Positions 1-64,000 of a DNA stretch of 64,000 nucleotides are shown one piece after another; the stretch's first letter is position 1, and each line of letters starts with the position of its first letter. Position numbers and translations under genes: made by a program. The stretch is from Candidatus Palauibacter sp. (GTDB lineage: Bacteria; Gemmatimonadota; Gemmatimonadetes; Palauibacterales; Palauibacteraceae), in the NCBI RefSeq assembly GCF_965216145.1, contig NZ_OZ244149.1, positions 1,100,797 through 1,164,796 on the forward strand. Reading direction: 5' to 3'. The notes beneath the pieces are model-generated. The model was not told the origin of the DNA, ran no database searches, and saw only the letters and a list, made by a program, of their open reading frames with translations.

Positions 1-69
1 AGTTCGGGCAGGTGCGCGCCCCGGCGGGCGCTGTACCGTCGTGGCTGGACTCCGACATCGTTTTCTCTC

Positions 70-492
70 CTACGCGTTCCGTGCGATCCAATCGGTGGGA
101 GTGAAAGCCCCGGCCCGATCGATCAGCTCGCCATCCCACGACACGACCTCGGCACCCAGCCAATCGGCGAGGGCGGCGTAGAGAGCGTCCCCGGAGCGCA
201 GAAAGCCTCGAGTGCCGACCTCGAGGGCCTGTTGGAGCATCGCCCGGTTCAATGAGTACACGGTGACCAGCGGAGAGCCCAGCATTTGATCGGCCAGGCT
301 CCGGCCGCGCTCGGCGTCGCGCAGCCTCCGGGCGAGCGCGCAGGCAATCTCCAACTTCGCCAGCTCCGGGAGAGAAATCGGGAGCTCTCGTTCCACTACC
401 AGGGAGAGAAAGGCTCGGCTTGAGTCCGACAATCCATCGGTTGCGTCTGCCGCCGAGACCCACACGCTGGCGTCAATGACCAGCGTCGTCAC
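70..492 (-). CDS. vapC: PIN-domain toxin (VapC-like) of a type II toxin-antitoxin pair
   Basis: Translation VTTLVIDASVWVSA...LVTVYSLNRAML...GDALYAALADWLGAEVVSWD has PIN-domain acidic residues at the expected positions. GTG start at 490-492 overlaps the antitoxin stop (GTGA overlap). Confidence 0.6.
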   Translation of the reverse strand: MTTLVIDASVWVSAADATDGLSDSSRAFLSLVVERELPISLPELAKLEIACALARRLRDAERGRSLADQMLGSPLVTVYSLNRAMLQQALEVGTRGFLRSGDALYAALADWLGAEVVSWDGELIDRAGAFTPTDWIARNA

Positions 493-755
493 TCGGCTCC
501 CAACCGGTTCCGGTCGGCGGCCAGCTCTTCCCTCGCCGAACGGCCCCCAGGCGCACGCCTGAGCGCTTCGTCGGCCGCATCGAGCCAGGAGCGCAGCCAT
601 GCTTTGGGGGCCTCACGGGTTTCCGCACCTTCGTCCTCGCTCAGCCAGCGCCGATAGAGTTGCGTCGTGACTTCGCGAATGGTAAGGCCCCGCAGAGCTG
701 CCTCCGACTTGATCTGCCGGTACAGGTCATCCGGGATATCGATGGTCGCTTTCAT
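489..755 (-). CDS. ribbon-helix-helix antitoxin (VapB/CopG-like)
   Basis: MKATIDIPDDLYRQIKSEAALRGLTIREVTTQLYRRWL is a typical RHH antitoxin N-terminus. It sits immediately upstream of, and overlaps, the PIN gene. The long ORF-track version (489..908) is trimmed to the internal ATG at 753-755. Confidence 0.55.
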   Translation of the reverse strand: MKATIDIPDDLYRQIKSEAALRGLTIREVTTQLYRRWLSEDEGAETREAPKAWLRSWLDAADEALRRAPGGRSAREELAADRNRLGAE

Positions 756-787
756 GGTACCATGATAGCTGTATTGCCGTATACCCG

Positions 788-3646
788 TCAATGTGCGCCA
801 GGTGGTTTCGCCGCCACGCGCTTCTTCTCCTCCTCCAGCGCGTCCAGCGCGACCCCGTCCGTAATCCACGCCGGCGCCGGCTCGCCCTTCAGGTAGTGCC
901 CGAACCACTCCAGGATGCGCCGGTGGTAGTCCTTCTGGTTCGCCTCCTCTCGGAAACCGTGGTCCTCCCCTTCGTAGACCAGCAGCACCATCTGTTTCCC
1001 GGCGCGGCGGGCGAAGTTGAAGAACTCGGTCCCCTGGTCCCAGTCCACCACGCCATCCTCGTCGCCGAAGGCCATCAGCAGCGGCGTCTCCATGTTGTGC
1101 ACCTCGTGGATCGGCGAATTACGACGATGCGCCTCCGGATCCTCCCAGAACGGCACCTCCATGCGAGCCTGGCCGGTCTCCCAGTGGCTCAGCTCGGCGA
1201 TGCCCGGGTTCCAGTGCAGCGCGCCCATGAAGCTCACGAAGTCCGTGAGCGGCGCGCCCGCCACGGAAGCCGCGAAGATGTCGGTCCGCGTGGGCAGGAA
1301 CGTCGCCTGATAGCCGCCCCACGAGTGCCCGATGAGGCCGACCGCGTCCGGGTCCGTCACCCCCATCTCGACGGCCTTCGCCACGGCCGCGCGCACGGAC
1401 TCCAGCGCACTTACGCCCGGATCCCGCGCCCGGTATACGATGTCCGGCAGCAGCACCGCGTACCCATGCTGGGTCCAGGCCGTGTAGTTGTAGTACTCCC
1501 GCTCGCTGGGCACGCGGAAGAGGTGCATCTGCGGGGAGAGGATCTCGTAGGTGTACACGATCGTGGGGACCGCGCTGTCCTCCTCGTAGTTCGCGGGAAG
1601 AAGGAGGACGAACTGAAGGTCGCGGCCCGATTCGCTCACGAAGTCGACCAGCTCCGCCCGGCCCCACGCCACCTCGTCGATGAAGGGGTTGATCGCGGTC
1701 ACCCGGGCGGGGTTGGCGAGGTCGGGGCCGGCGACGAAGTAGTCCGGCGGGTCGTCGAAGCGTTCGTCGCGGTAGAAGAGCACGTCGGCGCTGTCGGCGC
1801 GGACGAGGCCACCCACGTAGCCGTCTTCCAGGACAAGGGTCTCGGCCGAGTCCCGGTCGCGCGCGTCGAGCCAGCCGCGGGTGAAGCGGGCATATCCGCG
1901 CTGCTCCGTCTTCTCGTTGTAGAGGGACAGATAGGGGCGCGAGTCGGGGTCGATGCCGGGCTCGTCGTCATCGGTGACGCGGGTCAACCGGTGGGTGATT
2001 CCCGTCTCGGCGCCGCGCGTCAGCCGCTCGCCTCCCGAGCCGTCGGGTGCGACGCGCCAGATGTCGTGCTTGTCGTAGAGCAGGACTGCGTTGTCGTCTT
2101 CCAGCCAGCCGCCGGGACCGGAGTCGCGTGGGGGGGTCACGTCGGTGGGCGTGTCGTAGTCCGTGTCGGCGAATTCGGCGGCCAGCGCTGACGTCAGGTC
2201 ATGCTGCTCGCCCGTGGCGACGTGGAGGCTGTGGTAGGCGGAGCCATCCCATGAGAGCAGCCAGTCGCCGCCCGCGCTTGGCCATTCGTAACGCACGCGA
2301 GCGAGGAGCTGGCGGCGCTCGCCGGTGTCCGCGTCAACGGCCCGGACATCGTGGTACGGACGGCCGAACATCGCGCCCCATGGGTAGGGCTCGTCAATGT
2401 CTTCCAGAGCGTACTCCCAGCCGTGCAGGAGTTGAGCGGTGCCCATGAGGTCGGATCCGAGAACGACCACGCGGTCGTCGTCGAGGTGCCAGACGGCCGG
2501 CAGCGATCGCGTGTTGTCGCGGTCCTCGGAGACCTGCTGCTCCGGGAAGAGGCGGACATCCCCGGTGTGCCAGATCTGCAGGGCGGGGAGGTCGGGTTCG
2601 GAGTCAGAGGCCGGAGCGTCCGGGGAGCCCTGATCCGGTTCCGTCTCCGCCTCCGGCTCCGGCTCGTCTTCCGCGCCGTCGCCGGGATCTTCGTCCTCTT
2701 CCTCTTCGATCGGCCTGAGCCCCAGAGAGATCATGATGCCATCGTCCGACCAGGCGGGGGCGCGGTGCCGGACGGTCTCGAGCGTGTCCGGGATGCCGGC
2801 GGTGTTCGCACCGAGGACCATCATCTCGACACGGCGGTCCAGGCCGCGCCAGGCCAGAACGTCGTAGGCGGTGCCGTCGGCGGAGGCGGCGCCGCTCGAG
2901 CGGAGGGCAGCCAGATCTGCAGAGTCATCACGCCAGCGGAGGCTCCGGTAGGCGGAACCGGAAGCGTCGGCGGAACGCAGGATACCGGCGGAGGCGTCGT
3001 ACACCTGCACGCCGTTGCCCACATCGGTGCCCGTCGCGATGGCGAGTGCAAGAAGGGATCCGGCCGGGCTCCAAGCCATCTCGCTCACGTTGCCGAAGGA
3101 GGTCTCCGTTCCCGTTTCCAGGGTGATGATGCGGAGATCGGCGCCCTTGCCCGAGGGCTCGTCCGGCGGGTAGCCACGCAGCGCCACGAAACGGCCGGAG
3201 GCGTCGAAGCGCTGTTCGGAGACCGCTTCGTACTCACGCGTCTCGCCGAATTGCAGATCCATCACCGAGGCCTTCTCACGGATCGGTTCGTCGCTCTCCT
3301 CGAGCCGCTCCCTTTCCTCCGGCGGTAGACCGATGGTCCAGGTCAGCCAACGGCCATCGGGGGAGAACCGCGGCGCCGAGCCCCATGGGAAGATCCGAAC
3401 GGAGTCCTCTTCGAGCTTCCGCACGCGGAGTTCCGACTTCTCGTCCACCCGGGTGACCACGTATGCGATCCACTCACCGAAGGGAGAGAACTCGAAGCCG
3501 CCGAGTCGCTCCCAGCGGCCGTAGTCGTCGGGAGTGACGAGGGGGCGGTCCTGGGAGTAGGCGGGGGACGGGAGGACGAGCGTGAGACCGCCAAGGGCAG
3601 CCAGTGTCGCGAGCGTCGGGAAACGGGAGGGGAGGGACCAGGTCAT
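788..3646 (-). CDS. secreted S9 family serine peptidase (TolB-like beta-propeller N-terminal, prolyl-oligopeptidase-type C-terminal)
   Basis: Signal peptide MTWSLPSRFPTLATLAALGGLTLVLP. C-terminal alpha/beta-hydrolase region with GLIGHSWGGYQ (GxSxGG nucleophile elbow). Acidic low-complexity insert EEEEDEDPGDGAEDEPEPEAETEPD. Confidence 0.8.
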   Translation of the reverse strand: MTWSLPSRFPTLATLAALGGLTLVLPSPAYSQDRPLVTPDDYGRWERLGGFEFSPFGEWIAYVVTRVDEKSELRVRKLEEDSVRIFPWGSAPRFSPDGRWLTWTIGLPPEERERLEESDEPIREKASVMDLQFGETREYEAVSEQRFDASGRFVALRGYPPDEPSGKGADLRIITLETGTETSFGNVSEMAWSPAGSLLALAIATGTDVGNGVQVYDASAGILRSADASGSAYRSLRWRDDSADLAALRSSGAASADGTAYDVLAWRGLDRRVEMMVLGANTAGIPDTLETVRHRAPAWSDDGIMISLGLRPIEEEEDEDPGDGAEDEPEPEAETEPDQGSPDAPASDSEPDLPALQIWHTGDVRLFPEQQVSEDRDNTRSLPAVWHLDDDRVVVLGSDLMGTAQLLHGWEYALEDIDEPYPWGAMFGRPYHDVRAVDADTGERRQLLARVRYEWPSAGGDWLLSWDGSAYHSLHVATGEQHDLTSALAAEFADTDYDTPTDVTPPRDSGPGGWLEDDNAVLLYDKHDIWRVAPDGSGGERLTRGAETGITHRLTRVTDDDEPGIDPDSRPYLSLYNEKTEQRGYARFTRGWLDARDRDSAETLVLEDGYVGGLVRADSADVLFYRDERFDDPPDYFVAGPDLANPARVTAINPFIDEVAWGRAELVDFVSESGRDLQFVLLLPANYEEDSAVPTIVYTYEILSPQMHLFRVPSEREYYNYTAWTQHGYAVLLPDIVYRARDPGVSALESVRAAVAKAVEMGVTDPDAVGLIGHSWGGYQATFLPTRTDIFAASVAGAPLTDFVSFMGALHWNPGIAELSHWETGQARMEVPFWEDPEAHRRNSPIHEVHNMETPLLMAFGDEDGVVDWDQGTEFFNFARRAGKQMVLLVYEGEDHGFREEANQKDYHRRILEWFGHYLKGEPAPAWITDGVALDALEEEKKRVAAKPPGAH

Positions 3647-3846
3647 CGGGCACTCTCCTGGGAGTCGCTGGAATTGGGGAAAGCAAGTTGCGTGGTGCTG
3701 GGGGACAATCGCCAGCGGGTGCCTCGGTTGGACCTCACGTGGGACGTGCGCCCCACTTGCCACGCGATCGGGTTCGGACGGGGCGTATGCGCAGGGGACG
3801 GTGCTTCACCGACTCCACCCGGGCACATGCCCCGCTTCCATTCCCG

Positions 3847-5265
3847 CTATTGCTGCAGGCGCAGCACGAAGAGGCCCTCGTTCCAGCTCGTGGCGACGAA
3901 GAAGCCGCTCTCGAAGTAGGGGTAGGTCGACCAGGAGCCGCGGAACTCCACGTTATTGTGTTCGGGCACGGTGTCAAAATAGCCCGCTTCCACGGGGTTC
4001 TCTCGGTCCGAGATGTCGATGATCCGGATGCCGAATGTGTAGTTGGAGTGGTAGATCACATCCTCGTGCACGTACAGGTTGTGGTCGATAGCTTCGGTGG
4101 GCCCCAGGTGCTCTCTCGCCAGAACCGGATCGTCGAGGTCGGTTAGATCCCAAACGAGCAGCCGCGTCCGCGAGACAGAGAACCCCTCATCGAGTTCATC
4201 GTTCTGATAGAAGTACTGGTGGTCCTCGCTGAGCCACCCCTGATGGATGTAGGCGTGATCGGCGTATGTACCGGTTGAGATGGTGATCGGGTTCTCCTTG
4301 TCGGTCACGTCCGACACTACAATGGCGGTCTCGTTCGAGCCGACGCAGATTTCCTGGCCCGCGTATTCCGAATCGGGGCCGCGATACACGACGCACTGAA
4401 CGTCGTGGGTGTAGCCTGGAATATAAAAACCCGTCGTCGTTTCAGCGTAGCAGCCCGCGAAAGTCGGATTCTTCGGGTCCGAGAGATCGATCATGTGCAG
4501 GCCGCTCCCGCATGTGTCGCCGCCACTGTTGCTACCGACGGCATAGGCGAAGCCGGTCTCTTCGTTGATCGCGATGTTGTGGACCGAACTCAGCCGCGAG
4601 TACCACGCATCGGGCTGCAACTCGGTGAACTCCGTCAACCCGCGCAGCCGTGTGAGGTCGAGAACCTGCATACCGTGGCCGGGGCTCAGGTCGGCGACGA
4701 CGTACACGTGATCCGCGTACACCTTCATGTCGCGCCACCACGAGGTACCCGTGTGCGAGGCGAGGTACGCGATCGGTCGCGGCTCGACCGGATTGGAGAG
4801 ATCGACAATGGAAAGTCCGTCGTGGCGGCCCACAAGAGCATACTCCACCCCGGTCTGAGGGTCGGTCCACCCCCAAATGTCGTTCACGTTCCACCACTCT
4901 TCCGGCCCCGAGGGCGGCGTCCCCGGTCTCAAGTCAGGCATGGATACCTGTCCCACGAGATCGACCCCCTCGCACGGAAAGCTGCCGGCCAGCCCATCGA
5001 CGCATATTGCCTCCGGGGCGACTGGAGGTGGCGGCGGTGGAGGTGGCGGCGGTGGAGGTGGCGGCGGTGGAGGTGGCGGCGGTGGAGGTGGCGGCGGTGG
5101 TGGTGGCGGCGGTGGAGGTGGCGGCGGCGGCTCGACGGGATCGGGGCCCGCGGGACCTGGGCCGGTCGGAGCCGGGGCGTCTTCACCGCATGCACCAAGG
5201 GCCACACTCAGCATGAGTACCGGAATCGCCGGTCGGATTCGCATAGAGGATGAATGGGCTCTCAT
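3847..5265 (-). CDS. choice-of-anchor B / LVIVD-repeat beta-propeller lipoprotein, paralog 1, with ~44-residue polyproline linker
   Basis: Lipoprotein-like leader MRAHSSSMRIRPAIPVLMLSVALGAC. SD GGGAGG 8 nt upstream of the ATG at 5263-5265. Conserved NDIWGWTDP, VYADHVYVVAD, YAVGSNSGG, HQGW motifs shared with the paralogs at 5425, 6933 and 31237. Confidence 0.75.
   Translation of the reverse strand: MRAHSSSMRIRPAIPVLMLSVALGACGEDAPAPTGPGPAGPDPVEPPPPPPPPPPPPPPPPPPPPPPPPPPPPPPPPPPPPVAPEAICVDGLAGSFPCEGVDLVGQVSMPDLRPGTPPSGPEEWWNVNDIWGWTDPQTGVEYALVGRHDGLSIVDLSNPVEPRPIAYLASHTGTSWWRDMKVYADHVYVVADLSPGHGMQVLDLTRLRGLTEFTELQPDAWYSRLSSVHNIAINEETGFAYAVGSNSGGDTCGSGLHMIDLSDPKNPTFAGCYAETTTGFYIPGYTHDVQCVVYRGPDSEYAGQEICVGSNETAIVVSDVTDKENPITISTGTYADHAYIHQGWLSEDHQYFYQNDELDEGFSVSRTRLLVWDLTDLDDPVLAREHLGPTEAIDHNLYVHEDVIYHSNYTFGIRIIDISDRENPVEAGYFDTVPEHNNVEFRGSWSTYPYFESGFFVATSWNEGLFVLRLQQ
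5024..5130. repeat. 15-bp tandem repeat (GGTGGAGGTGGCGGC)n, about 7 units, encoding poly-Pro on the minus strand
   Basis: Direct reading of the sequence. It is in-frame within the paralog-1 CDS. The plus-strand poly-Gly ORF here is an antisense artifact. Confidence 0.9.
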
Positions 5266-5424
5266 CTGACTATGCCTCCCGTCAACTGGAACGACGATCC
5301 GACGCACGAGTTGCTGCGGGTCGACGCGGTTTCGACGTAGATCTTGCGACCCAACCACCGTCGTACGTGCAACTTACACGTTTAGGCCTCTCCCTCGCGC
5401 CCCTAAACTGGAGGGGACTTGTCG
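5266..5424. repeat. ~160-bp intergenic cassette, copy A (near-identical to 6775..6932)
   Basis: Carries hairpins CCCCTAAACTGGAGGGG and ACGTGTAAGTTGCACGT. It lies downstream of paralog 2 and upstream (promoter/RBS side) of paralog 1. Confidence 0.85.
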
Positions 5425-6774
5425 CTATTGCTGCAGGCGCAGGACGAAGATGCCCTCACGCCAACTGGTGGCGACGAAGAGGCCGCTCTCGAACCAGGGG
5501 TAGATCGACCAGGAGCCGAATCCGCGAGGTTCGGGCACGGTGTCGAAGAACCCGCGTTCCAGGGGGTTCGCAGGATCCGCGATATCTATGACCCGGACTC
5601 CGAAGTCATAGTTGGAGTGGTAGATCAGGTCGCCGTGGACATACAGGTTGTGGTCGGTCTCGGTGCCCGGGCCCAGATGCTCCTTCGCCAGGATCGGGTC
5701 ATCGAGGTCGGTGAGGTCCCACACGAGCATGCGCGTGCGCGGTGTCAGCCCTTGAGCCTCGTCCCCTTCGTCGTTCTGGTAGAAATAGCCCTGGTCTGAG
5801 CTGAGCCAGCCCTGGTGGACGTAGCCATAGTCCGCGTACGTAGCGGTCGACAGGGTGATCGGATTCGTCTTGTCGGTCACGTCCGACACCACAATGGCGA
5901 TCTCGTTCGAGCCGACGCAGATCTCGCGGCCCGCATGTTCCGTATCAGGACCGCGATACACGACGCACTGGACATCGTGGGTGTAACCCGTACCGACCCA
6001 CCCGGTGCCTTCTACGGCGTGGCACCCCGCGAAACTCGGATTCTTCGGGTCCGTGAGGTCGATCATGTGCAGACCACCCCCGCACGTGTCGCCGCCGGAG
6101 TTGCTCCCGACGGCGTAGGCGAAGCCTGTCTCTTCGTTGATCGCGACGTTGTGGACCGCGCTCACGCGCGTGTACCGCCCGTCCGCCTGCATCTCCGTGA
6201 ACTCCGTCAGCCCGCGAAGTCGGGTAAGGTCGAGAATCTGCATGCCGTGGCCGGCTATGGCGTCGGCGACGACGTATACGTGGTCCGCGTACACTTTCAT
6301 GTCGCGCCAGATGCTCGAACCGGTATGGGAAGCGAGGTACGCGATCGGCCGGGGTTCGACGGGGTTCGAGAGATCGACGATCGAGAGTCCGTCATCGCGG
6401 CCGACGAGGGCGTACTCGACCCCCGTCTCCGGGTCGGTCCACCCCCAAATGTCGTTCAGGACAGAGGCCGGCCGCGCCGGTCTCAAGTCGCTCGGCGACA
6501 CGCGTGCCACCAGATCTACGCCATCGCACGGAAAGATGCCGGCAAGGCCACCGACACATGGTGTCTCTGTGGTGGGGAGCGGCGGTGGAGGCGGCGGTGG
6601 GGGAGGCGGCGGGGGCGGCGCGGGGGGAGGCGGCGGTGGCGCAAGCGTGGGCGGGGCGAGCGGATCCGGGGTCACCGGGCCCGCAGCGTCCTCTCCGCAT
6701 GCGCCGAGGACCACGCTCAGCATGAGTACCGGAATCGCCGGTCGGATTCGCATAGAGGATGAATGGGCTCTCAT
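5425..6774 (-). CDS. choice-of-anchor B / LVIVD-repeat lipoprotein, paralog 2 (Pro-rich linker)
   Basis: Same leader MRAHSSSMRIRPAIPVLMLSVVLGAC and the same motif set, roughly 75-80% identical to paralog 1. Linker is PPPPPPAPPPPPPPPPPPPPLP. Confidence 0.75.
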   Translation of the reverse strand: MRAHSSSMRIRPAIPVLMLSVVLGACGEDAAGPVTPDPLAPPTLAPPPPPPAPPPPPPPPPPPPPLPTTETPCVGGLAGIFPCDGVDLVARVSPSDLRPARPASVLNDIWGWTDPETGVEYALVGRDDGLSIVDLSNPVEPRPIAYLASHTGSSIWRDMKVYADHVYVVADAIAGHGMQILDLTRLRGLTEFTEMQADGRYTRVSAVHNVAINEETGFAYAVGSNSGGDTCGGGLHMIDLTDPKNPSFAGCHAVEGTGWVGTGYTHDVQCVVYRGPDTEHAGREICVGSNEIAIVVSDVTDKTNPITLSTATYADYGYVHQGWLSSDQGYFYQNDEGDEAQGLTPRTRMLVWDLTDLDDPILAKEHLGPGTETDHNLYVHGDLIYHSNYDFGVRVIDIADPANPLERGFFDTVPEPRGFGSWSIYPWFESGLFVATSWREGIFVLRLQQ

Positions 6775-6932
6775 CTGACCATGCCTCCCGTCAACTGGAA
6801 CGACGATCCGACGCAGGAGTTGCTGCGGATCGACGCGGTGTCGACGTAGATCTTGCGACCCAACCACCGTCGTACGTGCAACTTACACGTTTAGGCCTCT
6901 CCCTCGCGCCCCTAAACTGGAGGGGACTGTCG
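6775..6932. repeat. ~160-bp intergenic cassette, copy B
   Basis: Aligns almost base for base with 5266..5424 (a handful of substitutions). Confidence 0.85.
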
Positions 6933-8219
6933 CTATTGCTGGAGTCGCAGGACGAAGAGGCCCTCGTCCCGGCTGGTGGCGACGAAGAGGCCGCTCTCGA
7001 ACCAGGGGTAGGTCGACCAGGAGCCGCCGAACGTCTGGTCGTCATGGTCCGGTACCGTGTCGAAGAAGCCGCGCTCCACGGGATTCGCCGGATTCGAGAT
7101 GTCGAGGATCCGCACGCCGAACGTGTAGTTGGAGTGGTAGATCACATCCTCGTGGACGTAGATGTTGTGGTCGATGGCTCCGGTGGGGCCCAGGTGCTCC
7201 GTGACGAGGACCGGATCGTCCAGATCGACCATGTCCCATACCAGCATGCGCGTGCGTGAGACCCGGTTGTTTCTTTCATCCCCTTCATCGTTCTGGTAGA
7301 AATACCGGTGATCCTCGCTCAGCCATCCCTGATGGATGTAGTCGTGGTCGGCGTAGGAGGCGGTCGACAACGTCGTCGGGTTCGCCTTGTCGGTCACGTC
7401 CGACACGACGACCGCGGTCTCATTCGAGCCCACGCAGATCTCGCGGCCCGCGTGTTCCGCGTCGGGACCTCGATAGACGACGCACTGGACATCGTGGGTG
7501 TATCCAGTCCCATGCCAACCGGTGCCTGCCTCGGCGTGGCAACCCGCGAAGGTAGGGTTCTTCGGATCCGAGAGGTCGATCATGTGCAGGCCGCCCCCGC
7601 ACGTTTCGCCACCGGAGTTGCTTCCGACGGCGTACGCGAAGCCGGTCTCTTCGTTGATCGCGAGGTTGTGGACAGCGCTCACATTCCGGTATCTGGCGTC
7701 CGCGCTCAGTTCCGTGAACTCAGTCAACTCACGAAGCCGCGTGAGGTCGAGCACCTGGATCCCGTGCCCCGTAATCTCCGAGACGACGTACACGTGATCC
7801 GCATACACTTTCATGTCCCGCCAGAGGGTCTCCGAGAAGGCGGAGGGCATGAACGCGACCGGCCTCGGTTCGACCGGGTTGGAGAGATCGACGATCGAGA
7901 GGCCGTCGAAGTGCCCGACGAGGGCGTACTCCACCCCCGTCTGCGGATCGGTCCACCCCCAGATGTCGTTCAGGGAGGTGGCCATCCTTCCCGGCCGCAA
8001 CTCGCGCGGAAGCAGCCACCCCACCAGGTCCACGCCCTCGCACGGGAACCCGCGGGCCGTGCCGCCCTGGCAGGGGGCGAGCAGCGTGGCGACGGGTTCG
8101 GGCGGCGGCGGTTCCGGCGGATCGACCGGACCCGTCGCGCTTTCGCCGCACGCCACCGAGAGAAAAGCCAGCAGGAGAGTCGCGCCTCGCACCGAGGCGG
8201 GGATGCGCTTGGCAGTCAT
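6933..8219 (-). CDS. choice-of-anchor B / LVIVD-repeat lipoprotein, paralog 3 (short Pro linker)
   Basis: Leader MTAKRIPASVRGATLLLAFLSVACGES, then the conserved domain. The ORF-track N-terminal extension (to 8702) is Arg/Gly-rich junk that overlaps the upstream gene. Start taken at the ATG at 8217-8219. Confidence 0.7.
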   Translation of the reverse strand: MTAKRIPASVRGATLLLAFLSVACGESATGPVDPPEPPPPEPVATLLAPCQGGTARGFPCEGVDLVGWLLPRELRPGRMATSLNDIWGWTDPQTGVEYALVGHFDGLSIVDLSNPVEPRPVAFMPSAFSETLWRDMKVYADHVYVVSEITGHGIQVLDLTRLRELTEFTELSADARYRNVSAVHNLAINEETGFAYAVGSNSGGETCGGGLHMIDLSDPKNPTFAGCHAEAGTGWHGTGYTHDVQCVVYRGPDAEHAGREICVGSNETAVVVSDVTDKANPTTLSTASYADHDYIHQGWLSEDHRYFYQNDEGDERNNRVSRTRMLVWDMVDLDDPVLVTEHLGPTGAIDHNIYVHEDVIYHSNYTFGVRILDISNPANPVERGFFDTVPDHDDQTFGGSWSTYPWFESGLFVATSRDEGLFVLRLQQ

Positions 8220-8242
8220 CTGTTCGACATCCTCCCGTCCCC

Positions 8243-9397
8243 TCAATTCGTCAGCAGCAGCCGCGGCCCGAGGAGTCGGTGCGGGTCGGCGTCCGGCTTC
8301 GGGCTGAACTTGTTGATCCAGCCCCCGCTGTACGACGCGATGTACAGATTCCCATCCTCGTCCATGTCGAGTTGGTGCGGCAGCGACAGCCCGCCCGGCC
8401 AGGTACCGCGGCCGATCGCACCCGCCTGCCCGTAGGCGCCCCAGTAATCCTGGAGGACGCCATCCCGGTCGTACTTGAGCACGCGGTTCAGGCTCGCGTC
8501 CAGGACCCACACGGCGCCGTTCACATCCAGCCAGATGTTCACGGGATCGAAAATGTTCGGCCACTCCTCGATGAACTCCCCGTCGTGCGTGAACAGCTGA
8601 AGGCGCTCGTTCTGGCGGTCCGCGACGTAGACCCGGTCTTCGTCCACTGCGAGACCGTGCAGAAGATCGAACTCGCCGGGCCCTGTACCGAGCGCGCCCC
8701 ATTGCATGACGAACTCACCGTCCTCCGAGTACTTGACGATGCGCGAGTTCCAGTACCCGTCGGCGAGCAGGAAGCTCCCGTCCGGCAGGAACGCCAGCTT
8801 CGACGGCCACCCATAAGTATAAGGGTCCCAGTCGGATCGCGCGCGCGCGGCCTCTCGCGTCTTGGGATGGTCCCGCTCGCCCAGGCGCATGACGATCTCG
8901 CTGCCGTCGTTCGTGAACTTGACGACCTGCATGTGCCCCTGCCCGCCGCCGCTGTCGATCACCCACACGTGGCGGTCGGGGTCGTAGGGGCTGATGTACG
9001 CCTGGTGCGGCAGCGTGAAGATCGAGTCCCACTGCGCCCACTGTTCGACGATCTCGCCGTTCCCGTTCGCGACGACGACGAAGTTCGTCCGGCGGATCTG
9101 TCCGTTGCGGGGGGCCGAGCGGTCGGCGGGCCAGTCGCCGCGGGTGACGACGATGATGCGGTCCGCGTGGTCCACGGCCACTCCGGCCACCTGCCCCCAG
9201 CCCCACTCGTCGTCGTGATTGGGCGCGGGCTTCCACCAGCCCTCGACGGGGTCGTAGGCGCCGGTGCGGTCGTCGCCGCCCTTCACAGTCGTCGCGTTCG
9301 CCGGGTTCGCGGCCCGGCCTTCTTCGCCGCACGCCCAGGAGGCGGCCACGGCCGCCGCCCCGATCGCGACGAGGAGCGTCAGCGGGCGAGTCTTCAT
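8243..9397 (-). CDS. NHL-repeat (six-bladed beta-propeller) lipoprotein
   Basis: MKTRPLTLLVAIGAAAVAASWAC lipobox. Repeated blade motifs (VAVDxxDRIIVVTRG, VYVADRQNERLQLF, LYIASYSGGWINKF) typical of NHL / PAL-like propellers. Confidence 0.65.
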   Translation of the reverse strand: MKTRPLTLLVAIGAAAVAASWACGEEGRAANPANATTVKGGDDRTGAYDPVEGWWKPAPNHDDEWGWGQVAGVAVDHADRIIVVTRGDWPADRSAPRNGQIRRTNFVVVANGNGEIVEQWAQWDSIFTLPHQAYISPYDPDRHVWVIDSGGGQGHMQVVKFTNDGSEIVMRLGERDHPKTREAARARSDWDPYTYGWPSKLAFLPDGSFLLADGYWNSRIVKYSEDGEFVMQWGALGTGPGEFDLLHGLAVDEDRVYVADRQNERLQLFTHDGEFIEEWPNIFDPVNIWLDVNGAVWVLDASLNRVLKYDRDGVLQDYWGAYGQAGAIGRGTWPGGLSLPHQLDMDEDGNLYIASYSGGWINKFSPKPDADPHRLLGPRLLLTN

Positions 9398-11442
9398 TTA
9401 TCCCCCTTCGTCTGCTTCCTGTCCGTCTTCCCGGTTTCGGCCCCGTTTTCGGTCGTCACCCTCGCCGCGGGGGCCCATGGATCGTTGACGCCGGCGCCGG
9501 GGCAGGCGTCGCCCGTGTCGAGGAAGTGGGTGTGGAGGCACTCGAGCGTGGAGCCCAGTTCAGTGAGCAGTTCAACGGTCTCGGGGTAAGGCACGCGGGT
9601 GAAGAACCCGGCCCGACCGCCGCGCGCCATGTCCGCCGTGGACTGTCCGAGACGCGTGATGGCCGTGACATCCGCGCCTTGCGAGACCAGATATTCGATG
9701 AGTTCGTTGTCGCCGCGTGATGCCGCGTAGTGCATCGGCGTATAGAGCCAGGAATCGAGCCGATTCACGTCGGCGCCCAGTTCCTCGATCAGGTACTTCA
9801 CCGCCGGGATGAACTGATTGGGACGGCTGCGGACGCTGAACGCGCCGAGACCCAGATATCCCCCGCCCGCGGCGGCGTGCAGCGGCCAGGCGTTGGGTGC
9901 GCCCTCGGGGATCCCGGGCAGCGCCGAGTCCTCCTGCTGCCGGCCGTCCTGCTGCCGGCGCTCCCGCATCCCGACTTCCGGCCAGCGCGTGGGGATGTTC
10001 GGGTCCGCCCCGTGCGCGACGAGCAGCTTCATGGCCTCGAGGTCCTGCGCGAAGGCCGCGCGCCAGAACGGCGTCGCGCCGGTGAGGTCGATCCCCATCT
10101 TCGTGAGCCCGAACTCCCAGTACCACAGGTGCGTGTTCAGCCGGGGGTCGGGGTCCGCGCCGGCTTCGAGCAGGGCGCGCAGCACCTCCATGTGCCCGGC
10201 CTGCTGGCGGTCCTGAGCACGCGGCTGAGGGTAGTTGGACTTCGGGGCCCACTGCGTCTGCAGCGCGGCGAACAGGGGGGTGGCGCCGTCGGTCGAGGCG
10301 GCGAGATCCGGGTCGGCGCCGCGTTCGATGAGGACGAGCGAGAAATCGAACTGGCCGTTGAGCATCGCCATGAGGAGCGGGCTGGTCGCGTCCGCGCTCA
10401 CCTGGTCGATGTCCGCGCCGCCGTCGAGAAGCGCCGCGGCCGCCTCGATGTGCCCTTCCCGCGCGGCGTGCAGGAGCGCGGTCGTGCCGCCGGTCATGCC
10501 GACAAGGACTTCGCGGTACGGGGGGCGCACGACGTCGGGGCCGCCGGGGTAGTCGGGCCCGACGCGGGCGAGCGAGTGCGCGCCGACCTCGCCGACATCG
10601 AAGCCGGAACGGAGGAACTCGCGCTGCGCGTGGATGGCCGCCTGGACGTGCGCCGGGGCAGGCTCGCCCGGCCATTCGGCTTTGGAGTCCACCTCCGGTC
10701 CGTACGGTCCGAGCGTCTCGGCCGGCGCGCCGATCCAGTCCCGGAAGCGGCGGTTTGCTTCACGGTCGAGCGCCAGACTGGGCAGGACGTCGACCACGGC
10801 GGTCGCTATGCCGGGGTCGGCCCCGGCCTCGAGCAGCGCGGCCACGGCCGCCGCCCGGTTCGCCGCAGCGGCGAACATCAGGGGTGTCTGCCCCGCCGAC
10901 CCTTCGCGGGCGTTGGGGTCCGCGCCGTGGTCGAGCAGCGCGGTCACGGCCGCCGTGCCGTCCACGGCGCCCGCGGCGAGGTGCAACGCGGTCACGCCGC
11001 TGTTCGTCGTCGCGGCGTTCGGGTCGGCCCTCGCCTCGAGCAGGAGCGCGACGACGGCGCCGTGCCCCCCGCAGCCAGCCATATGGAGCGGCGTGTAGCG
11101 ACCGATGCGCGTCCCGGCATCCACCGCCGCGCCCGCGTCGATCAGCGCCCGGGCCGCCTCCGCATGGCCTCGCTCGGCGGCAAGATGCAGCGCGGTGATC
11201 CCGTCGCCCCGCGCCGCGTTCACGTCCGCGCCCTCCCCCACGAGCGCCCGCACGACCTCGACCTGCCCGTCCCGGGCGGCATCCAGCAGCCGATCGTCCC
11301 CACCCGACGATCCCGTCTGCGCCGCTGCCCCCACCGGGAGGAGCGCCAAAATCAGGAGCGCCGAAATCAGGAGCGTGCCCATGGCGGAGTTCGCTCCGGG
11401 CGCCATTCCGCCCTTCGCTCCGCGCCTCATGCCGCGCCTCAT
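9394..11442 (-). CDS. secreted ankyrin-repeat protein
   Basis: Multiple ANK units (GITALHLAAERGHAEAARALIDAGAAVD, GVTALHLAAG..., GQTPLMFAAAANRAAAVAALLEAGADP). N-terminal hydrophobic signal. 4-bp overlaps with both neighbours. Exact start (11442 or the internal ATG at 11382) is uncertain. Confidence 0.75.
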   Translation of the reverse strand: MRRGMRRGAKGGMAPGANSAMGTLLISALLILALLPVGAAAQTGSSGGDDRLLDAARDGQVEVVRALVGEGADVNAARGDGITALHLAAERGHAEAARALIDAGAAVDAGTRIGRYTPLHMAGCGGHGAVVALLLEARADPNAATTNSGVTALHLAAGAVDGTAAVTALLDHGADPNAREGSAGQTPLMFAAAANRAAAVAALLEAGADPGIATAVVDVLPSLALDREANRRFRDWIGAPAETLGPYGPEVDSKAEWPGEPAPAHVQAAIHAQREFLRSGFDVGEVGAHSLARVGPDYPGGPDVVRPPYREVLVGMTGGTTALLHAAREGHIEAAAALLDGGADIDQVSADATSPLLMAMLNGQFDFSLVLIERGADPDLAASTDGATPLFAALQTQWAPKSNYPQPRAQDRQQAGHMEVLRALLEAGADPDPRLNTHLWYWEFGLTKMGIDLTGATPFWRAAFAQDLEAMKLLVAHGADPNIPTRWPEVGMRERRQQDGRQQEDSALPGIPEGAPNAWPLHAAAGGGYLGLGAFSVRSRPNQFIPAVKYLIEELGADVNRLDSWLYTPMHYAASRGDNELIEYLVSQGADVTAITRLGQSTADMARGGRAGFFTRVPYPETVELLTELGSTLECLHTHFLDTGDACPGAGVNDPWAPAARVTTENGAETGKTDRKQTKGDK

Positions 11443-12866
11443 CGGGCGCCGCTCCCGCCGGGGGCCGCCCCGCCCGCGAAGTCGAGCGGCAAGGCACCGT
11501 CGCTGTCACCGAACGTGCTCAACTCCGGGTGTCCGATCTTCCGCATCAGGCTCACGAACGCGTTCGCCATCGGCGTCCCGTCGGGAGCCCGATGGTGCAC
11601 ACCCCCCTCCAGCGCGCCGTTCGCCCCGCCCAGGAAGAGGAGAGGCGCCCTCCGGTGGTTGTGGAGGTTCCCATCGGCCATCGGAGAGCCCCAGACGATC
11701 GCCGTCCTGTCGAGCAGCGACGCGTCGCCTTCCACGGTGCCGCCCAGCTTCTCGAGGAAGTAGGCGAGTTGGCCCAGCCGATAGGTGTTGATCCGGTTGA
11801 AGTCCATGATGTCCTCGGGGACGTTGCCGTGGTGCGAGGCCCCGTGGACGGACTTCGTCGTCCCGCTGTCGGGAAAAGCCCGGTTCGACTGATCGAACCC
11901 GGTCTTGAAGGTGATGACCCGCGTCAGATCGGTCTGCAGCGCGAGCAACTGCAGATCGAACATGAGCCGCATGTGTTCCTCGAAGGAGTCGGGGATCCCG
12001 GACGGCGCCTCCGGCATCTCCCGCTCCTCACCGCTCGCGTTGCGCGCCTCGACGAGCTGGATCCTGCGCTCGATCTCGCGGATATGGTCGATATACTCGT
12101 CCAGCGCGATCCGGTCCGCCGAGCCGAGCGCACTCCTGAGCCGCGCGACCTCGGTGGCGATCCAGTCGATCATGCTGCGGTCGGTGCGGCGGCGCGCCGC
12201 GCGATCCGCGGCGGTGTCGCCCGCCCCGAACAGCCGCTCGAAGACGACGCGCGGCTCCCGGATCGCCGGGAGCGGCAGGTCGGGCGAGGCCCACGCGAGC
12301 GAGGTCGTGTAGGCGCAGTGGTAGTTGTACGCGCAGCCGCCGCCCCGATCGATCCCCTCGATGCACAGTTCCAGCGACGGGAGCACCGTCTCCTGCCCGA
12401 AGCGTTGCGCGTGCAGCTGGTCGAGCGAAGTCCCGAGGTAGATGTCGGACCCCTGCGTCTGCTTCGGGTGCGCCTGGGTGAGGAACACCGCCGTCGAGCG
12501 GTCGTGGTCCCCGCCGATCTCCTCCGCGCGCGAGGCCTCGGCCGAGCGGCAGTCCGTGTTGCTGACGATCGTCATGTACCCGCGGAACGCCTCCAGCGGC
12601 TTGAGCTGGCTGTCCGCCACGAGTTCGAAGTCCCGGCCGGTCGTCCCCGGTGCGAACAGGTGCCGGGCGTCGCCCCAGTCGCTCGAGCCCGCCGCCCCCA
12701 TCGACTCCTCGACGCAGACCAGGCGCGTGAAGTTCGCGGCCTTCATCGGGTCGGCCCACAGCCGCCCTGCGGGAATCATCGCATCGAGAAGGGGCAGGGC
12801 CACGCTGGCGCCGGCGCCACGCAGGAAGGTGCGACGCGAGAGGTGTGTGCCGGTGACGAAGTTCAT
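11439..12866 (-). CDS. DUF1552 family protein with Tat signal
   Basis: N-terminus MNFVTGTHLSRRTFLRGAGASVALPLLDAMIP (twin-arginine motif). Family signature regions GGDHxRS, GGCAYxY, HHGN. It is the standard partner of DUF1592-family proteins. Confidence 0.7.
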   Translation of the reverse strand: MNFVTGTHLSRRTFLRGAGASVALPLLDAMIPAGRLWADPMKAANFTRLVCVEESMGAAGSSDWGDARHLFAPGTTGRDFELVADSQLKPLEAFRGYMTIVSNTDCRSAEASRAEEIGGDHDRSTAVFLTQAHPKQTQGSDIYLGTSLDQLHAQRFGQETVLPSLELCIEGIDRGGGCAYNYHCAYTTSLAWASPDLPLPAIREPRVVFERLFGAGDTAADRAARRRTDRSMIDWIATEVARLRSALGSADRIALDEYIDHIREIERRIQLVEARNASGEEREMPEAPSGIPDSFEEHMRLMFDLQLLALQTDLTRVITFKTGFDQSNRAFPDSGTTKSVHGASHHGNVPEDIMDFNRINTYRLGQLAYFLEKLGGTVEGDASLLDRTAIVWGSPMADGNLHNHRRAPLLFLGGANGALEGGVHHRAPDGTPMANAFVSLMRKIGHPELSTFGDSDGALPLDFAGGAAPGGSGAR

Positions 12867-15394
12867 GATCCAGCTCCTTCTGTCATTCTGCTCTCATTCT
12901 CTCGACTCTCACCCTCTCGACTCGCGCCCTCTCGGCTCGCGTCCCCCTGCTCGTCCACGACGGGCTGGGGGCGCACCATCCGGAACGCGTCGCTGTTCAC
13001 GACGCCGAAGATGAACGAGGACATCCGGTAGTCGTCCGCTTCCGCTTCCCGCGCGATCGCCCGGATCCCCGGTTCGTCGAAGTACTCCACGCGCCGCCCG
13101 ATCGCGTACGCCAAGAGGTGCGACGCGAAGTTCCGGACGAGCGGAATCGGCCGCTTCATCAGCACGTCGACAAGATCGGCCGGCGTGCTCACGTCCGTCC
13201 CGTCGTAGAAGGTGCCGCGCGTGTCGAGCGGGACGCCGTTCTCGCGGATCCGCACCTGTCCCGTCACGTCGTAGTTGTCGAGCGCGAGGCCGATCGGGTC
13301 CATGAAGCGGTGACAGGAGCGACACGTCGGATTCGCCCGGTGCATCTCCAGCCGTTCGCGGGTCGTGAGCAGCCGCCCACCTCGCGCCGATTCCGTGTCA
13401 TCGAAGGCGGGGATGTTGGGCGGCGGCGGCGGCGGCGGAGTACCCATGAGCACCTCCATCACCCACTTGCCTCGCAGCACCGGCGAGGTCCGCGCCGACA
13501 TGGACGTGAGGAGCAGCACGCTCCCGTGCCCCAGCACCCCGCGCCGGCTTTCGTCCGGGTAGGACACGCGCCGGAACCCGGGCCCCGAGACCCCCGGAAT
13601 CCCGTAGTGAGCCGCGAGCCGCTCGTTCAGGAAGGTGTAGTCCGCAGTGAACAGTTCCAGCAGGCTCCGATCCTCGCGCACGAGCCGGTCGAACAGGAGT
13701 TGCGTCTCCCGCACCAGATCTTCGCGCAGCTGCCCCGTGAAGTCCGGGTACAGGTAGGGCTCCGGCTGGTTGTCTTCCGCGTCCTGCAGCCGCAGCCACT
13801 GCGAGGCGAAGCGCGTCGACAGCGCCTCCGCGCGCGGGTCCGCCAGCATGCGGCGCACCTGAGCTTCGAGGACCGCGGGGTCCGAGAGCCGGCCGTCCGC
13901 GGCGAGGTCGAGCAGTTCATCGTCCGGGATCGTCGCCCAGAGGAAGAAGGAGAGCCGTGTCGCGAGATCGAGGTCCGAGATCGCGTAGCTCTCGTCGCCG
14001 GCCACACCCTCTGGAGCCCGCTCGAGGCGGAAGATGAACGACGGGCTGGCGAGAATCGCCTGCAGCGCCGTCCGGACCCCGACCTCGAAGCCTTCCTCCG
14101 CCGCAGCCCCGTCGTAGAACGACATCGGCCCGGCGATATCCTCCTCCGTGACCGGCCTCCGGTACGCCTCGCGCGCGAGGCGCGTGACGATCTCCGTCGC
14201 GCAGGCACGCGCCTCCCCGGAAGCCGCCGATGCGGGCCGGGCGGGACGGCAGCTGAAGAGCGTGCGGCGGCTCGCCGTCTCGGAGAGCCCCGCGGTGCGC
14301 CGCGGGCCCGTGATCATCAGCTCGCTCAAGTGCGGAAGCGCCGTGATCCCGTAGTTCGCCCACGACTGCGAGTCTTCCCCTCCCACGAACGACCAGCCCG
14401 GCGTCTTCAGGCGGTCCTCGTACGGCCCCTCGATCGTCCGCACGAACGCGGCCGCGATCTGCCGCTGGCCCGCCCGCACGAAGATCGGCTCGGTCCGGAT
14501 CGGGTAGGTCGAGCGGCTTCCGTGCTCGAGGCCGAGCAGCGCGACTCCCTCGCCGTCGATCGAGATGTCGACATCCTGGAAGCCGGTCCCCTGGCCGAAG
14601 AGCGTCTCGATCGTGAACACGTACTCCCCGTCGACCGGGAAGTCGTGCGTCACGACGATCCCTCCGCGGGTCCCGTACGGCGTGCCCTCGAGATGATCCC
14701 AGGCGTGCTGCGAGACTTCGATCGGGTTCGTGTATTTCGCCGAACGCGACAGGGCGTCGGGGTTGCCGACCGCGAGCCGGCTCACCTCGGTGGCAGCCCG
14801 CAGGTACGCTTCGAGCAGCGTAGTCGAGAGGCCCTGCGCGTCGGACATGTTGTCGAAGGCGCCCAGATACGTGTCCGCCGGGAGCCAGCGGCCGGCGTCG
14901 ATCTCGAGGTCGAGGAGGTCGCGGATGACGCGCTCGTACTCGGCCCGGTTCAAGCGCTGGAAGCGCCGCGCGCCGGGGTTCGGATCGTGTGCGGCCGCGC
15001 GGTCTACCACCGTCTCCAGCGTCTCGACGAGCGCCAGAAGCGTGTCCGGAGACGGTCGACGCTGGCCCGGCGGCGGCATCATCCCCGCACGCAGCTTGCG
15101 GATCATCTTTTCGGCGGTGGGCGCTCGCTCGTGCGCCGCGTCCACATCGAACGTCTCCAGCGTGAGGTTTCCCCGCAGCAGGCGCTCGTTGTGACAGCGC
15201 ACGCAGTACCGCTGGACAACATCGGTGAGGTCGGCGAAGGCGGGGGTCGGCGTCGGCGGGGTGGCGTCGACGTGTCCGGTCACGATCTGCGGCGGTCGCG
15301 CGACGGGCGCGACATCGGGCGCACGGCTCTCCGACGGCCCGCCCGCAACGGCAAGCCAGAACCACAGGATCGCGCCCACACTCAATGACTTCAT
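12863..15394 (-). CDS. DUF1592/DUF1587/DUF1595/DUF1588/DUF1585 multidomain protein with cytochrome-c-like CxxCH motif (PSCyt-type)
   Basis: Signal MKSLSVGAILWFWLAVAG. CVRCHN heme-binding-like motif followed by RKLRAGMMPP. Paired with DUF1552 as in Planctomycetes, Verrucomicrobia and Gemmatimonadota genomes. Start taken at the internal ATG (15392-15394) rather than the track's 15442. Confidence 0.7.
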   Translation of the reverse strand: MKSLSVGAILWFWLAVAGGPSESRAPDVAPVARPPQIVTGHVDATPPTPTPAFADLTDVVQRYCVRCHNERLLRGNLTLETFDVDAAHERAPTAEKMIRKLRAGMMPPPGQRRPSPDTLLALVETLETVVDRAAAHDPNPGARRFQRLNRAEYERVIRDLLDLEIDAGRWLPADTYLGAFDNMSDAQGLSTTLLEAYLRAATEVSRLAVGNPDALSRSAKYTNPIEVSQHAWDHLEGTPYGTRGGIVVTHDFPVDGEYVFTIETLFGQGTGFQDVDISIDGEGVALLGLEHGSRSTYPIRTEPIFVRAGQRQIAAAFVRTIEGPYEDRLKTPGWSFVGGEDSQSWANYGITALPHLSELMITGPRRTAGLSETASRRTLFSCRPARPASAASGEARACATEIVTRLAREAYRRPVTEEDIAGPMSFYDGAAAEEGFEVGVRTALQAILASPSFIFRLERAPEGVAGDESYAISDLDLATRLSFFLWATIPDDELLDLAADGRLSDPAVLEAQVRRMLADPRAEALSTRFASQWLRLQDAEDNQPEPYLYPDFTGQLREDLVRETQLLFDRLVREDRSLLELFTADYTFLNERLAAHYGIPGVSGPGFRRVSYPDESRRGVLGHGSVLLLTSMSARTSPVLRGKWVMEVLMGTPPPPPPPNIPAFDDTESARGGRLLTTRERLEMHRANPTCRSCHRFMDPIGLALDNYDVTGQVRIRENGVPLDTRGTFYDGTDVSTPADLVDVLMKRPIPLVRNFASHLLAYAIGRRVEYFDEPGIRAIAREAEADDYRMSSFIFGVVNSDAFRMVRPQPVVDEQGDASREGASREGESRENESRMTEGAGS

Positions 15395-16037
15395 GCGCCG
15401 CCCTTCGAGAAGCCGGGGTGCGCCGGAATGCGCTTCAGCCAATTAACTTAGGAAAAAGAACATCCCGCCGGGAGGGGCTTCGTGGCCAGCAGGCTCGGTC
15501 AACTGGCTTGCCGCGAGCGCCCCTCCACCCGGTAGTCGCTGAGCCGGCACGAGTGCCTCTGCGGCATCGCGATGCGTGTGCTGGAGCCGCTCCACCCGAC
15601 AACCCGAGGGAGCGAGACCGGAGGCTGCCTGGGGGTTGTTGCTGGTCCCTGCGAAGCCTTATGCCAATTCAAAATGAGACTTTCAATTGGCATAGGCCGA
15701 CACAGGGGCACCGACACTCCCATGATTGCTCGAGATCTCGCGCCGGTGAACAGTCATCCTGAGATCCAGAGCTAGCGCCTCCACTGTTCCGGCGCGGGGA
15801 TGCCGCGAGAGATCAGGATCTCGAGGTCCGCCGCGTCCCGCAGCACCGATGCGATGGCGCCGGGGTCGGCCGCGACGCCTGCGAGGGTTCCGAGATGACC
15901 CCCTCCGGGCGCGGAGAGTTCAATCGCCTTCAGCCTGGCCGCCCATGCGGATGACACCGGGAGCGTGAAGGCGAATCCCGATCCTCCGTCGCCGTCCGCC
16001 ACCTCCTGCATGGGAGCCACCTCGGTCTCGACATGGG

Positions 16038-17288
16038 CTACCTCCGTCCCGCGGGCACGAGTCGGACGATGCCGGTTGCGGGGCCGTCGATGTCGCGCGT
16101 TTCCCCATCGATGGCGACGTAGACGAAGCCGTCCGGTCCCTGGCGCACGTCGCGGATGCGGCCGATCCCCTGGAGGAGCGTCTCCTCGTGCGCCACCTCC
16201 TGCCCCTCCATCCGCAGCCGCGCGAGACGCCGGCCGCTCAGACCGCCGACGATCATGTCCCCGCGCCACTCGGGGAAGGCCTCGCCGGTGTAGAAGAGCA
16301 TCCCGGAGACGCCGATCGACGGGACCCAGATGTAGTCCGGCGGTTCCATGCCCTCCATGAGCGTCGCCGAGTGGATGCGCGCGCCGGTCCGGTAGTTCAC
16401 CCCGTAGCCGACCACGGGCCAGCCGTAGTTGAGGCCGGGCTCGATCAGGTTCAGTTCGTCCCCGCCCTGCGGGCCGTGTTCGTTCTGCCACAGTTCGCCC
16501 GTCTCCGGATGGACCGCCATCCCCTGCGCGTTCCGGTGGCCCCACGTCCAGATCTCGGGGTGGATCCCGTCGCGGCCCACGAACGGGTTGTCCTGCGGGA
16601 TCCGACCGTCGTCGTGGATGCGGATCGTGCTTCCGTTGTGATTGGAGAGATCCTGCGCCGGGTGCGCCATGAGGTCGCCGGCCGAGGGCCACTGCCGGTC
16701 GCCCAACGTCATGAACAGGTAGCCGTCGTGGTCGAACACGAGGCGCCCGCCCCACATCGAGCTTCTATCCGTCCCGTTCCCGAACGCGTCCGCGTGGAAC
16801 AGTTCCTCGACGTCGGTCAGGCGGTCGTTCTCGAACCGGCCCCGGGCGATCGCGATCGTGCCCAGCGAGTCCGCGCCCGGTTTCACGTAGCTCAGGTAGA
16901 GCAGCCGGTTCGTGGCGAAGTCCGGGTGGAGGATCGCGTCGCGCAGGCCAGCCTGCTCGAAGCCGCTCATGGAGCGCGCGCCGCGGCCCAGCGCCCGGAT
17001 CTCCGGCAGGCCCTCCACGGAGCCGGGGAGTAGCGCACCGTCCCGGATGATGCGAAGCCGGCCGGGCCGCTCGGTGACGAGCAGATCGCCCTCCGGCGTG
17101 AAGACCATCGAGAACGGGCGCACGAGGCCGTCGGCGACTTCTTCCACCCGGAAATCGTGGTGCGCTGTCTGGATGATGTCGCCGGCTGCCCCTTCCGGGT
17201 CGCCCGCAGCACACCCCGCGAATGGCAGAAGCAGCAGCAGGCAAGCCGTGCGTTCGAAGCTGTGCAGGGTGCGGGGGATATGGGTCAT
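16038..17288 (-). CDS. PQQ-dependent sugar dehydrogenase (soluble glucose/sorbosone dehydrogenase family) lipoprotein
   Basis: Motifs NHNGSTIRIHDDG, GHRNAQGMAVHPETGELW, DELNLIEPGLNYGWP. Leader MTHIPRTLHSFERTACLLLLLPFAGC. Confidence 0.8.
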   Translation of the reverse strand: MTHIPRTLHSFERTACLLLLLPFAGCAAGDPEGAAGDIIQTAHHDFRVEEVADGLVRPFSMVFTPEGDLLVTERPGRLRIIRDGALLPGSVEGLPEIRALGRGARSMSGFEQAGLRDAILHPDFATNRLLYLSYVKPGADSLGTIAIARGRFENDRLTDVEELFHADAFGNGTDRSSMWGGRLVFDHDGYLFMTLGDRQWPSAGDLMAHPAQDLSNHNGSTIRIHDDGRIPQDNPFVGRDGIHPEIWTWGHRNAQGMAVHPETGELWQNEHGPQGGDELNLIEPGLNYGWPVVGYGVNYRTGARIHSATLMEGMEPPDYIWVPSIGVSGMLFYTGEAFPEWRGDMIVGGLSGRRLARLRMEGQEVAHEETLLQGIGRIRDVRQGPDGFVYVAIDGETRDIDGPATGIVRLVPAGRR

Positions 17289-17373
17289 CGCAGGCTCGGT
17301 CTCGTCCGTGTACACGCGAGTAATCGGGCTCCTATACTAAGGGCGTCCCAGCAGAGCCTGACAGGAGGTTGAA

Positions 17374-18663
17374 ATGCGTCGAACCACAAGATCCCCATCG
17401 GTCACCCTCACCCGCCTCGCAATCCTCCTTCCGACTGCCGGACTTCTGGCGGGCTGCGCGCCGGACGGCGGCGGAGATGGCGCCGGCGCGGTCGCGTTCG
17501 AGGGCGCCCGCGTGATCACGGGCGACGGCTCGGTGATCGAGTCGGCCGTGCTCGTGGTCGAGGACGGACAGTTCGCGGCGGTCGGGGCGAGCGGCGAGGT
17601 CGAGGTGCCCGCCGGCGCCGAGCGGGTCGATCTCGGCGGCAAGACGGTCATGCCGGCGCTCGTGAACGCGCACATCCACCTCGCCTCCGAACGCGACGAA
17701 CGGACCACGCAGCTCCAGCACATGGCGTACTACGGGGCGGGGGCCGTCGTGAGCCTCGGCACCGAGAGCGGGAACGTCGGGTTCGAGATGCGAGAGGAAC
17801 TCGTCCCGGACGCGGCGCGTTCCAAGACGGCCGGGCGCGGGATCACGATGCCGGAGCCCGGTCGCTCCGATGTCCCCTACTGGATCGAGACGGAGGACGA
17901 GGCACGGGCTGCGGTTCGGGAACTGGCCGAACGGCAGGTCGACATCGTCAAGATCTGGGTCGACGACCGCGGGGGGCAGTACGAGAGGCTCTCCCCGGAA
18001 CTCTACGGCGCGATCATCGACGAGGCGCACCAGCACGGGCTCATGGTCACGGCGCACGTCTTCTACCTGGAAGACGCCAAGGGGCTGCTCGAGGCTGGGA
18101 TCGATATCTTCGCCCACGGCGTGCGGGATCTCGACGCCGATGACGAACTCATGGAACTGTGGGCGGAGCGCCCGGAGGTGGTGCTCGTCCCCAACCTCCC
18201 CGGACCCGGGGTGGCGCTCGACCTGAGCTGGCTGGGCGGCACCGTTCCCGCCGACCAGCTGGCGGAGATGCAGGCGGCATCCGCGGACAATCCCGCCGCG
18301 CAGGCGTCGTTCGGCATCCAGGCGCGGAACCTGGCCCGCTTCGCCGAGGCCGGCGTGACGATCGCCTTCGGCACGGACGGCAACGCGGCCTGGGCGCCGC
18401 ACCAGGAGATGGAGGACATGGTCCGCTCCGGGATGACGGCGGGCGACGTCATCGTGGCCGCGACGAAGACCTCCGCCGAACTGATGAACTGGAACGGACT
18501 CGGCGAGATCGCCGCCGGGAAGAGCGCCGACTTCATCGTGCTCGACGCGAACCCGCTCGACGACATCACGAACTCGCGCCAGATCGACGCGGTCTACCTG
18601 CGGGGGGCGATGGTCGACCGCGAGGGGATCAGCGCCCGCATGCTCGGCGCGGGAACCGAGTGA
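17374..18663 (+). CDS. amidohydrolase family protein (lipoprotein)
   Basis: VNAHIHL metal-binding start and FGTDGNAAW ... AGKSADFIVLD C-terminal amidohydrolase motifs. Strong RBS AGGAGG upstream. Leader with LLAGCAP lipobox. Confidence 0.75.
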   Translation: MRRTTRSPSVTLTRLAILLPTAGLLAGCAPDGGGDGAGAVAFEGARVITGDGSVIESAVLVVEDGQFAAVGASGEVEVPAGAERVDLGGKTVMPALVNAHIHLASERDERTTQLQHMAYYGAGAVVSLGTESGNVGFEMREELVPDAARSKTAGRGITMPEPGRSDVPYWIETEDEARAAVRELAERQVDIVKIWVDDRGGQYERLSPELYGAIIDEAHQHGLMVTAHVFYLEDAKGLLEAGIDIFAHGVRDLDADDELMELWAERPEVVLVPNLPGPGVALDLSWLGGTVPADQLAEMQAASADNPAAQASFGIQARNLARFAEAGVTIAFGTDGNAAWAPHQEMEDMVRSGMTAGDVIVAATKTSAELMNWNGLGEIAAGKSADFIVLDANPLDDITNSRQIDAVYLRGAMVDREGISARMLGAGTE

Positions 18664-18706
18664 CTGTCGGTCCGGTGACCGCCGTTCCCGACCTCGGGAC
18701 GCTTCG

Positions 18707-19306
18707 ATGATCGAACTTCAACCCGTGACGCTCGAGGGCCACGGCGTCCGCCTCGAGCCGCTGGGTCCAGAGCACGCGGACGCGCTCGCCGAGGCGGCGG
18801 CGAACGGCGAGTTGTGGAACCTCTTCTTCACCTTCGTCCCAGCCCCGGACGAGGTCACGGACTATATCGAGACCGCGCTCGAGGGTCAGGCCGCCGGTCA
18901 CATGCTGCCGTGGGTGGTCCGGCTCCTGGAGACGGGCGCCGTGATCGGCTCCACGCGCTACCACGACATCCTGCCGCATGTGGACCGGGTCGAGATCGGC
19001 TACACCTGGTACGGGGCGAGCCACCAGCGGACATACGTCAACACGGCCTGCAAGCTGCTCCTCATGACGCACGCGTTCGAGACGGTGGGATGCGGAGTGG
19101 TGGGACTCCGGACGGACGGCATGAACCTGCGCTCCCAGCGAGCCATCGAGGCGCTGGGCGCGAAGAAGGACGGCGTCCTCCGCAACCACTCGCTGCGCCG
19201 CGACGGGAGCGTGCGCGACGACGTGATGTACTCCGTGCTGCACCACGAATGGCCCGCCGTCAAGCAGCACCTGAAGACCCGCCTCTGGCGCCACCGCCAA
19301 GGCTGA
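18707..19306 (+). CDS. GNAT family N-acetyltransferase (RimJ/RimL-like)
   Basis: Typical GNAT architecture; VRLEPLGPEHADAL..., RVEIGYTWYG..., HAFETVGCGVVGLRTDGMNLRSQRAIEALGAKKDG. Confidence 0.7.
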   Translation: MIELQPVTLEGHGVRLEPLGPEHADALAEAAANGELWNLFFTFVPAPDEVTDYIETALEGQAAGHMLPWVVRLLETGAVIGSTRYHDILPHVDRVEIGYTWYGASHQRTYVNTACKLLLMTHAFETVGCGVVGLRTDGMNLRSQRAIEALGAKKDGVLRNHSLRRDGSVRDDVMYSVLHHEWPAVKQHLKTRLWRHRQG

Positions 19307-19327
19307 CGGTAGCGCCGGGCGTTCGGC

Positions 19328-19936
19328 TTACATGCCGAGCGGGATGTCGACCTGGGTATTCTCCCACGAGAGACGGAGCGCGCCGTCCATGTGCTCGAAG
19401 GTCATCATCTCGACCATCTCCGCGGTGGCGGAGGGCATCGCGCTGAAGCTGCCGATCTCGGTGCTGCGGACCTCGGCGTCGATCGGGATCCCCCAGCGCT
19501 CGAAGTTGGAGTTCAGGTAGAACTCCCACTCGCTCTCGCCGGGGATCGCGTACAGCGAGTAGCTCCCGGCCGCGAGCGCGACGCCGCCGACCATGGCGTC
19601 CGCCGACAGGTGCAGCGTCGTGGGTTCGTTCGCCCCGACGCGCCAGGGCTCGCCGAACGGAACGAGTTCGCCCATGACCACGCGCTCGCGGGCCGAAGGC
19701 GCCCCGTAGCACAGCAGGGCCTCACCGCCGCCGGCCGAGAACCGAAGCTCCTGGAGCGGGCTCTGCCGTCCCTCGGCGTCCCCCATCACGACACAACTCA
19801 GTTCGGCAGACGCCATTTCGGCCGAGGCCATTTCATCAGCGGCCTCGCCCGTCTCCGCCATCTCGGCCTCGCCGGATCCTCCGCCGCACCCCGCGACGAA
19901 GAAGACGGCCAGGTACCACGCATTGCTTCTCTTCAT
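19328..19936 (-). CDS. DUF2911-like lipoprotein
   Basis: Leader MKRSNAWYLAVFFVAGCGG. YSLYAIPGESEWEFYLN region resembles DUF2911. No enzymatic motif recognised. Confidence 0.45.
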   Translation of the reverse strand: MKRSNAWYLAVFFVAGCGGGSGEAEMAETGEAADEMASAEMASAELSCVVMGDAEGRQSPLQELRFSAGGGEALLCYGAPSARERVVMGELVPFGEPWRVGANEPTTLHLSADAMVGGVALAAGSYSLYAIPGESEWEFYLNSNFERWGIPIDAEVRSTEIGSFSAMPSATAEMVEMMTFEHMDGALRLSWENTQVDIPLGM

Positions 19937-19972
19937 CTCTTCCCTCTTCTCCTCAGGTCTCTCTTCCGAGAC

Positions 19973-21022
19973 CTATTTTGTCCACACAACGATGATCCCA
20001 CACCGTGATGCGGGGAACTCCGCCGGACCCGACGCGAGTCCCTTGTATACCTCGATGCCGGCGATCTCGACCGGCTTCACGAATTCGTCCAGCGCAGCCC
20101 CCCTCGCCGGCATGCCGTCCACATAGTAACTCAGCGGACAGGCATCGGGCGTGAACCCCGACGACAGCCTCGTGTTCACCAGGCGGCACGTGGTACGCCG
20201 GAGGCCGCACTCGAGTCGGATGCCCGACTCGTCGGCGACCATGTGCGAGATCTCCACCGGCCTGCGGCGATCGATGTCGTCCGCCGTGTAGAAGGTGCCC
20301 GTGCCGGCGAGTTCACCCCAGTACCTGCGCTCGTAGAACCCCTTGACCTCCAGCCGGCGCAACCTCAACGCCGTCGCCACGAGCGGTTCCATCTCCACCG
20401 GGTCCGGGACCAGACCGATGTCCACCTCCGTGGTAAGGCCACGTGAGATCTCGACCATATGAGAAAGCGGAGCGTAACCGAGGTGCCGCACGGCCAACTC
20501 CTGCATTCCGACCGGAACACCGCTGAGGACGAACCGCCCCCGGCGGTTGGTCTCGGCCACCTCCATGCGACCGGGGACGGACACCGCCGCCGCGACCACC
20601 GGATCATCCGTCAGGGCGTCCCGCACCTCGCCGATGAGCCGCCCGGTCCTTACCGGCCCCGAGCGCAGCGTGAGTTCTACTTCGTGGGAGGCCCCGGCGA
20701 CGATGACGACCACCGCCTCCTCGCTGGACGCGTCCCCGAACTCGGCCCACAGCGTGGCCTGTCTCGCGTCCCGCGGAGCACAGAGAACCAGACGCCCACC
20801 GCTTCCGACATCCTCGCGCACCGGCCTTCTCACCCGCTCGGTGTCGGTCCACCGCACGATCACGGTCGCGTTCGGCACCGGAACCGCCCCGGACTCGTCA
20901 AGGACCACCGCCCCCAAGACCGCACGGTCGTCACAGTCCGGGTCCTGGGCCGCGAGATCCCCCGCGCCGGCTCCAAATCCGAGCAGCGCAACGAGGACGG
21001 CGCGAGGTCCTCGTCCGGTCAT
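19973..21022 (-). CDS. carboxypeptidase-regulatory-like domain protein (two CarbopepD_reg-type beta-sandwich repeats, TonB-receptor-N-terminal-like tail)
   Basis: Signal MTGRGPRAVLVALLGFGAGAGDLAAQ at the internal ATG 21020-21022. Repeats ATVIVRW... and GEVRDALTDDPVVAAAVSV...ETNRRGRFVL. C-terminal VEIAGIEVYKG...GIIVVWTK. The ORF-track 5' extension to 21988 is antisense to nhaC and is rejected. Confidence 0.55.
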   Translation of the reverse strand: MTGRGPRAVLVALLGFGAGAGDLAAQDPDCDDRAVLGAVVLDESGAVPVPNATVIVRWTDTERVRRPVREDVGSGGRLVLCAPRDARQATLWAEFGDASSEEAVVVIVAGASHEVELTLRSGPVRTGRLIGEVRDALTDDPVVAAAVSVPGRMEVAETNRRGRFVLSGVPVGMQELAVRHLGYAPLSHMVEISRGLTTEVDIGLVPDPVEMEPLVATALRLRRLEVKGFYERRYWGELAGTGTFYTADDIDRRRPVEISHMVADESGIRLECGLRRTTCRLVNTRLSSGFTPDACPLSYYVDGMPARGAALDEFVKPVEIAGIEVYKGLASGPAEFPASRCGIIVVWTK

Positions 21023-21090
21023 GCTGGCGGGTTCGACATGCAGAGCGCCTCCTCTCTCCCCTCCCAAGATCAAGAAACCGCGACGAGGGA

Positions 21091-22404
21091 TCAAGCCAGA
21101 ACGAGGAAACCTCCGGCGGCCAGCGCCGCCGCGAAGAGGGCGTAGGGCAGCTGCGTGAGCGCGTGCTCGACCACGCCGCAGCCGGCGCCCCTCGCCGCGA
21201 GCACGGTCGAGTCGCCGTAGAAGCAGGCGTGGCTCCCGAACGCGCTCGCCGAGATGAGCGCGCCGATGACGAGCGGCATCTCCGCCCCGACGGAGTCCGC
21301 GAGCGGCAGCACGATGGGGATCGCCACCGCGAAGATTCCCCAGAAGGAGGCCGTCGCGAAGGCGACGAACGACATCGTGAGGAAGGTTACGGCCGGGAGG
21401 AGCCGAGGCGTCATCAGCGGTTCCACCGTCTCGATGAGATAGGCCGTGAGCCCGAGCCCGTCGTTCACTTCCTTGAGGAGGAAGCCGCCGAACACCGTCG
21501 CCAGCGGGACGATCATGGTGAGGACCCCCGCCATGGCCGTGTCGAGCGCCGCGCCCACGCGGAGGAGCCGCGTTCCCACCACCATGGCGAGGGTGAGGCA
21601 GAGCGCCACGACGACGCCCTTCAGGATGTCGAGGTCGAGCAGCCACGTGGCGGCCACGAGCGTCACGATGGGGAGGACGAAGTGCCACGGGTGGGCGCGC
21701 TCGGCCGCGGCCGCGTCGATGTCCCCCTCGAGCGCCGCCTCCTCGATGCCCGGCGGCACGACCTGGCCCGTCTCCCGGGCGCGGCGTTCGGCCTTCCGCA
21801 TCGGCCCGAGCGCCGGGACGAGGCCGATCCCGACCAGGACCGCCATGGCGACGGCGATCCACGCGTACAGCATGTACGGGATCGCGTCGGCGTAGAGGGC
21901 GAGGCCGCGGCCGGGCTCCGCCCATCCGGTGTCCTCGAGCAGGCCGGCGAAGAAGGCGGCCCATGTGGAGATGGGGACGAGGATGCACACCGGCGCGGCG
22001 GTCGAGTCCACGACGTAGGCGAGCATCTCACGCGAGACGCGGTGGCGGTCGGTGAAGCGTTTCACGGAGGAACTCACCGCGAGCACGTTCAGGTAGTCGT
22101 CGATGAACACGACGAGCCCCAACAGCCACGTCACGGCGAGCGCTCCGCCCCGACTCCGAATGTGTTCCGAGGCCGCGTCGCCGAAGCGGCCCGCCGCGCC
22201 CACCCGGACGAGAAGCGTGATGAGGCTGCCGAAGAGGGCGCAGACGAGGATGATCCAGCCCACCGTCTCGTTCTGCATGACGGCGACCATGCCGTCCGTG
22301 AACGCCGTGAGCGGATCGCTCGGCGCCAGGATCACGAACCCGACGATCGCGCCCGCGATGAGCGATTCGACCGGCCGGCGCGTCGCTATGGCAACCGCCA
22401 GCAC
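21091..22404 (-). CDS. nhaC: Na+/H+ antiporter NhaC family membrane protein
   Basis: Polytopic membrane protein. Family-typical FIDDYLNVLAVSSSV... and C-terminal SASAFGSHACFYGDSTVLAA regions. Confidence 0.65.
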   Translation of the reverse strand: MLAVAIATRRPVESLIAGAIVGFVILAPSDPLTAFTDGMVAVMQNETVGWIILVCALFGSLITLLVRVGAAGRFGDAASEHIRSRGGALAVTWLLGLVVFIDDYLNVLAVSSSVKRFTDRHRVSREMLAYVVDSTAAPVCILVPISTWAAFFAGLLEDTGWAEPGRGLALYADAIPYMLYAWIAVAMAVLVGIGLVPALGPMRKAERRARETGQVVPPGIEEAALEGDIDAAAAERAHPWHFVLPIVTLVAATWLLDLDILKGVVVALCLTLAMVVGTRLLRVGAALDTAMAGVLTMIVPLATVFGGFLLKEVNDGLGLTAYLIETVEPLMTPRLLPAVTFLTMSFVAFATASFWGIFAVAIPIVLPLADSVGAEMPLVIGALISASAFGSHACFYGDSTVLAARGAGCGVVEHALTQLPYALFAAALAAGGFLVLA

Positions 22405-22463
22405 GACCGCGGTCGGGATCAGGCTTACGGCGCCGAAATGCTCCAGCGGGGACTCCCTTCCCC

Positions 22464-22483
22464 GGGCGCGAGATCTCGCGCCC
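22464..22483. repeat. perfect 20-bp palindrome GGGCGCGAGATCTCGCGCCC
   Basis: Lies in the 90-bp gap between the MOSC gene stop and the nhaC start. No adjacent T-tract. Confidence 0.8.
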
Positions 22484-22494
22484 CCAGCGGCGGT

Positions 22495-23325
22495 CTAGGC
22501 GAGGCGCACCTCGTCGCCGACCCTGACGGTGCCCGCCCCGGCCACCTCGCACTTCACGCCGACGTTCCCCCCGTTGTGGTCGAAGGCGGCGCGCAACACC
22601 CGCGGATCCTTCGGCAGGTCCCCCTGCGGGAGCGTGACCATGACGCAGCGCAGGCACGGCTTGGTCACCTGCATGCGGGCCTCGCCGATGTGCAGGGCTC
22701 GACCCACCCAGGCGTTCTCGACGAACCCCCGCGCGCCGGCGGCCGGCTCGATGATGATGTTGGGCCGGAACCGGTCCGGGTGGAAATCGCTCCCGGGCAC
22801 GAGGCCGCGCAGGTGCTCCAGACTCGCCGTGGTCAGGACGTGCAGGCTCGAGCTGTCGAAGAACTCTCCGGTCGGCAGTTCCCACGACGTGATCTCGTCG
22901 CGGTACGTCCGTCCGTCCTGGACCAGGCCGTCCATGTCGGGCCAGTGGTACTCGCACGTCGCGCCCTCCGGCGACTCGGTCGCGAACGCCACGTCGCGAT
23001 CCAGCAGCGTGCTCAGGCGCACCTCCAGCCGCCGGCGGTCGGCGCTCGACACGGTTTCCCCGTCCTCGAACCGGACCACAATCGGCCCGTCCCCGTTCCC
23101 ACCCGCGAAGCTCGCCGAGAGACCGAACACGGCGCCCCACGTGCGCGGCCGCTTGGCGCTCACCACGCGTCCGGTCCCGCGGTCTACCAGCGCCCCGGCC
23201 CGGTCCCCCTCCACGCCTCGGGGTGTAATCCGGACCGCTTCGAGGCGTTCGCCCCCCATCGACTTCACGGGGTAGCGGTGAAGACGGACGACGTGCCCCA
23301 CGACTTCCGTTGACGCGGCGCTCAC
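22495..23325 (-). CDS. MOSC domain-containing protein (MOSC_N beta-barrel plus MOSC)
   Basis: RLHRYPVKSMGGE N-terminal MOSC_N signature; C-terminal CLRCVMVT cysteine region. Confidence 0.75.
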   Translation of the reverse strand: MSAASTEVVGHVVRLHRYPVKSMGGERLEAVRITPRGVEGDRAGALVDRGTGRVVSAKRPRTWGAVFGLSASFAGGNGDGPIVVRFEDGETVSSADRRRLEVRLSTLLDRDVAFATESPEGATCEYHWPDMDGLVQDGRTYRDEITSWELPTGEFFDSSSLHVLTTASLEHLRGLVPGSDFHPDRFRPNIIIEPAAGARGFVENAWVGRALHIGEARMQVTKPCLRCVMVTLPQGDLPKDPRVLRAAFDHNGGNVGVKCEVAGAGTVRVGDEVRLA

Positions 23326-23332
23326 GGGCGGG

Positions 23333-24607
23333 TCACAGGAGCAGCGACGCGAGGTAGGCGACGCCGGTCCCGCCGAGGAGGACGAGCCCCACCCAGGTGA
23401 GGGCGACCATGCGACGGCCCGGCCGGTGCTCCGCCGGCACCGCGGACGAGGTCACGGCGCGCAGGTTGAAGTACCCGAGGATGGGCGCGGTGAGGAAGGC
23501 CACGATCGTGGCGAAGTCCACCATCGCGGTCAGGCTGCCGGAGAAGCCGAGGATGATGAAGAAGGCGATGAGGGGGAGCGCGATCATGCTCCCCCAGTAG
23601 ACCCTGCCCACCCGGGTGACGGTCTCCGCCGCGACGCTACCGCGCAGGTTCGCCAACGTGCGTTCGATCGCCCGCGGAAAACCGTCCGTCACGGCGAGGA
23701 GGCTCGAGAAGATCGTCGCCATCGCCGCTACGAGGACGATGGGACGGGACCAGGAGCCGAGCGTCGTGCTGTACATGTCGACCAGCTGCGTCGAGAACAC
23801 GGCGCCGGCGCCGCTCAGCGTCACATCCGCCTGGTAGAGGACCGTGGCCCCGACCGACACGAAGACGAGGGCGAGGATACCGGTCCCGACAAACCCGACC
23901 AGGAAGTCACGTTTCGCGTCCGCGACCGATGTCCGGGCGCCCGTCGACTTGTCCTTGGCCAGCGTCCACAGACTGCTCCACACCGCCACGTCGACGGGCG
24001 ACGGCATCCATCCGATGAGGGCGAGGAGAAACGCGAACGGCACGACGGTGCCCACGACGTCGCCCGGCCACAGGGCGAGCGTCGACAGGTCCGCGCGCGG
24101 AGCCGCCACGAGCGCGGTCGCCACGGTCGAGAGGACGAGCATCGCGAGCAGGATCTTGATCGTGATGTCGAGGCCCCGGTAGCGCCCCACGACGAGGACC
24201 GCCACGCAGGCGCTCATCAGCACGGCCGCGGTCGCCGCCAGCGGCCACTCCGCCCCGAACGCGTAGCGCGTGAGGAACGCCATGAACATCGCCAGGGCCG
24301 CGAGCGAGATGATCGCGGTGATGAGGGTGATGGCGAGGAAGAGCCACAGCGCCCAGCGGCCGATGTCGCGGTATCCCTCGACCAGGCTCCGCCTCGTGGC
24401 GGCCGCGTACCGCGCCCCGTACTCGAAGAAGGGATACTTGAGGATGAGCGCGAAGACGATCACGCCGACGAAGGCGAACCCCGCCTCCGCCCCCGCGCGC
24501 GTGGACTGCACGAGGTGGGAGACCCCGATGGAGGTCGCGGCCCAGATGAGGCCGGGCCCGAAGCTCTTCCAGAAGCTGGAGCCGGTGCGCGCGGCAGGTT
24601 CGCTCAT
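23333..24607 (-). CDS. NRAMP family divalent-metal transporter (MntH-like)
   Basis: Start MSEPAARTGSSFWKSFGPGLIWAATSIGVSHLVQSTRAGAEAGF matches the NRAMP N-terminal consensus. About 11 TM segments. Confidence 0.7.
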   Translation of the reverse strand: MSEPAARTGSSFWKSFGPGLIWAATSIGVSHLVQSTRAGAEAGFAFVGVIVFALILKYPFFEYGARYAAATRRSLVEGYRDIGRWALWLFLAITLITAIISLAALAMFMAFLTRYAFGAEWPLAATAAVLMSACVAVLVVGRYRGLDITIKILLAMLVLSTVATALVAAPRADLSTLALWPGDVVGTVVPFAFLLALIGWMPSPVDVAVWSSLWTLAKDKSTGARTSVADAKRDFLVGFVGTGILALVFVSVGATVLYQADVTLSGAGAVFSTQLVDMYSTTLGSWSRPIVLVAAMATIFSSLLAVTDGFPRAIERTLANLRGSVAAETVTRVGRVYWGSMIALPLIAFFIILGFSGSLTAMVDFATIVAFLTAPILGYFNLRAVTSSAVPAEHRPGRRMVALTWVGLVLLGGTGVAYLASLLL

Positions 24608-24681
24608 TGGGTCTTCTCCGGCCGGACCGTGGGTGGCGGGGCAAAGGTCGGACGAACCTGAGGATGAACCTTGATCGCCCC

Positions 24682-27399
24682 ATGGTGCAACGCCGCGCGG
24701 ATCGTGCAATAGTGAGTCGCCGTCCGCTGTGTTTCTCGAACCCCGGAGATGTGCCCGTGCTATCCACGCTCGCGCTCGCCGCCGCGATCCAGCTGCCCGC
24801 CCAGGCGCAGGAACTCGCGCCCGGAGCGCGCTACGACCCCGAGATGCCGACCCTCGAAGAGGTGGCGGGACACGGCTTCCGCGAGGCCGTCACGCCGCCC
24901 GCCGATGTGATCCGCTACATGGAAGCGCTCGCCGCCGCCGCCCCCGAGCGGACGCGACTCATCCGCTACGCCGAGAGCTGGGAGGGCCGGCCGCTCGTCG
25001 TCCTCGTCATCGGGTCGCCGGAACGGATGGCGCGGCTTGAGGAGGTGAAGGCGGGGATCGCGCGGCTCGCCGATCCGCGCGGGCTCTCCGACGCGGAGGC
25101 CGAGACGCTCATGGCCGAGCTTCCCGTCGTCACCGCGCTCATGCACGGCGTGCACGGGAACGAGATCAGTTCGAGCGGGGCGGCCATGGCCGAGGCGTAC
25201 CACCTGCTCGCGGCCACGGGAGATGCGGACGTCGACCTCATCCTGTCCGAGTCGCTCGTCCTCATCGATCCCATGGAGAACCCCGACGGGCGCAACCGCT
25301 TCGTATACCAGAACAGGATCGCGCAGGCCCGGTGGCCGGACGAGGCCGGGGTCTCCGCCGAACACGACGAGCCGTGGCCCGGCGGGCGCGGGAACCACTA
25401 CCTGTTCGACCTCAACCGGGACCTCTTCATCCAGAGCCAGCCCGAGACGCGCGGGAAGGTGGACATCTTCCTCGAGTACCGGCCCCAGATCGTGGCGGAC
25501 CTGCACGAGATGGGAGGGGACGCGACCTACTTCTTTCCGCCCACGGCGGCCCCCTCCAACCCGTGGTACGGCGAGCGGCAGATCGCGCTCATGGACGTGT
25601 TCGGGGAGGCGATCGGGGCCCGGTTCGACGCGCGCGGGTTCGCGTACTTCAACCGGGATGTGTACGACCTCTTCTATCCCGGCTACGTGGACATGTGGCC
25701 GATGGGCCACGGCGCCCTGGGCATGACGTACGAGCAGGCGAGCGCCCGGGCGCTGGTGCTGCGGCGTTCGGACGGCGACCTGCTCACGTACGGCGACGGC
25801 GTGCTGCACCACTTCACGGCGGCGATCGAGACGGCGCTCACGTCCGCGCGCAACCGGGGTCGGATCCTGCGCGACTACCTCGCGTTCCGGCGCGAGGGGA
25901 TCGCGCTCGGCGAGCGGGGACCGGCCGAGATCGTGCTCCACTCGGCGCACGACCCGGGGATGGCGGAACGGCTCGCCGGGCTGCTGGCCGAGAACGGGAT
26001 CGACGTGTTTCGCGCCTCCGGGCCGGTGACCGTCGGCGCCCGGACGCTGGCCGCGGACGCGAGTTTCATCGTGCCGCTCGACCAGCCGACGCACCGCTTC
26101 ATCCACAACCTCCTCGACGCTCACGTCCCCATGGAGGAGGACTTCGTGAGGCGGCAGATCGAGCGCCGCGCGAACCGGCAGCCGGACGAGATCTACGATC
26201 TGACCGCGTGGAGCCAGGCGCTGCTGTGGGACGTCGAGGCGATCGAGACGCCCGCGACCGGCGCGCGCGGCGAGCCCATCGCAGCGGGGGAGGGCCTGCT
26301 CGAGGCGGGCGGGGCGCAGGCGGGCGTGCCCGCGGCGGACGTGCCCCCGCTGCCCGAGGCGCTCGTCGGGTACCTGATCCCGTGGGGCACGAACGGGGCC
26401 GCGGCGGTGACCGAGGCGCTCCGCGAGGGCATCCGTATTCGGGCGGCCGGCGCGGAGTTCACGCTGGACGGCCGCCGCTTCGGCGTCGGCACCGCGATCG
26501 TCCGGGCGGCCGAGAACGGCCCGGACGCGCGGGAGCGCCTGGCCGGCATCGCCGCCCGGCACCGCGCCGAGGTCGTGCCCATCGACGACGCGTACGTGCG
26601 CGAGGGCATGTCGCTGGGGAGCCGCCGCGTCCGGGCGCTGCGCGAGCCGCGCGTGCTGCTCGTCTACGACGCCCCCGGCCGCAGCCTCTCCGTGGGCTGG
26701 GCCCGCTACGTCCTCGAGCGGCGCTATGGCCAGCGCACGACCGCGGTGCGGGCGTCGAGCCTCGGCCGCGCGCGGCTGACCGACTACGACGTCATCGTCT
26801 TCCCGAGCGGCAACTACGGCGACGCCGTGGGCGACGGGCTCCTCGACGGACTGCGGGCCTGGATGCGCGACGGCGGCACCCTCATCACGATGGCCGAGTC
26901 CTCGCGTTGGGCCTCGCGGGCCGGACTGCTGGCCACCGAGACGGAGCGCCGCGGCGGGCGGGTCGAGGGCGACGACCCGCCCGAGCCCGACACCTCGGAG
27001 CAGCCCATCGAATACCTCGACGCCATCTCGCCGGAGGATGAGTCACCCGAGGGCGTGCCGGGCGCGATCCTGCGCACAGTGCTCGACACGGAACACTGGC
27101 TCGCGGCCGGCACCGACGGCGAGATCGGCGTCCTCGTAGAAGGCTCGCGCGTCTTCCGTCCGATCACGCTGGACGAGGGCACGAACGTCGGCCGCTACGC
27201 CGACCTCGAAAATCTCGTCCTCAGCGGCATCGTGTGGGAGGAATCTCAGCCACAGCTGGCCAGCAAGGCGTTCCTCATCCACCAGCCCGTGGGGAGCGGG
27301 CAGCTCGTGGCCTTCGCGGAAGACCCGAACTACCGCGCCTATGCCGAGGCGACGCAACTCCTGTTCATGAACGCCGTCCTGCTCGGACCAGGTCGATAG
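24682..27399 (+). CDS. secreted M14 family zinc carboxypeptidase, large multidomain
   Basis: HGVHGNEISSSGAAMAEAY (HxxE zinc-binding) and downstream M14 core. Signal VPVLSTLALAAAIQLPAQA. Start is either ATG 24682 or GTG 24751/24757. Confidence 0.7.
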   Translation: MVQRRADRAIVSRRPLCFSNPGDVPVLSTLALAAAIQLPAQAQELAPGARYDPEMPTLEEVAGHGFREAVTPPADVIRYMEALAAAAPERTRLIRYAESWEGRPLVVLVIGSPERMARLEEVKAGIARLADPRGLSDAEAETLMAELPVVTALMHGVHGNEISSSGAAMAEAYHLLAATGDADVDLILSESLVLIDPMENPDGRNRFVYQNRIAQARWPDEAGVSAEHDEPWPGGRGNHYLFDLNRDLFIQSQPETRGKVDIFLEYRPQIVADLHEMGGDATYFFPPTAAPSNPWYGERQIALMDVFGEAIGARFDARGFAYFNRDVYDLFYPGYVDMWPMGHGALGMTYEQASARALVLRRSDGDLLTYGDGVLHHFTAAIETALTSARNRGRILRDYLAFRREGIALGERGPAEIVLHSAHDPGMAERLAGLLAENGIDVFRASGPVTVGARTLAADASFIVPLDQPTHRFIHNLLDAHVPMEEDFVRRQIERRANRQPDEIYDLTAWSQALLWDVEAIETPATGARGEPIAAGEGLLEAGGAQAGVPAADVPPLPEALVGYLIPWGTNGAAAVTEALREGIRIRAAGAEFTLDGRRFGVGTAIVRAAENGPDARERLAGIAARHRAEVVPIDDAYVREGMSLGSRRVRALREPRVLLVYDAPGRSLSVGWARYVLERRYGQRTTAVRASSLGRARLTDYDVIVFPSGNYGDAVGDGLLDGLRAWMRDGGTLITMAESSRWASRAGLLATETERRGGRVEGDDPPEPDTSEQPIEYLDAISPEDESPEGVPGAILRTVLDTEHWLAAGTDGEIGVLVEGSRVFRPITLDEGTNVGRYADLENLVLSGIVWEESQPQLASKAFLIHQPVGSGQLVAFAEDPNYRAYAEATQLLFMNAVLLGPGR

Positions 27400-27469
27400 C
27401 CCGAAAACTTCGGCGCAGCGCCGCCCGCCCCGGCGACAGGCGTCGAAGATCCTTCTGCAAGCTTCGGGA

Positions 27470-27561
27470 TTGCAGAAACACGGCCACGTATATTGCAAAT
27501 CCACGAACAACAACCTTGCAATAGATCGACCGTAGACGTTGCAGATCGCCAAACGAGCCGT
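27470..27561. repeat. four direct repeats starting TTGCA(A/G) at exact 23-bp spacing (27470, 27493, 27516, 27539)
   Basis: Direct reading. They sit in a low-GC 175-bp intergenic region immediately upstream of the AAA+ ATPase start codon (27575). Confidence 0.8.
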
Positions 27562-27574
27562 CAGATTCACGATC

Positions 27575-28879
27575 ATGGCACGTAACGCTCGATCCGTTCC
27601 AGACTACGTTCCCCGCATCGCGGACCGCGAGTTGGCCCGGCGTCTCGCTTCGGCGGGCGCTGTCGTCATCGAGGGCCCCCGCGTCTGCGGAAAGACGACG
27701 ACAGCCCGGCAGGCGGCATCGAGCGAGCTGCTCGTGGATGCGGATCCGTCCGTCGCCGAGGTGATGGCGGTGGACCCGCGGCTCCTCCTGGAGGGGCCCA
27801 CACCCCGGCTGATCGACGAGTGGCAGGTGGAACCGGCCATCTGGAACTACATCCGCCGCGCGGTGGATGATCGCCCCGGGAAGGGGCACTTCATTCTCAC
27901 GGGATCGGCGGTCCCCCCCGACGACATCACGCGGCACACGGGCGCCGGGCGGATGAGCCGACTTCGGCTCCGCCCCATGTCGCTGTTCGAGTTGGGGGGG
28001 GCTAAGGCCCCGGTCCCGCGGGAGCGTGCCGGGGGTCGCATCTCGTTGAAGCGCCTGCTTCGCGGAGAGCCCGCGCCGAGCCTGAAGCACGAACTGTCGC
28101 TCGACGAGATCGCGGAACTGCTGTGCGTCGGCGGATGGCCCGGACACCTGCGCGGACGGTCTGCGGAAGACGCGATGGTGGCCAACCGGGACTACCTGGA
28201 CGAGGTCTGTCGTACCGATGTCCGCCGGGTCGACGGCATCGCGAGAGATCCGGAGCGGGTGCGACGTTTCCTGGACTCGATCGCGCGCAATACGGCAACG
28301 TGTGCCACCGTCGCGACGATGGCCGAGGACGCGGGCGGTTCGGACGCCTCGCTCTCGAACGAGACGGCCCGCTCGTACCTGAGGGCCCTTGAACGACTCA
28401 TGGTCGTCGAGCATCAGCGGCCGTGGGCACCCCACCTGCGCTCGCGGTCGCGGATGAGGAACACGCCGAAGCGGCACTTCGTCGACCCGTCCCTCGCCGT
28501 GGCGGCCCTGGGTGCCGGACCGGAACACCTGTTGCGCGACCTTCGATGGATGGGATTCCTCTTCGAGTCAATGGTCGTGCGGGACCTGCGCGTCTACGCA
28601 CAGGCCACGCGCGCGACCGTTTACCACTACCGCGACAACACCGGTCTCGAGGTGGATGCGATCGTGGACGGAGGGCCGGATAGGTGGGCGGCCTTCGAGA
28701 TCAAGCTTGGTGCCGGAAGGATCGAGGAGGCGGCGCAGGCTCTCCTCAAGTTTGCGGACCGGGTCGATACGGAACGCACCGGCGAGCCGGCGACGCTGGG
28801 CGTCATTACGGGCAGTCCGTACGGTTACCGCCGGCCGGATGGCGTGACCGTCATCCCCATCGGCGCGCTCGGACCCTAA
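27575..28879 (+). CDS. AAA+ ATPase with C-terminal DUF4143 (AAA_14 / ATP-binding protein family)
   Basis: Walker A GPRVCGKTT and Walker B HFILTGSA. C-terminal MGFLFESMVVRDLRVYA...HYRDNTGLEVDAIV is the DUF4143 signature. Start at the ATG MARNARS. Confidence 0.75.
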   Translation: MARNARSVPDYVPRIADRELARRLASAGAVVIEGPRVCGKTTTARQAASSELLVDADPSVAEVMAVDPRLLLEGPTPRLIDEWQVEPAIWNYIRRAVDDRPGKGHFILTGSAVPPDDITRHTGAGRMSRLRLRPMSLFELGGAKAPVPRERAGGRISLKRLLRGEPAPSLKHELSLDEIAELLCVGGWPGHLRGRSAEDAMVANRDYLDEVCRTDVRRVDGIARDPERVRRFLDSIARNTATCATVATMAEDAGGSDASLSNETARSYLRALERLMVVEHQRPWAPHLRSRSRMRNTPKRHFVDPSLAVAALGAGPEHLLRDLRWMGFLFESMVVRDLRVYAQATRATVYHYRDNTGLEVDAIVDGGPDRWAAFEIKLGAGRIEEAAQALLKFADRVDTERTGEPATLGVITGSPYGYRRPDGVTVIPIGALGP

Positions 28880-28887
28880 TCGACGCG

Positions 28888-28925
28888 AAACGCCCCGTCC
28901 GAACCGAAGCTCGAACGGGGCGTCC
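28888..28925. terminator. bidirectional stem-loop between convergent genes
   Basis: AAACGCCCCGTCCGAACCGAAGCTCGAACGGGGCGTCC gives an 8-bp GC-rich stem plus extension. It sits between the ATPase stop (28879) and the S9 peptidase stop (28974). Confidence 0.5.
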
Positions 28926-28973
28926 GCAGTCTGCTCGCGACCGGGCGATCGGGCCCGGCGCCAGCGCTATGCG

Positions 28974-31043
28974 CTAGGAACCGGCGTCGTCCGAGACGGC
29001 CCTGGCGTCGCCGTCGTCGTGGGTGCCGAACTTCTCGAACCAGCTGCGCAGGAAGAGTTGCGTGCGCAGGAAGTTCGAGGGCGTGCTGCTCGTCCCGTGC
29101 CACTCGTTGCGGAAGCGGATCATGGCCGTCGGCACGCGCTCCATCTTCAGCGCCTGGTAATACTCCTCGGTCTGCGGCATCGGCGTCCGCAGGTCCATCT
29201 CTCCCGTCATCAGCATGGTGGGCGTCGTCACGTTGCCCACGTACATGAGCGGAGAGCGGCGCAGGTGTTCCGAGGGGTCATCCCACGGGAAGTTCTCGAA
29301 GTTGCGGTACCAGCCGGGGCCGTCCGTCGTCCCCACGAACGAGAGCCAGTTCGTGACCGGGCAGTTCGCCGAGGCGGCGCGGAAGCGGTCCGTGTGCCCG
29401 ACCACCCATGAGGTGAGCACGCCGCCGCCGGAGCAGCCGTACACGAACATGTTGTCTTCGTCGACGTAGCCGCGCGCCACGACCTCATCGACGCCCGCCA
29501 TCAGGTCGTCGAAGTCCTTCGAGGGATACGCGTTCTTGATCGCGTTCCCGAAGTCGGTCCCGTACCCGGAGCTGCCGCGCGGGTTGGTGTAGAGGACGAC
29601 GTACCCGTTCGCGGCGTGTTCCTGCCAGCCGAAGTTGAAGCCGGTGTTGTACATGCCGTGTGGCCCGCCGTGGATCGACAGGATCAGCGGATACTGCTTC
29701 GACGGGTCGAAGTCGGGCGGCTTTACGATCCAGCCCTGGATGTCCCAGTCGTCCACCGACTTGTACCAGACCTCCTCGACCTCGCCCAGCGTGACCCCGG
29801 CCAGGACATCGTCGTTCACGTGCGTGAGCTGCATGACGTTGGCGCCGTCGTCGAGATCGAACGACACGACATCGCCCGGACCGTGCGCGTCGCTGAGCGT
29901 GCCGAGCGCCATCCCGTCCTCGGTGAACGAACTCAGGCTGAGGAGATGGTTGCCGCTCGTGACCTCGCTTACGCCCCCATCGGCCGACGCGAAGTGCAGG
30001 TTGCGCGTGCCCTCGCGGCTCACGTTGAAGTAGACGCCGCTCCCGTCGGGCGCCCACATGAGCTGCGGGCTCCCCCGCAGGCCGCGGTCGAAGTCGCCGG
30101 AGATCTGCCGCACGCCCGAGCCGTCGGGGTTCATCACGTAGATATGCGAGTTCCGGTACGTGTCGTCGTTCCAGTCCTGCCCCGCGTAGGCGACGAGGCT
30201 GCCGTCGGGCGAGGGATAGGCGCCCCCGTCCGGTCCGCGCCGCGTGGTGAGCTGCCGGATCGAACCCGAGGCGACGCTCACGGCGTAGATCTCGGACTCC
30301 CGCCAGTTATACTCGGAGTCCTCCTCGCGCAGCGACGAGAAGTAGATCTCGCTCCCGTCCGCGCTCCACTGGGGGTTGCTGTGGTTCCAGGTGCCGTCGC
30401 TGAGCTGACGCGGCGTCCCGCCGTCGGCCGGGACGACGAAGATGTGGGAATGGCCCTGGTCCACGTACCCGCGCCGGTCCTGACGGTAGTCCATGCGGGT
30501 GACGATCTTCGGGCCCTCGGTCCAGGTGGCGCCGTCCGGCCGGCTCGGCATGTCGATCGGCCATCTCTCCTCGTCCTCGACCAGCATCGTGAACGCGATC
30601 TGCGTCCCGTCCGGCGACCAGCGGAGGCTGCCGGGGGAATGTTCCAGCCGCGTGATCTGGGTCGTCGCGCCCTCCGCGTCCATCCAGCGCACGAAGATCT
30701 GCGAGCCCTCCGGCTCGCCCGCCGCCGTGAAGGCGATGCGCGTCCCGTCCGGGGACCAGATGGCGCCGGACCCGTCGATCAACTCCCGCTTGCGGGTGCC
30801 GTCGGCGTTCATGATGTAGAGCGTGGATTCCCAGCGGTCGTTGATCTGGTCGATCCAGCCGCGCGTGTAGACAACGTGCTGGCCGTCGGGGGAGATCTGG
30901 GGATTCGAGACCCGTTCCCAGTCCATGTACATGTCGAGGGAGAGCGTCTTCGCCCCGTCCCCGTTTTGGGCCGAGACGGGCGCGACCCCGATGAAGAGGA
31001 CCAGAAGCAGGCTCGCGGAAGCGAAGCGGGCGGCGCGATACAT
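28974..31043 (-). CDS. secreted S9 family peptidase (beta-propeller plus prolyl-oligopeptidase catalytic domain)
   Basis: Signal MYRAARFASASLLLVLFIGVAPVSAQ. TolB-like repeats (SPDGxxIAF). Catalytic VYGCSGGGVLTSWVVGH (GxSxGG) and the Asp/His region near the C-terminus. Confidence 0.8.
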   Translation of the reverse strand: MYRAARFASASLLLVLFIGVAPVSAQNGDGAKTLSLDMYMDWERVSNPQISPDGQHVVYTRGWIDQINDRWESTLYIMNADGTRKRELIDGSGAIWSPDGTRIAFTAAGEPEGSQIFVRWMDAEGATTQITRLEHSPGSLRWSPDGTQIAFTMLVEDEERWPIDMPSRPDGATWTEGPKIVTRMDYRQDRRGYVDQGHSHIFVVPADGGTPRQLSDGTWNHSNPQWSADGSEIYFSSLREEDSEYNWRESEIYAVSVASGSIRQLTTRRGPDGGAYPSPDGSLVAYAGQDWNDDTYRNSHIYVMNPDGSGVRQISGDFDRGLRGSPQLMWAPDGSGVYFNVSREGTRNLHFASADGGVSEVTSGNHLLSLSSFTEDGMALGTLSDAHGPGDVVSFDLDDGANVMQLTHVNDDVLAGVTLGEVEEVWYKSVDDWDIQGWIVKPPDFDPSKQYPLILSIHGGPHGMYNTGFNFGWQEHAANGYVVLYTNPRGSSGYGTDFGNAIKNAYPSKDFDDLMAGVDEVVARGYVDEDNMFVYGCSGGGVLTSWVVGHTDRFRAASANCPVTNWLSFVGTTDGPGWYRNFENFPWDDPSEHLRRSPLMYVGNVTTPTMLMTGEMDLRTPMPQTEEYYQALKMERVPTAMIRFRNEWHGTSSTPSNFLRTQLFLRSWFEKFGTHDDGDARAVSDDAGS

Positions 31044-31236
31044 GACTACCTCCTGCTGATAGCGGGATTCCGTGCAGATTCTGAACGTACGCCCGAAAAC
31101 GCACCCGGCGAAACCGTAGCCCGCGCGGCGGCGTGCGGCGCGGCGCATGGGGAAGCGGCGGACGCTGGCGTGTCGGTCGGGTGACGGCGCAGCTTGCATC
31201 GAGCTTGAGCGAACGGAATTCCGGGAGAGGTGCCTC

Positions 31237-33588
31237 ATGGATCGACGAGTGCTCTCAGTGGCGGCGGCGCTGGTCTTCGCGTTGCCGGCGGGCGTCGCCG
31301 CGCAGCAGTTCGGCGGTGCGCTGGCGGTGAGCGGCGATCAGGTGCTGGTCGGCGAGGCCGGCAACGGGACGATGTCGGGGATCGTGTGGGTCTTCGGCCG
31401 AACCGCCGCGGGCTGGACCGAGACGGGCCAGGTCACGGTGTCCGACGAGATACGGGTGCCGGACGGCTTCGGGCGCGCGATCGCCGCACGCGGGGAGTGG
31501 TTGTGGGCGGGCGCGCCGCTCGAAGGGGACGGCGCCGGCGCGGTCTACGTGTTCCGGGCGGACGGATCGGGCGGATGGGAGCAGGCCGCCCGGCTCGAAG
31601 CGCCCGAGGGCGGGGGCGGGGCGTTCGGCAGCGCGATTGCCGTGTCGGAAGATATCGTGATCGTGTCTGCTCCCGGGGCGGACGATGGACGGGGCGCCGT
31701 GTTCTGGTACGGCCGCGGGCCGGACGGTGCGTTTTCCCCCGGCGGGCCGGTGCAGCCGCCGACCGGCGTGGCCGCCTCCGGCTTCGGCGCGGCGCTGGCG
31801 TTGGACGGTGACGCGCTGCTCGTGAGCACGCGCGAGGACGATGTCGGACGGCCCGCCGTATTCGCGTTCGACCGCGACGCCTCGGGCCTGTGGACGTTCG
31901 GCGGCAACCTCGAAGCACCTTCGCTCGCGGAGCGCAGCGGCTATGGCACCTCGCTCGCGGTGCGGGACGGCTTCGCGCTCGTGGGTGCTCCGGCGCTCCG
32001 GGAGAGCGGTGGGGCGGTGTTCGCGTTCGCGCGGGGGCCGGAGGGCTGGGGCCTGGAAGCCCGGCTCGGCCCGCTGCTGCCCGAACCCAACGCGCAGTTC
32101 GGATCTTCGATCGGCTTCGATGGCGACGAGATCCTCATCGGGGCGCCGGGCAGCATGATCGGCGCCGGCACCCTGTATGCCTACCGGCGCGATACCAACG
32201 GCCGCTGGAGCGAGGCCTCCGTCCTGATGCGCTCGCCGCTGGGGGAGCGCTCGAGCTTCGCCGGCACCGCCGTCCTTTCCGGCGACCACCTCGTCGTGGG
32301 CGCGACGGGCGTGGATTCCCGGGCCGGTGCCGCCGTCGTCTACGAGCGATCCGGAGCGGGCACCTGGGAAGAGCACGGCACCCTGGTCAACGACTATCGC
32401 GGCTTCCCCGCCATCGCGGGCGAGGAGATCGAATGCCTCGAGGGCAACGCCACGATCTTCGAGTGCCGGGACGTGAACATCACGGCGTTCCTGCCGATCA
32501 AGGATCTCGGCGGAACCCGGGCCACCCGCGTCAACGACATCTGGGGCTGGACCGACCCGGACACGGGCCGCGAGATCGCGCTCGTCGGACGGACGGACGG
32601 CACCTCGTTCGTCGACGTCAGCGACCCCTACCACCCCCGCTTTCTCGGCGACCTTCCGGCCACCGAGGGCTCGCGGCACATGATCTGGCGCGACATCAAG
32701 GTGTATCGCGATCACGCCTACATCGTCGCCGACGCCGCCCTCGAGCACGGGGTGCAGGTCTTCGATCTCCGGCAACTGCGAGACGTTGGGGACGAACCCG
32801 TGACGTTCGAGGAGACCTACCTCTACGACGGGATCCATTCGGCCCACAACATCGTCATCAACGAAGAGACCGGCTTCGCCTATGCGGTCGGGAACAGCGG
32901 CGGCGGCGAGACCTGCGGCGGCGGCCTCCACATGATCGACCTGGAAGACCCGGCCCGGCCCGTCTTCGCCGGCTGCTTCGCGCAGGAAGGGACGGGGCGC
33001 CGCGGCACCGGATACGTACACGACGCCCAGTGCGTCATCTATCAAGGGCCCGACACGGAGCACGCCGGCAAGGAGATCTGCCTCGGCTCCAACGAGACCG
33101 CGTTCAACATCGCCGACGTCAGCGACAAGGACGCCCCGATCGGCCTCGCCACGATCCGCTATCCGAACGTGGCCTATGCGCACCAGGGCTGGCTGACGGA
33201 CGACCACCGCTACTTCTACATGAACGACGAGGGGGACGAGCCCCAGGGCCTCGTGGCCGGGACGCGCACGCTGGTGTGGGACGTGACGGACCTCGACGAC
33301 CCTGTCCTCGCCAAGGAGTACATCGCCGAGACGACGGCCACCGACCACAACCTCTACATCGTCGGCGACCTCATGTACCAGTCGAACTACTCGGCCGGTT
33401 TCCGGGTCCTCGACATCTCGGATCCGGAAAACCCGGTCGAGATCGGCTTCTTCGACACATCCCCGTACGAGGGCGGCGCGTCGTGGAGCAACTACCCGTT
33501 CTTCGAGAGCGGGACGATCGCCGTGACGGGAACGGGCGACGGGCTGTTCCTCCTCAAGAACATGGCGAGACCTCGCCTCGTGCCGTGA
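31237..33588 (+). CDS. fusion protein: FG-GAP-like repeat propeller (about 7 repeats) plus C-terminal choice-of-anchor B / LVIVD domain
   Basis: Signal MDRRVLSVAAALVFALPAGVAAQ. Repeats of type GAVYVFRADGSGGWEQAARLEAP. C-terminal half has NDIWGWTDPDTGREIALVG...VYRDHAYIVADA...YAVGNSGGGETCGGGLHMIDL...HQGW, homologous to the 3847-8219 paralogs. Confidence 0.75.
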   Translation: MDRRVLSVAAALVFALPAGVAAQQFGGALAVSGDQVLVGEAGNGTMSGIVWVFGRTAAGWTETGQVTVSDEIRVPDGFGRAIAARGEWLWAGAPLEGDGAGAVYVFRADGSGGWEQAARLEAPEGGGGAFGSAIAVSEDIVIVSAPGADDGRGAVFWYGRGPDGAFSPGGPVQPPTGVAASGFGAALALDGDALLVSTREDDVGRPAVFAFDRDASGLWTFGGNLEAPSLAERSGYGTSLAVRDGFALVGAPALRESGGAVFAFARGPEGWGLEARLGPLLPEPNAQFGSSIGFDGDEILIGAPGSMIGAGTLYAYRRDTNGRWSEASVLMRSPLGERSSFAGTAVLSGDHLVVGATGVDSRAGAAVVYERSGAGTWEEHGTLVNDYRGFPAIAGEEIECLEGNATIFECRDVNITAFLPIKDLGGTRATRVNDIWGWTDPDTGREIALVGRTDGTSFVDVSDPYHPRFLGDLPATEGSRHMIWRDIKVYRDHAYIVADAALEHGVQVFDLRQLRDVGDEPVTFEETYLYDGIHSAHNIVINEETGFAYAVGNSGGGETCGGGLHMIDLEDPARPVFAGCFAQEGTGRRGTGYVHDAQCVIYQGPDTEHAGKEICLGSNETAFNIADVSDKDAPIGLATIRYPNVAYAHQGWLTDDHRYFYMNDEGDEPQGLVAGTRTLVWDVTDLDDPVLAKEYIAETTATDHNLYIVGDLMYQSNYSAGFRVLDISDPENPVEIGFFDTSPYEGGASWSNYPFFESGTIAVTGTGDGLFLLKNMARPRLVP

Positions 33589-34031
33589 CCGAAGCGGCCC
33601 GGCCCGCCGACCTGAGCCTCGAGGGCCCGATCGTCCTCTTCGACGGCGTCTGCAACCTGTGTGCGGGCGCCGTCCGCTTCATCATCCCGCGGGACCGGCG
33701 CGGCCGTTTCCGCTTCGCTTCCCTGCAGTCGGAGGCGGGTCGCCGGATCCTCGCTCACGTCGGCCTTGCCCTGGACGCTGAGGATCCTGCCGAGTGGTCG
33801 CTGGTCCTCGTTGCGAACGGCCGGGGCTACCTGCGGAGCGCAGCCGCCCTCCGTATCGCTGCCGGTCTCGGTCGCGGGTGGCCGCTAGTCGCGGTTTTCC
33901 TCGTCGTCCCCGCCCCGCTGCGCGATCTCGCCTACCGCTTCGTGGCCCGGAACCGATACCGATGGTTCGGCCGGAAGACGGCCTGCGAACTTCCACGGAC
34001 CGAGGAAAGCTCGCGGTTCCTCGACACCTAG
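33585..34031 (+). CDS. DCC1-like thiol-disulfide oxidoreductase (DUF393)
   Basis: PIVLFDGVCNLCAGAVRFI is the DUF393 CxxC signature. GTG start overlaps the upstream TGA (GTGA). Confidence 0.65.
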   Translation: MTEAARPADLSLEGPIVLFDGVCNLCAGAVRFIIPRDRRGRFRFASLQSEAGRRILAHVGLALDAEDPAEWSLVLVANGRGYLRSAAALRIAAGLGRGWPLVAVFLVVPAPLRDLAYRFVARNRYRWFGRKTACELPRTEESSRFLDT

Positions 34032-34185
34032 GCGCTTCACCGAAGCTCCTCCCCGTCTTCGCACATCCGGCTCACTGCCGATCGTTCGCCCCACTCCTCC
34101 GTCTTGATAGCGGGATGCTTCCGGACCGGACCCTGCGCTGGACCCTTTTGCGCTCTCTGGAAGAATCGCGGAGAGAGGGGCCGGC

Positions 34186-34257
34186 GGGGGCGGTACTGGT
34201 GTACCCGGTGCGGGCTTGACACTCAACCGGCGGGGTTCGATTCCCCGCGCCTCCACC
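34186..34257 (+). other. tRNA-like element 1 (canonical T-arm and 7-bp acceptor with G3:U70 and discriminator A, ends CC; non-canonical anticodon region)
   Basis: CGGGG-TTCGATT-CCCCG T-arm. Acceptor GGGGGCG / CGCCTCC. D-like hairpin GTAC-TGGT-GTAC. Middle hairpin CCGGT / ACCGG with a 16-nt loop instead of a 7-nt anticodon loop. Coordinates +/-2. Confidence 0.35.
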
Positions 34258-34280
34258 TTCCCCTCGAACGGAGGGTCGGC

Positions 34281-34353
34281 GGGGACGGTACTGGTGTACC
34301 CGGTTCCGGACTTGACACCCAACCGGCGGGGTTTGATTCCCCGCGCCTCCACC
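34281..34353 (+). other. tRNA-like element 2 (diverged tandem copy of element 1; T-loop TTTGATT; one acceptor mismatch)
   Basis: Same architecture 24 nt downstream of element 1. The 13-nt leaders preceding the two elements are also similar. Confidence 0.3.
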
Positions 34354-34402
34354 TATCCCTCTACGTTTCAACCTATTGCGGGCTCGCGGATCCGTAAAGC
34401 AG

Positions 34403-36229
34403 CTACGGGGCGCCACGCTCGTGGACGACGCGCCCGCCGACGATCGTGTACAGCGCCTCGGCATCGAGCAGCCGCGCGGGGGCGTCCCGTCCGGCTTCGA
34501 TCAGATCCACGTCGAACACCGCGATGTCCGCCAGCTTGCCGGGCGTCAGCGTGCCCTTGATCTCTTCCTCGAACGAGGCCCAGGCGGGGTTCCGCGTGTA
34601 GGCTTCGATCGCCTCCTCGATCGTCAGCCGCTGCTCCGGGAACCAGCCCTCGGCCGGCTCGCCGGCGAGCGTCTGTCGGCTCACCGCCGCGTACAGGCCG
34701 TACCTCGGATGCAGGAAGTAGCGGGCCGCGTTCGTCCCGGGGCTGTCGCTCCCGAACACGAGCACCGCCCCCGCGTCCTTCAGCGCCCGGAACGCGTATG
34801 CGCCGCGCGACCGCTCGGAGCCGATCCTCTCCTCCATCCAGCGCATGTCGTCCGATATGTGGTACGGGTTCACCTCCGCCACGAGGTTGAGTTCGCCGAA
34901 GCGGTGGAAGTCCGCCTCCTCCACGACCTGCGCGTGGATCATCCGCCAGCGGTGGTCCGCCTCGATCATGTCGTTGTCGCTCAACACAGCCTCAAACAGG
35001 TCGAGCAGGACCTTCACCGCCTTGTCGCCGATGGCGTGGATGTGAGGCGGGAGGCCGGTCGGCACGGCCTCCTCCATGAGGCGTTGGAGGTTCCCCTTCG
35101 GGAACTCGGTGTAGTTCTGGTCCCGGGCCAGCGACAGCGCGAGACCGTCGATGCCCTCGGGAAGCATGATCTGACGCACGATCCCGAAGTTGCCGGGCGC
35201 GTGGTCGTATTCCTCGTAGAACATGGCGCTCGAGCCGCCCATGATGCCGTCGACCCACGCCTTGTAGCCGATGAAGCGGAGCCAGTCGTCGCCGAAGCCG
35301 CGCGTGATGCCGAGCCCGCCGGTGTGGGTCACGTTGTCGAGCGAGGGACGGATGTTGATGCGGGCGGTCAGCTCGCCGCGCGCCCGCAGTTCCTGGTAGG
35401 CACGCAACTGCTCGGAGGAGGTGATGTCCTGGATCGTGGTCACGCCGCCCTCGCGCGCCTCCCGGAGCACGGCGCGAACCTCGGTGAGACGCTGCTCGAA
35501 CGACTTGGGCGTGATGGCGGCCTGGACGAGGTCGACGGCGGTGCCGGTGAGGATGCCCGTGACCCGGCCGTCCTCGGCCTTCGCGATCGTGCCGCCCTGA
35601 GGCGCGGGTGTGGCGTCCGTGATGCCGGCCAGCTCCAGCGCGAGGCTGTTCGCGAGGTACATCGAGCGGTCGAAGCGGTTCACCAGGACCGGGTGATCCG
35701 GGGTCACGTCGTCGATGAGATCGCGGTGCGGCGTGAACGGCCCGTCAGCTCCGGCCTCGCCCGCCTCCGCACCGCCGCCATCACCCTCGCGGCCCGTCGA
35801 GCCGACCTCCCATTGCTCGTAAGCGCCCCAGTCGCCGCGCGTGATCCAGCTCCCGGGCGCGAGACGCTGCACCGCCTGCGCAATCTCCTCGCGGAAGCCC
35901 TCCGGCTCGTGCACCTCCAGCAGGTTGACGCCCACGATCAAAGCCCCCGTGCTCTCGACATGCACGTGGCCATCGTTGAAGCCCGGCGAGACGAAGGCGC
36001 CGTCCAGGTCGATGACGCGCGTGTCGCGCCCCACCAGCGCCTCGGCCTCCGCGTTCGAGCCTACAACCGCGATGCGCTCCCCGCGGATCGCGATCGCCTC
36101 GGCGGCGGGCCGCTCATCGTCGAGCGTGTACACGTCCCCGTTGATCAGCACGAGGTCGGCCGGGTCCTCCGGTCCCGCGGTCCCGCAGGCGGCCAGCAGG
36201 ACGAGCGCGGCGATGTTCCACTTCTTCAT
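34403..36229 (-). CDS. amidohydrolase 3 family protein (lipoprotein)
   Basis: MKKWNIAALVLLAACG lipobox. PGFNDGHVHV metal-binding motif. C-terminal VFGSDSPGT and LADIAVFDVD motifs of the Amidohydro_3 family. Confidence 0.8.
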   Translation of the reverse strand: MKKWNIAALVLLAACGTAGPEDPADLVLINGDVYTLDDERPAAEAIAIRGERIAVVGSNAEAEALVGRDTRVIDLDGAFVSPGFNDGHVHVESTGALIVGVNLLEVHEPEGFREEIAQAVQRLAPGSWITRGDWGAYEQWEVGSTGREGDGGGAEAGEAGADGPFTPHRDLIDDVTPDHPVLVNRFDRSMYLANSLALELAGITDATPAPQGGTIAKAEDGRVTGILTGTAVDLVQAAITPKSFEQRLTEVRAVLREAREGGVTTIQDITSSEQLRAYQELRARGELTARINIRPSLDNVTHTGGLGITRGFGDDWLRFIGYKAWVDGIMGGSSAMFYEEYDHAPGNFGIVRQIMLPEGIDGLALSLARDQNYTEFPKGNLQRLMEEAVPTGLPPHIHAIGDKAVKVLLDLFEAVLSDNDMIEADHRWRMIHAQVVEEADFHRFGELNLVAEVNPYHISDDMRWMEERIGSERSRGAYAFRALKDAGAVLVFGSDSPGTNAARYFLHPRYGLYAAVSRQTLAGEPAEGWFPEQRLTIEEAIEAYTRNPAWASFEEEIKGTLTPGKLADIAVFDVDLIEAGRDAPARLLDAEALYTIVGGRVVHERGAP

Positions 36230-36286
36230 GACGTGTCCTCGAAGTCTCTGTTGAGCGACGGTCGTTGCGGGCGAGCGCTCGGCGAT

Positions 36287-36811
36287 TCAGCGGCCGGAGA
36301 CGCGCTCCCAGACGAGCGTACCGATTGCGCCCCCGCCCCGCGCCGGGTCCGGCTCGGTGCTGAGAATCAGCCGGTCCGGTCCGTCAAAGGTGAACGACCT
36401 CGGCCGGTCCGAGCCGACCCAGCTCGGCAGCAGCGCTCCCTCCACATGGTGCGTGACGACCCCGGCATCCATGTCGACGCTGTAGTCCCCGTAGTAGGAG
36501 AAGAAACCACCCATGATCGCATCCCGCATCTCCTGCCCGGTGACTTCCGCCGCGGCCGGCAACTCCCGCCCGACCTGCATGAGCTGGGCCGACATGCGGC
36601 CGTCCGCCGTATACGTGATCTGGCCCGCCGGGCTCCCGTCGTAGGGGAGCGTCACCTCGCCGTCGGCCGACCGACTCTCCCACGAAGCGAGCGTCCACGC
36701 CCCGACGAAGGGGTTGTCCTCCTCCTCGGAGGGTGCGGGGCCGCAGCCCGCAGCCAGAACCAGTGTCAGAACGCAGCACACGCCGCGCAGCGGGGGAAGA
36801 CTTGCAGACAT
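36287..36811 (-). CDS. lipocalin-like domain lipoprotein
   Basis: Leader MSASLPPLRGVCCVLTLVLAAGCG. FVGAWTLASWE ... RLILS pattern of the lipocalin-like (PF13924-type) domain. Confidence 0.5.
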   Translation of the reverse strand: MSASLPPLRGVCCVLTLVLAAGCGPAPSEEEDNPFVGAWTLASWESRSADGEVTLPYDGSPAGQITYTADGRMSAQLMQVGRELPAAAEVTGQEMRDAIMGGFFSYYGDYSVDMDAGVVTHHVEGALLPSWVGSDRPRSFTFDGPDRLILSTEPDPARGGGAIGTLVWERVSGR

Positions 36812-36936
36812 CCGTACCTCCATTCGCTTGGGTGGTCTGTGGTTGCCGGGGTTCGGAACGATAGGTCCGTATCCGGCGCCTTTCCACCGCCGCGTTCCCG
36901 CGGGAACGTCCGGCGTGTCGCCCCGAGCCCGGATCG

Positions 36937-38532
36937 TTGACCCCTCGGCAGGGAGCGATGCCCTCCGTACCTTCCGTGTCCGGCCTGAAAGGCAGCGGCG
37001 TGAAGCTGTGGTCTCTGAACGGAGTTCCTGGCGTGTCCGATCGCGAATCCAAGGCCGTCGATGGACTGAATCGGGACGACTTCACTCTGCCTTCCATGCG
37101 TCCGCGCGATCTCCTCGCGCACTTCGGTCCCGGCATGATCCTCATGATGACGGGCATCGGGACCAGCCACCTCGTCACCGCACCCACCGCCGGGGGCCGC
37201 TTCGCCTACGCGCTGCTCTGGTGCCTGCCCGTCGCCTACGTGTTCAAGTACTACGGCTTCGAGATGGCCTTCCGGTTCACCAACGCCACCGGCAAGAGCC
37301 TGCTCGAGGCCTACGCCACGGCGCGGTGGAAGTGGCCGCTGTGGTACGTGATGATCACGACACTCATCCAGTGCGCCATCGGCCAGGCGGGGCGTCTGAT
37401 CGCGGCCGCCGCGGTGCTCTACTACCTGTTCAGCGAAACCCTGGGTCTCCCCGTTGCGATCGAGGTCTACGCGGCCCTGCTCGGCGTGCTCTCCGTGGCG
37501 ATCATCCTCCGGGGCAGCTACCGGGCGCTCGAGACCACGACGAAGGTCCTCGCGGGCGTACTCGTCATCTCATCGCTCGCCGTCTACTTCGTCCAGCCGG
37601 CCCCCCTGGCACAGATGGGATACTTCTTCCTGGTCGAGATCCCGGACGGCTCGTGGCTCGTCATCGCGGGCTTCCTCGGCCTCCTGCCTACGGGCATCGA
37701 CGTGTCGCTGCAGGCGTCCGAATGGGGGAAGGCGAAGCGGGCGGGAATGAGCAAGATCCGGCCCCGCCTCGAGGAGGCCGGCGTCGTGCCCCGGTTCGAT
37801 CCGTTCTCTTCACCGCGATCCGACCTTGCCGTCGACATCTCCAGGCTCTCGCCGGACGCTCGCGAATACTGCCGCCGCTGGTTCCGGATCGGGCTGTGGG
37901 ACTTCCGCACCGGCCACGTCGTCTCCTTCTTCCTCGCCGCGATCTTCGTCCTCCTCGCCGCGGTGTGGCTCTATCCGAGCCCGATCGCCGGACACGCTGT
38001 CATGGGGGAGATCGCCGGGATCTTCACGCTCAGCGTGGGACCGTGGATGATGATGGTCTTCATCCTCGGGGCGCTCGCCGCCACCTTTTCCACCGCCTTC
38101 AACTACTTCGACGGGTGGCCACGCATCGTCGGCGCCTGCTGCCGGAACCTCTTCCGAGCCACGGCCCGCCTGCACGGGATCTCGCCCGAGGAACGGGCCG
38201 ATCCGGAGCGGCGGAGGGCGTGGAACTCCGAGTACAACATCTATCGGATGACGATGTTCTATTCGCTCATCGCCTCCGTCCTCTACATCGCGTTCGACCC
38301 GCGCCCCGTGTATCTCGTGCTCGTCGCCTCGGCGCTCGCCTTCTTCGTGGCGCCCGTGATCTACTTCTTCAACCTCTACTACTGTCTGAAGGTGATCCCG
38401 AAGGAGGACGAGGTCTTCTACCCGTCCTCGTTCGCACGCTGGTTCGGGGGACTGAGCCTGCTGATCTTCTCGGGTCTGAGCGTGATCCTGATCTTCGCGC
38501 GCGTGTTCGAGATCCCCCTCTTCGGTGCCTGA
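36937..38532 (+). CDS. NRAMP-related divalent-metal transporter family membrane protein
   Basis: AHFGPGMILMMTGIGTSHLVTAPTAGGRFAY matches the NRAMP N-terminal core. 11-12 TM helices. Start may be the internal ATG near 37096. Confidence 0.6.
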   Translation: MTPRQGAMPSVPSVSGLKGSGVKLWSLNGVPGVSDRESKAVDGLNRDDFTLPSMRPRDLLAHFGPGMILMMTGIGTSHLVTAPTAGGRFAYALLWCLPVAYVFKYYGFEMAFRFTNATGKSLLEAYATARWKWPLWYVMITTLIQCAIGQAGRLIAAAAVLYYLFSETLGLPVAIEVYAALLGVLSVAIILRGSYRALETTTKVLAGVLVISSLAVYFVQPAPLAQMGYFFLVEIPDGSWLVIAGFLGLLPTGIDVSLQASEWGKAKRAGMSKIRPRLEEAGVVPRFDPFSSPRSDLAVDISRLSPDAREYCRRWFRIGLWDFRTGHVVSFFLAAIFVLLAAVWLYPSPIAGHAVMGEIAGIFTLSVGPWMMMVFILGALAATFSTAFNYFDGWPRIVGACCRNLFRATARLHGISPEERADPERRRAWNSEYNIYRMTMFYSLIASVLYIAFDPRPVYLVLVASALAFFVAPVIYFFNLYYCLKVIPKEDEVFYPSSFARWFGGLSLLIFSGLSVILIFARVFEIPLFGA

Positions 38533-38602
38533 TCCGGGTGCGGGGGAAGTGCCGGGTCCAGGCGACCGGCCGAGGAGCTACTCTGGGAGGCAGCCGACAC
38601 CG

Positions 38603-39394
38603 ATGGGTATGACGCGCAGGCTGGCGGTGACGGGTGCTGTCGCGCTGACCGTCGCTTCGTGTGCGGCCTCTGCGCCCTCGCGGTCTTTCCGTCGAGTTCC
38701 GTCGGGCCCCACGCCCGCGGAAGTGTCGCCCGTCATCGCCAACGCGCCCGAAGTGCAGCAGGAGGTGGTGCGAGCCTATCCGCCGGAGCTCCTCGAACAG
38801 GGTGTGGGAGGCCGAGTCGAAGTCTGGGTGCACGTCGACACGGCCGGCCGTGGCGGATCGGGCGCGGTCAAGACATCCAGCGGGAACGACGATCTGGACT
38901 GCGCCGCAATGCAGGTCGCCGACGCCATGGAGTTCGAGCCTGCGCTGAACCAGGGCGCGCCCGCGGACGTCTGGATCTCCGAGTGGGTGGAGTTTCGGCC
39001 CGAGGCGGCCGAAGGAAGGGTCGCCGACCCGGGCCGCCAGCGTTGCGAGCCCTGGGACACCCTACCCGTCGCCCTGGAGACCAACGAAATCGAGCGGTGG
39101 CTTGACGAAGCGTATCCACCCGAGCTGATCGAGCGGGGCAGCGGAGGCAAGACCCTCCTCTGGCTGTATGTCACCGAGTCGGGCGAGGTCCTCAAGTACG
39201 AGATCAGGGAGTCGAGCGGCTATGATGTGCTCGACGAGGCCGCAGGCACGGTCGCCATGAACATGCGCTTCGAGCCGGCGAGGCGCCTCGGGCTGCCCAC
39301 GGGCATCTGGGTTGCGCAACCGATCACGTTCCGGGCCCCGGTGCCGACGATCCGCGAGCCGAGACAGCCCCGGCGTCCGTTCCAGAGGCCGTAA
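38603..39394 (+). CDS. lipoprotein with two tandem TonB C-terminal-like domains
   Basis: Leader MGMTRRLAVTGAVALTVASC. Two copies of AYPPELxExGxGGxxxxWxxVxxxGxV...FEPA, the TonB_C fold signature. Confidence 0.6.
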   Translation: MGMTRRLAVTGAVALTVASCAASAPSRSFRRVPSGPTPAEVSPVIANAPEVQQEVVRAYPPELLEQGVGGRVEVWVHVDTAGRGGSGAVKTSSGNDDLDCAAMQVADAMEFEPALNQGAPADVWISEWVEFRPEAAEGRVADPGRQRCEPWDTLPVALETNEIERWLDEAYPPELIERGSGGKTLLWLYVTESGEVLKYEIRESSGYDVLDEAAGTVAMNMRFEPARRLGLPTGIWVAQPITFRAPVPTIREPRQPRRPFQRP

Positions 39395-39409
39395 CCGGAG
39401 CGTCGCCGG

Positions 39410-39844
39410 CTACCCCCTGAGACGCTGCACGAACCACCAGTAGTGACCCTCGAGGTCTCTGACCTCGTAGCTTCGGTCAGCCCAGTAGTCCTCGCCGTAG
39501 TCCTGGGTTGCCGGCTCGGTCGTGATGGCGGCGGCGGCGGCCCGCGCGCGCGCGCAGTGGGCGTCCGCATCGTCCACGTACACCATCAGCGACTGCGTGT
39601 TCGCGCCGTCGACCCCCTGCGGAGACCGGGGGTACGTCCGGCCCGGCGTCAGCCCCGCCTGTCCGACCATGATGAGCCCGCCGTTGAGGGCGAGTTGCGA
39701 ATGTACGACCTGTCCCTGCTCGTTCTCGATTCGCTCCTGCACCTCGAAGCCGAACGCGCTCGTCAGCCAGTCGATCGCGGCCCCTGCGTCGTCATAGAAC
39801 ACGGCGGGGGTGATTCTCGGCCAGCCGTCCGGCGGGTTCTTCAT
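39410..39844 (-). CDS. VOC / glyoxalase-bleomycin resistance family protein
   Basis: MKNPPDGWPRITPAVFYDDAGAAIDWLTSAFGFEV ... GHYWWFVQ is the typical two-module VOC fold. Start at the internal ATG 39842-39844. Confidence 0.65.
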   Translation of the reverse strand: MKNPPDGWPRITPAVFYDDAGAAIDWLTSAFGFEVQERIENEQGQVVHSQLALNGGLIMVGQAGLTPGRTYPRSPQGVDGANTQSLMVYVDDADAHCARARAAAAAITTEPATQDYGEDYWADRSYEVRDLEGHYWWFVQRLRG

Positions 39845-39881
39845 GTGGTTCTCCGTTGGGTTGAGGCGGGTTCGGGCGGGT

Positions 39882-40814
39882 TCAGGCGGCGGGATACGCA
39901 CCGGCGACGCGCGCGCGCTGGCGGACCAGAGCCAGGACCACGTCGATCGTGGGCGTGGGTACGTCGACCATGCGCCCCATCTCCTGCACGGCGGTGACGA
40001 GGGCATCGATCTCCATCGGGCGGCCCTTGTCGAGGTCCTGCAGCATTGACGTGCGGTGGGCGCCCACGGCCTCGATCCCGTTGATCCGCCGCTCGATGTC
40101 GATCGAGAAGCGGGCGCCCAGCGCCTCGGCGACCGCCTGTCCCTCGAGCATCATCGTCTTCGCGACGGCGCGCGTGGCGGGGTCTCCGGCGATGTTGTCC
40201 AGCGTCTCCAGCGTGAGGGCGCTCAGCGGGTTGAAGGCGAGGTTCCCCCACAGCTTCACCCACATCTCATCCCGGATCCCGCGGACCGGAACCCGGAATC
40301 CGGCCTCGATCAGGGCCCGGCTCAGGCGCTTGACCCGCTCCGTCTTATCTCCACTGGGCTCGCCGAGCGTGAAGCGGTTGTACTTCAGGTGCCGGATCAC
40401 GCCGGGCTCCGACACCTCGGTGGCGGCGTAGACGACGCAGCCGATCACGCGTTCGGGGCCGATCCCGTCCCACTGCACGCCGCCGGGGTCGAGGCTCTCC
40501 AGGCGCCGGTCCCGCCAGGGCCCCTCGAGACGGTAGAAGTACCACCACGGGAAACCGTTCGTTGCCGTGACGACCGCGGTGTCCGGCCTCAGCAGCGGTT
40601 GCATCGGCTCCACGATCCAGGGGACGGAATGCGCCTTGAGCGTGATGATCACATAGTCCTGCGGGCCCACCTCCTCCGGGTCGTCCGTGCAGAAGGGGTG
40701 GGCGACGCGCTCTTCGCCGTCGATCAGAAGCCGCACGCCGTGCCGCTGCATGGCCTCGAGGTGGGGGCCCCTCGCTATGAGCACGACATCTTCCCCCGCC
40801 AGCGACAGCTGCAC
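39882..40814 (-). CDS. panE: 2-dehydropantoate 2-reductase (PanE/ApbA family), 5' end disrupted by an apparent -1 frameshift
   Basis: ApbA core and C-terminal domain are present. The Rossmann N-terminus MKICIYGAGAIG is encoded in another frame from the ATG at 40859-40861. The frames join at a C4 run (40825-40828). Confidence 0.6.
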   Translation of the reverse strand: MQLSLAGEDVVLIARGPHLEAMQRHGVRLLIDGEERVAHPFCTDDPEEVGPQDYVIITLKAHSVPWIVEPMQPLLRPDTAVVTATNGFPWWYFYRLEGPWRDRRLESLDPGGVQWDGIGPERVIGCVVYAATEVSEPGVIRHLKYNRFTLGEPSGDKTERVKRLSRALIEAGFRVPVRGIRDEMWVKLWGNLAFNPLSALTLETLDNIAGDPATRAVAKTMMLEGQAVAEALGARFSIDIERRINGIEAVGAHRTSMLQDLDKGRPMEIDALVTAVQEMGRMVDVPTPTIDVVLALVRQRARVAGAYPAA

Positions 40815-40877
40815 ACCGAGATATCCCCGATCGCGCCCGCCCCGTAGATGCAGATCTTCATCCGCGGCCGGTCCGGC

Positions 40878-42431
40878 TCAGGCCAGGCCGAGCTTCTCGG
40901 CCATGCCGATGCGCTGGAGCTTGCCGGTCGGTCCCTTGGGAATGTCGTCCATGATGAGGATCTTCCGCGGAACCTTGAAGTCGGCGAGACGCTCCGCCGC
41001 GAAGGCCTGGATCTCGCGCGGCGTGGCCTCCATTCCCTCGCGGAGGACCGCGGCCGCCACCACCTCCTCGCCCAGCTTGGGATGGGGCATCGCGAACGCC
41101 ACCACCTGGCGCACGGCGGGGTGGTCGAGGATCGCTTCGTCGACCTCGCGCGGCGAGATCTTCTCCCCCCCGCGGTTGATGATCTCCTTCAGGCGGCCCG
41201 TAATCGTGACGTAGCCCTCAGCGTCCATCCTGCCCTGGTCTCCCGTCCGGAACCACCCGTCGGTGAAGGCTTCGGCGTTGGCCGTGGGGTTGTTCTCGTA
41301 CCCGTCGCTGACGTTCGCGCCGCGGATGACGATCTCGCCCACCTCGCCCGGCGCCAGGTGCGCCCCGGCCTCGTCCATGACCGAGACCTCGGGACCGGCG
41401 GCGATTCCCACCGTCCCCGGCTTGCGGGCCGCGGGCGGGAGCGGGTTGCAGGTCATCTGGTGCGCCGCCTCGGTCATCGCGTACGCCTCCACCACGGGAG
41501 CGCCGAACGTCTCCTCGAGTTCCGCCATCACCTGCGGGGGCAGGGAGGCGGAGGCCGAGCGGATGAAGCGCAGCGCCGCCCGTTCGATCGCCTCGCGGTT
41601 CCGCGGGGCGCGCGCCAGGATGGCCTGGTGCATGGTGGGGACGGCCGTGTAGTACGTGGGCCGCGCTTCGTCGAGCCACGAGTAGAAGCGGAGCACGTTG
41701 AAGCCGGGGCTGCAGAAGATCGAGCCGCCGACGCCGAGCGGCGCCAGGACCGCGGCCATCAGCCCGTGGATGTGGAACAGGGGCATCACGTTCAGGCAGC
41801 GGTCGGCGGCGCTCAGCTCCAGGGTGCGCTGGATGTTCGCCGCGGAGGCGCAGACGTTCCGGTGCGAGAGCGGCACGATCTTGGGGCGGGACGTCGTCCC
41901 CGAGGTATGGAGGATGAGGGCGATGTCCCCCGCTTCCGCCAGACCGCCCCGGAGGCCGTCTCCTGCAGAGTTGCCGCCCGCCGATCCGTTCTCCCCGGCT
42001 CCCTCCGGCACGAGTTCGAACGTTCCGGCCGGAGCTTCGGAATCGGCATGCAGTTCGAGGACCGGGATCCCGAGGTCGGCGGCCGCGACCCGCGCGGGAG
42101 AGTCGCTTCCCGCCTCGAGGATCAGCGCCTTGGCGCTCAGGTCGGAGAGGTAGAACGCGTATTCGGGCTGCCGGTAGGCCGGATTCAGCGGGGCGGCCGT
42201 GGCCGCGCAGGCCACGGACACGAAGGCGGAGGCCATCTCGGGCCCGTTCGGGAGGACGATCGCCATGCGATCGTTCCGTCCGATGCCGAAGCCGTTGAGC
42301 GCGCGGACGGTGCTCTCGACGTGCCTGTGGAGACCGGCGAAGTCCAGCGACTCGCGTCCGGGGGCGGCGATGGCGGGACTCTCCCCCGAACCGCCCGCGA
42401 GCAGTTCCCGAACAGTAACGGAATCCGGCAT
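40878..42431 (-). CDS. AMP-dependent synthetase/ligase (acyl-CoA synthetase family)
   Basis: LHTSGTTSRPK AMP-binding P-loop. YGxTE-like motif AYAMTEAA. C-terminal GWFRTGDQG...GRLKEIINRGGEKISPREVDEAI...IPKGPTGKLQR. Confidence 0.8.
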   Translation of the reverse strand: MPDSVTVRELLAGGSGESPAIAAPGRESLDFAGLHRHVESTVRALNGFGIGRNDRMAIVLPNGPEMASAFVSVACAATAAPLNPAYRQPEYAFYLSDLSAKALILEAGSDSPARVAAADLGIPVLELHADSEAPAGTFELVPEGAGENGSAGGNSAGDGLRGGLAEAGDIALILHTSGTTSRPKIVPLSHRNVCASAANIQRTLELSAADRCLNVMPLFHIHGLMAAVLAPLGVGGSIFCSPGFNVLRFYSWLDEARPTYYTAVPTMHQAILARAPRNREAIERAALRFIRSASASLPPQVMAELEETFGAPVVEAYAMTEAAHQMTCNPLPPAARKPGTVGIAAGPEVSVMDEAGAHLAPGEVGEIVIRGANVSDGYENNPTANAEAFTDGWFRTGDQGRMDAEGYVTITGRLKEIINRGGEKISPREVDEAILDHPAVRQVVAFAMPHPKLGEEVVAAAVLREGMEATPREIQAFAAERLADFKVPRKILIMDDIPKGPTGKLQRIGMAEKLGLA

Positions 42432-42504
42432 GGTCAGGTCAGGCCGGCCTGACGTCGCCGGTCTTGGTCATGGGTTCTCGCCACGGGCTGCGGACGGCTC
42501 GCGG

Positions 42505-43329
42505 TCAGCAGGAGACGCATCGGTGGTTGTTCTTCGCCCCGAGGCTCTCGAGCAGGGCGATCGTCTCCGGGAACGGCTGCACGCGCTGCACCGGCCCGTT
42601 CGCCAGGTCCACCGTGGTCTGGCCGTTACGGGCCACGAAGGTCACATCCGCGCCCTTCTCCACGAGATAGAGGATCATCTCGTTGTCCCCGCGCGAGGCG
42701 GCGTGGTGGGCGGGCGCATAGCCATTTTGGTCCCGGGCGTTCACGTCGGCGCCGAGTTCCTCGACGAGGAACTGCATCGCGGGGAGCCACCCGTCCGGTA
42801 CGTGGCGGTGCGAGTTGCCGGCGAAACCCTGCCCATAACCGACGCCGGCCGCGGCGTGGATCGGGTAGACGGCCGGCCCGCCCACGGGGATCGGCTCGAG
42901 GCCGGAATGGTCGACGGGGTCGCCCCGGCCGTACCGGCGCTCCTCCACCTTCGTCGTCGGGAGCGTGGGATCGGCCCCGTACTCGAGGAGCAGCTTCATG
43001 CCGTCGATGTCGAGGGCGTGCGCGGCGCGCCAGAAGGGGGTGGCGCCGGTACGGTCGACGCCGAGCAGGTCCCGGTTGTAGGTCGTGAACCAGAGCGACT
43101 TCTTCAGCCGCGGGTTCGGGTCGACCCCCGCTTCCAGCAGCGTTCGCATGACCTCGAGGTACGACCACTCCTGCTGGTTCACGTCCGTCGGCTGCGGATG
43201 CCGGGCCTTCGGCGCCCAGTGCATGTTAATAGCCGCGTACAGCGCGGTGGCGCCGGCGTCGCTCGCGAGGCCGGGGTCCGCGCCCTCGGCGAAGAACCGC
43301 ATGGCCAGGTCGAAGTGCCCGTTGATCAT
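42505..43329 (-). CDS. ankyrin-repeat protein, C-terminal piece of a split gene
   Basis: Starts MINGHFDL..., homologous to the middle and C-terminus of the 9394..11442 ankyrin protein. Its ATG overlaps the TGA of the upstream piece (ATGA). Confidence 0.55.
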   Translation of the reverse strand: MINGHFDLAMRFFAEGADPGLASDAGATALYAAINMHWAPKARHPQPTDVNQQEWSYLEVMRTLLEAGVDPNPRLKKSLWFTTYNRDLLGVDRTGATPFWRAAHALDIDGMKLLLEYGADPTLPTTKVEERRYGRGDPVDHSGLEPIPVGGPAVYPIHAAAGVGYGQGFAGNSHRHVPDGWLPAMQFLVEELGADVNARDQNGYAPAHHAASRGDNEMILYLVEKGADVTFVARNGQTTVDLANGPVQRVQPFPETIALLESLGAKNNHRCVSC

Positions 43330-44285
43330 GCCATGAGCAGCGGGGTCGTGCCGTCCGCGTCGCTCCGCTGATCGATATCCGCGCCGTGCTCGAGCAGGGT
43401 GAACGCGACGTCCTCGTGGCCCTCGCGCGCCGCGAGCAGCAGCGCGGTCAGCCCGCCGTGCGTACCGACGAGGTCCGCGTAGTTGCCCAGGCAGCCGGAG
43501 CAGGTCGGCTCCTCGGGGTCCTCCAGCCGCACGGGCTGCAGGCCGGGGCCGGCCCCGGCGGTCGGCATGGGGGCAGCGCCGCGCTCGGCCGGGGCCGGCG
43601 GCGTGCGGCCGACCCGGAGCGCCGCGATGCGTGCATTGCGCTCGCGGCGGTCCAGTTGGTCCCACGCGTCCCGCGCCACGACATCGAGCACGTACGCGGT
43701 GAGCGAGGCGTCCGCCCCCGCCTCGAGGAGGGCGCGCACCGAGCCGGCCCGGCCCGCCGCCGCGGCGAACATGATCGGCGTCTGCCCCCACTCGGGCTCG
43801 CGCGCGTCGGGGTCGGCCCCGTGACGCACGAGGGCCTCGATCGCCGCCGCCGACCCGGCCGCGGCCGCAAAGTGCAGCGGTGTCGCGGCGGTCGTCGTCG
43901 CGGCGGTGGCGTCAGCTCCCGCCTGGAGCAGCGCCTCGACCAGCGGCGCCTGCGCCGCCCGGCTCGCGACGTGGAGCGGCGTGTGGCCGCCCAGCCGGGT
44001 GCCCGCTTCGAGGTCCGCACCCGCGTCGACCAGCATCTCGGCCAGATCCAGCCGCCCCTTCATCGCGGCCCAGTGGAGCGCGGTCATCCCGTCGCCCCGG
44101 GCGCCGTTCACATCCTCGCCCGCGTCGAGCAGCGACCGCACCGCCGCCAGGTCGCCGCGCATGGCCGCGTCCGCCACCGGCGCATCCGGCCCCATCGAAG
44201 AGCCGACCGGCGAGCCCGCCGGGCCGGCGGCCCCGAGCGCGAGCAGGGCCGCCGCCGCGGTCACGGAGAGTCGCGCGCGCCGCAT
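43326..44285 (-). CDS. secreted ankyrin-repeat protein, N-terminal piece of a split gene
   Basis: Signal MRRARLSVTAAAALLALGAAG. ANK repeats. Ends ...TTPLLMA exactly where the intact paralog continues ...SPLLMAMLNGQFDF. Confidence 0.6.
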   Translation of the reverse strand: MRRARLSVTAAAALLALGAAGPAGSPVGSSMGPDAPVADAAMRGDLAAVRSLLDAGEDVNGARGDGMTALHWAAMKGRLDLAEMLVDAGADLEAGTRLGGHTPLHVASRAAQAPLVEALLQAGADATAATTTAATPLHFAAAAGSAAAIEALVRHGADPDAREPEWGQTPIMFAAAAGRAGSVRALLEAGADASLTAYVLDVVARDAWDQLDRRERNARIAALRVGRTPPAPAERGAAPMPTAGAGPGLQPVRLEDPEEPTCSGCLGNYADLVGTHGGLTALLLAAREGHEDVAFTLLEHGADIDQRSDADGTTPLLMA

Positions 44286-45676
44286 CAGTCGGCCGTCGCC
44301 GTGAAGGAGAACGGCCCCGTGCTGTTCCCGAAGCTCGTCATGTCGTCCAGGCCCAGCCTGTGCATCAGGCTCAGCATCACGTTCGCCATCGGCGTCCCCG
44401 GCGCCGCGCGCAGGTGGAGGTTGCCGTCCATCCGCCCCTGCGCGCCGCCCACCACGAACAGCGGGCAGCGCTTGTGGTTGTGCACGTTCGGGTCCCCCAT
44501 CGGCGAACCGTAGACGATCATCGTCTTGTCGAGCAGGTGCGTATCCCCCTCCATCGATGCCTTCAGCCGGTCGAGGAAGTACGGGACCAGCCCCACATGG
44601 TAGCGGTTGAGCTGCGCGAAGTCCGTGATGTTGTCCTCGTTGTCGCCGTGGTGCGACGCCGGGTGGAAGCCCTTGTCGATCCCGCTCGCCGGATAGACCC
44701 GGCCCGACGCGTCCCGCCCCATCTTGAACGAGAACACGCGCGTCGTGTCCGCCTGGAAGGCGAGCGCCTGCAGGTCGAACATCAGCTTCACGTGCTCGTC
44801 GAACGAATCCGGCACCCCCGCCGGCGCTTCGGGCAGTTCACGCTGCTGACCCGACTCGTTGCGGGCCACGACGCGCTGGATCCGCCGTTCAATCTCCCGC
44901 ACGTTCTCCAGATAGCGGTCCATCCGTTGCCGGTCGGAGGGATCGAGCCGTCCCCTGAGGCTCGCGACCTCGCCCGTGATGAAGTCGAGGATGCTGGCGC
45001 TCGACCGCTGCCGTGCGGCCCGCGCTTCCGGCGTCCCGCCGGCCCCGAACAGCTGGTCGAACGCGACGCGCGGGTCCCGGATCATCGGGAGCGGCTGGGT
45101 CGGCGAGGACCAGCTGATCGTGTCCGTGTAGACGCACGCGTACCCGTAAGCGCAGCCCCCCGCCTGGTCCACGTTCTCGATGCAGAGCTGCATGGACGGG
45201 ATCGGCGTGTCCTGCCCGAAGCGGTTCGCGTACACCTGATCGAGCGACGTCCCCACCAGCACGTCCGAACTTTCCGTCTGCTTCGGGTGCGACTGGGTTA
45301 GGAAGGTGGCGCTCGACCGGAAGTGGTCGCCCCCGATCTCCTTCGGCTTGGTGGCTTCGGCCGTCTCGACATCGGTGTCGCTGATGATCGTGAGATAGTC
45401 GCGGTACGGCTCGAGTGCACTCATCGCGGTGGGCGAGAGGTCGAAGTTCCGCCCGGTCCCTACCGGCGACCAGTAGTTCTGCGCCGCGCCCCACTCGCTG
45501 CTCCCCGCCGCGCCGTGCACCATCTCGATGCAGACGAGCCGCGTCGGGTCCGCCACCTCCCGCGCCCACAGCCGGCCCGCGGGGACCATGGCGTCGAGGA
45601 GCGGCAGGGCGACCGTCGCCCCGGCGCCCTGGAGGAACGTCCGGCGAGAAAGATGTTTCCCTGTGATGAACTCCAT
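44285..45676 (-). CDS. DUF1552 family protein with Tat signal (paralog 2)
   Basis: MEFITGKHLSRRTFLQGAGATVALPLLDAMVP. About 55-60% identical to the 11439..12866 protein across its length. Confidence 0.7.
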   Translation of the reverse strand: MEFITGKHLSRRTFLQGAGATVALPLLDAMVPAGRLWAREVADPTRLVCIEMVHGAAGSSEWGAAQNYWSPVGTGRNFDLSPTAMSALEPYRDYLTIISDTDVETAEATKPKEIGGDHFRSSATFLTQSHPKQTESSDVLVGTSLDQVYANRFGQDTPIPSMQLCIENVDQAGGCAYGYACVYTDTISWSSPTQPLPMIRDPRVAFDQLFGAGGTPEARAARQRSSASILDFITGEVASLRGRLDPSDRQRMDRYLENVREIERRIQRVVARNESGQQRELPEAPAGVPDSFDEHVKLMFDLQALAFQADTTRVFSFKMGRDASGRVYPASGIDKGFHPASHHGDNEDNITDFAQLNRYHVGLVPYFLDRLKASMEGDTHLLDKTMIVYGSPMGDPNVHNHKRCPLFVVGGAQGRMDGNLHLRAAPGTPMANVMLSLMHRLGLDDMTSFGNSTGPFSFTATAD

Positions 45677-45703
45677 CGGGCCTCCTCGGCTCGCTGGTTG
45701 CCG

Positions 45704-48205
45704 CTAGTTCCCGTTCTCGGCCTGCATGTCGTCGACCACGGCCTCGGCCCCCTTCATTCGGAAGGCGGGGCTGTTGACGACGCCCATGATAAAGGCCGAC
45801 ATGCGGTGGTCCTGTGCCTGGGCCTGCCTCGCGATCGACCGGACCGTGGGCATGTCGTAGTGCTCGACCCGCCGGCCCAGCGCGTAGGCGAGCAGGTTCT
45901 CGGTGAAGGCGCGCACGAGCGGGACGGGTCGCGCGAGGAGCGCCGCGCGCAGATCCGCCGCCGTCCGGATGGGCGTCCCGTCGTACAGTTCGCCCTCCGC
46001 GTCGATCGGCATCCCGTTGTCCTTGATGCGCCGCGCCCCGGTGCCGTCGAAGTGCTCGAGGGCGAGGCCGATCGGATCGATGACGCGGTGGCACGACCGA
46101 CAGGCCGGACTCGCCCGGTGCATCTCCATCCGCTCGCGCACCGTGAGCAGGCGTCCCTCCTCGGCCTCCGGCGTCGCCTCCAGATCCGAGACATCCGGCG
46201 GGGGCGGGGGCGGGGGCGTCCCCATCAACACTTCCATCACCCACTTCCCGCGCAGCACCGGAGAGGTCCGGCTCGCGTGAGAGGTCAGCGTGAGCACGCT
46301 CCCGTGTCCGAGCACGCCGCGGCGCTCGGGTTCGGGGATCTCGACCCGGCGGAAGTCGGTGCCGGTCACGCCGGGGATCCCGTAGTGCCGCGCCAGCCGC
46401 TCGTTCACGAAGGTGTAGTCGGCCGTCAGCAGCTCGAACAGGCTGCGATCCTCCTGGACCAGCGTGTGGAAGAGCAGCTCCGTCTCGCGCTGCATCGCGT
46501 CCTTGAGCTGCTGGTCGAAGTCCGGGTAGAGGCGGACGTCCGGGTGCATCCCCTCCAGATCCTGGAGCCGGAGCCACTGCCCGGCGAAGCGCGTGGCCAG
46601 CGCCTCGGCGCGCGGATCGGCGAGCATGCGCCACACCTGCGCCTCGAGCACGCCCGGATCGGAGAGACGGCCCTCTCCGGCGACTTCCAGCAGCTCCGCA
46701 TCGGGGCCCGTCGCCCACAGGAAGAAGGAGAGCCGCGAAGCGAGATCGTAATCGCCCAGGGCGTACACGCCGTCCGCGTCCGCCGCCGGGCGCTCCTCGA
46801 ACCGGAACACGAAGTGCGGGCTGGCGAGAACCCCCTCCAGCGCCAGGCGGATGCCCTCCTCGAAGCCGCCCGTTTCGGCCCCTGCACGGTACAGCGCCAT
46901 GAGAGCGCTGAGGTTGTCCTCCGTCAGCGGCCGGCGGTAGGCCTGTGTCCCGAGCCGGGACAGGATCGCCTCCGCGCACGGTGACTCCTCTTCCGGCGCG
47001 GCGGGACGGCACGAAAAGACGCGCCGGCGGCTCGGCGTGCTCGACATCCCCGCCGGGTCGAACGGACCCGTGACCGCGAGATCCCGCAGGTGGGGCAGCG
47101 TCGTGAACCCGTACGCGTCGGTGATGCTCGTGCTCGCGATCGACCAGTCGTGCGGCGACATAAGGTCCTGCAGCGGCCCCTCGAAGGTGCGGATGAAGGC
47201 GGCCGCCACCCGGTGCGGTCCCGCCTCGATGAAGACGGACTCGGTGCGCAGGTCCACCCCGCCGGGATCGGAGACGTGCATCCAGCGATCGATGTCGAGG
47301 AGCGCGACGCGTTCGCCGTCGATCGAGATCTCGATCCGCTCGGGCTCGTCGGTCGTATGCAGGGCTCCCTTCCCGTTCCCGAACAGGGCGCCGGTCGTCT
47401 CGTGATGGAAGGAAACGCGGAAGGCGTACTCGCCATCGGCCGGGAAGTTGTGGTCGACCGCGACGCCGCCGCGGCTTCCGTACGGGGTGCCCTCGACGTG
47501 CCCCGCCTGCGAGGTCCAGCGCGACACCTTGAAGGTCGCCTCGCTCGGCGTGACTTCGGGGTCGCCGATCGCAAGCCGACTGATCCCGCTCGCCGCGCGC
47601 AGGTACCCGTCCATCAGCGTGGGCGAGAGGAGTTGCACGTCGGCGATGTTGTCGAAGTTCGCGCTCTTGGTGTCGAGCGGCAGGTAGGCTCCCGCGTCGA
47701 CATCGAGGTCGAGAAGATCGTAGATCGAGCGCGCGTACTCGGCCCGGTTCAGGCGCTGGAAGGTGCGGCGCCCGGGGTTCGGATCCGCCTCCCACGCCGC
47801 GTCGAGCCGCGATTCGAGGACGGCCGCGAGCGTCGCCAGGCTGTCCGGAGTCGGCCGGCGGACTCCCGTCGGCGGCATCATCCCGGCCCGAAGCTTGCGG
47901 ACCATCCGCTCGGCGATCACCGCGTTGTCGGCCGCACCATCGACCTCGAACGTCTCCAGCGACATGCCTCCGCTGAGCCGGCGGGGGTTGTGGCAGCGCT
48001 GGCACGTCCCGGCAACGACGCCCTGCGCGACTTCGACGGAGAGCGTGTCGACGGCGGGCGTCGAGGTCGGCGGCGAGAGCGGTGTGACCGGGCCCGGCCA
48101 GACGGAGGGAGGATGCTCGGCTCCCGCCGCGCCGTCAGCGCTCTGGCCAACTACGGGGCTCGGGAGAAAGCCCGCTGTGACCAGCAGCAGAACCGATGTT
48201 CGCAT
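45704..48205 (-). CDS. DUF1592-family multidomain protein with CxxCH motif (paralog 2)
   Basis: Signal MRTSVLLLVTAGFLPSPVVGQ. CQRCHN ... RKLRAGMMPP. Collinear with the 12863..15394 protein. Confidence 0.7.
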   Translation of the reverse strand: MRTSVLLLVTAGFLPSPVVGQSADGAAGAEHPPSVWPGPVTPLSPPTSTPAVDTLSVEVAQGVVAGTCQRCHNPRRLSGGMSLETFEVDGAADNAVIAERMVRKLRAGMMPPTGVRRPTPDSLATLAAVLESRLDAAWEADPNPGRRTFQRLNRAEYARSIYDLLDLDVDAGAYLPLDTKSANFDNIADVQLLSPTLMDGYLRAASGISRLAIGDPEVTPSEATFKVSRWTSQAGHVEGTPYGSRGGVAVDHNFPADGEYAFRVSFHHETTGALFGNGKGALHTTDEPERIEISIDGERVALLDIDRWMHVSDPGGVDLRTESVFIEAGPHRVAAAFIRTFEGPLQDLMSPHDWSIASTSITDAYGFTTLPHLRDLAVTGPFDPAGMSSTPSRRRVFSCRPAAPEEESPCAEAILSRLGTQAYRRPLTEDNLSALMALYRAGAETGGFEEGIRLALEGVLASPHFVFRFEERPAADADGVYALGDYDLASRLSFFLWATGPDAELLEVAGEGRLSDPGVLEAQVWRMLADPRAEALATRFAGQWLRLQDLEGMHPDVRLYPDFDQQLKDAMQRETELLFHTLVQEDRSLFELLTADYTFVNERLARHYGIPGVTGTDFRRVEIPEPERRGVLGHGSVLTLTSHASRTSPVLRGKWVMEVLMGTPPPPPPPDVSDLEATPEAEEGRLLTVRERMEMHRASPACRSCHRVIDPIGLALEHFDGTGARRIKDNGMPIDAEGELYDGTPIRTAADLRAALLARPVPLVRAFTENLLAYALGRRVEHYDMPTVRSIARQAQAQDHRMSAFIMGVVNSPAFRMKGAEAVVDDMQAENGN

Positions 48206-48308
48206 GGCCGAGGCCTCTTCCAGGCAGCCGTGTCGCGCCCCCTAGGGACGCAAGGGTACACCGCGTGAAAATGTACCATCGACGCGGATCGCCCGGCCAG
48301 CCGTCCTG

Positions 48309-49031
48309 TCAGGGAGTCGGGAGGGAGATAGACGCGACGGACGGCCTGTCGAATTCGTCTCTGTATACGCCCCAGACGCGAGAATCCGAGAACCGGTACG
48401 CATCGAACCGGTCGGGCAGTCGCACCCCCTGAGTGGTTCCGTCAGCCGCGATGCGCAGCCACCACGCACCGCCGCTCAAACCGCCAGCGTCGAGGTCCAA
48501 GGGATTCAGCCACATCGTTCCGTCTTCGCTGCAGCGGAAGTCCACATACCACGGCAGGTAACTCGCGAGTTCGTGCGGCTCCCCCTGGACCCTCTGCGCC
48601 ATCTGATCCAGAAGCCGAAGACTGTCCTCCGCGGTGAGCCGGGATGCGACATCTCCCGTCAGTTCGGCCTGCCTCAGCGCAAACACCGCGGCGGCAAACT
48701 GTCGAGGACTGACCTCGGTGAAGGGAACGGGAGGAAGGTCGATAGGGGGCACGCCGGCCCGTCCGTGAGCGCCTAGGGACTCGCCCTCCGGGCCGAATCC
48801 GACGAAGTACGGCGCGCTCGAATTCAGAACCCAGACGGAGCCGTCACTCAACACCTCCAGGTCCCGCGCTACGGCGAGGACGTCAGAGCTGCCCAGCACT
48901 TCGATGGACGACGCCTCGAGCTCGACGGGGGCGCCGGGCTCGCCGCCGACGTACTCGCCTTCAACGCAGGCAAGGAACGCCGCTCCGGAAAGAAACGCGG
49001 CGACGCGTAGTGAAGTCAGCAGTTCAACAGC
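48309..49031 (-). CDS. hypothetical secreted/lipoprotein
   Basis: Hydrophobic leader LTSLRVAAFLSGAAFLAC. No recognisable domain. The ORF-track N-terminal extension overlaps the upstream gene and is trimmed. Start coordinate is approximate. Confidence 0.35.
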   Translation of the reverse strand, partial: AVELLTSLRVAAFLSGAAFLACVEGEYVGGEPGAPVELEASSIEVLGSSDVLAVARDLEVLSDGSVWVLNSSAPYFVGFGPEGESLGAHGRAGVPPIDLPPVPFTEVSPRQFAAAVFALRQAELTGDVASRLTAEDSLRLLDQMAQRVQGEPHELASYLPWYVDFRCSEDGTMWLNPLDLDAGGLSGGAWWLRIAADGTTQGVRLPDRFDAYRFSDSRVWGVYRDEFDRPSVASISLPTP

Positions 49032-49708
49032 TCCGGTTTGGCGGATGCCCGTTCGCGTTTGCGAAGCCAGAGGGCGGCGGAAACGCAGACGAACGATGCG
49101 CACCACGCCCAGTAGCCGGGACCCAGATACCCGACCCCGCCGACGCCATCGGCCGTGATCCTCGGAGGCGAGCCGAGACTGATGACGCCGAAACCAAGCG
49201 TGAGAGCCCCCACGGCTCCGACGAGCAGCGACGGTGCTCGCCACCGACGCGAGCGCCACAGCGTCGGCAGGGTCATCAGCATTGGAAGATTGAGTAGCAA
49301 GACAACCAGCGGCGGCCCGAACTCACCCTCCTGGAAGGGCCCCACAAGGAACTCATAGCCATAGGCCGTCAGGTCACCGGCAGCGTTGGACGGGCCAGAC
49401 CCCAGGGTCGCCGTCAGAGCCGGGAGGAGAAACGACGCCGCGTACATCGCCCAGCCAGCCAGCAGGAGGCGCCGCCACCGGGGCCGTCCCGCCCGGGCGA
49501 ACTCTCTTGAGAGCGCCATCGGCTCGCCGAGTTCCTTCCGGACGATCGCGAACGCCTCGTGCGGCGCCAACGCGGCGTCCAGCTCCAGTTCCAGATCGAC
49601 CCGGGCGCGCAGGTGATCCTCGAGTTCATCCAGCTCGCGGGGCGAGAGCGATGCCTTGCGTTCCAAGCTCCTGCGCCAATTCCTGACTTCGGGCTCGAGT
49701 TCAAACAT
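49016..49708 (-). CDS. PadR-associated membrane protein (permease-prefix / DUF1700-like)
   Basis: Cytoplasmic helical N-terminus (RSLERKASLSPRELDELEDHL) followed by 3-4 TM helices. 8-bp overlap with the upstream padR gene. Confidence 0.5.
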   Translation of the reverse strand: MFELEPEVRNWRRSLERKASLSPRELDELEDHLRARVDLELELDAALAPHEAFAIVRKELGEPMALSREFARAGRPRWRRLLLAGWAMYAASFLLPALTATLGSGPSNAAGDLTAYGYEFLVGPFQEGEFGPPLVVLLLNLPMLMTLPTLWRSRRWRAPSLLVGAVGALTLGFGVISLGSPPRITADGVGGVGYLGPGYWAWCASFVCVSAALWLRKRERASAKPELLNC

Positions 49709-50042
49709 GACTGCCTCCCCAGGACAGTTCGAGGGCTCCGTACACCGCGCGCCAGCTCTCGCGGTCGGTCGCCAGCCGGCGTTTTCCGCGGGCCGTCAGC
49801 CGGTAGTACTTACGACGCCGTCCCGCGTCCGTCAGTTGCCAGCGGCCGGCGATGAGTCCGTCCCGCTCCAGCCGGTGAAGAACGGGGTAGAGCATCCCAT
49901 CGGACCACTCGAGTTCGCCATCGGAGAGTCGTTTGACCTGCTTGAGGATCTCGTAGCCATATGTCTCGCCGCTGGCCAGGATGGAGAGCACCATCGGGCG
50001 CGACGACGCGGCCACCAACTCCTTGTAGACCGTTTTCTTCAT
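49701..50042 (-). CDS. PadR family transcriptional regulator
   Basis: YGYEILKQVKRLSDGELEWSDGMLYPVLHRLERDGLI is the winged-HTH PadR signature. Confidence 0.8.
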   Translation of the reverse strand: MKKTVYKELVAASSRPMVLSILASGETYGYEILKQVKRLSDGELEWSDGMLYPVLHRLERDGLIAGRWQLTDAGRRRKYYRLTARGKRRLATDRESWRAVYGALELSWGGSHV

Positions 50043-50077
50043 GCGAACCCCGCGTATCCGGCCTCATACCATGAGAC

Positions 50078-50104
50078 ACAATGTACATTGCAGTACAATG
50101 TATA
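50078..50104. promoter_or_regulatory. putative PadR operator: 12-bp perfect palindrome CAATGTACATTG plus an adjacent TACAATGTA half-site
   Basis: Located 35-60 bp upstream of the padR start codon; ATGT/ACAT-containing inverted repeats are the reported PadR-operator pattern. Also an unusually AT-rich spot in the window. Confidence 0.5.
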
Positions 50105-50132
50105 GGGGTCGGCGGACCAACCGCAAGCAACT

Positions 50133-51116
50133 CTAGAGATTGAGATCGAGCAGGATCTTGCCGAGCGGGCCCGATTCCACGGCCTCGTGAGCGGCCGCGA
50201 TGTCCTCGATCGAGAAGCGCGCCGCGATCGTGTGGCGCAGTTCGCCGCTCGCCAGCCACTTCGTGAGATCCTCCACGGCGCGCTGCTTCGCGGCTTCGGG
50301 CATCAGGAAGACGAGTTCGAAGCGCAGCGTCACGTTCTTGTAGAGGAGGGTGTAGAACGGAACGGCAGGCTGCGGATCGCCCTCGGAAGCGTAGGCGGAG
50401 ATCACCCCGTTCGCTTTCAGCATCGCGATAGAGGCGTCGAGGTTCCCGCCCATCTCCACCTCGACGATTCTGTCGAGCCCCTCTCCATCGGTCAGTTCCA
50501 TGACGCGGGCCGCGACATCTTCCTCTCGATAGTTGATGACGACGTCCGCGCCGGCCGCCCGCGCAATCCTCCCCTTTTGGTCCCCACTCACGGTGGCGAG
50601 GACCCGCGCACCCCCCAGCCGGGCGCACTGGATGGCGTAGGCGCCGACGGCACCGGCACCGCCGGTCACGAGCACGGTCTGTCCGTCGACGGGGCCATCG
50701 GCGTACACGCAGCGATGCGCGGTCAGCGCGGGGATGCCGAGACACGCACCCTCGGGGAAGGACGCGCCCGGGGGGAGCGGGACCGCGCGGGACTCGGAGA
50801 CAGTCACGAACTCGGCGGCGGTGCCGAAGTCGCTCCCCCACTGGGCTTCGTAGATCCAGACGCGCTTGCCGAGGCTGCCGGGATCGACCCCGTCCCCCAC
50901 CTTGTCGATGACCCCTGCGCCATCGAAGTGGGGCACGACGAGTGCCGAGTCCAACCCGCCGCGGCCGCCGAACCTGCGTTTCACATCGACCGGGTTTATC
51001 CCCGAGGCGAACATCCGCACTCGCACCTCGCCGGACCCGGGGGAAGGCAACTCGCGTTCGCCGACTTCCAGCACGTCGCGCGCCGATCCCTGCTTCGTGT
51101 ACCAGGCCGCTCGCAT
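50133..51116 (-). CDS. NADPH:quinone oxidoreductase / zinc-type MDR alcohol dehydrogenase family
   Basis: VLVTGGAGAVGAYAIQCARLGGARV Rossmann motif and MDR fold. Confidence 0.75.
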   Translation of the reverse strand: MRAAWYTKQGSARDVLEVGERELPSPGSGEVRVRMFASGINPVDVKRRFGGRGGLDSALVVPHFDGAGVIDKVGDGVDPGSLGKRVWIYEAQWGSDFGTAAEFVTVSESRAVPLPPGASFPEGACLGIPALTAHRCVYADGPVDGQTVLVTGGAGAVGAYAIQCARLGGARVLATVSGDQKGRIARAAGADVVINYREEDVAARVMELTDGEGLDRIVEVEMGGNLDASIAMLKANGVISAYASEGDPQPAVPFYTLLYKNVTLRFELVFLMPEAAKQRAVEDLTKWLASGELRHTIAARFSIEDIAAAHEAVESGPLGKILLDLNL

Positions 51117-51132
51117 GTTACCTCTCTCGTGG

Positions 51133-51942
51133 CTAGTCGCCGTTGCTGTCCCCCCCGGAACTCAGGCCCTCCGTGTGTCCGTCCACGGGGAGCGCCTGCC
51201 CGGAGATCTTCGCACCTGCGCCGGAGGTGAGGAAGAGGACGAGCGCGGCCACGTCCTCGGCGTCGACGAAGGTTCGGAGCGAGATCTGCCGGAGCCAGGT
51301 CTGCCGGATCGCGTCCTCGGACACGCTCTGGGCGGCGGCCTGGGCGGCGATCACGCGGTCGATGCGTTCGCCGCGCACGCTGCCCGGGCAGATCGCGTTC
51401 ACGCGGATTCCGGCCGGACCCAGCTCCATGGCCAGGGTACGGGTGAAGCCGATCACGCCCCACTTGGCCGTGGCGTACGGGCTCCGCAGCGGGTAGCCGT
51501 GCAGCCCCGCGGTCGAGGAGAGGTTCACGATCGATCCGCCGCCCGCCCGCCGCAGGGCCGGAACGGCGGCGCGGGCGCAGAGGAACATGCCGTCGAGGTT
51601 GACGGCCAGCGTCCGCCGCCAGCCGTCGAGGTGGAGCGTCTCGACGGGGCCCGTCGGCCCGGCGGTCCCCGCGTTGTTGACGAGGACATCGAGCCCGCCC
51701 AGCCGGTCCAGCGCCTCCTCGAAGAGTCGGACCACATCCGCTTCCGACGAGACGTCCGCCACCGTTCCGTCGAGGTCGCCTTCCGTCGATCCCGTCAGTT
51801 CCTCGAGCGCCGCGGGTTCCAGGTCGCCGACGTGCACCCGTGCTCCTTCGTCGAGGAAGGCGCGCGCGATCGCCCGCCCGATTCCGGCCCCGGCCCCGGT
51901 GACGATGACGCGCCGGCCCTCGTGAGCGGGCGCGATCGTCAC
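51133..51942 (-). CDS. SDR family oxidoreductase
   Basis: VIVTGAGAGIGRAIA (TGxxxGxG) and the Y-x3-K catalytic region PYATAKWG. GTG start overlaps the panB stop (GTGA). Confidence 0.75.
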   Translation of the reverse strand: MTIAPAHEGRRVIVTGAGAGIGRAIARAFLDEGARVHVGDLEPAALEELTGSTEGDLDGTVADVSSEADVVRLFEEALDRLGGLDVLVNNAGTAGPTGPVETLHLDGWRRTLAVNLDGMFLCARAAVPALRRAGGGSIVNLSSTAGLHGYPLRSPYATAKWGVIGFTRTLAMELGPAGIRVNAICPGSVRGERIDRVIAAQAAAQSVSEDAIRQTWLRQISLRTFVDAEDVAALVLFLTSGAGAKISGQALPVDGHTEGLSSGGDSNGD

Positions 51943-52808
51943 CCTTCGTACCCGTGTTCGGCCGCGGGGTACTTTCCCTCCCGCACTTCTCCGGCGTATC
52001 GGCCCACCGCGTCGCGTACCGCGGCGCCGAGTTCGGCGTACCTCTTCAGGAAACGGGGGCTGAACCCCTCGTTCAGGCCGAGCATGTCGTGCAGGACGAG
52101 CACCTGCCCGTCGCACTCCGGACCGGCGCCGATCCCGACGGTCGGCACGGAGATCGCCTCCGTCACCCGCCGCGCCGCCACCGTCGGCATCAGTTCGAGG
52201 ACGATCGAGAAAACGCCGGCCTCCTCCAGAGCGACCGCTTCCTCCACCAGCCGCGACACCGCCTCTTCGTCCTTCGCCTGAATCCGGTGCCCGCCGAGGG
52301 CATGCACCGACTGCGGCGTGAACCCGAGGTGGCCCATCACGGGAATCCCCGCCCGGACGATCGCCCGCACCGCGTCGAGTATGTCGAATCCGCCCTCCAG
52401 CTTCACCGCGCCCGCCCCGGTCTGTTTGAGGATGTTTCCCGCGTTCCGTACCGCCTCTTCGACTGAGACCTGGTAGCTGAGGAAGGGCATGTCCACGACG
52501 ACGAACGCGTGCGAGGTCCCCCGAACCACGATGCGGCCGTGATACGTCATCTGCTCCACGGTGGCGGCGAGCGTCGTTTCTTCTCCGCACAGGACGCTGG
52601 CCAGGGAGTCGCCCACCAGGATGAGATCGACCGCCGCCGCGTCGACGAGCGAGGCGAAGAGCGCGTCGTAGGCGGTAATGGCCACGATCTTTTCGCCTCG
52701 CGACTTCATGGACACGAGATCGAAGGTCGTCACCTTCCGCCCGCCGGAGCCGCCTCCGAAGCCCCCGCCCGGCACGCTCATGGTCCGCGGCGTCGGATCA
52801 CTCGCCAT
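51939..52808 (-). CDS. panB: 3-methyl-2-oxobutanoate hydroxymethyltransferase
   Basis: EKIVAITAYDALFASLVDAAAVDLILVGDSLA ... VKLEGG ... GHLGFTPQS are PanB signatures. Confidence 0.85.
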   Translation of the reverse strand: MASDPTPRTMSVPGGGFGGGSGGRKVTTFDLVSMKSRGEKIVAITAYDALFASLVDAAAVDLILVGDSLASVLCGEETTLAATVEQMTYHGRIVVRGTSHAFVVVDMPFLSYQVSVEEAVRNAGNILKQTGAGAVKLEGGFDILDAVRAIVRAGIPVMGHLGFTPQSVHALGGHRIQAKDEEAVSRLVEEAVALEEAGVFSIVLELMPTVAARRVTEAISVPTVGIGAGPECDGQVLVLHDMLGLNEGFSPRFLKRYAELGAAVRDAVGRYAGEVREGKYPAAEHGYEG

Positions 52809-52812
52809 CGGT

Positions 52813-53040
52813 TCACCCGTCCTCGGCCGGGAACAGCGACCGTCCCGTCTCGGCCTCGACCACGCGGATCGCGCTCACCGGGCAGTTCGCCGCCGCCGCC
52901 AGCACCGCGGACTCGCTGTCGCCCGCGGGGTCGACGACCGTCGACTGCCGGTTCTCGTTGTGCGCGAACACGCGCGGCGCCGTGTCCACGCACATCGCGT
53001 TGCCGACGCACAGTCCGTGATCGATCTCGATCTTCACCAT
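52813..53040 (-). CDS. small ferredoxin (single-cluster, P450-associated type)
   Basis: MVKIEIDHGLCVGNAMCVDTAPRVF ... AAAANCPVSAI gives the CxxxxxC...CP cluster ligands. It is immediately downstream of the P450. Confidence 0.75.
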   Translation of the reverse strand: MVKIEIDHGLCVGNAMCVDTAPRVFAHNENRQSTVVDPAGDSESAVLAAAANCPVSAIRVVEAETGRSLFPAEDG

Positions 53041-53061
53041 GCGACACTCATGCTGTACTGC

Positions 53062-54330
53062 TCACGACGGGACCGTCCAGGTGACGGGCAGCGATTCGAG
53101 GGACCGGAACTGGATGCTCGGCTGGTAGCGCAGTTCCTCCGTCTCCAGCTCGAACCGGTCGAAGCGGCGGGCCAGGCCGCGGAAGACCTCCTGTCCCTCC
53201 ATGCGCGCGAGCGCGACCCCGAGGCAGTAGTGGATCCCGGAGCCGAAGGAAAGATGCGGGTTCGGCTGGCGCCCGATATCGAACCGGTCCGGGTCCTCGA
53301 ACACCGCGGGGTCCCGGTTCGCCGCCGCGATGATCCACCGGATGCGCTCGCCCGGGGAGAGCGTCTTGCCGCACAGTTCGGCCTCCCGCGCGACGATGCG
53401 CTGGGTCGACTTCACGGGCGGGTCGTAGCGAAGGCACTCCTCGGTCGCCGTCCGGGCGAAGCCGTCCGGGTCCGCTCGCAGCCGGTCCCACTGCTCCGGG
53501 TGCGCGATGAAGGCGCGGAGCCCGTTGCAGATCAGGTTCATCGTCGTCTCGTGTCCCGCGAACAGCATCAGTCCGGTATTCACCAGCACCTGGTGGCGCG
53601 TGAACGCGCCGTCCGTCTCGCCCCGGGCCAGCGCCGAGATCAGATCGTCGCCGGGGTCCTCGATCCGATCGCGCACGAACGGCCGGGCGTATTCCATGAT
53701 CCCGCGGATCCCCTCCGTCAGCGGCCGCAGCCGGTCGGGCTCGCCGCGGTTCAGGTGGAGGATGCTGTCCGCCAGCCCCCGCAGCGTGTCCATGTCCTCG
53801 CGCGGCACACCCATCATCCGCGCGATCACCCGCACCGGGAGCGGCGCCGCGAGGTCCGTGACGACGTTCATCCGCCCACGGGGCCACACCTCGTCCAGGA
53901 GTTCGTCCACTACCCGTCGCACGAACGGCCGCCAGCCTTCCATCGCCGTCGGTGTGAAGAAGGAGTGAACGGTCTTCCGTTGCTCCAGATGGTCGGGTCG
54001 GTCCTGTTCCACCAGCTGATCCGCGCGGAACGTCCTCACCTCGTCGAACAGGTGCGCGTCCTCGGGCAGCACCGGCGGGTACGGGGCCGCCTGGACCCCC
54101 CGGATGACAGCCGAAGAGAAGAGTTCGTGATGCCGGAGAATCCAGACGACGGGGTCGTATCCCGTCACCACCCACAGCCCGAACTTCTCGTTCCAGTGGA
54201 CGGGGTCCCGTTCCCGCAGCCGCGCGAAGTGGGCGTAGGGGCGGGCGATCACCTCCTCCGCGAAGAGGTCGTCGAGGTCCGCCGCCGGCTCAGGGGACGA
54301 AGCGATAGACGACGGGCAGTTGCTCGACAT
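53062..54330 (-). CDS. cytochrome P450
   Basis: FGSGIHYCLGVALAR heme-thiolate loop. ExxR (ETTMNL / EECLRYDPP) and AGHETT I-helix. Start codon choice is uncertain (about a 40-nt overlap with the upstream gene if the ATG at 54330 is used). Confidence 0.8.
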   Translation of the reverse strand: MSSNCPSSIASSPEPAADLDDLFAEEVIARPYAHFARLRERDPVHWNEKFGLWVVTGYDPVVWILRHHELFSSAVIRGVQAAPYPPVLPEDAHLFDEVRTFRADQLVEQDRPDHLEQRKTVHSFFTPTAMEGWRPFVRRVVDELLDEVWPRGRMNVVTDLAAPLPVRVIARMMGVPREDMDTLRGLADSILHLNRGEPDRLRPLTEGIRGIMEYARPFVRDRIEDPGDDLISALARGETDGAFTRHQVLVNTGLMLFAGHETTMNLICNGLRAFIAHPEQWDRLRADPDGFARTATEECLRYDPPVKSTQRIVAREAELCGKTLSPGERIRWIIAAANRDPAVFEDPDRFDIGRQPNPHLSFGSGIHYCLGVALARMEGQEVFRGLARRFDRFELETEELRYQPSIQFRSLESLPVTWTVPS

Positions 54331-55570
54331 CCGTGATGCTCGAGTCGGTGTGATGGTAGATGTTCTGCCGTCCGGTACCGCAGTCGCCGAAGGCGTCGCA
54401 GGAGACCGTTCCGATGAGACCCTGGATGTCGCCGGTGCCGATCCGCGACCGCAACCCGGCGCGGTCAATGTACAGTCGTCCGCCTTCCTCGACGGCGACG
54501 GAGCGGACGGCGTCCAGGAGCAGCGTCGCCGCGTCGTAGGCGAGCGCCCAGTAGGGCGTCGCGGGATGCTCGCCGTACGCCGTTCCGTAGGCGGCGATGA
54601 CGGCTTCCGCGCTCTTTCCCGTCACCTGGTTGACGTTGCCGGTGTAGTCCGATTCCGGGCCCGCGAAGTAGATCCCCTCGGACTGCGGCTCCGCCAGGAA
54701 CTCGGAGACAAGCAGTGCCGCGCCGGAGATGAGCGTCACCCCCTCGAGGCCGTCGAAGGCCCGCGCCTGCGCCGCGAAGGGGGACCCTTCGGGGCGGAAC
54801 AGGGGGAAGAAGATTCCGTCCGGCCCGGCCGCCGCGAACTCCGTGAGCACGGACGTCATATCCGTCTGGCCCTTCCGGATCCCGGTGGCGACCGGGACCT
54901 CGCCGCCCAGGGCCCGGAACGCATCCCCGAAGGCCTTCACCAGCGCCGTCGTGTAGGGGTCGCCGTCGTGCAGTGTCACGATGCGGCTGAGACCCAGCTG
55001 GTTGTAGGCGAAGTTGGAGACGGCCCGCGCCTGATAGAGGTCGTTGTTGGCGACGCGGAAATAGCCGGGGTGATGGTCGGGGTTCGGGTTGCCCGCCAGA
55101 TCCGAGGTCAGCAGCGGCGACGTGGTGCTCGGTGCGACCATCACGTACCCAGCCTGGCTGATCACCGGCGAGGCGGCCACCGCCGCGGCCGAACAGGACG
55201 TGCCGATGACGCCCACGATTTGCGGGTCGGCGACGATCTCACGGGCGCCCGCCCGTCCGCCCTCCGGCGAGCACATCGAGTCCATGGCGTCACCCAGTTC
55301 GATGTTGCGGCCGCGGATGGCGGCCACGTCCCGGACCGCGAGTTCGACGCCGCGCCGGGCCGTCACCCCCAACGAAGGCGCCCCGGTCATCGCAAGCAGC
55401 GACCGGATCTTCACGGCCTCGCCGCGCCTCACCGTGACCACGCCCAGCGGACCCGGCTCGAAGCTCGATGGCCCGGTGGTTCCGTCGCAGGACACTGTAA
55501 CAGCCGCCGCGAGAATCGCTGCGAGAGCGGTAAGCGGCGTCCGCGGGACAATTCCGACTCGGTGGCCCAT
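54290..55570 (-). CDS. ABC transporter substrate-binding protein, branched-chain-amino-acid (LivK-like, type I PBP) family
   Basis: Lipoprotein leader ...AAILAAAVTVSCDG. Type I periplasmic binding fold motifs (VIGTSCSAAAVA, YFAGPE). Confidence 0.65.
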   Translation of the reverse strand: MGHRVGIVPRTPLTALAAILAAAVTVSCDGTTGPSSFEPGPLGVVTVRRGEAVKIRSLLAMTGAPSLGVTARRGVELAVRDVAAIRGRNIELGDAMDSMCSPEGGRAGAREIVADPQIVGVIGTSCSAAAVAASPVISQAGYVMVAPSTTSPLLTSDLAGNPNPDHHPGYFRVANNDLYQARAVSNFAYNQLGLSRIVTLHDGDPYTTALVKAFGDAFRALGGEVPVATGIRKGQTDMTSVLTEFAAAGPDGIFFPLFRPEGSPFAAQARAFDGLEGVTLISGAALLVSEFLAEPQSEGIYFAGPESDYTGNVNQVTGKSAEAVIAAYGTAYGEHPATPYWALAYDAATLLLDAVRSVAVEEGGRLYIDRAGLRSRIGTGDIQGLIGTVSCDAFGDCGTGRQNIYHHTDSSITDVEQLPVVYRFVP

Positions 55571-55669
55571 CCCTGCACCCTCCCCGTGACAGGACGAACG
55601 GTCTGACCGCAAGCTACGCAGAGGCACAGACGCCTCCAAGACGTGGCGACAGCTCTCAGGGGAGCACGA

Positions 55670-57442
55670 ATGGCTCGCAACCGGCGGTTTCAGCGTCTCA
55701 CGATCTTCACAACTCTGCTTGCGTTCGGGTGCGGCGACCCGGGAGTCCCGGAGTCTTCGGCTCCCGTCCCGCTGGACGAACTGACCCTCGGGGCGTGGGC
55801 TCCGCCCCTCATGCTCACGAACGACCGATTCCTCCCGTCGAGTCGAGCCCAGGCCCCCCGGCACGTCTTCTCGGGAACCCTCGCCCTCGCGGGTGCCGAG
55901 ATACGGACGGACCCCGCGGAACTCGACGAACGCCGCGTCATGGGCCGGGACACGAAGCGCTTCCCGGATGTCTCCCTCGGGTTCGTCTCGGATGGTTCCG
56001 ATCTCGTCCCGTGGGACCGCAACCTCATCGTCGCCGGCACGCGCACGGAGACGGGCAGCTACTGGGACGTCCTCGTCGGCCCCGGCACCGTGTGGTCGGA
56101 GCCGGGCGAGGACTGGTCACGCGGGGGGTTCCCTCTCCAACTCGCGAGTTCGGTGGAGAACGAGACGTACAACGGCGTCGCGACGTTCGCCTTCAACGAC
56201 CGCGAGGTCTCCGGCGTCCGCTTCCAGACCGTGACCCAGGGGCGGCCCTATTTCCTCGTCCAGCGGCGTCTCATGTGGGGACAGCTTGCGGCGGAGTACG
56301 CGCCGGACCCGGCCCCTCCCGGCGTGGTCGAGGAGTTCGCGGCGGAGAAGGCGCGGCGGCTTCCGCTGCGTCCGATCTCCGACCTGCGCCCGCTCGTCGG
56401 CGACTCCGTGTTCGACGCCATGCACGCGGGCATGAACCCCGAGAACGTCGTCACCGCGGCCTTCCTCGTCGGTGACACGCTTTACGCGGCCGATTGTCCC
56501 ACGCCGTTCGGGGAGCTTCCGTTCTGCCGGGAGCAGCGCTTCGGAATCTGGTCCGTCACCAAGTCCACCGGGAACACGGTGGCCGCGCTCCGGCTGGCGC
56601 AGCGCTACGGCCGGGAGATCCTCGACGAGCGCGTGGCCGACCACCTGAACGTGACGGCCGAACACGACGGCTGGGACGACGTCCGCTTCCGGGACGTCCT
56701 CAACATGGCCACCGGCGTCGGCGAGGGCTCGACCCGCACCGAGCCCAACAACACGGGCGACGGCTACCTCATCGGCTACGACGACTGGTACACGGCGATC
56801 TCGAGGGACGAACGCATCCGGCAGGTGTTCCGCGCCTCGAACCATCCCTGGGGGCCCGGGGAGGTCGTCCGCTACCGCGACCAGGACGCGTTCCTCATCG
56901 GCGCGGCGATGGATGCGTACCTGAAGCATCGGGCCGGACCGCAGGCGGATCTGTGGCGGATGCTGGAGGAGGAGGTGTACCGGCCCATCGGCGTGCCGCA
57001 CGCGCCGACCAATCGGCTCATCGAGGCGGATGGCTCGCTCAGCCTGCCCCAGATGTCACAGGGCTACTACCCCACGGTGGACGACCTCGCGAAGATCGCG
57101 CGTCTCCTGCAGGACGGGGGCGCCAACGAGGGCGAACAACTCCTCCACCGGGAGCTGACCGCCGAGGTCCTGTACCGGACGGACGCGCGCGGGATCACCT
57201 TCGGCCGGCCGGTCGAGACCGGCCCGCCCAGCTACTATCTGGCGCTCTGGCACCAGAACTACGTCGGCGAGGGGGGCTGCATCGTCGACCTCACGCGCAT
57301 GTCGGGCTGGGGCGGACACCGCGTCGTCCTCTTCCCCAACGGGATCGTCGGCATCCGCATCTCGAAGGTGACGGGGAGCGAAGGGTCCCCGGTGGATGGC
57401 CTTGCCGCGGTGGCCGACCGATTGGAACCGTTCTGTCCCTGA
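55670..57442 (+). CDS. serine hydrolase (beta-lactamase / PBP-related, PF00144-like) lipoprotein with N-terminal extra domain
   Basis: Leader MARNRRFQRLTIFTTLLAFGCG. S-x-x-K motif in FGIWSVTKSTG. Downstream Y-x-N-like and HxG elements. Confidence 0.6.
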   Translation: MARNRRFQRLTIFTTLLAFGCGDPGVPESSAPVPLDELTLGAWAPPLMLTNDRFLPSSRAQAPRHVFSGTLALAGAEIRTDPAELDERRVMGRDTKRFPDVSLGFVSDGSDLVPWDRNLIVAGTRTETGSYWDVLVGPGTVWSEPGEDWSRGGFPLQLASSVENETYNGVATFAFNDREVSGVRFQTVTQGRPYFLVQRRLMWGQLAAEYAPDPAPPGVVEEFAAEKARRLPLRPISDLRPLVGDSVFDAMHAGMNPENVVTAAFLVGDTLYAADCPTPFGELPFCREQRFGIWSVTKSTGNTVAALRLAQRYGREILDERVADHLNVTAEHDGWDDVRFRDVLNMATGVGEGSTRTEPNNTGDGYLIGYDDWYTAISRDERIRQVFRASNHPWGPGEVVRYRDQDAFLIGAAMDAYLKHRAGPQADLWRMLEEEVYRPIGVPHAPTNRLIEADGSLSLPQMSQGYYPTVDDLAKIARLLQDGGANEGEQLLHRELTAEVLYRTDARGITFGRPVETGPPSYYLALWHQNYVGEGGCIVDLTRMSGWGGHRVVLFPNGIVGIRISKVTGSEGSPVDGLAAVADRLEPFCP

Positions 57443-57444
57443 GA

Positions 57445-57855
57445 TCAGGGGCCGTCGTCAGCCGCGGCGTAGGATTTCTCTTCGAGGATGCCTGAGCCGT
57501 AGGCCTCGCTGAGGGTGCGCTTGAGGCGGTGGCGCTCGTCGTTCAGGCGGTACACCTGTCGTGCAGCCGCGGTGAAGCGGGGGCCGAAGTCGCCGGCGCG
57601 TTCGAGCGCGCGCAACTCGTCCTCGACATCCCAGATGCCGCGGTTCGCCTCGTCCAGTTCTGCGACGCGCCTCCTGACATGGGGCGGAGCGTCGTCGAGC
57701 GGCCCGATCGCACGTTCGCAGATTGCTTCGAAGCGTTCCAGTTCCGAGGTCACGTTCGCGAGCTTCCGGCGATCGCGGATCCGGGCCCGCTTGAGCCGCA
57801 GAATCGTGATGCGGTCGATGAGTTCGCCGACGGAGATGGGGATTTCGATATTCAC
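57445..57855 (-). CDS. conserved hypothetical protein (DUF6165-like)
   Basis: MNIEIPISVGELIDRITILRLKRARI. Helical, Arg-rich. No enzymatic motif. Confidence 0.4.
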   Translation of the reverse strand: MNIEIPISVGELIDRITILRLKRARIRDRRKLANVTSELERFEAICERAIGPLDDAPPHVRRRVAELDEANRGIWDVEDELRALERAGDFGPRFTAAARQVYRLNDERHRLKRTLSEAYGSGILEEKSYAAADDGP

Positions 57856-57887
57856 GCCCCGAACATAACGGAGGGGGAGGAGGCGCG

Positions 57888-58928
57888 GTGAAGATTGGGC
57901 TCGTGGGTTTCGCGGGTTCCGGGAAGACGACGGTGTTCAACGCGATGACGGGGCTCGGCGTGCCGGTCGGGTTCGGCGGCGAGGTGCGGCTGGGGACGGT
58001 CAGTGTTCCGGATGCGCGCGTCGACGCGCTCAGCGCCCACTACTCCCCCCGCAAGACGACGTACGCGGAGATGCGCTTCTGCGACATCCCGGGCGAGTAC
58101 GGCGCGGCGATGAAGGGTCTTTCGCCGCGCGCGCTCCAGCAGATCCGCGAGCAGGAGGCGCTGTGCCTGGTGCTGCGGGACTTCGACAACCCGGCGCTCG
58201 CGGTGCCGGCCGACCCGGCCGGCGCACTCGAAGCGTTCGGGACGGAGTGTCTGCTCGCGGACCTCGACATCGTCGAGCGACGGCTGGACCGGGCGCGCAA
58301 GGAGCGCGCGGACCCGGTCGAGATCGCGGCCTTCGAGCGGGCTCGGGATACGCTGGAGCGCGAGCGCCCGCTCCGGACCGTCCCGCGCACCGAGCTGGGC
58401 CGGACGCCGTTCCGCGGCTACGGCCTCCTGACCTATCGTCCGCTGCTCGTGCTGCTCAACCGCAGCGAAGCGCGGGCCGGGGAGGCGCTGCCGCCCGAGT
58501 TGGCCACGCGGCTCGACGCCGTCGGCGCGGCCGGGCTGGCGCTGTCCGCACCCGTGGAGGCGGAGATCGCCGACCTGGAGACCGGAGACCGGGCCGCGTT
58601 CGTGGAGGCGCTCGGCCTGCGCGAGCCGGCCCTCGAGCGTTTCATCCGGACGGCCCACGGCCTGCTCGATCTGATCTCGTTCTTCACGGTCGGCCCCGAC
58701 GAGGTGCGCGCGTGGACCATTCGTCGCGGCACCCGGGCGCGGAGGGCGGCGGGCCGCATTCACTCCGATCTCGAGCGCGGCTTCATCCGCGCCGAGGTCA
58801 TCCCCTACGCGACGTTCGCGGCCCACGGCTCGGAACAGGCGGTGAAGGAGGCGGGTCTCCTGCAGGTCGAAGGGAAGGACTACGTCGTCGCGGACGGAGA
58901 CATGCTCCACATCCGCTTCAACGTCTGA
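57888..58928 (+). CDS. ychF: ribosome-binding ATPase YchF (Obg family, TGS C-terminal domain)
   Basis: GxxGxGKT P-loop MKIGLVGFAGSGKTTVFNAM. EVRAWTIRRGTRARRAAGRIHSDLERGFIRAEV and KDYVVADGDMLHIRFNV align closely with YchF. Confidence 0.8.
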   Translation: MKIGLVGFAGSGKTTVFNAMTGLGVPVGFGGEVRLGTVSVPDARVDALSAHYSPRKTTYAEMRFCDIPGEYGAAMKGLSPRALQQIREQEALCLVLRDFDNPALAVPADPAGALEAFGTECLLADLDIVERRLDRARKERADPVEIAAFERARDTLERERPLRTVPRTELGRTPFRGYGLLTYRPLLVLLNRSEARAGEALPPELATRLDAVGAAGLALSAPVEAEIADLETGDRAAFVEALGLREPALERFIRTAHGLLDLISFFTVGPDEVRAWTIRRGTRARRAAGRIHSDLERGFIRAEVIPYATFAAHGSEQAVKEAGLLQVEGKDYVVADGDMLHIRFNV

Positions 58929-58993
58929 TCCGCCTCCCGGCCGGGCGCGGCGGCGGCGTCCGACGTTCCCGCTGGAACGCGCCCGTCCGCGAC

Positions 58994-60037
58994 CTATTCT
59001 TCGAGCAGCGTCTCGATGTGGGCGGCGGTCGCGAGCGCCGTGCCGTCCAGGTTGTAGCCGCCCTCCAGCAGCGAGACGAGGCGGCCTTCGCAGCAGGCGT
59101 CCGCGTAGTCCATCGCCAGGCGCGTCATGCGCCGGAAGGCGTCGTCCGTGAGGGCGAAGCACCCGAGGAGATCGTCCTGCCGGCTGTCGAACCCCGCCGA
59201 GACGATCACGAAATCCGGATCGAAGGCGGCGACGGCCGGAGAGAGCGTGTCATCCCAGCGGCCCAGCATGTCAGCGTCGGTGGCACCGCAGTCCAGGTGC
59301 ACATTGATGTTGAGCCCGCTCCCCTCGCCTTCCCCGGTGAGCGACGGGTCGCCGGTGCGCGGGTAGGCGGCCCAGTCGTGCGCGGAGAAGAAGAGCACCG
59401 AAGGGTCGTCGTAGAAGGCGTTCTGCGTCGCGTTCCCGTGGTGGTAGTCCCAGTCGATGACGAGCACGCGCTCGAACCCGTATGCCTGCTGCGCGTACTT
59501 CGCGGCGACGGCGGCGTTGCTGTAGTAGCAGAAGCCTTCCTCGGCGCCGGTGTTGTTCGCGTGATGGCCCGGGGGTCGGATCGCGCAGAAGGCGTTCAGC
59601 ACCTGGCCCGTGGCCACGGCATCGATGCCGGCGAGCGCCCCGGACACGGCGAGTTCCGCGACCGGCCCAGTGACGTTGAGTTCGCGGATCGCCGCCACGT
59701 GCTCCGGCGTATGGTGCGCCTCGATGTGCGGCCTCGGCTCGGCGTCCGGCGCCAAAGCGATCGTGGCCTCGTCCAGGCCGCGCGCGACGAGTTCCTCGCG
59801 GATGCGGACGAGCCGCTCGGGGATCTCGGGCGGGCGCCCGCCGTCCGGCCGGATCAGCACGTGATCCAGGTAGCGGGAATCCCACACGAGCCCGGTGCCC
59901 GTCCCCCGGGGGCGGGCGCCGCCCGGGCTCGCGCACGACCACGCCGCCGCGGGCAGCAGCCCGAGGCCCGCCGCCCCCAGCGCGGCGTCCCTGACGAATC
60001 TCCTCCGGGTGGTGGTGAACTGGCTCGTCGTGCGCAT
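58994..60037 (-). CDS. histone deacetylase / acetoin-utilisation AcuC family enzyme with Tat signal
   Basis: TTRRRFVRDAALGAAGLG Tat motif. RPPGHHA, DWDYHHGN, GFDSRQDD, EGGY catalytic motifs of the arginase/deacetylase fold. Confidence 0.8.
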   Translation of the reverse strand: MRTTSQFTTTRRRFVRDAALGAAGLGLLPAAAWSCASPGGARPRGTGTGLVWDSRYLDHVLIRPDGGRPPEIPERLVRIREELVARGLDEATIALAPDAEPRPHIEAHHTPEHVAAIRELNVTGPVAELAVSGALAGIDAVATGQVLNAFCAIRPPGHHANNTGAEEGFCYYSNAAVAAKYAQQAYGFERVLVIDWDYHHGNATQNAFYDDPSVLFFSAHDWAAYPRTGDPSLTGEGEGSGLNINVHLDCGATDADMLGRWDDTLSPAVAAFDPDFVIVSAGFDSRQDDLLGCFALTDDAFRRMTRLAMDYADACCEGRLVSLLEGGYNLDGTALATAAHIETLLEE

Positions 60038-60129
60038 GGCGGGACCCCCTTTGCTGAAACTAGACTAACCAACGCCGGCCGCGGGTCGCGAGAGTCCCGG
60101 GGCGTGTTCTTCCAACTCCGAGGTATCCC

Positions 60130-60978
60130 ATGGCTGCCCGAAACACGCGCGCGACCCCGCCGCTCCGTACCCTCTGCCTGCTGGGAGGCGTCGCGGGAGG
60201 CGTCCTCCTCTTTCACGGCTGCGGCGGCGAACCGGGCGAGTCGGACGCGGGGGAGGCCCCCGAAGCCGCTGGCGACGTGAACACACAGCTGGCCGGGCGG
60301 CTCGCGGCCGGGGACGCGATCTTCGGGCTCTTCTCCGGGGACCACACCGCCGAGGCCGGCGCCGCCATGGCCGCGACCCGCCCGCTCGATTTCGTCTTCT
60401 ACTCGCTGGAGTCCGGCCCCTTCGACATCCCCGCCCTCGAGAGCTACGCCGCCGGCATGGCGGAGGCTTCGGGCGACATGGGCACGCACCCGATGCTGCT
60501 GCGGATCCCGCCGATCCGTGACGGTCACGACGAGGCGCGGGATCGCGCGGCCCAGGGGCTGGCGGCGAGTGTGGCCGGCATCGTCTACCCGCACGTCGAG
60601 ACCGCGGAGGAGGCCGCGCTCGCCGTGGACGCCCTCGGCGACGCCGCCTGGCCAGGCAACCCGGATGGCCACCTGATCAGCTTCCTCCTGATCGAGGACC
60701 AGGTCGGGCTCGACAACGTGCGCGAGATCGTCTCGACACCGGGTGTGAGCGCCGTCTCGCCGGGGCCCGGCGACCTCCGCCGCGTCTACGACGGCGACAT
60801 GGAGAAGGTGGAGGAGGCGATCCAGATCGTGCTCGCCGCCTGCCTCGAGTTCGACGTGCCGTGCGGCGTCACGGCGAACGCGGACGACGTGGCCATGCGG
60901 ATCGAACAGGGGTTCCGCGTCATCATCGCCACTCAGCCAGAGGCCGTCGCCGCCGGGATGGCCGCCGCCGGCCGCTAG
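60130..60978 (+). CDS. HpcH/HpaI aldolase-citrate lyase family protein with N-terminal signal/lipobox
   Basis: LIEDQVGLDNVREIV and surrounding TIM-barrel motifs. Leader ...LLGGVAGGVLLFHGCGG. Confidence 0.55.
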   Translation: MAARNTRATPPLRTLCLLGGVAGGVLLFHGCGGEPGESDAGEAPEAAGDVNTQLAGRLAAGDAIFGLFSGDHTAEAGAAMAATRPLDFVFYSLESGPFDIPALESYAAGMAEASGDMGTHPMLLRIPPIRDGHDEARDRAAQGLAASVAGIVYPHVETAEEAALAVDALGDAAWPGNPDGHLISFLLIEDQVGLDNVREIVSTPGVSAVSPGPGDLRRVYDGDMEKVEEAIQIVLAACLEFDVPCGVTANADDVAMRIEQGFRVIIATQPEAVAAGMAAAGR

Positions 60979-61014
60979 CCGACGGACCAACGTGACGCTT
61001 CCTGGAGGAAAAGT

Positions 61015-62544
61015 ATGAAGTCGCTCACTGTGATCGCCGCGCTCGCACTGCTGCCCGGGGGGGGCCTCGCGCAGGACAGCTCAGACGGTGGCGCTGACCG
61101 CTCCGAGCCCCAGCCCTCTCGCTGGGAGTCGAACCATTCCATCGTCGTGAACGGGGAGACCGTCGCCTACCAGGCAGTCGTGGGCAGCGTCATCCTCCGG
61201 GATGACGAGGAGAACGCGACGGCGGAACTCTTCTACACGGGATACTTCCGCACGAACGGCGGAGACCCCTCCACGCGCCCCGTCATCTTCGCGTACAACG
61301 GGGGACCGGGGTCGGCCTCCTTCTGGCTCCATATGGGGATCATGGGGCCGCGCCGCGTGGTCACGCCGCACGTCGGCCAGCAGGCACCGCCGCCCTACCC
61401 ACTCGTCGACAACGGCTACACGCTGCTCGACATCGCTGACGTCGTGATGGTGGACCCGATCGGGACCGGCTTCAGCCGACCCGCCGGCGACGCGGACGGG
61501 AGCGATTTCTGGGGGATGGATGAGGACGCGTCCTCGCTGACGCAGTTCATCCGCCGCTTCCTGAGCGAGAACCACCGCTGGAACTCGCCGCGCTATCTCC
61601 TGGGTGAGAGCTATGGCACGACCCGGTCCGTGCTGCTGACGCGGCACCTCCAGAACGCGAACATCGATCTGAACGGGGTCGTACTCGTATCCGCCGTCAT
61701 CGATTTCAACACACTCCAGTTCCCGCCCGGATCCCACATCGGGTTCATCACGAACGTGCCGTCCTTCGCGGTCGCGGCAGCCTACCACGACCGTCTGCCC
61801 GGCGGACGCCCCGACGACCTCGAGGCGTTCATGAAGGAGGTCGAGGCGTGGGCGCTCACCGACTACGCCCAGACGCTGCTCGCGGGAACCGCCGTCGATC
61901 CCGCCCAGCGGGCCCGAGTGTTGCAGCAGATGCACGAGTACACGGGGCTCAACCTCGAATACCTCGAGAAAGCCGACCTGCGTGTTTCCGCGCCGGAGTT
62001 CGAGAAGGAGCTGCTGCGGGACCAGCGGCTCACCCTGGCCCGGCTCGACACCCGTTTCACCGGCCCCACCGGGGACCTGCTCGACACGACGCCCATCCAC
62101 GACGCCCAGTCCTCCGCGATCAGTTCCGCCTACACGTCTCTCTTCAACACCTACGTGCGGGAGGAACTCGGCTATGACGGCGACCGGGAGTACTGGCCCA
62201 GCGGCATGACCCGGAACTGGAACTGGGAGCGGGAAGGCGGTCGCCGCGGACCGTTCGGCGGCTCGGCACTCAACGTGGGACCCGACCTCGCACACGCGAT
62301 CGAACGCAACCCGCGTCTCGAGGTGCTGCTGGTCAACGGGATCTACGACTTCGCGACGCCGTACTTCCCCATCGTGTGGTCGCTGGAGCAACTGGGGCTG
62401 CCGCCGGACCTGCGTGACAACATCAGCCGCGCGGACTTCGCCGCCGGACACATGATGTACGTGGAGGAAAGCCTGCTGCCCCAATGGCGGGAGACGCTGG
62501 AAGCGTTCATCACGCGGACCTCCGGGGGCGCTCTGGTTCCGTAG
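61015..62544 (+). CDS. secreted S10 family serine carboxypeptidase
   Basis: Signal MKSLTVIAALALLPGGGLAQ. LLGESYGTT (GESYxG nucleophile motif). NGGPGSAS oxyanion region. Confidence 0.8.
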   Translation: MKSLTVIAALALLPGGGLAQDSSDGGADRSEPQPSRWESNHSIVVNGETVAYQAVVGSVILRDDEENATAELFYTGYFRTNGGDPSTRPVIFAYNGGPGSASFWLHMGIMGPRRVVTPHVGQQAPPPYPLVDNGYTLLDIADVVMVDPIGTGFSRPAGDADGSDFWGMDEDASSLTQFIRRFLSENHRWNSPRYLLGESYGTTRSVLLTRHLQNANIDLNGVVLVSAVIDFNTLQFPPGSHIGFITNVPSFAVAAAYHDRLPGGRPDDLEAFMKEVEAWALTDYAQTLLAGTAVDPAQRARVLQQMHEYTGLNLEYLEKADLRVSAPEFEKELLRDQRLTLARLDTRFTGPTGDLLDTTPIHDAQSSAISSAYTSLFNTYVREELGYDGDREYWPSGMTRNWNWEREGGRRGPFGGSALNVGPDLAHAIERNPRLEVLLVNGIYDFATPYFPIVWSLEQLGLPPDLRDNISRADFAAGHMMYVEESLLPQWRETLEAFITRTSGGALVP

Positions 62545-62568
62545 CCCGCCGGTCGCCCGCCGACAGAC

Positions 62569-63072
62569 CTACCAGATCGTCTCGTAGCGGGAGTGGGCGA
62601 GGTCCCAGTCGCGCCCGTAGACGTGCAGGCGGTTCGTCGGGCCATCCGGACCCACGAGCGGCCCGCCGGCGTGAGTCCAGGCGAGCAGGCTGCCCCGCAG
62701 GTTGAGGACCCGCCGGCCCTCGGTCGTCATGCGCCCGGCGTACACCGAACTGCGATGCCCGATCGTGCAGTACGCCACGACCGTCCGATCCGCGTAACGC
62801 TCCGGGTCCTGCTCGAATTCGTCGGAGGTGATGGAGCCGGGAATCCAGGAGATCTCCCGCTCGCGAGCCTCCCGGGCGTCGACGAGCACGACGCCTCCGG
62901 TCTCGAGCAAACGCCCGACCTCCGCCACCGTCACCGTCTCCACATCGGGAAACTGCCGCTCGACGTCATCCGACATCTGCTCCACGCGCGCCAGCTTCTC
63001 CCCGTCCGAGAGCGGGGGCGGGTTGGCGCAACTCGCCGCCGTGAAGAGGGCGAGGGCCGGAGCCAGCGCCAT
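62569..63072 (-). CDS. rhodanese-domain sulfurtransferase lipoprotein
   Basis: Leader MALAPALALFTAASC. Active-site loop CTIGHRS. Confidence 0.7.
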   Translation of the reverse strand: MALAPALALFTAASCANPPPLSDGEKLARVEQMSDDVERQFPDVETVTVAEVGRLLETGGVVLVDAREAREREISWIPGSITSDEFEQDPERYADRTVVAYCTIGHRSSVYAGRMTTEGRRVLNLRGSLLAWTHAGGPLVGPDGPTNRLHVYGRDWDLAHSRYETIW

Positions 63073-63109
63073 GGTCTGTGTTCGTCGGTGAGGTTCCATG
63101 GGTCTTCCC

Positions 63110-64000
63110 TCAGGCTGCGGCGGCGCGGGCCGCCGCCAGGCCGTTCGCCAGGGCTTCCACGAGCCGCGGAAGCGACGCCGCGGGCGTGGCGCAAAGCGCG
63201 ATCCGGACGGCGCCCTCCATGGGGACTACGTACACCCCGGCCTCGCGCATGGTCGCCGCCGTCACCCCCGCGTCGGGTGTGAACACAGAGACGAAGAAAC
63301 CGCCCTCGTAGCGCGGGTACGACAGTCCCGTGCGGCCGGCCAACTCGTTGAAGGCCGCGACCCGGCCATCCAGCAGCCGGATCATCGCGGCGCGCTCGGC
63401 GTCCGAACGCGCCCGCAACTCCGGGTCCGTGAGAAGTTCGACGGCGGCGAGCAGACCCAGATGGTTGCAGTTCGACCAGGTGGCCCGGCACGAGAACCCG
63501 AGCGCGTTCGACATTCTCTGCCGCTCGGCCGGGTCCCGATGGAGAGCCACGAGGGCGCCGACGCGCGCGCCGTAGAGAGCGAACGACTTCGAGACCGTCC
63601 ACCCCACAAGCACCGTCGCCGACTCCATCATCCGCGGGACGTAGTCGATCCAGCGGTTCGAGGCCTCGTCCCCGAACTTCGCATACGCGTGGTCGAGGAG
63701 GAACGCGATGGGCCCCCGTTCTCCCACATCCTGGACGATTTCCGCCACGGCCTCCCACTCCGCCTCGTCGAGTGAATACCCGGTCGGGTTATTGCAGGGG
63801 AAGTTGAAGAGGACGAGCGAGCGCCCCTGCTGTTCGATCTGGCCCTCGAGCCCCCTGCGGAAGGCATCGAGGTCGAGGCGGATCCCGGCGTCGAACATGT
63901 TGAAGGTCTCGACCGAGCGTCCCGAATGGGTCGAGATCGTGTGGTACGGGCCCCAGTAGTAGCTGGGCGTGAGCGCCGCCTGCCCGGGCTCGAGGAAGTT
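63110..64000 (-). CDS. class I/II pyridoxal-phosphate aminotransferase, partial (5' end beyond window)
   Basis: LVGWTVSKSFALYGARVG (PLP-lysine SKS motif). NFPCNNPTG. The ORF continues in frame past the stated 63898 to the window edge. Confidence 0.75.
   Translation of the reverse strand, partial: NFLEPGQAALTPSYYWGPYHTISTHSGRSVETFNMFDAGIRLDLDAFRRGLEGQIEQQGRSLVLFNFPCNNPTGYSLDEAEWEAVAEIVQDVGERGPIAFLLDHAYAKFGDEASNRWIDYVPRMMESATVLVGWTVSKSFALYGARVGALVALHRDPAERQRMSNALGFSCRATWSNCNHLGLLAAVELLTDPELRARSDAERAAMIRLLDGRVAAFNELAGRTGLSYPRYEGGFFVSVFTPDAGVTAATMREAGVYVVPMEGAVRIALCATPAASLPRLVEALANGLAAARAAAA

Follow-up and report, generated by a model that had tools for sequence, protein, structure and literature searches.

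Compact tRNA-like elements with an alanine-type acceptor in Candidatus Palauibacter: members of a covarying family and possible missense tRNAs

The window analysed here, a 64,000 nt stretch of a Candidatus Palauibacter (Gemmatimonadota) genome, contains two tandem tRNA-like elements that are conserved members of a covarying RNA family present in several phyla and in phages. This family is apparently widespread in bacteria and phages, undescribed and missed by standard tRNA finders; no description of it was found in the literature searched, which lacked most subscription papers. We hold with moderate confidence that the pair are tandem genes for a compact-core, allo-tRNA-like missense tRNA that would be charged by AlaRS and would insert alanine at serine codons. 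The initial annotation had listed an unusual tRNA-like RNA among several options, and this option is supported.

Architecture of the tandem elements

The two elements, of 72 and 73 nt, have the sequence initially described for 34186–34353 (Table 1). Copy 1 folds an acceptor stem of 7 bp (GGGGGCG/CGCCUCC) with a G3:U70 wobble pair, followed by A73 and then CC. A D-like hairpin, GUAC-UGGU-GUAC, abuts this stem with no connector nucleotides at positions 8/9, and is followed by an anticodon arm with the outer stem CCGGU/ACCGG and by a T arm of sequence CGGGG-UUCGAUU-CCCCG. Copy 2 is built like copy 1 except for the T loop UUUGAUU (U56) and an A5·C68 mismatch, which is the only helix defect of the pair. 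A 7 bp acceptor had been described for each element; this is correct for copy 1, while in copy 2 six of the seven pairs form. The alanine-type features of the acceptor, G3:U70 and A73, are present in both copies as annotated, and the spacing between the copies is 23 nt rather than 24 nt. In the sequence and the model alignment, a 7 bp acceptor stem is combined with a 5 bp T stem that closes a loop of T-Psi-C type, and the D loop contains GG. The elements depart from the canonical core in having a 4 nt D loop in a 4 bp D stem and no variable-loop nucleotides.

Each half-motif occurs exactly twice in the 64 kb, against zero expected, and a scan with the family model found no third copy of the element within the window. 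The minimum free-energy fold of copy 1 is a cloverleaf with a 7 nt loop. Folded singly, the copies do only modestly better than shuffled sequences, with z = −1.9 (copy 1) and −0.6 (copy 2). The genomic DNA at the 3′ ends reads ACC-T.

Table 1. Features of the locus (window coordinates).
Feature	Position	Strand	Remarks
DCC1-like thiol-disulfide oxidoreductase gene, upstream neighbour	33633–34031	+	Pfam PF04134, E 3e-29; 33633 is the first codon of the Pfam match (residue 582 of a 713-residue ORF from 31890), not necessarily the start of the gene; 34031 is the ORF stop
Conserved upstream block	34103–34140	+	−35-like TTGATA at 34104–34109; conserved in four Palauibacter genomes
Copy 1 leader, GAGGGGCCGGC	34175–34185	+	GAGGGG could pair with trailer CCCCUC (34260–34265)
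Compact tRNA-like gene, copy 1	34186–34257	+	72 nt to C75; sequence, model R1, MFE fold
Copy 1 acceptor, 5′ strand	34186–34192	+	Sequence
Copy 1 D hairpin	34193–34204	+	Sequence
Copy 1 anticodon arm	34205–34230	+	Sequence
Copy 1 anticodon-like loop CUUGACA	34215–34221	+	U33 at 34216, UGA at 34217–34219, then C37, A38
Copy 1 T arm	34231–34247	+	Sequence
Copy 1 acceptor, 3′ strand	34248–34254	+	A73 at 34255, CC at 34256–34257; sequence
Copy 2 leader GAGGG	34271–34275	+	Alignment of the two 95 nt units
Compact tRNA-like gene, copy 2	34281–34353	+	73 nt; sequence, model R1
Copy 2 acceptor, 5′ strand	34281–34287	+	A5·C68 mismatch
Copy 2 D hairpin	34288–34299	+	Sequence
Copy 2 anticodon arm	34300–34326	+	Sequence
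Copy 2 anticodon-like loop CUUGACA	34311–34317	+	UGA at 34313–34315; family model alignment
Copy 2 T arm	34327–34343	+	Loop UUUGAUU
Copy 2 acceptor, 3′ strand	34344–34350	+	A73 at 34351, CC at 34352–34353; sequence
Copy 2 trailer CCCUC	34357–34361	+	Alignment of the two 95 nt units
Conserved block, copy 2 to amidohydrolase stop codon	34362–34402	.	Conserved in the Palauibacter comparison
Amidohydro_3 family gene, downstream convergent neighbour	34403–36229	−	Pfam PF07969, E 1.5e-88

The anticodon-like arm

The elements had been thought to lack a canonical anticodon arm, with a 15–16 nt loop in its place. According to the fold of copy 1 and the family model alignment, this stretch holds two to three additional pairs (copy 1, GGG/CUC; copy 2, GG/CC) above CCGGU/ACCGG. 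The resulting anticodon stem has 8–9 layers with a bulge of 1–2 nt and closes a 7 nt loop, CUUGACA, in both copies; in copy 1 the closing pairs are G–C, G·U and G–C. The extended arm ends in a 7 nt loop with U33; the supposed large loop is not a loop. Among the family matches listed, U33 is found in 52 of 55 loops and A38 in 50 of 55, with about 20 different triplets at positions 34–36. The initial annotation had named a standard tRNA with a missed anticodon as a finding that would refute it; an anticodon was indeed found, via the family-specific model and not via a standard tRNA model.

The window loop carries the serine-type anticodon UGA, and neither copy has an alanine NGC anticodon. Position 37 is C in both loops; next to A36, C37 or G37 is unusual in tRNAs that decode. 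Identical CUUGACA loops are found in several phyla, and pairs consisting of one UGA and one CGA element arose twice, in a sister genome (L020) and in an unrelated metagenome contig (L202). An alternative loop frame, UUGACAC (anticodon GAC, A37), is disfavoured by the closing pairs, and the CGA variants would lose U33 in this frame. In a viral scan for TTGACA combined with a T arm, the 120 matches listed contained only canonical tRNAs or chance matches.

A covarying family in bacteria and phages

A covariance model (R1) was seeded with ten sequences from other lineages, leaving out the window copies. It scores copy 1 at 71.5 bits (E ∼1e-17) and copy 2 at 64.3 bits (E ∼1e-15), compared with at most 43.5 bits for canonical tRNAs and about 26 bits for tmRNA ends. 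In the seed set 94% of the cells are paired and double changes occur in 19 of the 25 pairs. Among the matches listed, the 57 distinct relatives have 92.6% of their pair cells paired, against 45–60% in slid controls, and all nine anticodon-stem pairs covary. The D hairpin, for which there was no bias from base-pair selection, is fully paired in 48 of the 144 raw pattern matches listed, against 5.3 in shuffles. U70 is present in all 48 compact matches listed, although the pattern permitted C70.

The traits of the family are a 7 bp acceptor with G3:U70, no 8/9 linker, a 4 bp D stem with UGGU, a long anticodon stem and a variable loop of 0–3 nt. The T loop is UUCGAUU in 44 and the D loop UGGU in 45 of the 57 relatives among the matches listed; sampling was anchored on a pattern that fixes G1–G4, YUGG, the T loop and C69–A73, and the frequencies are not representative. 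The model, but not the pattern, recovered one element (L028:4994–5061) that likewise has G3:U70 and CUUGACA. By eye only, L002 and L021 may be 8/4 variants.

Cellular members carry about 20 anticodons among the matches listed, including UGA/CGA, UUA and CUA. In phages the member is a compact tRNA-Ala(UGC) that constitutes the tRNA-Ala(UGC) of arrays of 15–36 tRNAs (L040, L055, L106, L111 and L089); its closest cultured-phage match is a canonical tRNA-Ala. No annotated plasmid or phage matched the window locus in a BLAST search.

Conservation and context in Palauibacter

The pair lies between two convergent genes, as annotated, a DCC1-like gene on the plus strand and an Amidohydro_3 gene on the minus strand. 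It is retained in syntenic position in four Candidatus Palauibacter genomes, with flanking genes that are 88–92% identical. Synteny extends over both flanks in L004 and L006 and over the amidohydrolase side in L020, and there is one locus per genome. Changes among the Palauibacter copies are limited to the bulge, to the inner stem and, as in L020 with its one CGA and one UGA copy, to position 34. The orthologues of copy 2 in L006 and L020 have G5 and the T loop UUCGAUU. The flanking GAGGG and CCCUC are retained in all eight Palauibacter copies.

The intergenic DNA around the conserved upstream block is not conserved across the four genomes, which weakly suggests that this block is a candidate promoter region of the pair; a simple sigma-70 scan of the locus called no promoter. 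The block between copy 2 and the amidohydrolase gene is possibly the end of both convergent transcription units. A terminator scan of the locus found no canonical terminator, the sole terminator-like site (33878–33892) being inside the upstream gene. The genes examined around the locus include no transposase, HTH, toxin–antitoxin, FemAB-type or PylRS gene, and no integrase is adjacent to the pair. In the window TCG is used about 20 times and TCA about twice per 1000 codons, UCG being the commonest serine codon of the host.

Family neighbourhoods and target codons

Elsewhere in the family, members often adjoin IS1-like or IS1595 transposases, XRE-HTH genes and PemK and ParE toxin genes. L202 contains two promoter–HTH–tRNA modules, and the L016 element has a FemAB-family gene at a distance of 86 nt. 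For 45 family loci, the ORFs up to 3 kb away were compared all against all. Apart from IS1-like and IS1595 transposases, XRE-HTH proteins and one unknown ORF, this returned nothing, and no protein partner is conserved across the family. Small upstream proteins with the look of a coiled coil and a winged helix do not align as one family. Membership of a transposon was rejected, as no terminal inverted repeats enclosing the tRNA were found; in L174 and L217 the IS1595 copy is a secondary insertion beyond the tRNA's terminator.

A crude open-frame coverage test gave no signal of stop-codon recoding around the UUA and CUA members. The idea that the anticodons target rare codons does not hold as a general rule (median codon rank 0.42), the GAC and GTA targets being frequent. 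TCA was below the median codon rank in every case examined.

Comparison with known tRNAs

The closest parallels are the allo-tRNAs and other irregular tRNAs that Mukai et al. (2017; PMC5389517) described from Acidobacteria and soil metagenomes. In these, as is predicted for the compact family, identity is set by a synthetase that is blind to the anticodon (SerRS, or AlaRS where G3:U70 is present; PMC5389517). In both, many sense and nonsense anticodons occur and the D arm has a tetraloop. Both are found in Acidobacteria and metagenomes beside toxin–antitoxin and transposon genes, a likeness that holds for the family and not for the window locus. The allo-tRNAs differ in their 8/4 or 9/3 acceptor/T stems and long variable arm, whereas the window RNA is a 7/5 molecule of 72–73 nt without a variable arm or 8/9 linker.

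A compact core is also found in tRNAPyl, especially that of the Methanomethylophilus alvus type, and in mammalian mt-tRNASer(UCN), both of which are active tRNAs (PMC7609411). They share with the window RNA a connection of 0–1 nt between acceptor and D stem, a D loop of 4–5 nt, a variable loop of at most 3 nt and an anticodon stem of more than 5 bp, which in some cases contains a small internal loop or an unpaired base; mt-tRNASer(UCN) in addition has G18G19, T-Psi-C and the anticodon UGA (PMC7609411). The anticodon stem of the window RNA is longer still at 8–9 layers. The CUA anticodon and G73 of tRNAPyl are absent, UGA and A73 being found instead, and there is no PylRS context among the genes examined around the locus. 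The window RNA is encoded on a bacterial chromosome, not an archaeal or organellar one, with a putative alanine rather than pyrrolysine or serine identity.

A mismatch between anticodon and acceptor identity is known from tRNAProX of Streptomyces, a natural mistranslating tRNA (PMC10404621, PMC11415595), and from yeast tRNAAla(CAG) and human tRNAAla anticodon variants. As AlaRS ignores the anticodon, a tRNAAla can change its codon, and engineered tRNAAla(CGA)/(UGA) reassign TCG and TCA in E. coli Syn61 delta-3 (PMC12269064). Unlike the window RNA, these natural and engineered mistranslating tRNAs are canonical cloverleafs, and TCA and TCG codons are absent from the engineered host but TCG is used heavily by the Palauibacter host. 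The cell-wall tRNAGly of S. aureus and tRNAOther of Bacillus cereus (cited in PMC5389517) are further aminoacylated RNAs that may bypass the ribosome; they differ in structure from the window RNA, which has no linked transferase.

Alternative explanations

Standard tools give no call in the window: ARAGORN finds no tRNA gene and no tmRNA, and no Rfam match reaches the gathering score. In E-value mode Rfam returns sub-threshold matches only, to tmRNA ends, mascRNA and tRNA-Sec. The best is to the two termini of tmRNA, in agreement with the resemblance noted initially, and scores 26.1 bits where the gathering score is 47; as this is the best match in the clan, the score of the tRNA model (RF00005, gathering score 29) is lower still. 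The window RNA and the tRNA-like domain of tmRNA have in common the GGGG...CUCCACC acceptor, G3:U70, CCUCCACC, a GG-containing D region, the UUCGAUU T arm and, putatively, alanine charging. The jakobid mitochondrial ssrA is a domain-only mini-tmRNA, and true mini-tmRNAs of this kind occur in phage contigs. A miniature tmRNA, working with SmpB in ribosome rescue or blocking rescue, is nevertheless very improbable. The phage mini-tmRNAs pass the Rfam tmRNA (RF00023) threshold at 51–74 bits, and tmRNA lacks two features of the window RNA, its paired D hairpin and its long anticodon-like arm ending in a U33 loop. The window RNA has no SmpB-type architecture or UUCGAC...GGAC motifs, and the 72 nt element contains no mRNA-like domain with tag frame and pseudoknots. 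That the pair are tRNA-Ala pseudogenes in decay, or the duplicated remnant of an integrated element's attachment site, is largely refuted and hardly credible, although deletion of a single A would turn the loop into CUUGCAC, copy 2 carries an acceptor mismatch and a T-loop change, and no tRNA is called by standard tools. The pair is conserved in four genomes with its helices intact, the same loop occurs in several phyla, CGA and UGA copies are paired in two genomic settings and the covariation is strong. Both halves of the molecule are present with no adjacent integrase, and synteny continues on both flanks in two genomes. A dispersed repeat family, which had also been considered, does not agree with a single locus per genome with two copies in the window.

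It is possible, if rather unlikely, that the elements encode a structured and perhaps alanylated RNA that does not decode, acting as a regulatory or toxin-like RNA associated with mobile elements and toxin–antitoxin modules or as a dedicated alanine donor for a tRNA-dependent transferase (FemX, alanyl-phosphatidylglycerol synthase or PEARL type), with the loop as a protein-recognition handle. The IS1-like, IS1595, XRE-HTH, PemK and ParE genes beside family members, the modules of L202, the FemAB-family gene near L016 and the poor suitability of C37 or G37 for decoding are consistent with such a role, as is the precedent of allo-tRNA(UAU) and G-1 tRNA1 species that are charged or toxic yet unused in translation (Mukai et al., PMC5389517). 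On the other hand, the family has no conserved protein partner and the window locus no mobile-element, toxin or FemAB neighbours; U33 is kept, the U/C change confined to position 34 resembles the logic of isoacceptors, and phage arrays use this architecture for their tRNA-Ala(UGC). Links to phages, toxin–antitoxin genes and mobile DNA, together with widely varying anticodon loops on a constant scaffold, could also reflect a decoy of tRNA-Ser(UGA/CGA) that soaks up an anticodon nuclease, toxin or modification enzyme, the alanine acceptor being a legacy of tRNA-Ala ancestry. This we consider quite improbable: G3:U70, strictly kept in 48 of 48 matches listed, would be needless in a decoy, C37 is unlike real tRNA-Ser loops and no nuclease gene is linked.

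An alanine-charged missense tRNA

The reading that we prefer is that of an AlaRS-charged Ser-to-Ala missense tRNA. The transcript would be processed as a tRNA, with RNase P cleavage at G1, 3′ trimming and, because the DNA reads ACC-T, addition of A76. AlaRS would then charge it with alanine via G3:U70, blind to the anticodon. At the ribosome the UGA anticodon may read the serine codon UCA and perhaps UCG, replacing serine by alanine, and the CGA anticodon of sister copies would read UCG. The role of the phage-array tRNA-Ala(UGC), the activity of tRNAPyl and mt-tRNASer(UCN) and the engineered tRNAAla(CGA/UGA) argue that the architecture is competent for translation.

Several observations count against this reading. 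An efficient Ser-to-Ala decoder would be harmful at about 20 TCG per 1000 codons in the window, and relatives with GUC would strike the frequent GAC codon. ARAGORN and Rfam reject the elements, the folding z scores are modest, copy 2 has A5·C68 and U56, and C37 or G37 lies beside A36. There is no recoding signal near the UUA and CUA members, and some irregular tRNAs are charged without translating (PMC5389517). With C at position 37 and UCG as the host's commonest serine codon, decoding is probably weak or conditional. Physiologically, the pair may serve regulated mistranslation, or it may act as a weapon or an addiction element where there is conflict with mobile DNA.

A bolder extension, which we think unlikely, is that the family is an unrecognized structural class of AlaRS-charged tRNAs with a tRNAPyl-like compact core, maintained by bacteria and their mobile elements, whose anticodon is freely re-targeted (to UCA/UCG, UAA, UAG, GAC and others), that the Palauibacter pair, fixed in the chromosome, deliberately reads serine codons as alanine and that elsewhere IS and HTH modules carry such tRNAs as a toxic or addictive load. 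With only about 2 UCA codons per 1000 in the host, the mistranslation could fall mainly on invaders of higher AT content, and the pair would be a natural counterpart of the 'refactored code' firewall built with engineered tRNAAla(CGA/UGA).

Implications

If these RNAs are charged and decode, they would be natural alanine missense and nonsense suppressors across several phyla and phages, invisible to ARAGORN and Rfam, and a class of tRNA genes would be missing from genome annotation. They would extend the short list of bacterial encoded mistranslation systems (allo-tRNAs, tRNAProX and selC* tRNACys). The UGA and CGA pairs are counterparts of the tRNAs with which recoded E. coli was given a firewall in synthetic biology, and a tRNAPyl-like compact bacterial scaffold recognized by a housekeeping synthetase would be of interest for genetic-code engineering. 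Codon-specific mistranslation in genetic conflicts, by cells or by mobile elements, would then become testable. If instead the RNAs do not decode, they would be regulatory or toxin-like RNAs in the shape of a tRNA and would form a new family with links to IS1/IS1595 elements and HTH genes.

Structure and conservation of the tandem pair

The two units form a pair of conserved, covarying, tRNA-shaped RNA genes that carry alanine acceptor determinants together with a U33 loop bearing UGA. In copy 1 the acceptor stem GGGGGCG/CGCCUCC has seven pairs, the third being G·U, and the hairpin GUAC-UGGU-GUAC abuts the acceptor strand without a spacer. The middle domain CCGGUGCGGGCUUGACACUCAACCGG, the T arm CGGGG-UUCGAUU-CCCCG and the tail A-CC, then U, complete the unit. 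Copy 2 repeats it 95 nt downstream, and the 95 nt units including leaders and trailers align with 87% identity. In copy 2 G5 is replaced by A, giving an A5·C68 mismatch, the middle domain is 1 nt longer and the T loop reads UUUGAUU. The mismatch recurs in one other Palauibacter genome (L004), and orthologues in two more (L006 and L020) have G5; the C56-to-U change of the T loop is seen in the window only, with C56 in the L006 and L020 orthologues. These two changes may reflect early decay of one copy or may be tolerated.

The sequence of the region is as the initial annotation described it, with corrections to its interpretation. Rfam 15 gives no hit in the window at gathering score, and ARAGORN calls no tRNA or tmRNA gene there; at permissive threshold the best matches are to mascRNA (33.9 bits, threshold 42.5), to both tmRNA termini (26.1 bits, threshold 47) and, for copy 2, to tRNA-Sec (17 bits). 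A simple scan of the intergenic region of the pair found no promoter or terminator.

A scan of one genome per species with the pattern GGGG-N2-G-N3-CTGG, gap 20–50, GGTTYRANTCC, N6, CTCCACC retrieved 28 loci, three of them from Candidatus Palauibacter (Gemmatimonadota) and syntenic with the window at 88–92% nucleotide identity. The tandem pair and the adjoining amidohydrolase gene are present in all four Palauibacter genomes, including that of the window; one L006 copy was missed by the pattern because its T loop is UUCGAUC. Between the genomes the pairs differ in the small bulge, in the inner stem and at loop position 34; no change is seen in the acceptor, D, outer anticodon or T helices except for A5 in copy 2 (window and L004). 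Blocks upstream and downstream of the pair are also conserved, and the locus resembles a settled chromosomal gene pair.

A covarying family of compact tRNAs

Among the matches listed from species-representative, relaxed viral-contig and metagenome scans, many sequences of 67–72 nt share the layout of the window units. The four free D-stem positions are fully complementary in 48 of the 144 distinct raw 66–72 nt matches listed, compared with a mean of 5.3 and a maximum of 13 in shuffles. All 48 of these D-paired matches have U70, the pattern permitting C70, which occurs in 13 other raw matches among those listed. Both tests are independent of the later family selection.

The family covariance model R1 was seeded with ten sequences, none from Palauibacter. 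In the seed set 94% of cells are paired, against about 50% when slid, and 19 of 25 pairs show changes on both sides. The window copies, which lie outside the seed, score 71.5 and 64.3 bits; the highest score of a real tRNA in the family loci is 43.5 bits, and tmRNA 3' ends reach about 26 bits. Among the matches listed, 57 distinct members fitted to R1, from a collection anchored on G1–G4, YUGG, the T loop and C69–A73, have 92.6% of cells paired (45–60% when slid), and each of the nine pairs in the long middle helix shows compensatory changes. One R1 match outside the pattern (in L028) begins with GGGC and has G3:U70 and the loop CUUGACA. By eye, an 8 bp acceptor and a 4 bp T stem starting one G upstream pair better in L002 and L021, a layout as in the allo-tRNAs. 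On the Pyrinomonadaceae chromosome OY970389.1 a 309 bp stretch with the compact tRNA occurs twice, 100% identical and inverted (L001 and L012).

The consensus begins with a 7 bp acceptor stem that has A73 and a G3:U70 pair. It lacks nucleotides 8 and 9 and continues with a 4 bp D stem, whose tetraloop is UGGU in 45/57 of the matches listed. An anticodon-type arm of 8–9 layers, in which a single mismatch or small bulge is common, closes a 7 nt loop; a variable region of 0–3 nt and a canonical T arm (loop UUCGAUU in 44/57 of the matches listed) follow. The type I layout (1 nt, 7-layer stem, 7 nt loop, 3 nt variable loop) is found mainly in phage contigs. Type II, to which the window copies belong, lacks the linkers, has a 9-layer stem and occurs mainly in cellular genomes and metagenomes.

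Anticodon loop and identity

The family loop behaves as an anticodon loop. Among the matches listed, U33 is present in 52/55 and A38 in 50/55, positions 34–36 hold 20 different triplets, and at position 37 C (28) outnumbers A (16) and G (11). In the window the closing pairs G-C, G·U and G-C set the frame as C32-U33-U34-G35-A36-C37-A38; a shifted frame (GAC, A37) loses these pairs and would give the CGA variants a C33. Given the closed 7 nt loop and its U33 frame, the large loop without an anticodon arm of the initial annotation is an extended anticodon arm.

AlaRS takes G3:U70 as its recognition signal, independently of the anticodon. Cellular type II members join the alanine-type acceptor to non-alanine anticodons. 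Among the matches listed, UGA or CGA occurs in about 14 independent lineages, with carriers in Palauibacter, Pyrinomonadaceae, Chitinophagales, Peribacteria and Patescibacteria including a Doudnabacteria MAG, in metagenome contigs L148, L167, L176, L202, L226 and L227 and in viral contig L113; UUA occurs in about nine and CUA in three, and UCA was not seen. Further anticodons include GUC, UGU, CUG, UAG, UAA, UCC, CAU, UAC and GAG, among others. The combination of UGA and CGA has at least two origins, Palauibacter L020 (loops CUUGACA and CUCGACA) and metagenome contig L202, and this change at position 34 only looks like an isoacceptor pattern for UCA and UCG.

Comparison with known tRNAs

Like tRNAPyl (especially of the M. 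alvus type) and mammalian mt-tRNASer(UCN), whose compact-core features are listed in PMC7609411, the family has no acceptor–D connector, a 4 nt D loop, an anticodon stem of more than 5 bp in which an unpaired base is tolerated, and a variable loop of at most 3 nt. Both are translationally active, and mt-tRNASer(UCN) additionally retains G18G19 and T-Psi-C (PMC7609411). The type I compact RNA with UGC is the tRNA-Ala(UGC) called by ARAGORN in viral arrays of 15–36 tRNA genes, and is the sole tRNA-Ala in viral contigs L055, L106 and L089. This role and the likeness to the two active tRNAs make it very probable that the compact architecture can function in translation. The absent linker, 4 bp D stem and tetraloop recur in compact tRNAs that combine non-alanine acceptor stems with the corresponding anticodons (UGU, UCG and CAU); those checked (L040, L046 and L099) lie beside or inside phage tRNA arrays, which makes the compact core a general form of phage tRNA.

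Phage contigs also hold mini-tmRNAs of 61–83 nt, a tmRNA tRNA-like domain without tag reading frame or pseudoknots (GGGGGUG..UUGGUUUCGAC, short hairpin, GGAC, T arm, CCUCCACCA). Tagless ribosome rescue and interference with host SmpB are candidate functions.

Genomic context of relatives

No neighbour is universal across the family loci. Transposase genes of the IS1-like or IS1595 type adjoin family members; five of these genes lie directly 3' and share the strand, a frequent arrangement for IS1595, and no inverted repeats enclosing the compact tRNA were found. The IS1595 of L174 is a secondary insertion just past the terminator of the compact tRNA itself. In L174 and L217 the tRNA-like gene has an intrinsic terminator behind it, and a second hairpin with T-run just 16 nt upstream of the gene leaves no space for a private promoter. 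XRE-HTH genes lie directly 5' of members in L028, L202 (twice) and L128, and the L202 and L028 modules could represent a regulator/toxic-RNA pair. PemK and ParE toxins are found near members in L013 and L024. In three Acidobacteriota (two Pyrinomonadaceae and one Thermoanaerobaculia) an ORF for a conserved 290–330 amino-acid protein without Pfam or NCBIfam match lies 62 nt upstream on the same strand. A single Patescibacteria MAG (L016) has a FemAB-family gene convergent with a compact Ala-type tRNA(CGA), 86 nt apart; this family comprises aminoacyl-tRNA-dependent peptidoglycan transferases. L019 carries a second copy of the tmRNA 3' end 1.8 kb away from the tmRNA gene, as is usual where an island has integrated into ssrA. 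IS, XRE-HTH, toxin and upstream-ORF neighbours are all absent from the window locus.

Coordinates of the window pair, its flanks and features at related loci (L-numbers)
Feature	Location	Strand	Remark
Copy 1	34186–34257	+	
Copy 2	34281–34353	+	
DCC1-like gene	ends 34031	+	upstream flank
Motif in conserved upstream block	34104–34109		TTGATA
Conserved downstream block	34362–34402		
Amidohydro_3 gene	34403–36229	-	downstream flank
R1 match	L028:4994–5061		
8/4 layout	L002:35–104		
8/4 layout	L021:539–609		
Inverted 309 bp stretch	L001:1–309		
Inverted 309 bp stretch	L012:6087–6395		
Non-alanine compact tRNA	L040:13700–13768		
Non-alanine compact tRNA	L046:8668–8735		
Non-alanine compact tRNA	L099:5513–5581		
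Non-alanine compact tRNA	L144:495–562		
Non-alanine compact tRNA	L211:2317–2386		
Mini-tmRNA	L041:4080–4146		
Mini-tmRNA	L043:6437–6500		
Mini-tmRNA	L058:2847–2929		
Mini-tmRNA	L032:46–127		
Mini-tmRNA	L084:713–795		
Mini-tmRNA	L063:1162–1244		
Mini-tmRNA	L064:3940–4021		
Mini-tmRNA	L100:7793–7873		
ROOL RNA	L100:7121–7741		viral contig; 331.8 bits; between tRNA array and mini-tmRNA
IS1-like transposase	L014:1783–2844		
IS1-like transposase	L015:147–1034		
IS1-like transposase	L136:2488–2925		
IS1-like transposase	L153:2928–3770		
IS1-like transposase	L203		
IS1595 transposase	L174:311–1198		
IS1595 transposase	L013:2796–3773		
IS1595 transposase	L149:2–1015		
IS1595 transposase	L180:5287–6312		
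tRNA-like gene region with upstream hairpin/T-run and following intrinsic terminator	L174:1173–1250 and 1335–1380		equivalent in L217
Two tandem promoter/XRE-HTH/compact tRNA modules	L202:2270–3441	-	anticodons UGA and CGA
HTH–tRNA module	L028:5810–6362		Doudnabacteria MAG; similar to L202
Upstream ORF	L001:214–1095		
Upstream ORF	L014:386–1369		
Upstream ORF	L015:1266–2270		
FemAB-family gene	L016:274–1230		
Compact tRNA(CGA)	L016:119–186		
tmRNA 3'-end duplicate	L019:326–406		
tmRNA gene	L019:2222–2577		

Function and alternatives

The window RNAs are likely to undergo tRNA-type processing and CCA completion, and given the acceptor determinants they would probably be alanylated by AlaRS. A more tentative step is that the ribosome reads UCA, perhaps UCG, as alanine through them. 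TCG, at about 20 per 1000 codons in the window (TCA about 2 per 1000), is the commonest serine codon of the host, relatives target frequent codons such as GAC, and C37 adjoins A36, all of which argues for weak or conditional decoding. The family shows no general preference for rare target codons, and no recoding signal was found near suppressor-type members. A striking functional analogue is the engineered pair tRNAAla(CGA)/(UGA), which serves recoded E. coli as a phage and plasmid barrier by refactoring TCG and TCA (PMC12269064). An alternative to decoding is a charged, non-decoding regulatory or toxin-like RNA or an alanine donor, and another is a decoy. Allo-tRNAs and 'irregular' tRNAs, whose many anticodons and location near toxin–antitoxin and transposon genes parallel the genomic context of the family, include some that are charged yet unused in translation (Mukai et al.; PMC5389517).

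A mini-tmRNA would account for the match to both tmRNA termini, but at 26.1 bits this lies well below the threshold of 47, whereas true phage mini-tmRNAs score 51–74 bits, above the Rfam gathering score, and this reading is largely excluded. So is a pseudogene, including the decayed tRNA-Ala first considered: copy 2 carries its two changes, but the pair is kept in four Palauibacter genomes and its helices covary. Nor is a repeat family supported, as the diagnostic halves occur only twice each in the 64 kb window (zero expected). The remaining early proposal, an unusual tRNA-like RNA, is supported and can be defined more closely as a tRNA that joins a compact core and alanine identity to a serine anticodon.

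Neither the window nor three other type II loci match any Rfam 15 family at threshold, a BLAST search of annotated phages and plasmids gave no match, and the compact family is not described in the part of the full-text literature covered, which includes the 2020 non-canonical-tRNA and 2024 mistranslating-tRNA reviews. The window units are members of a widespread unannotated family, and these compact RNAs belong among the non-canonical tRNAs with mismatched identity.
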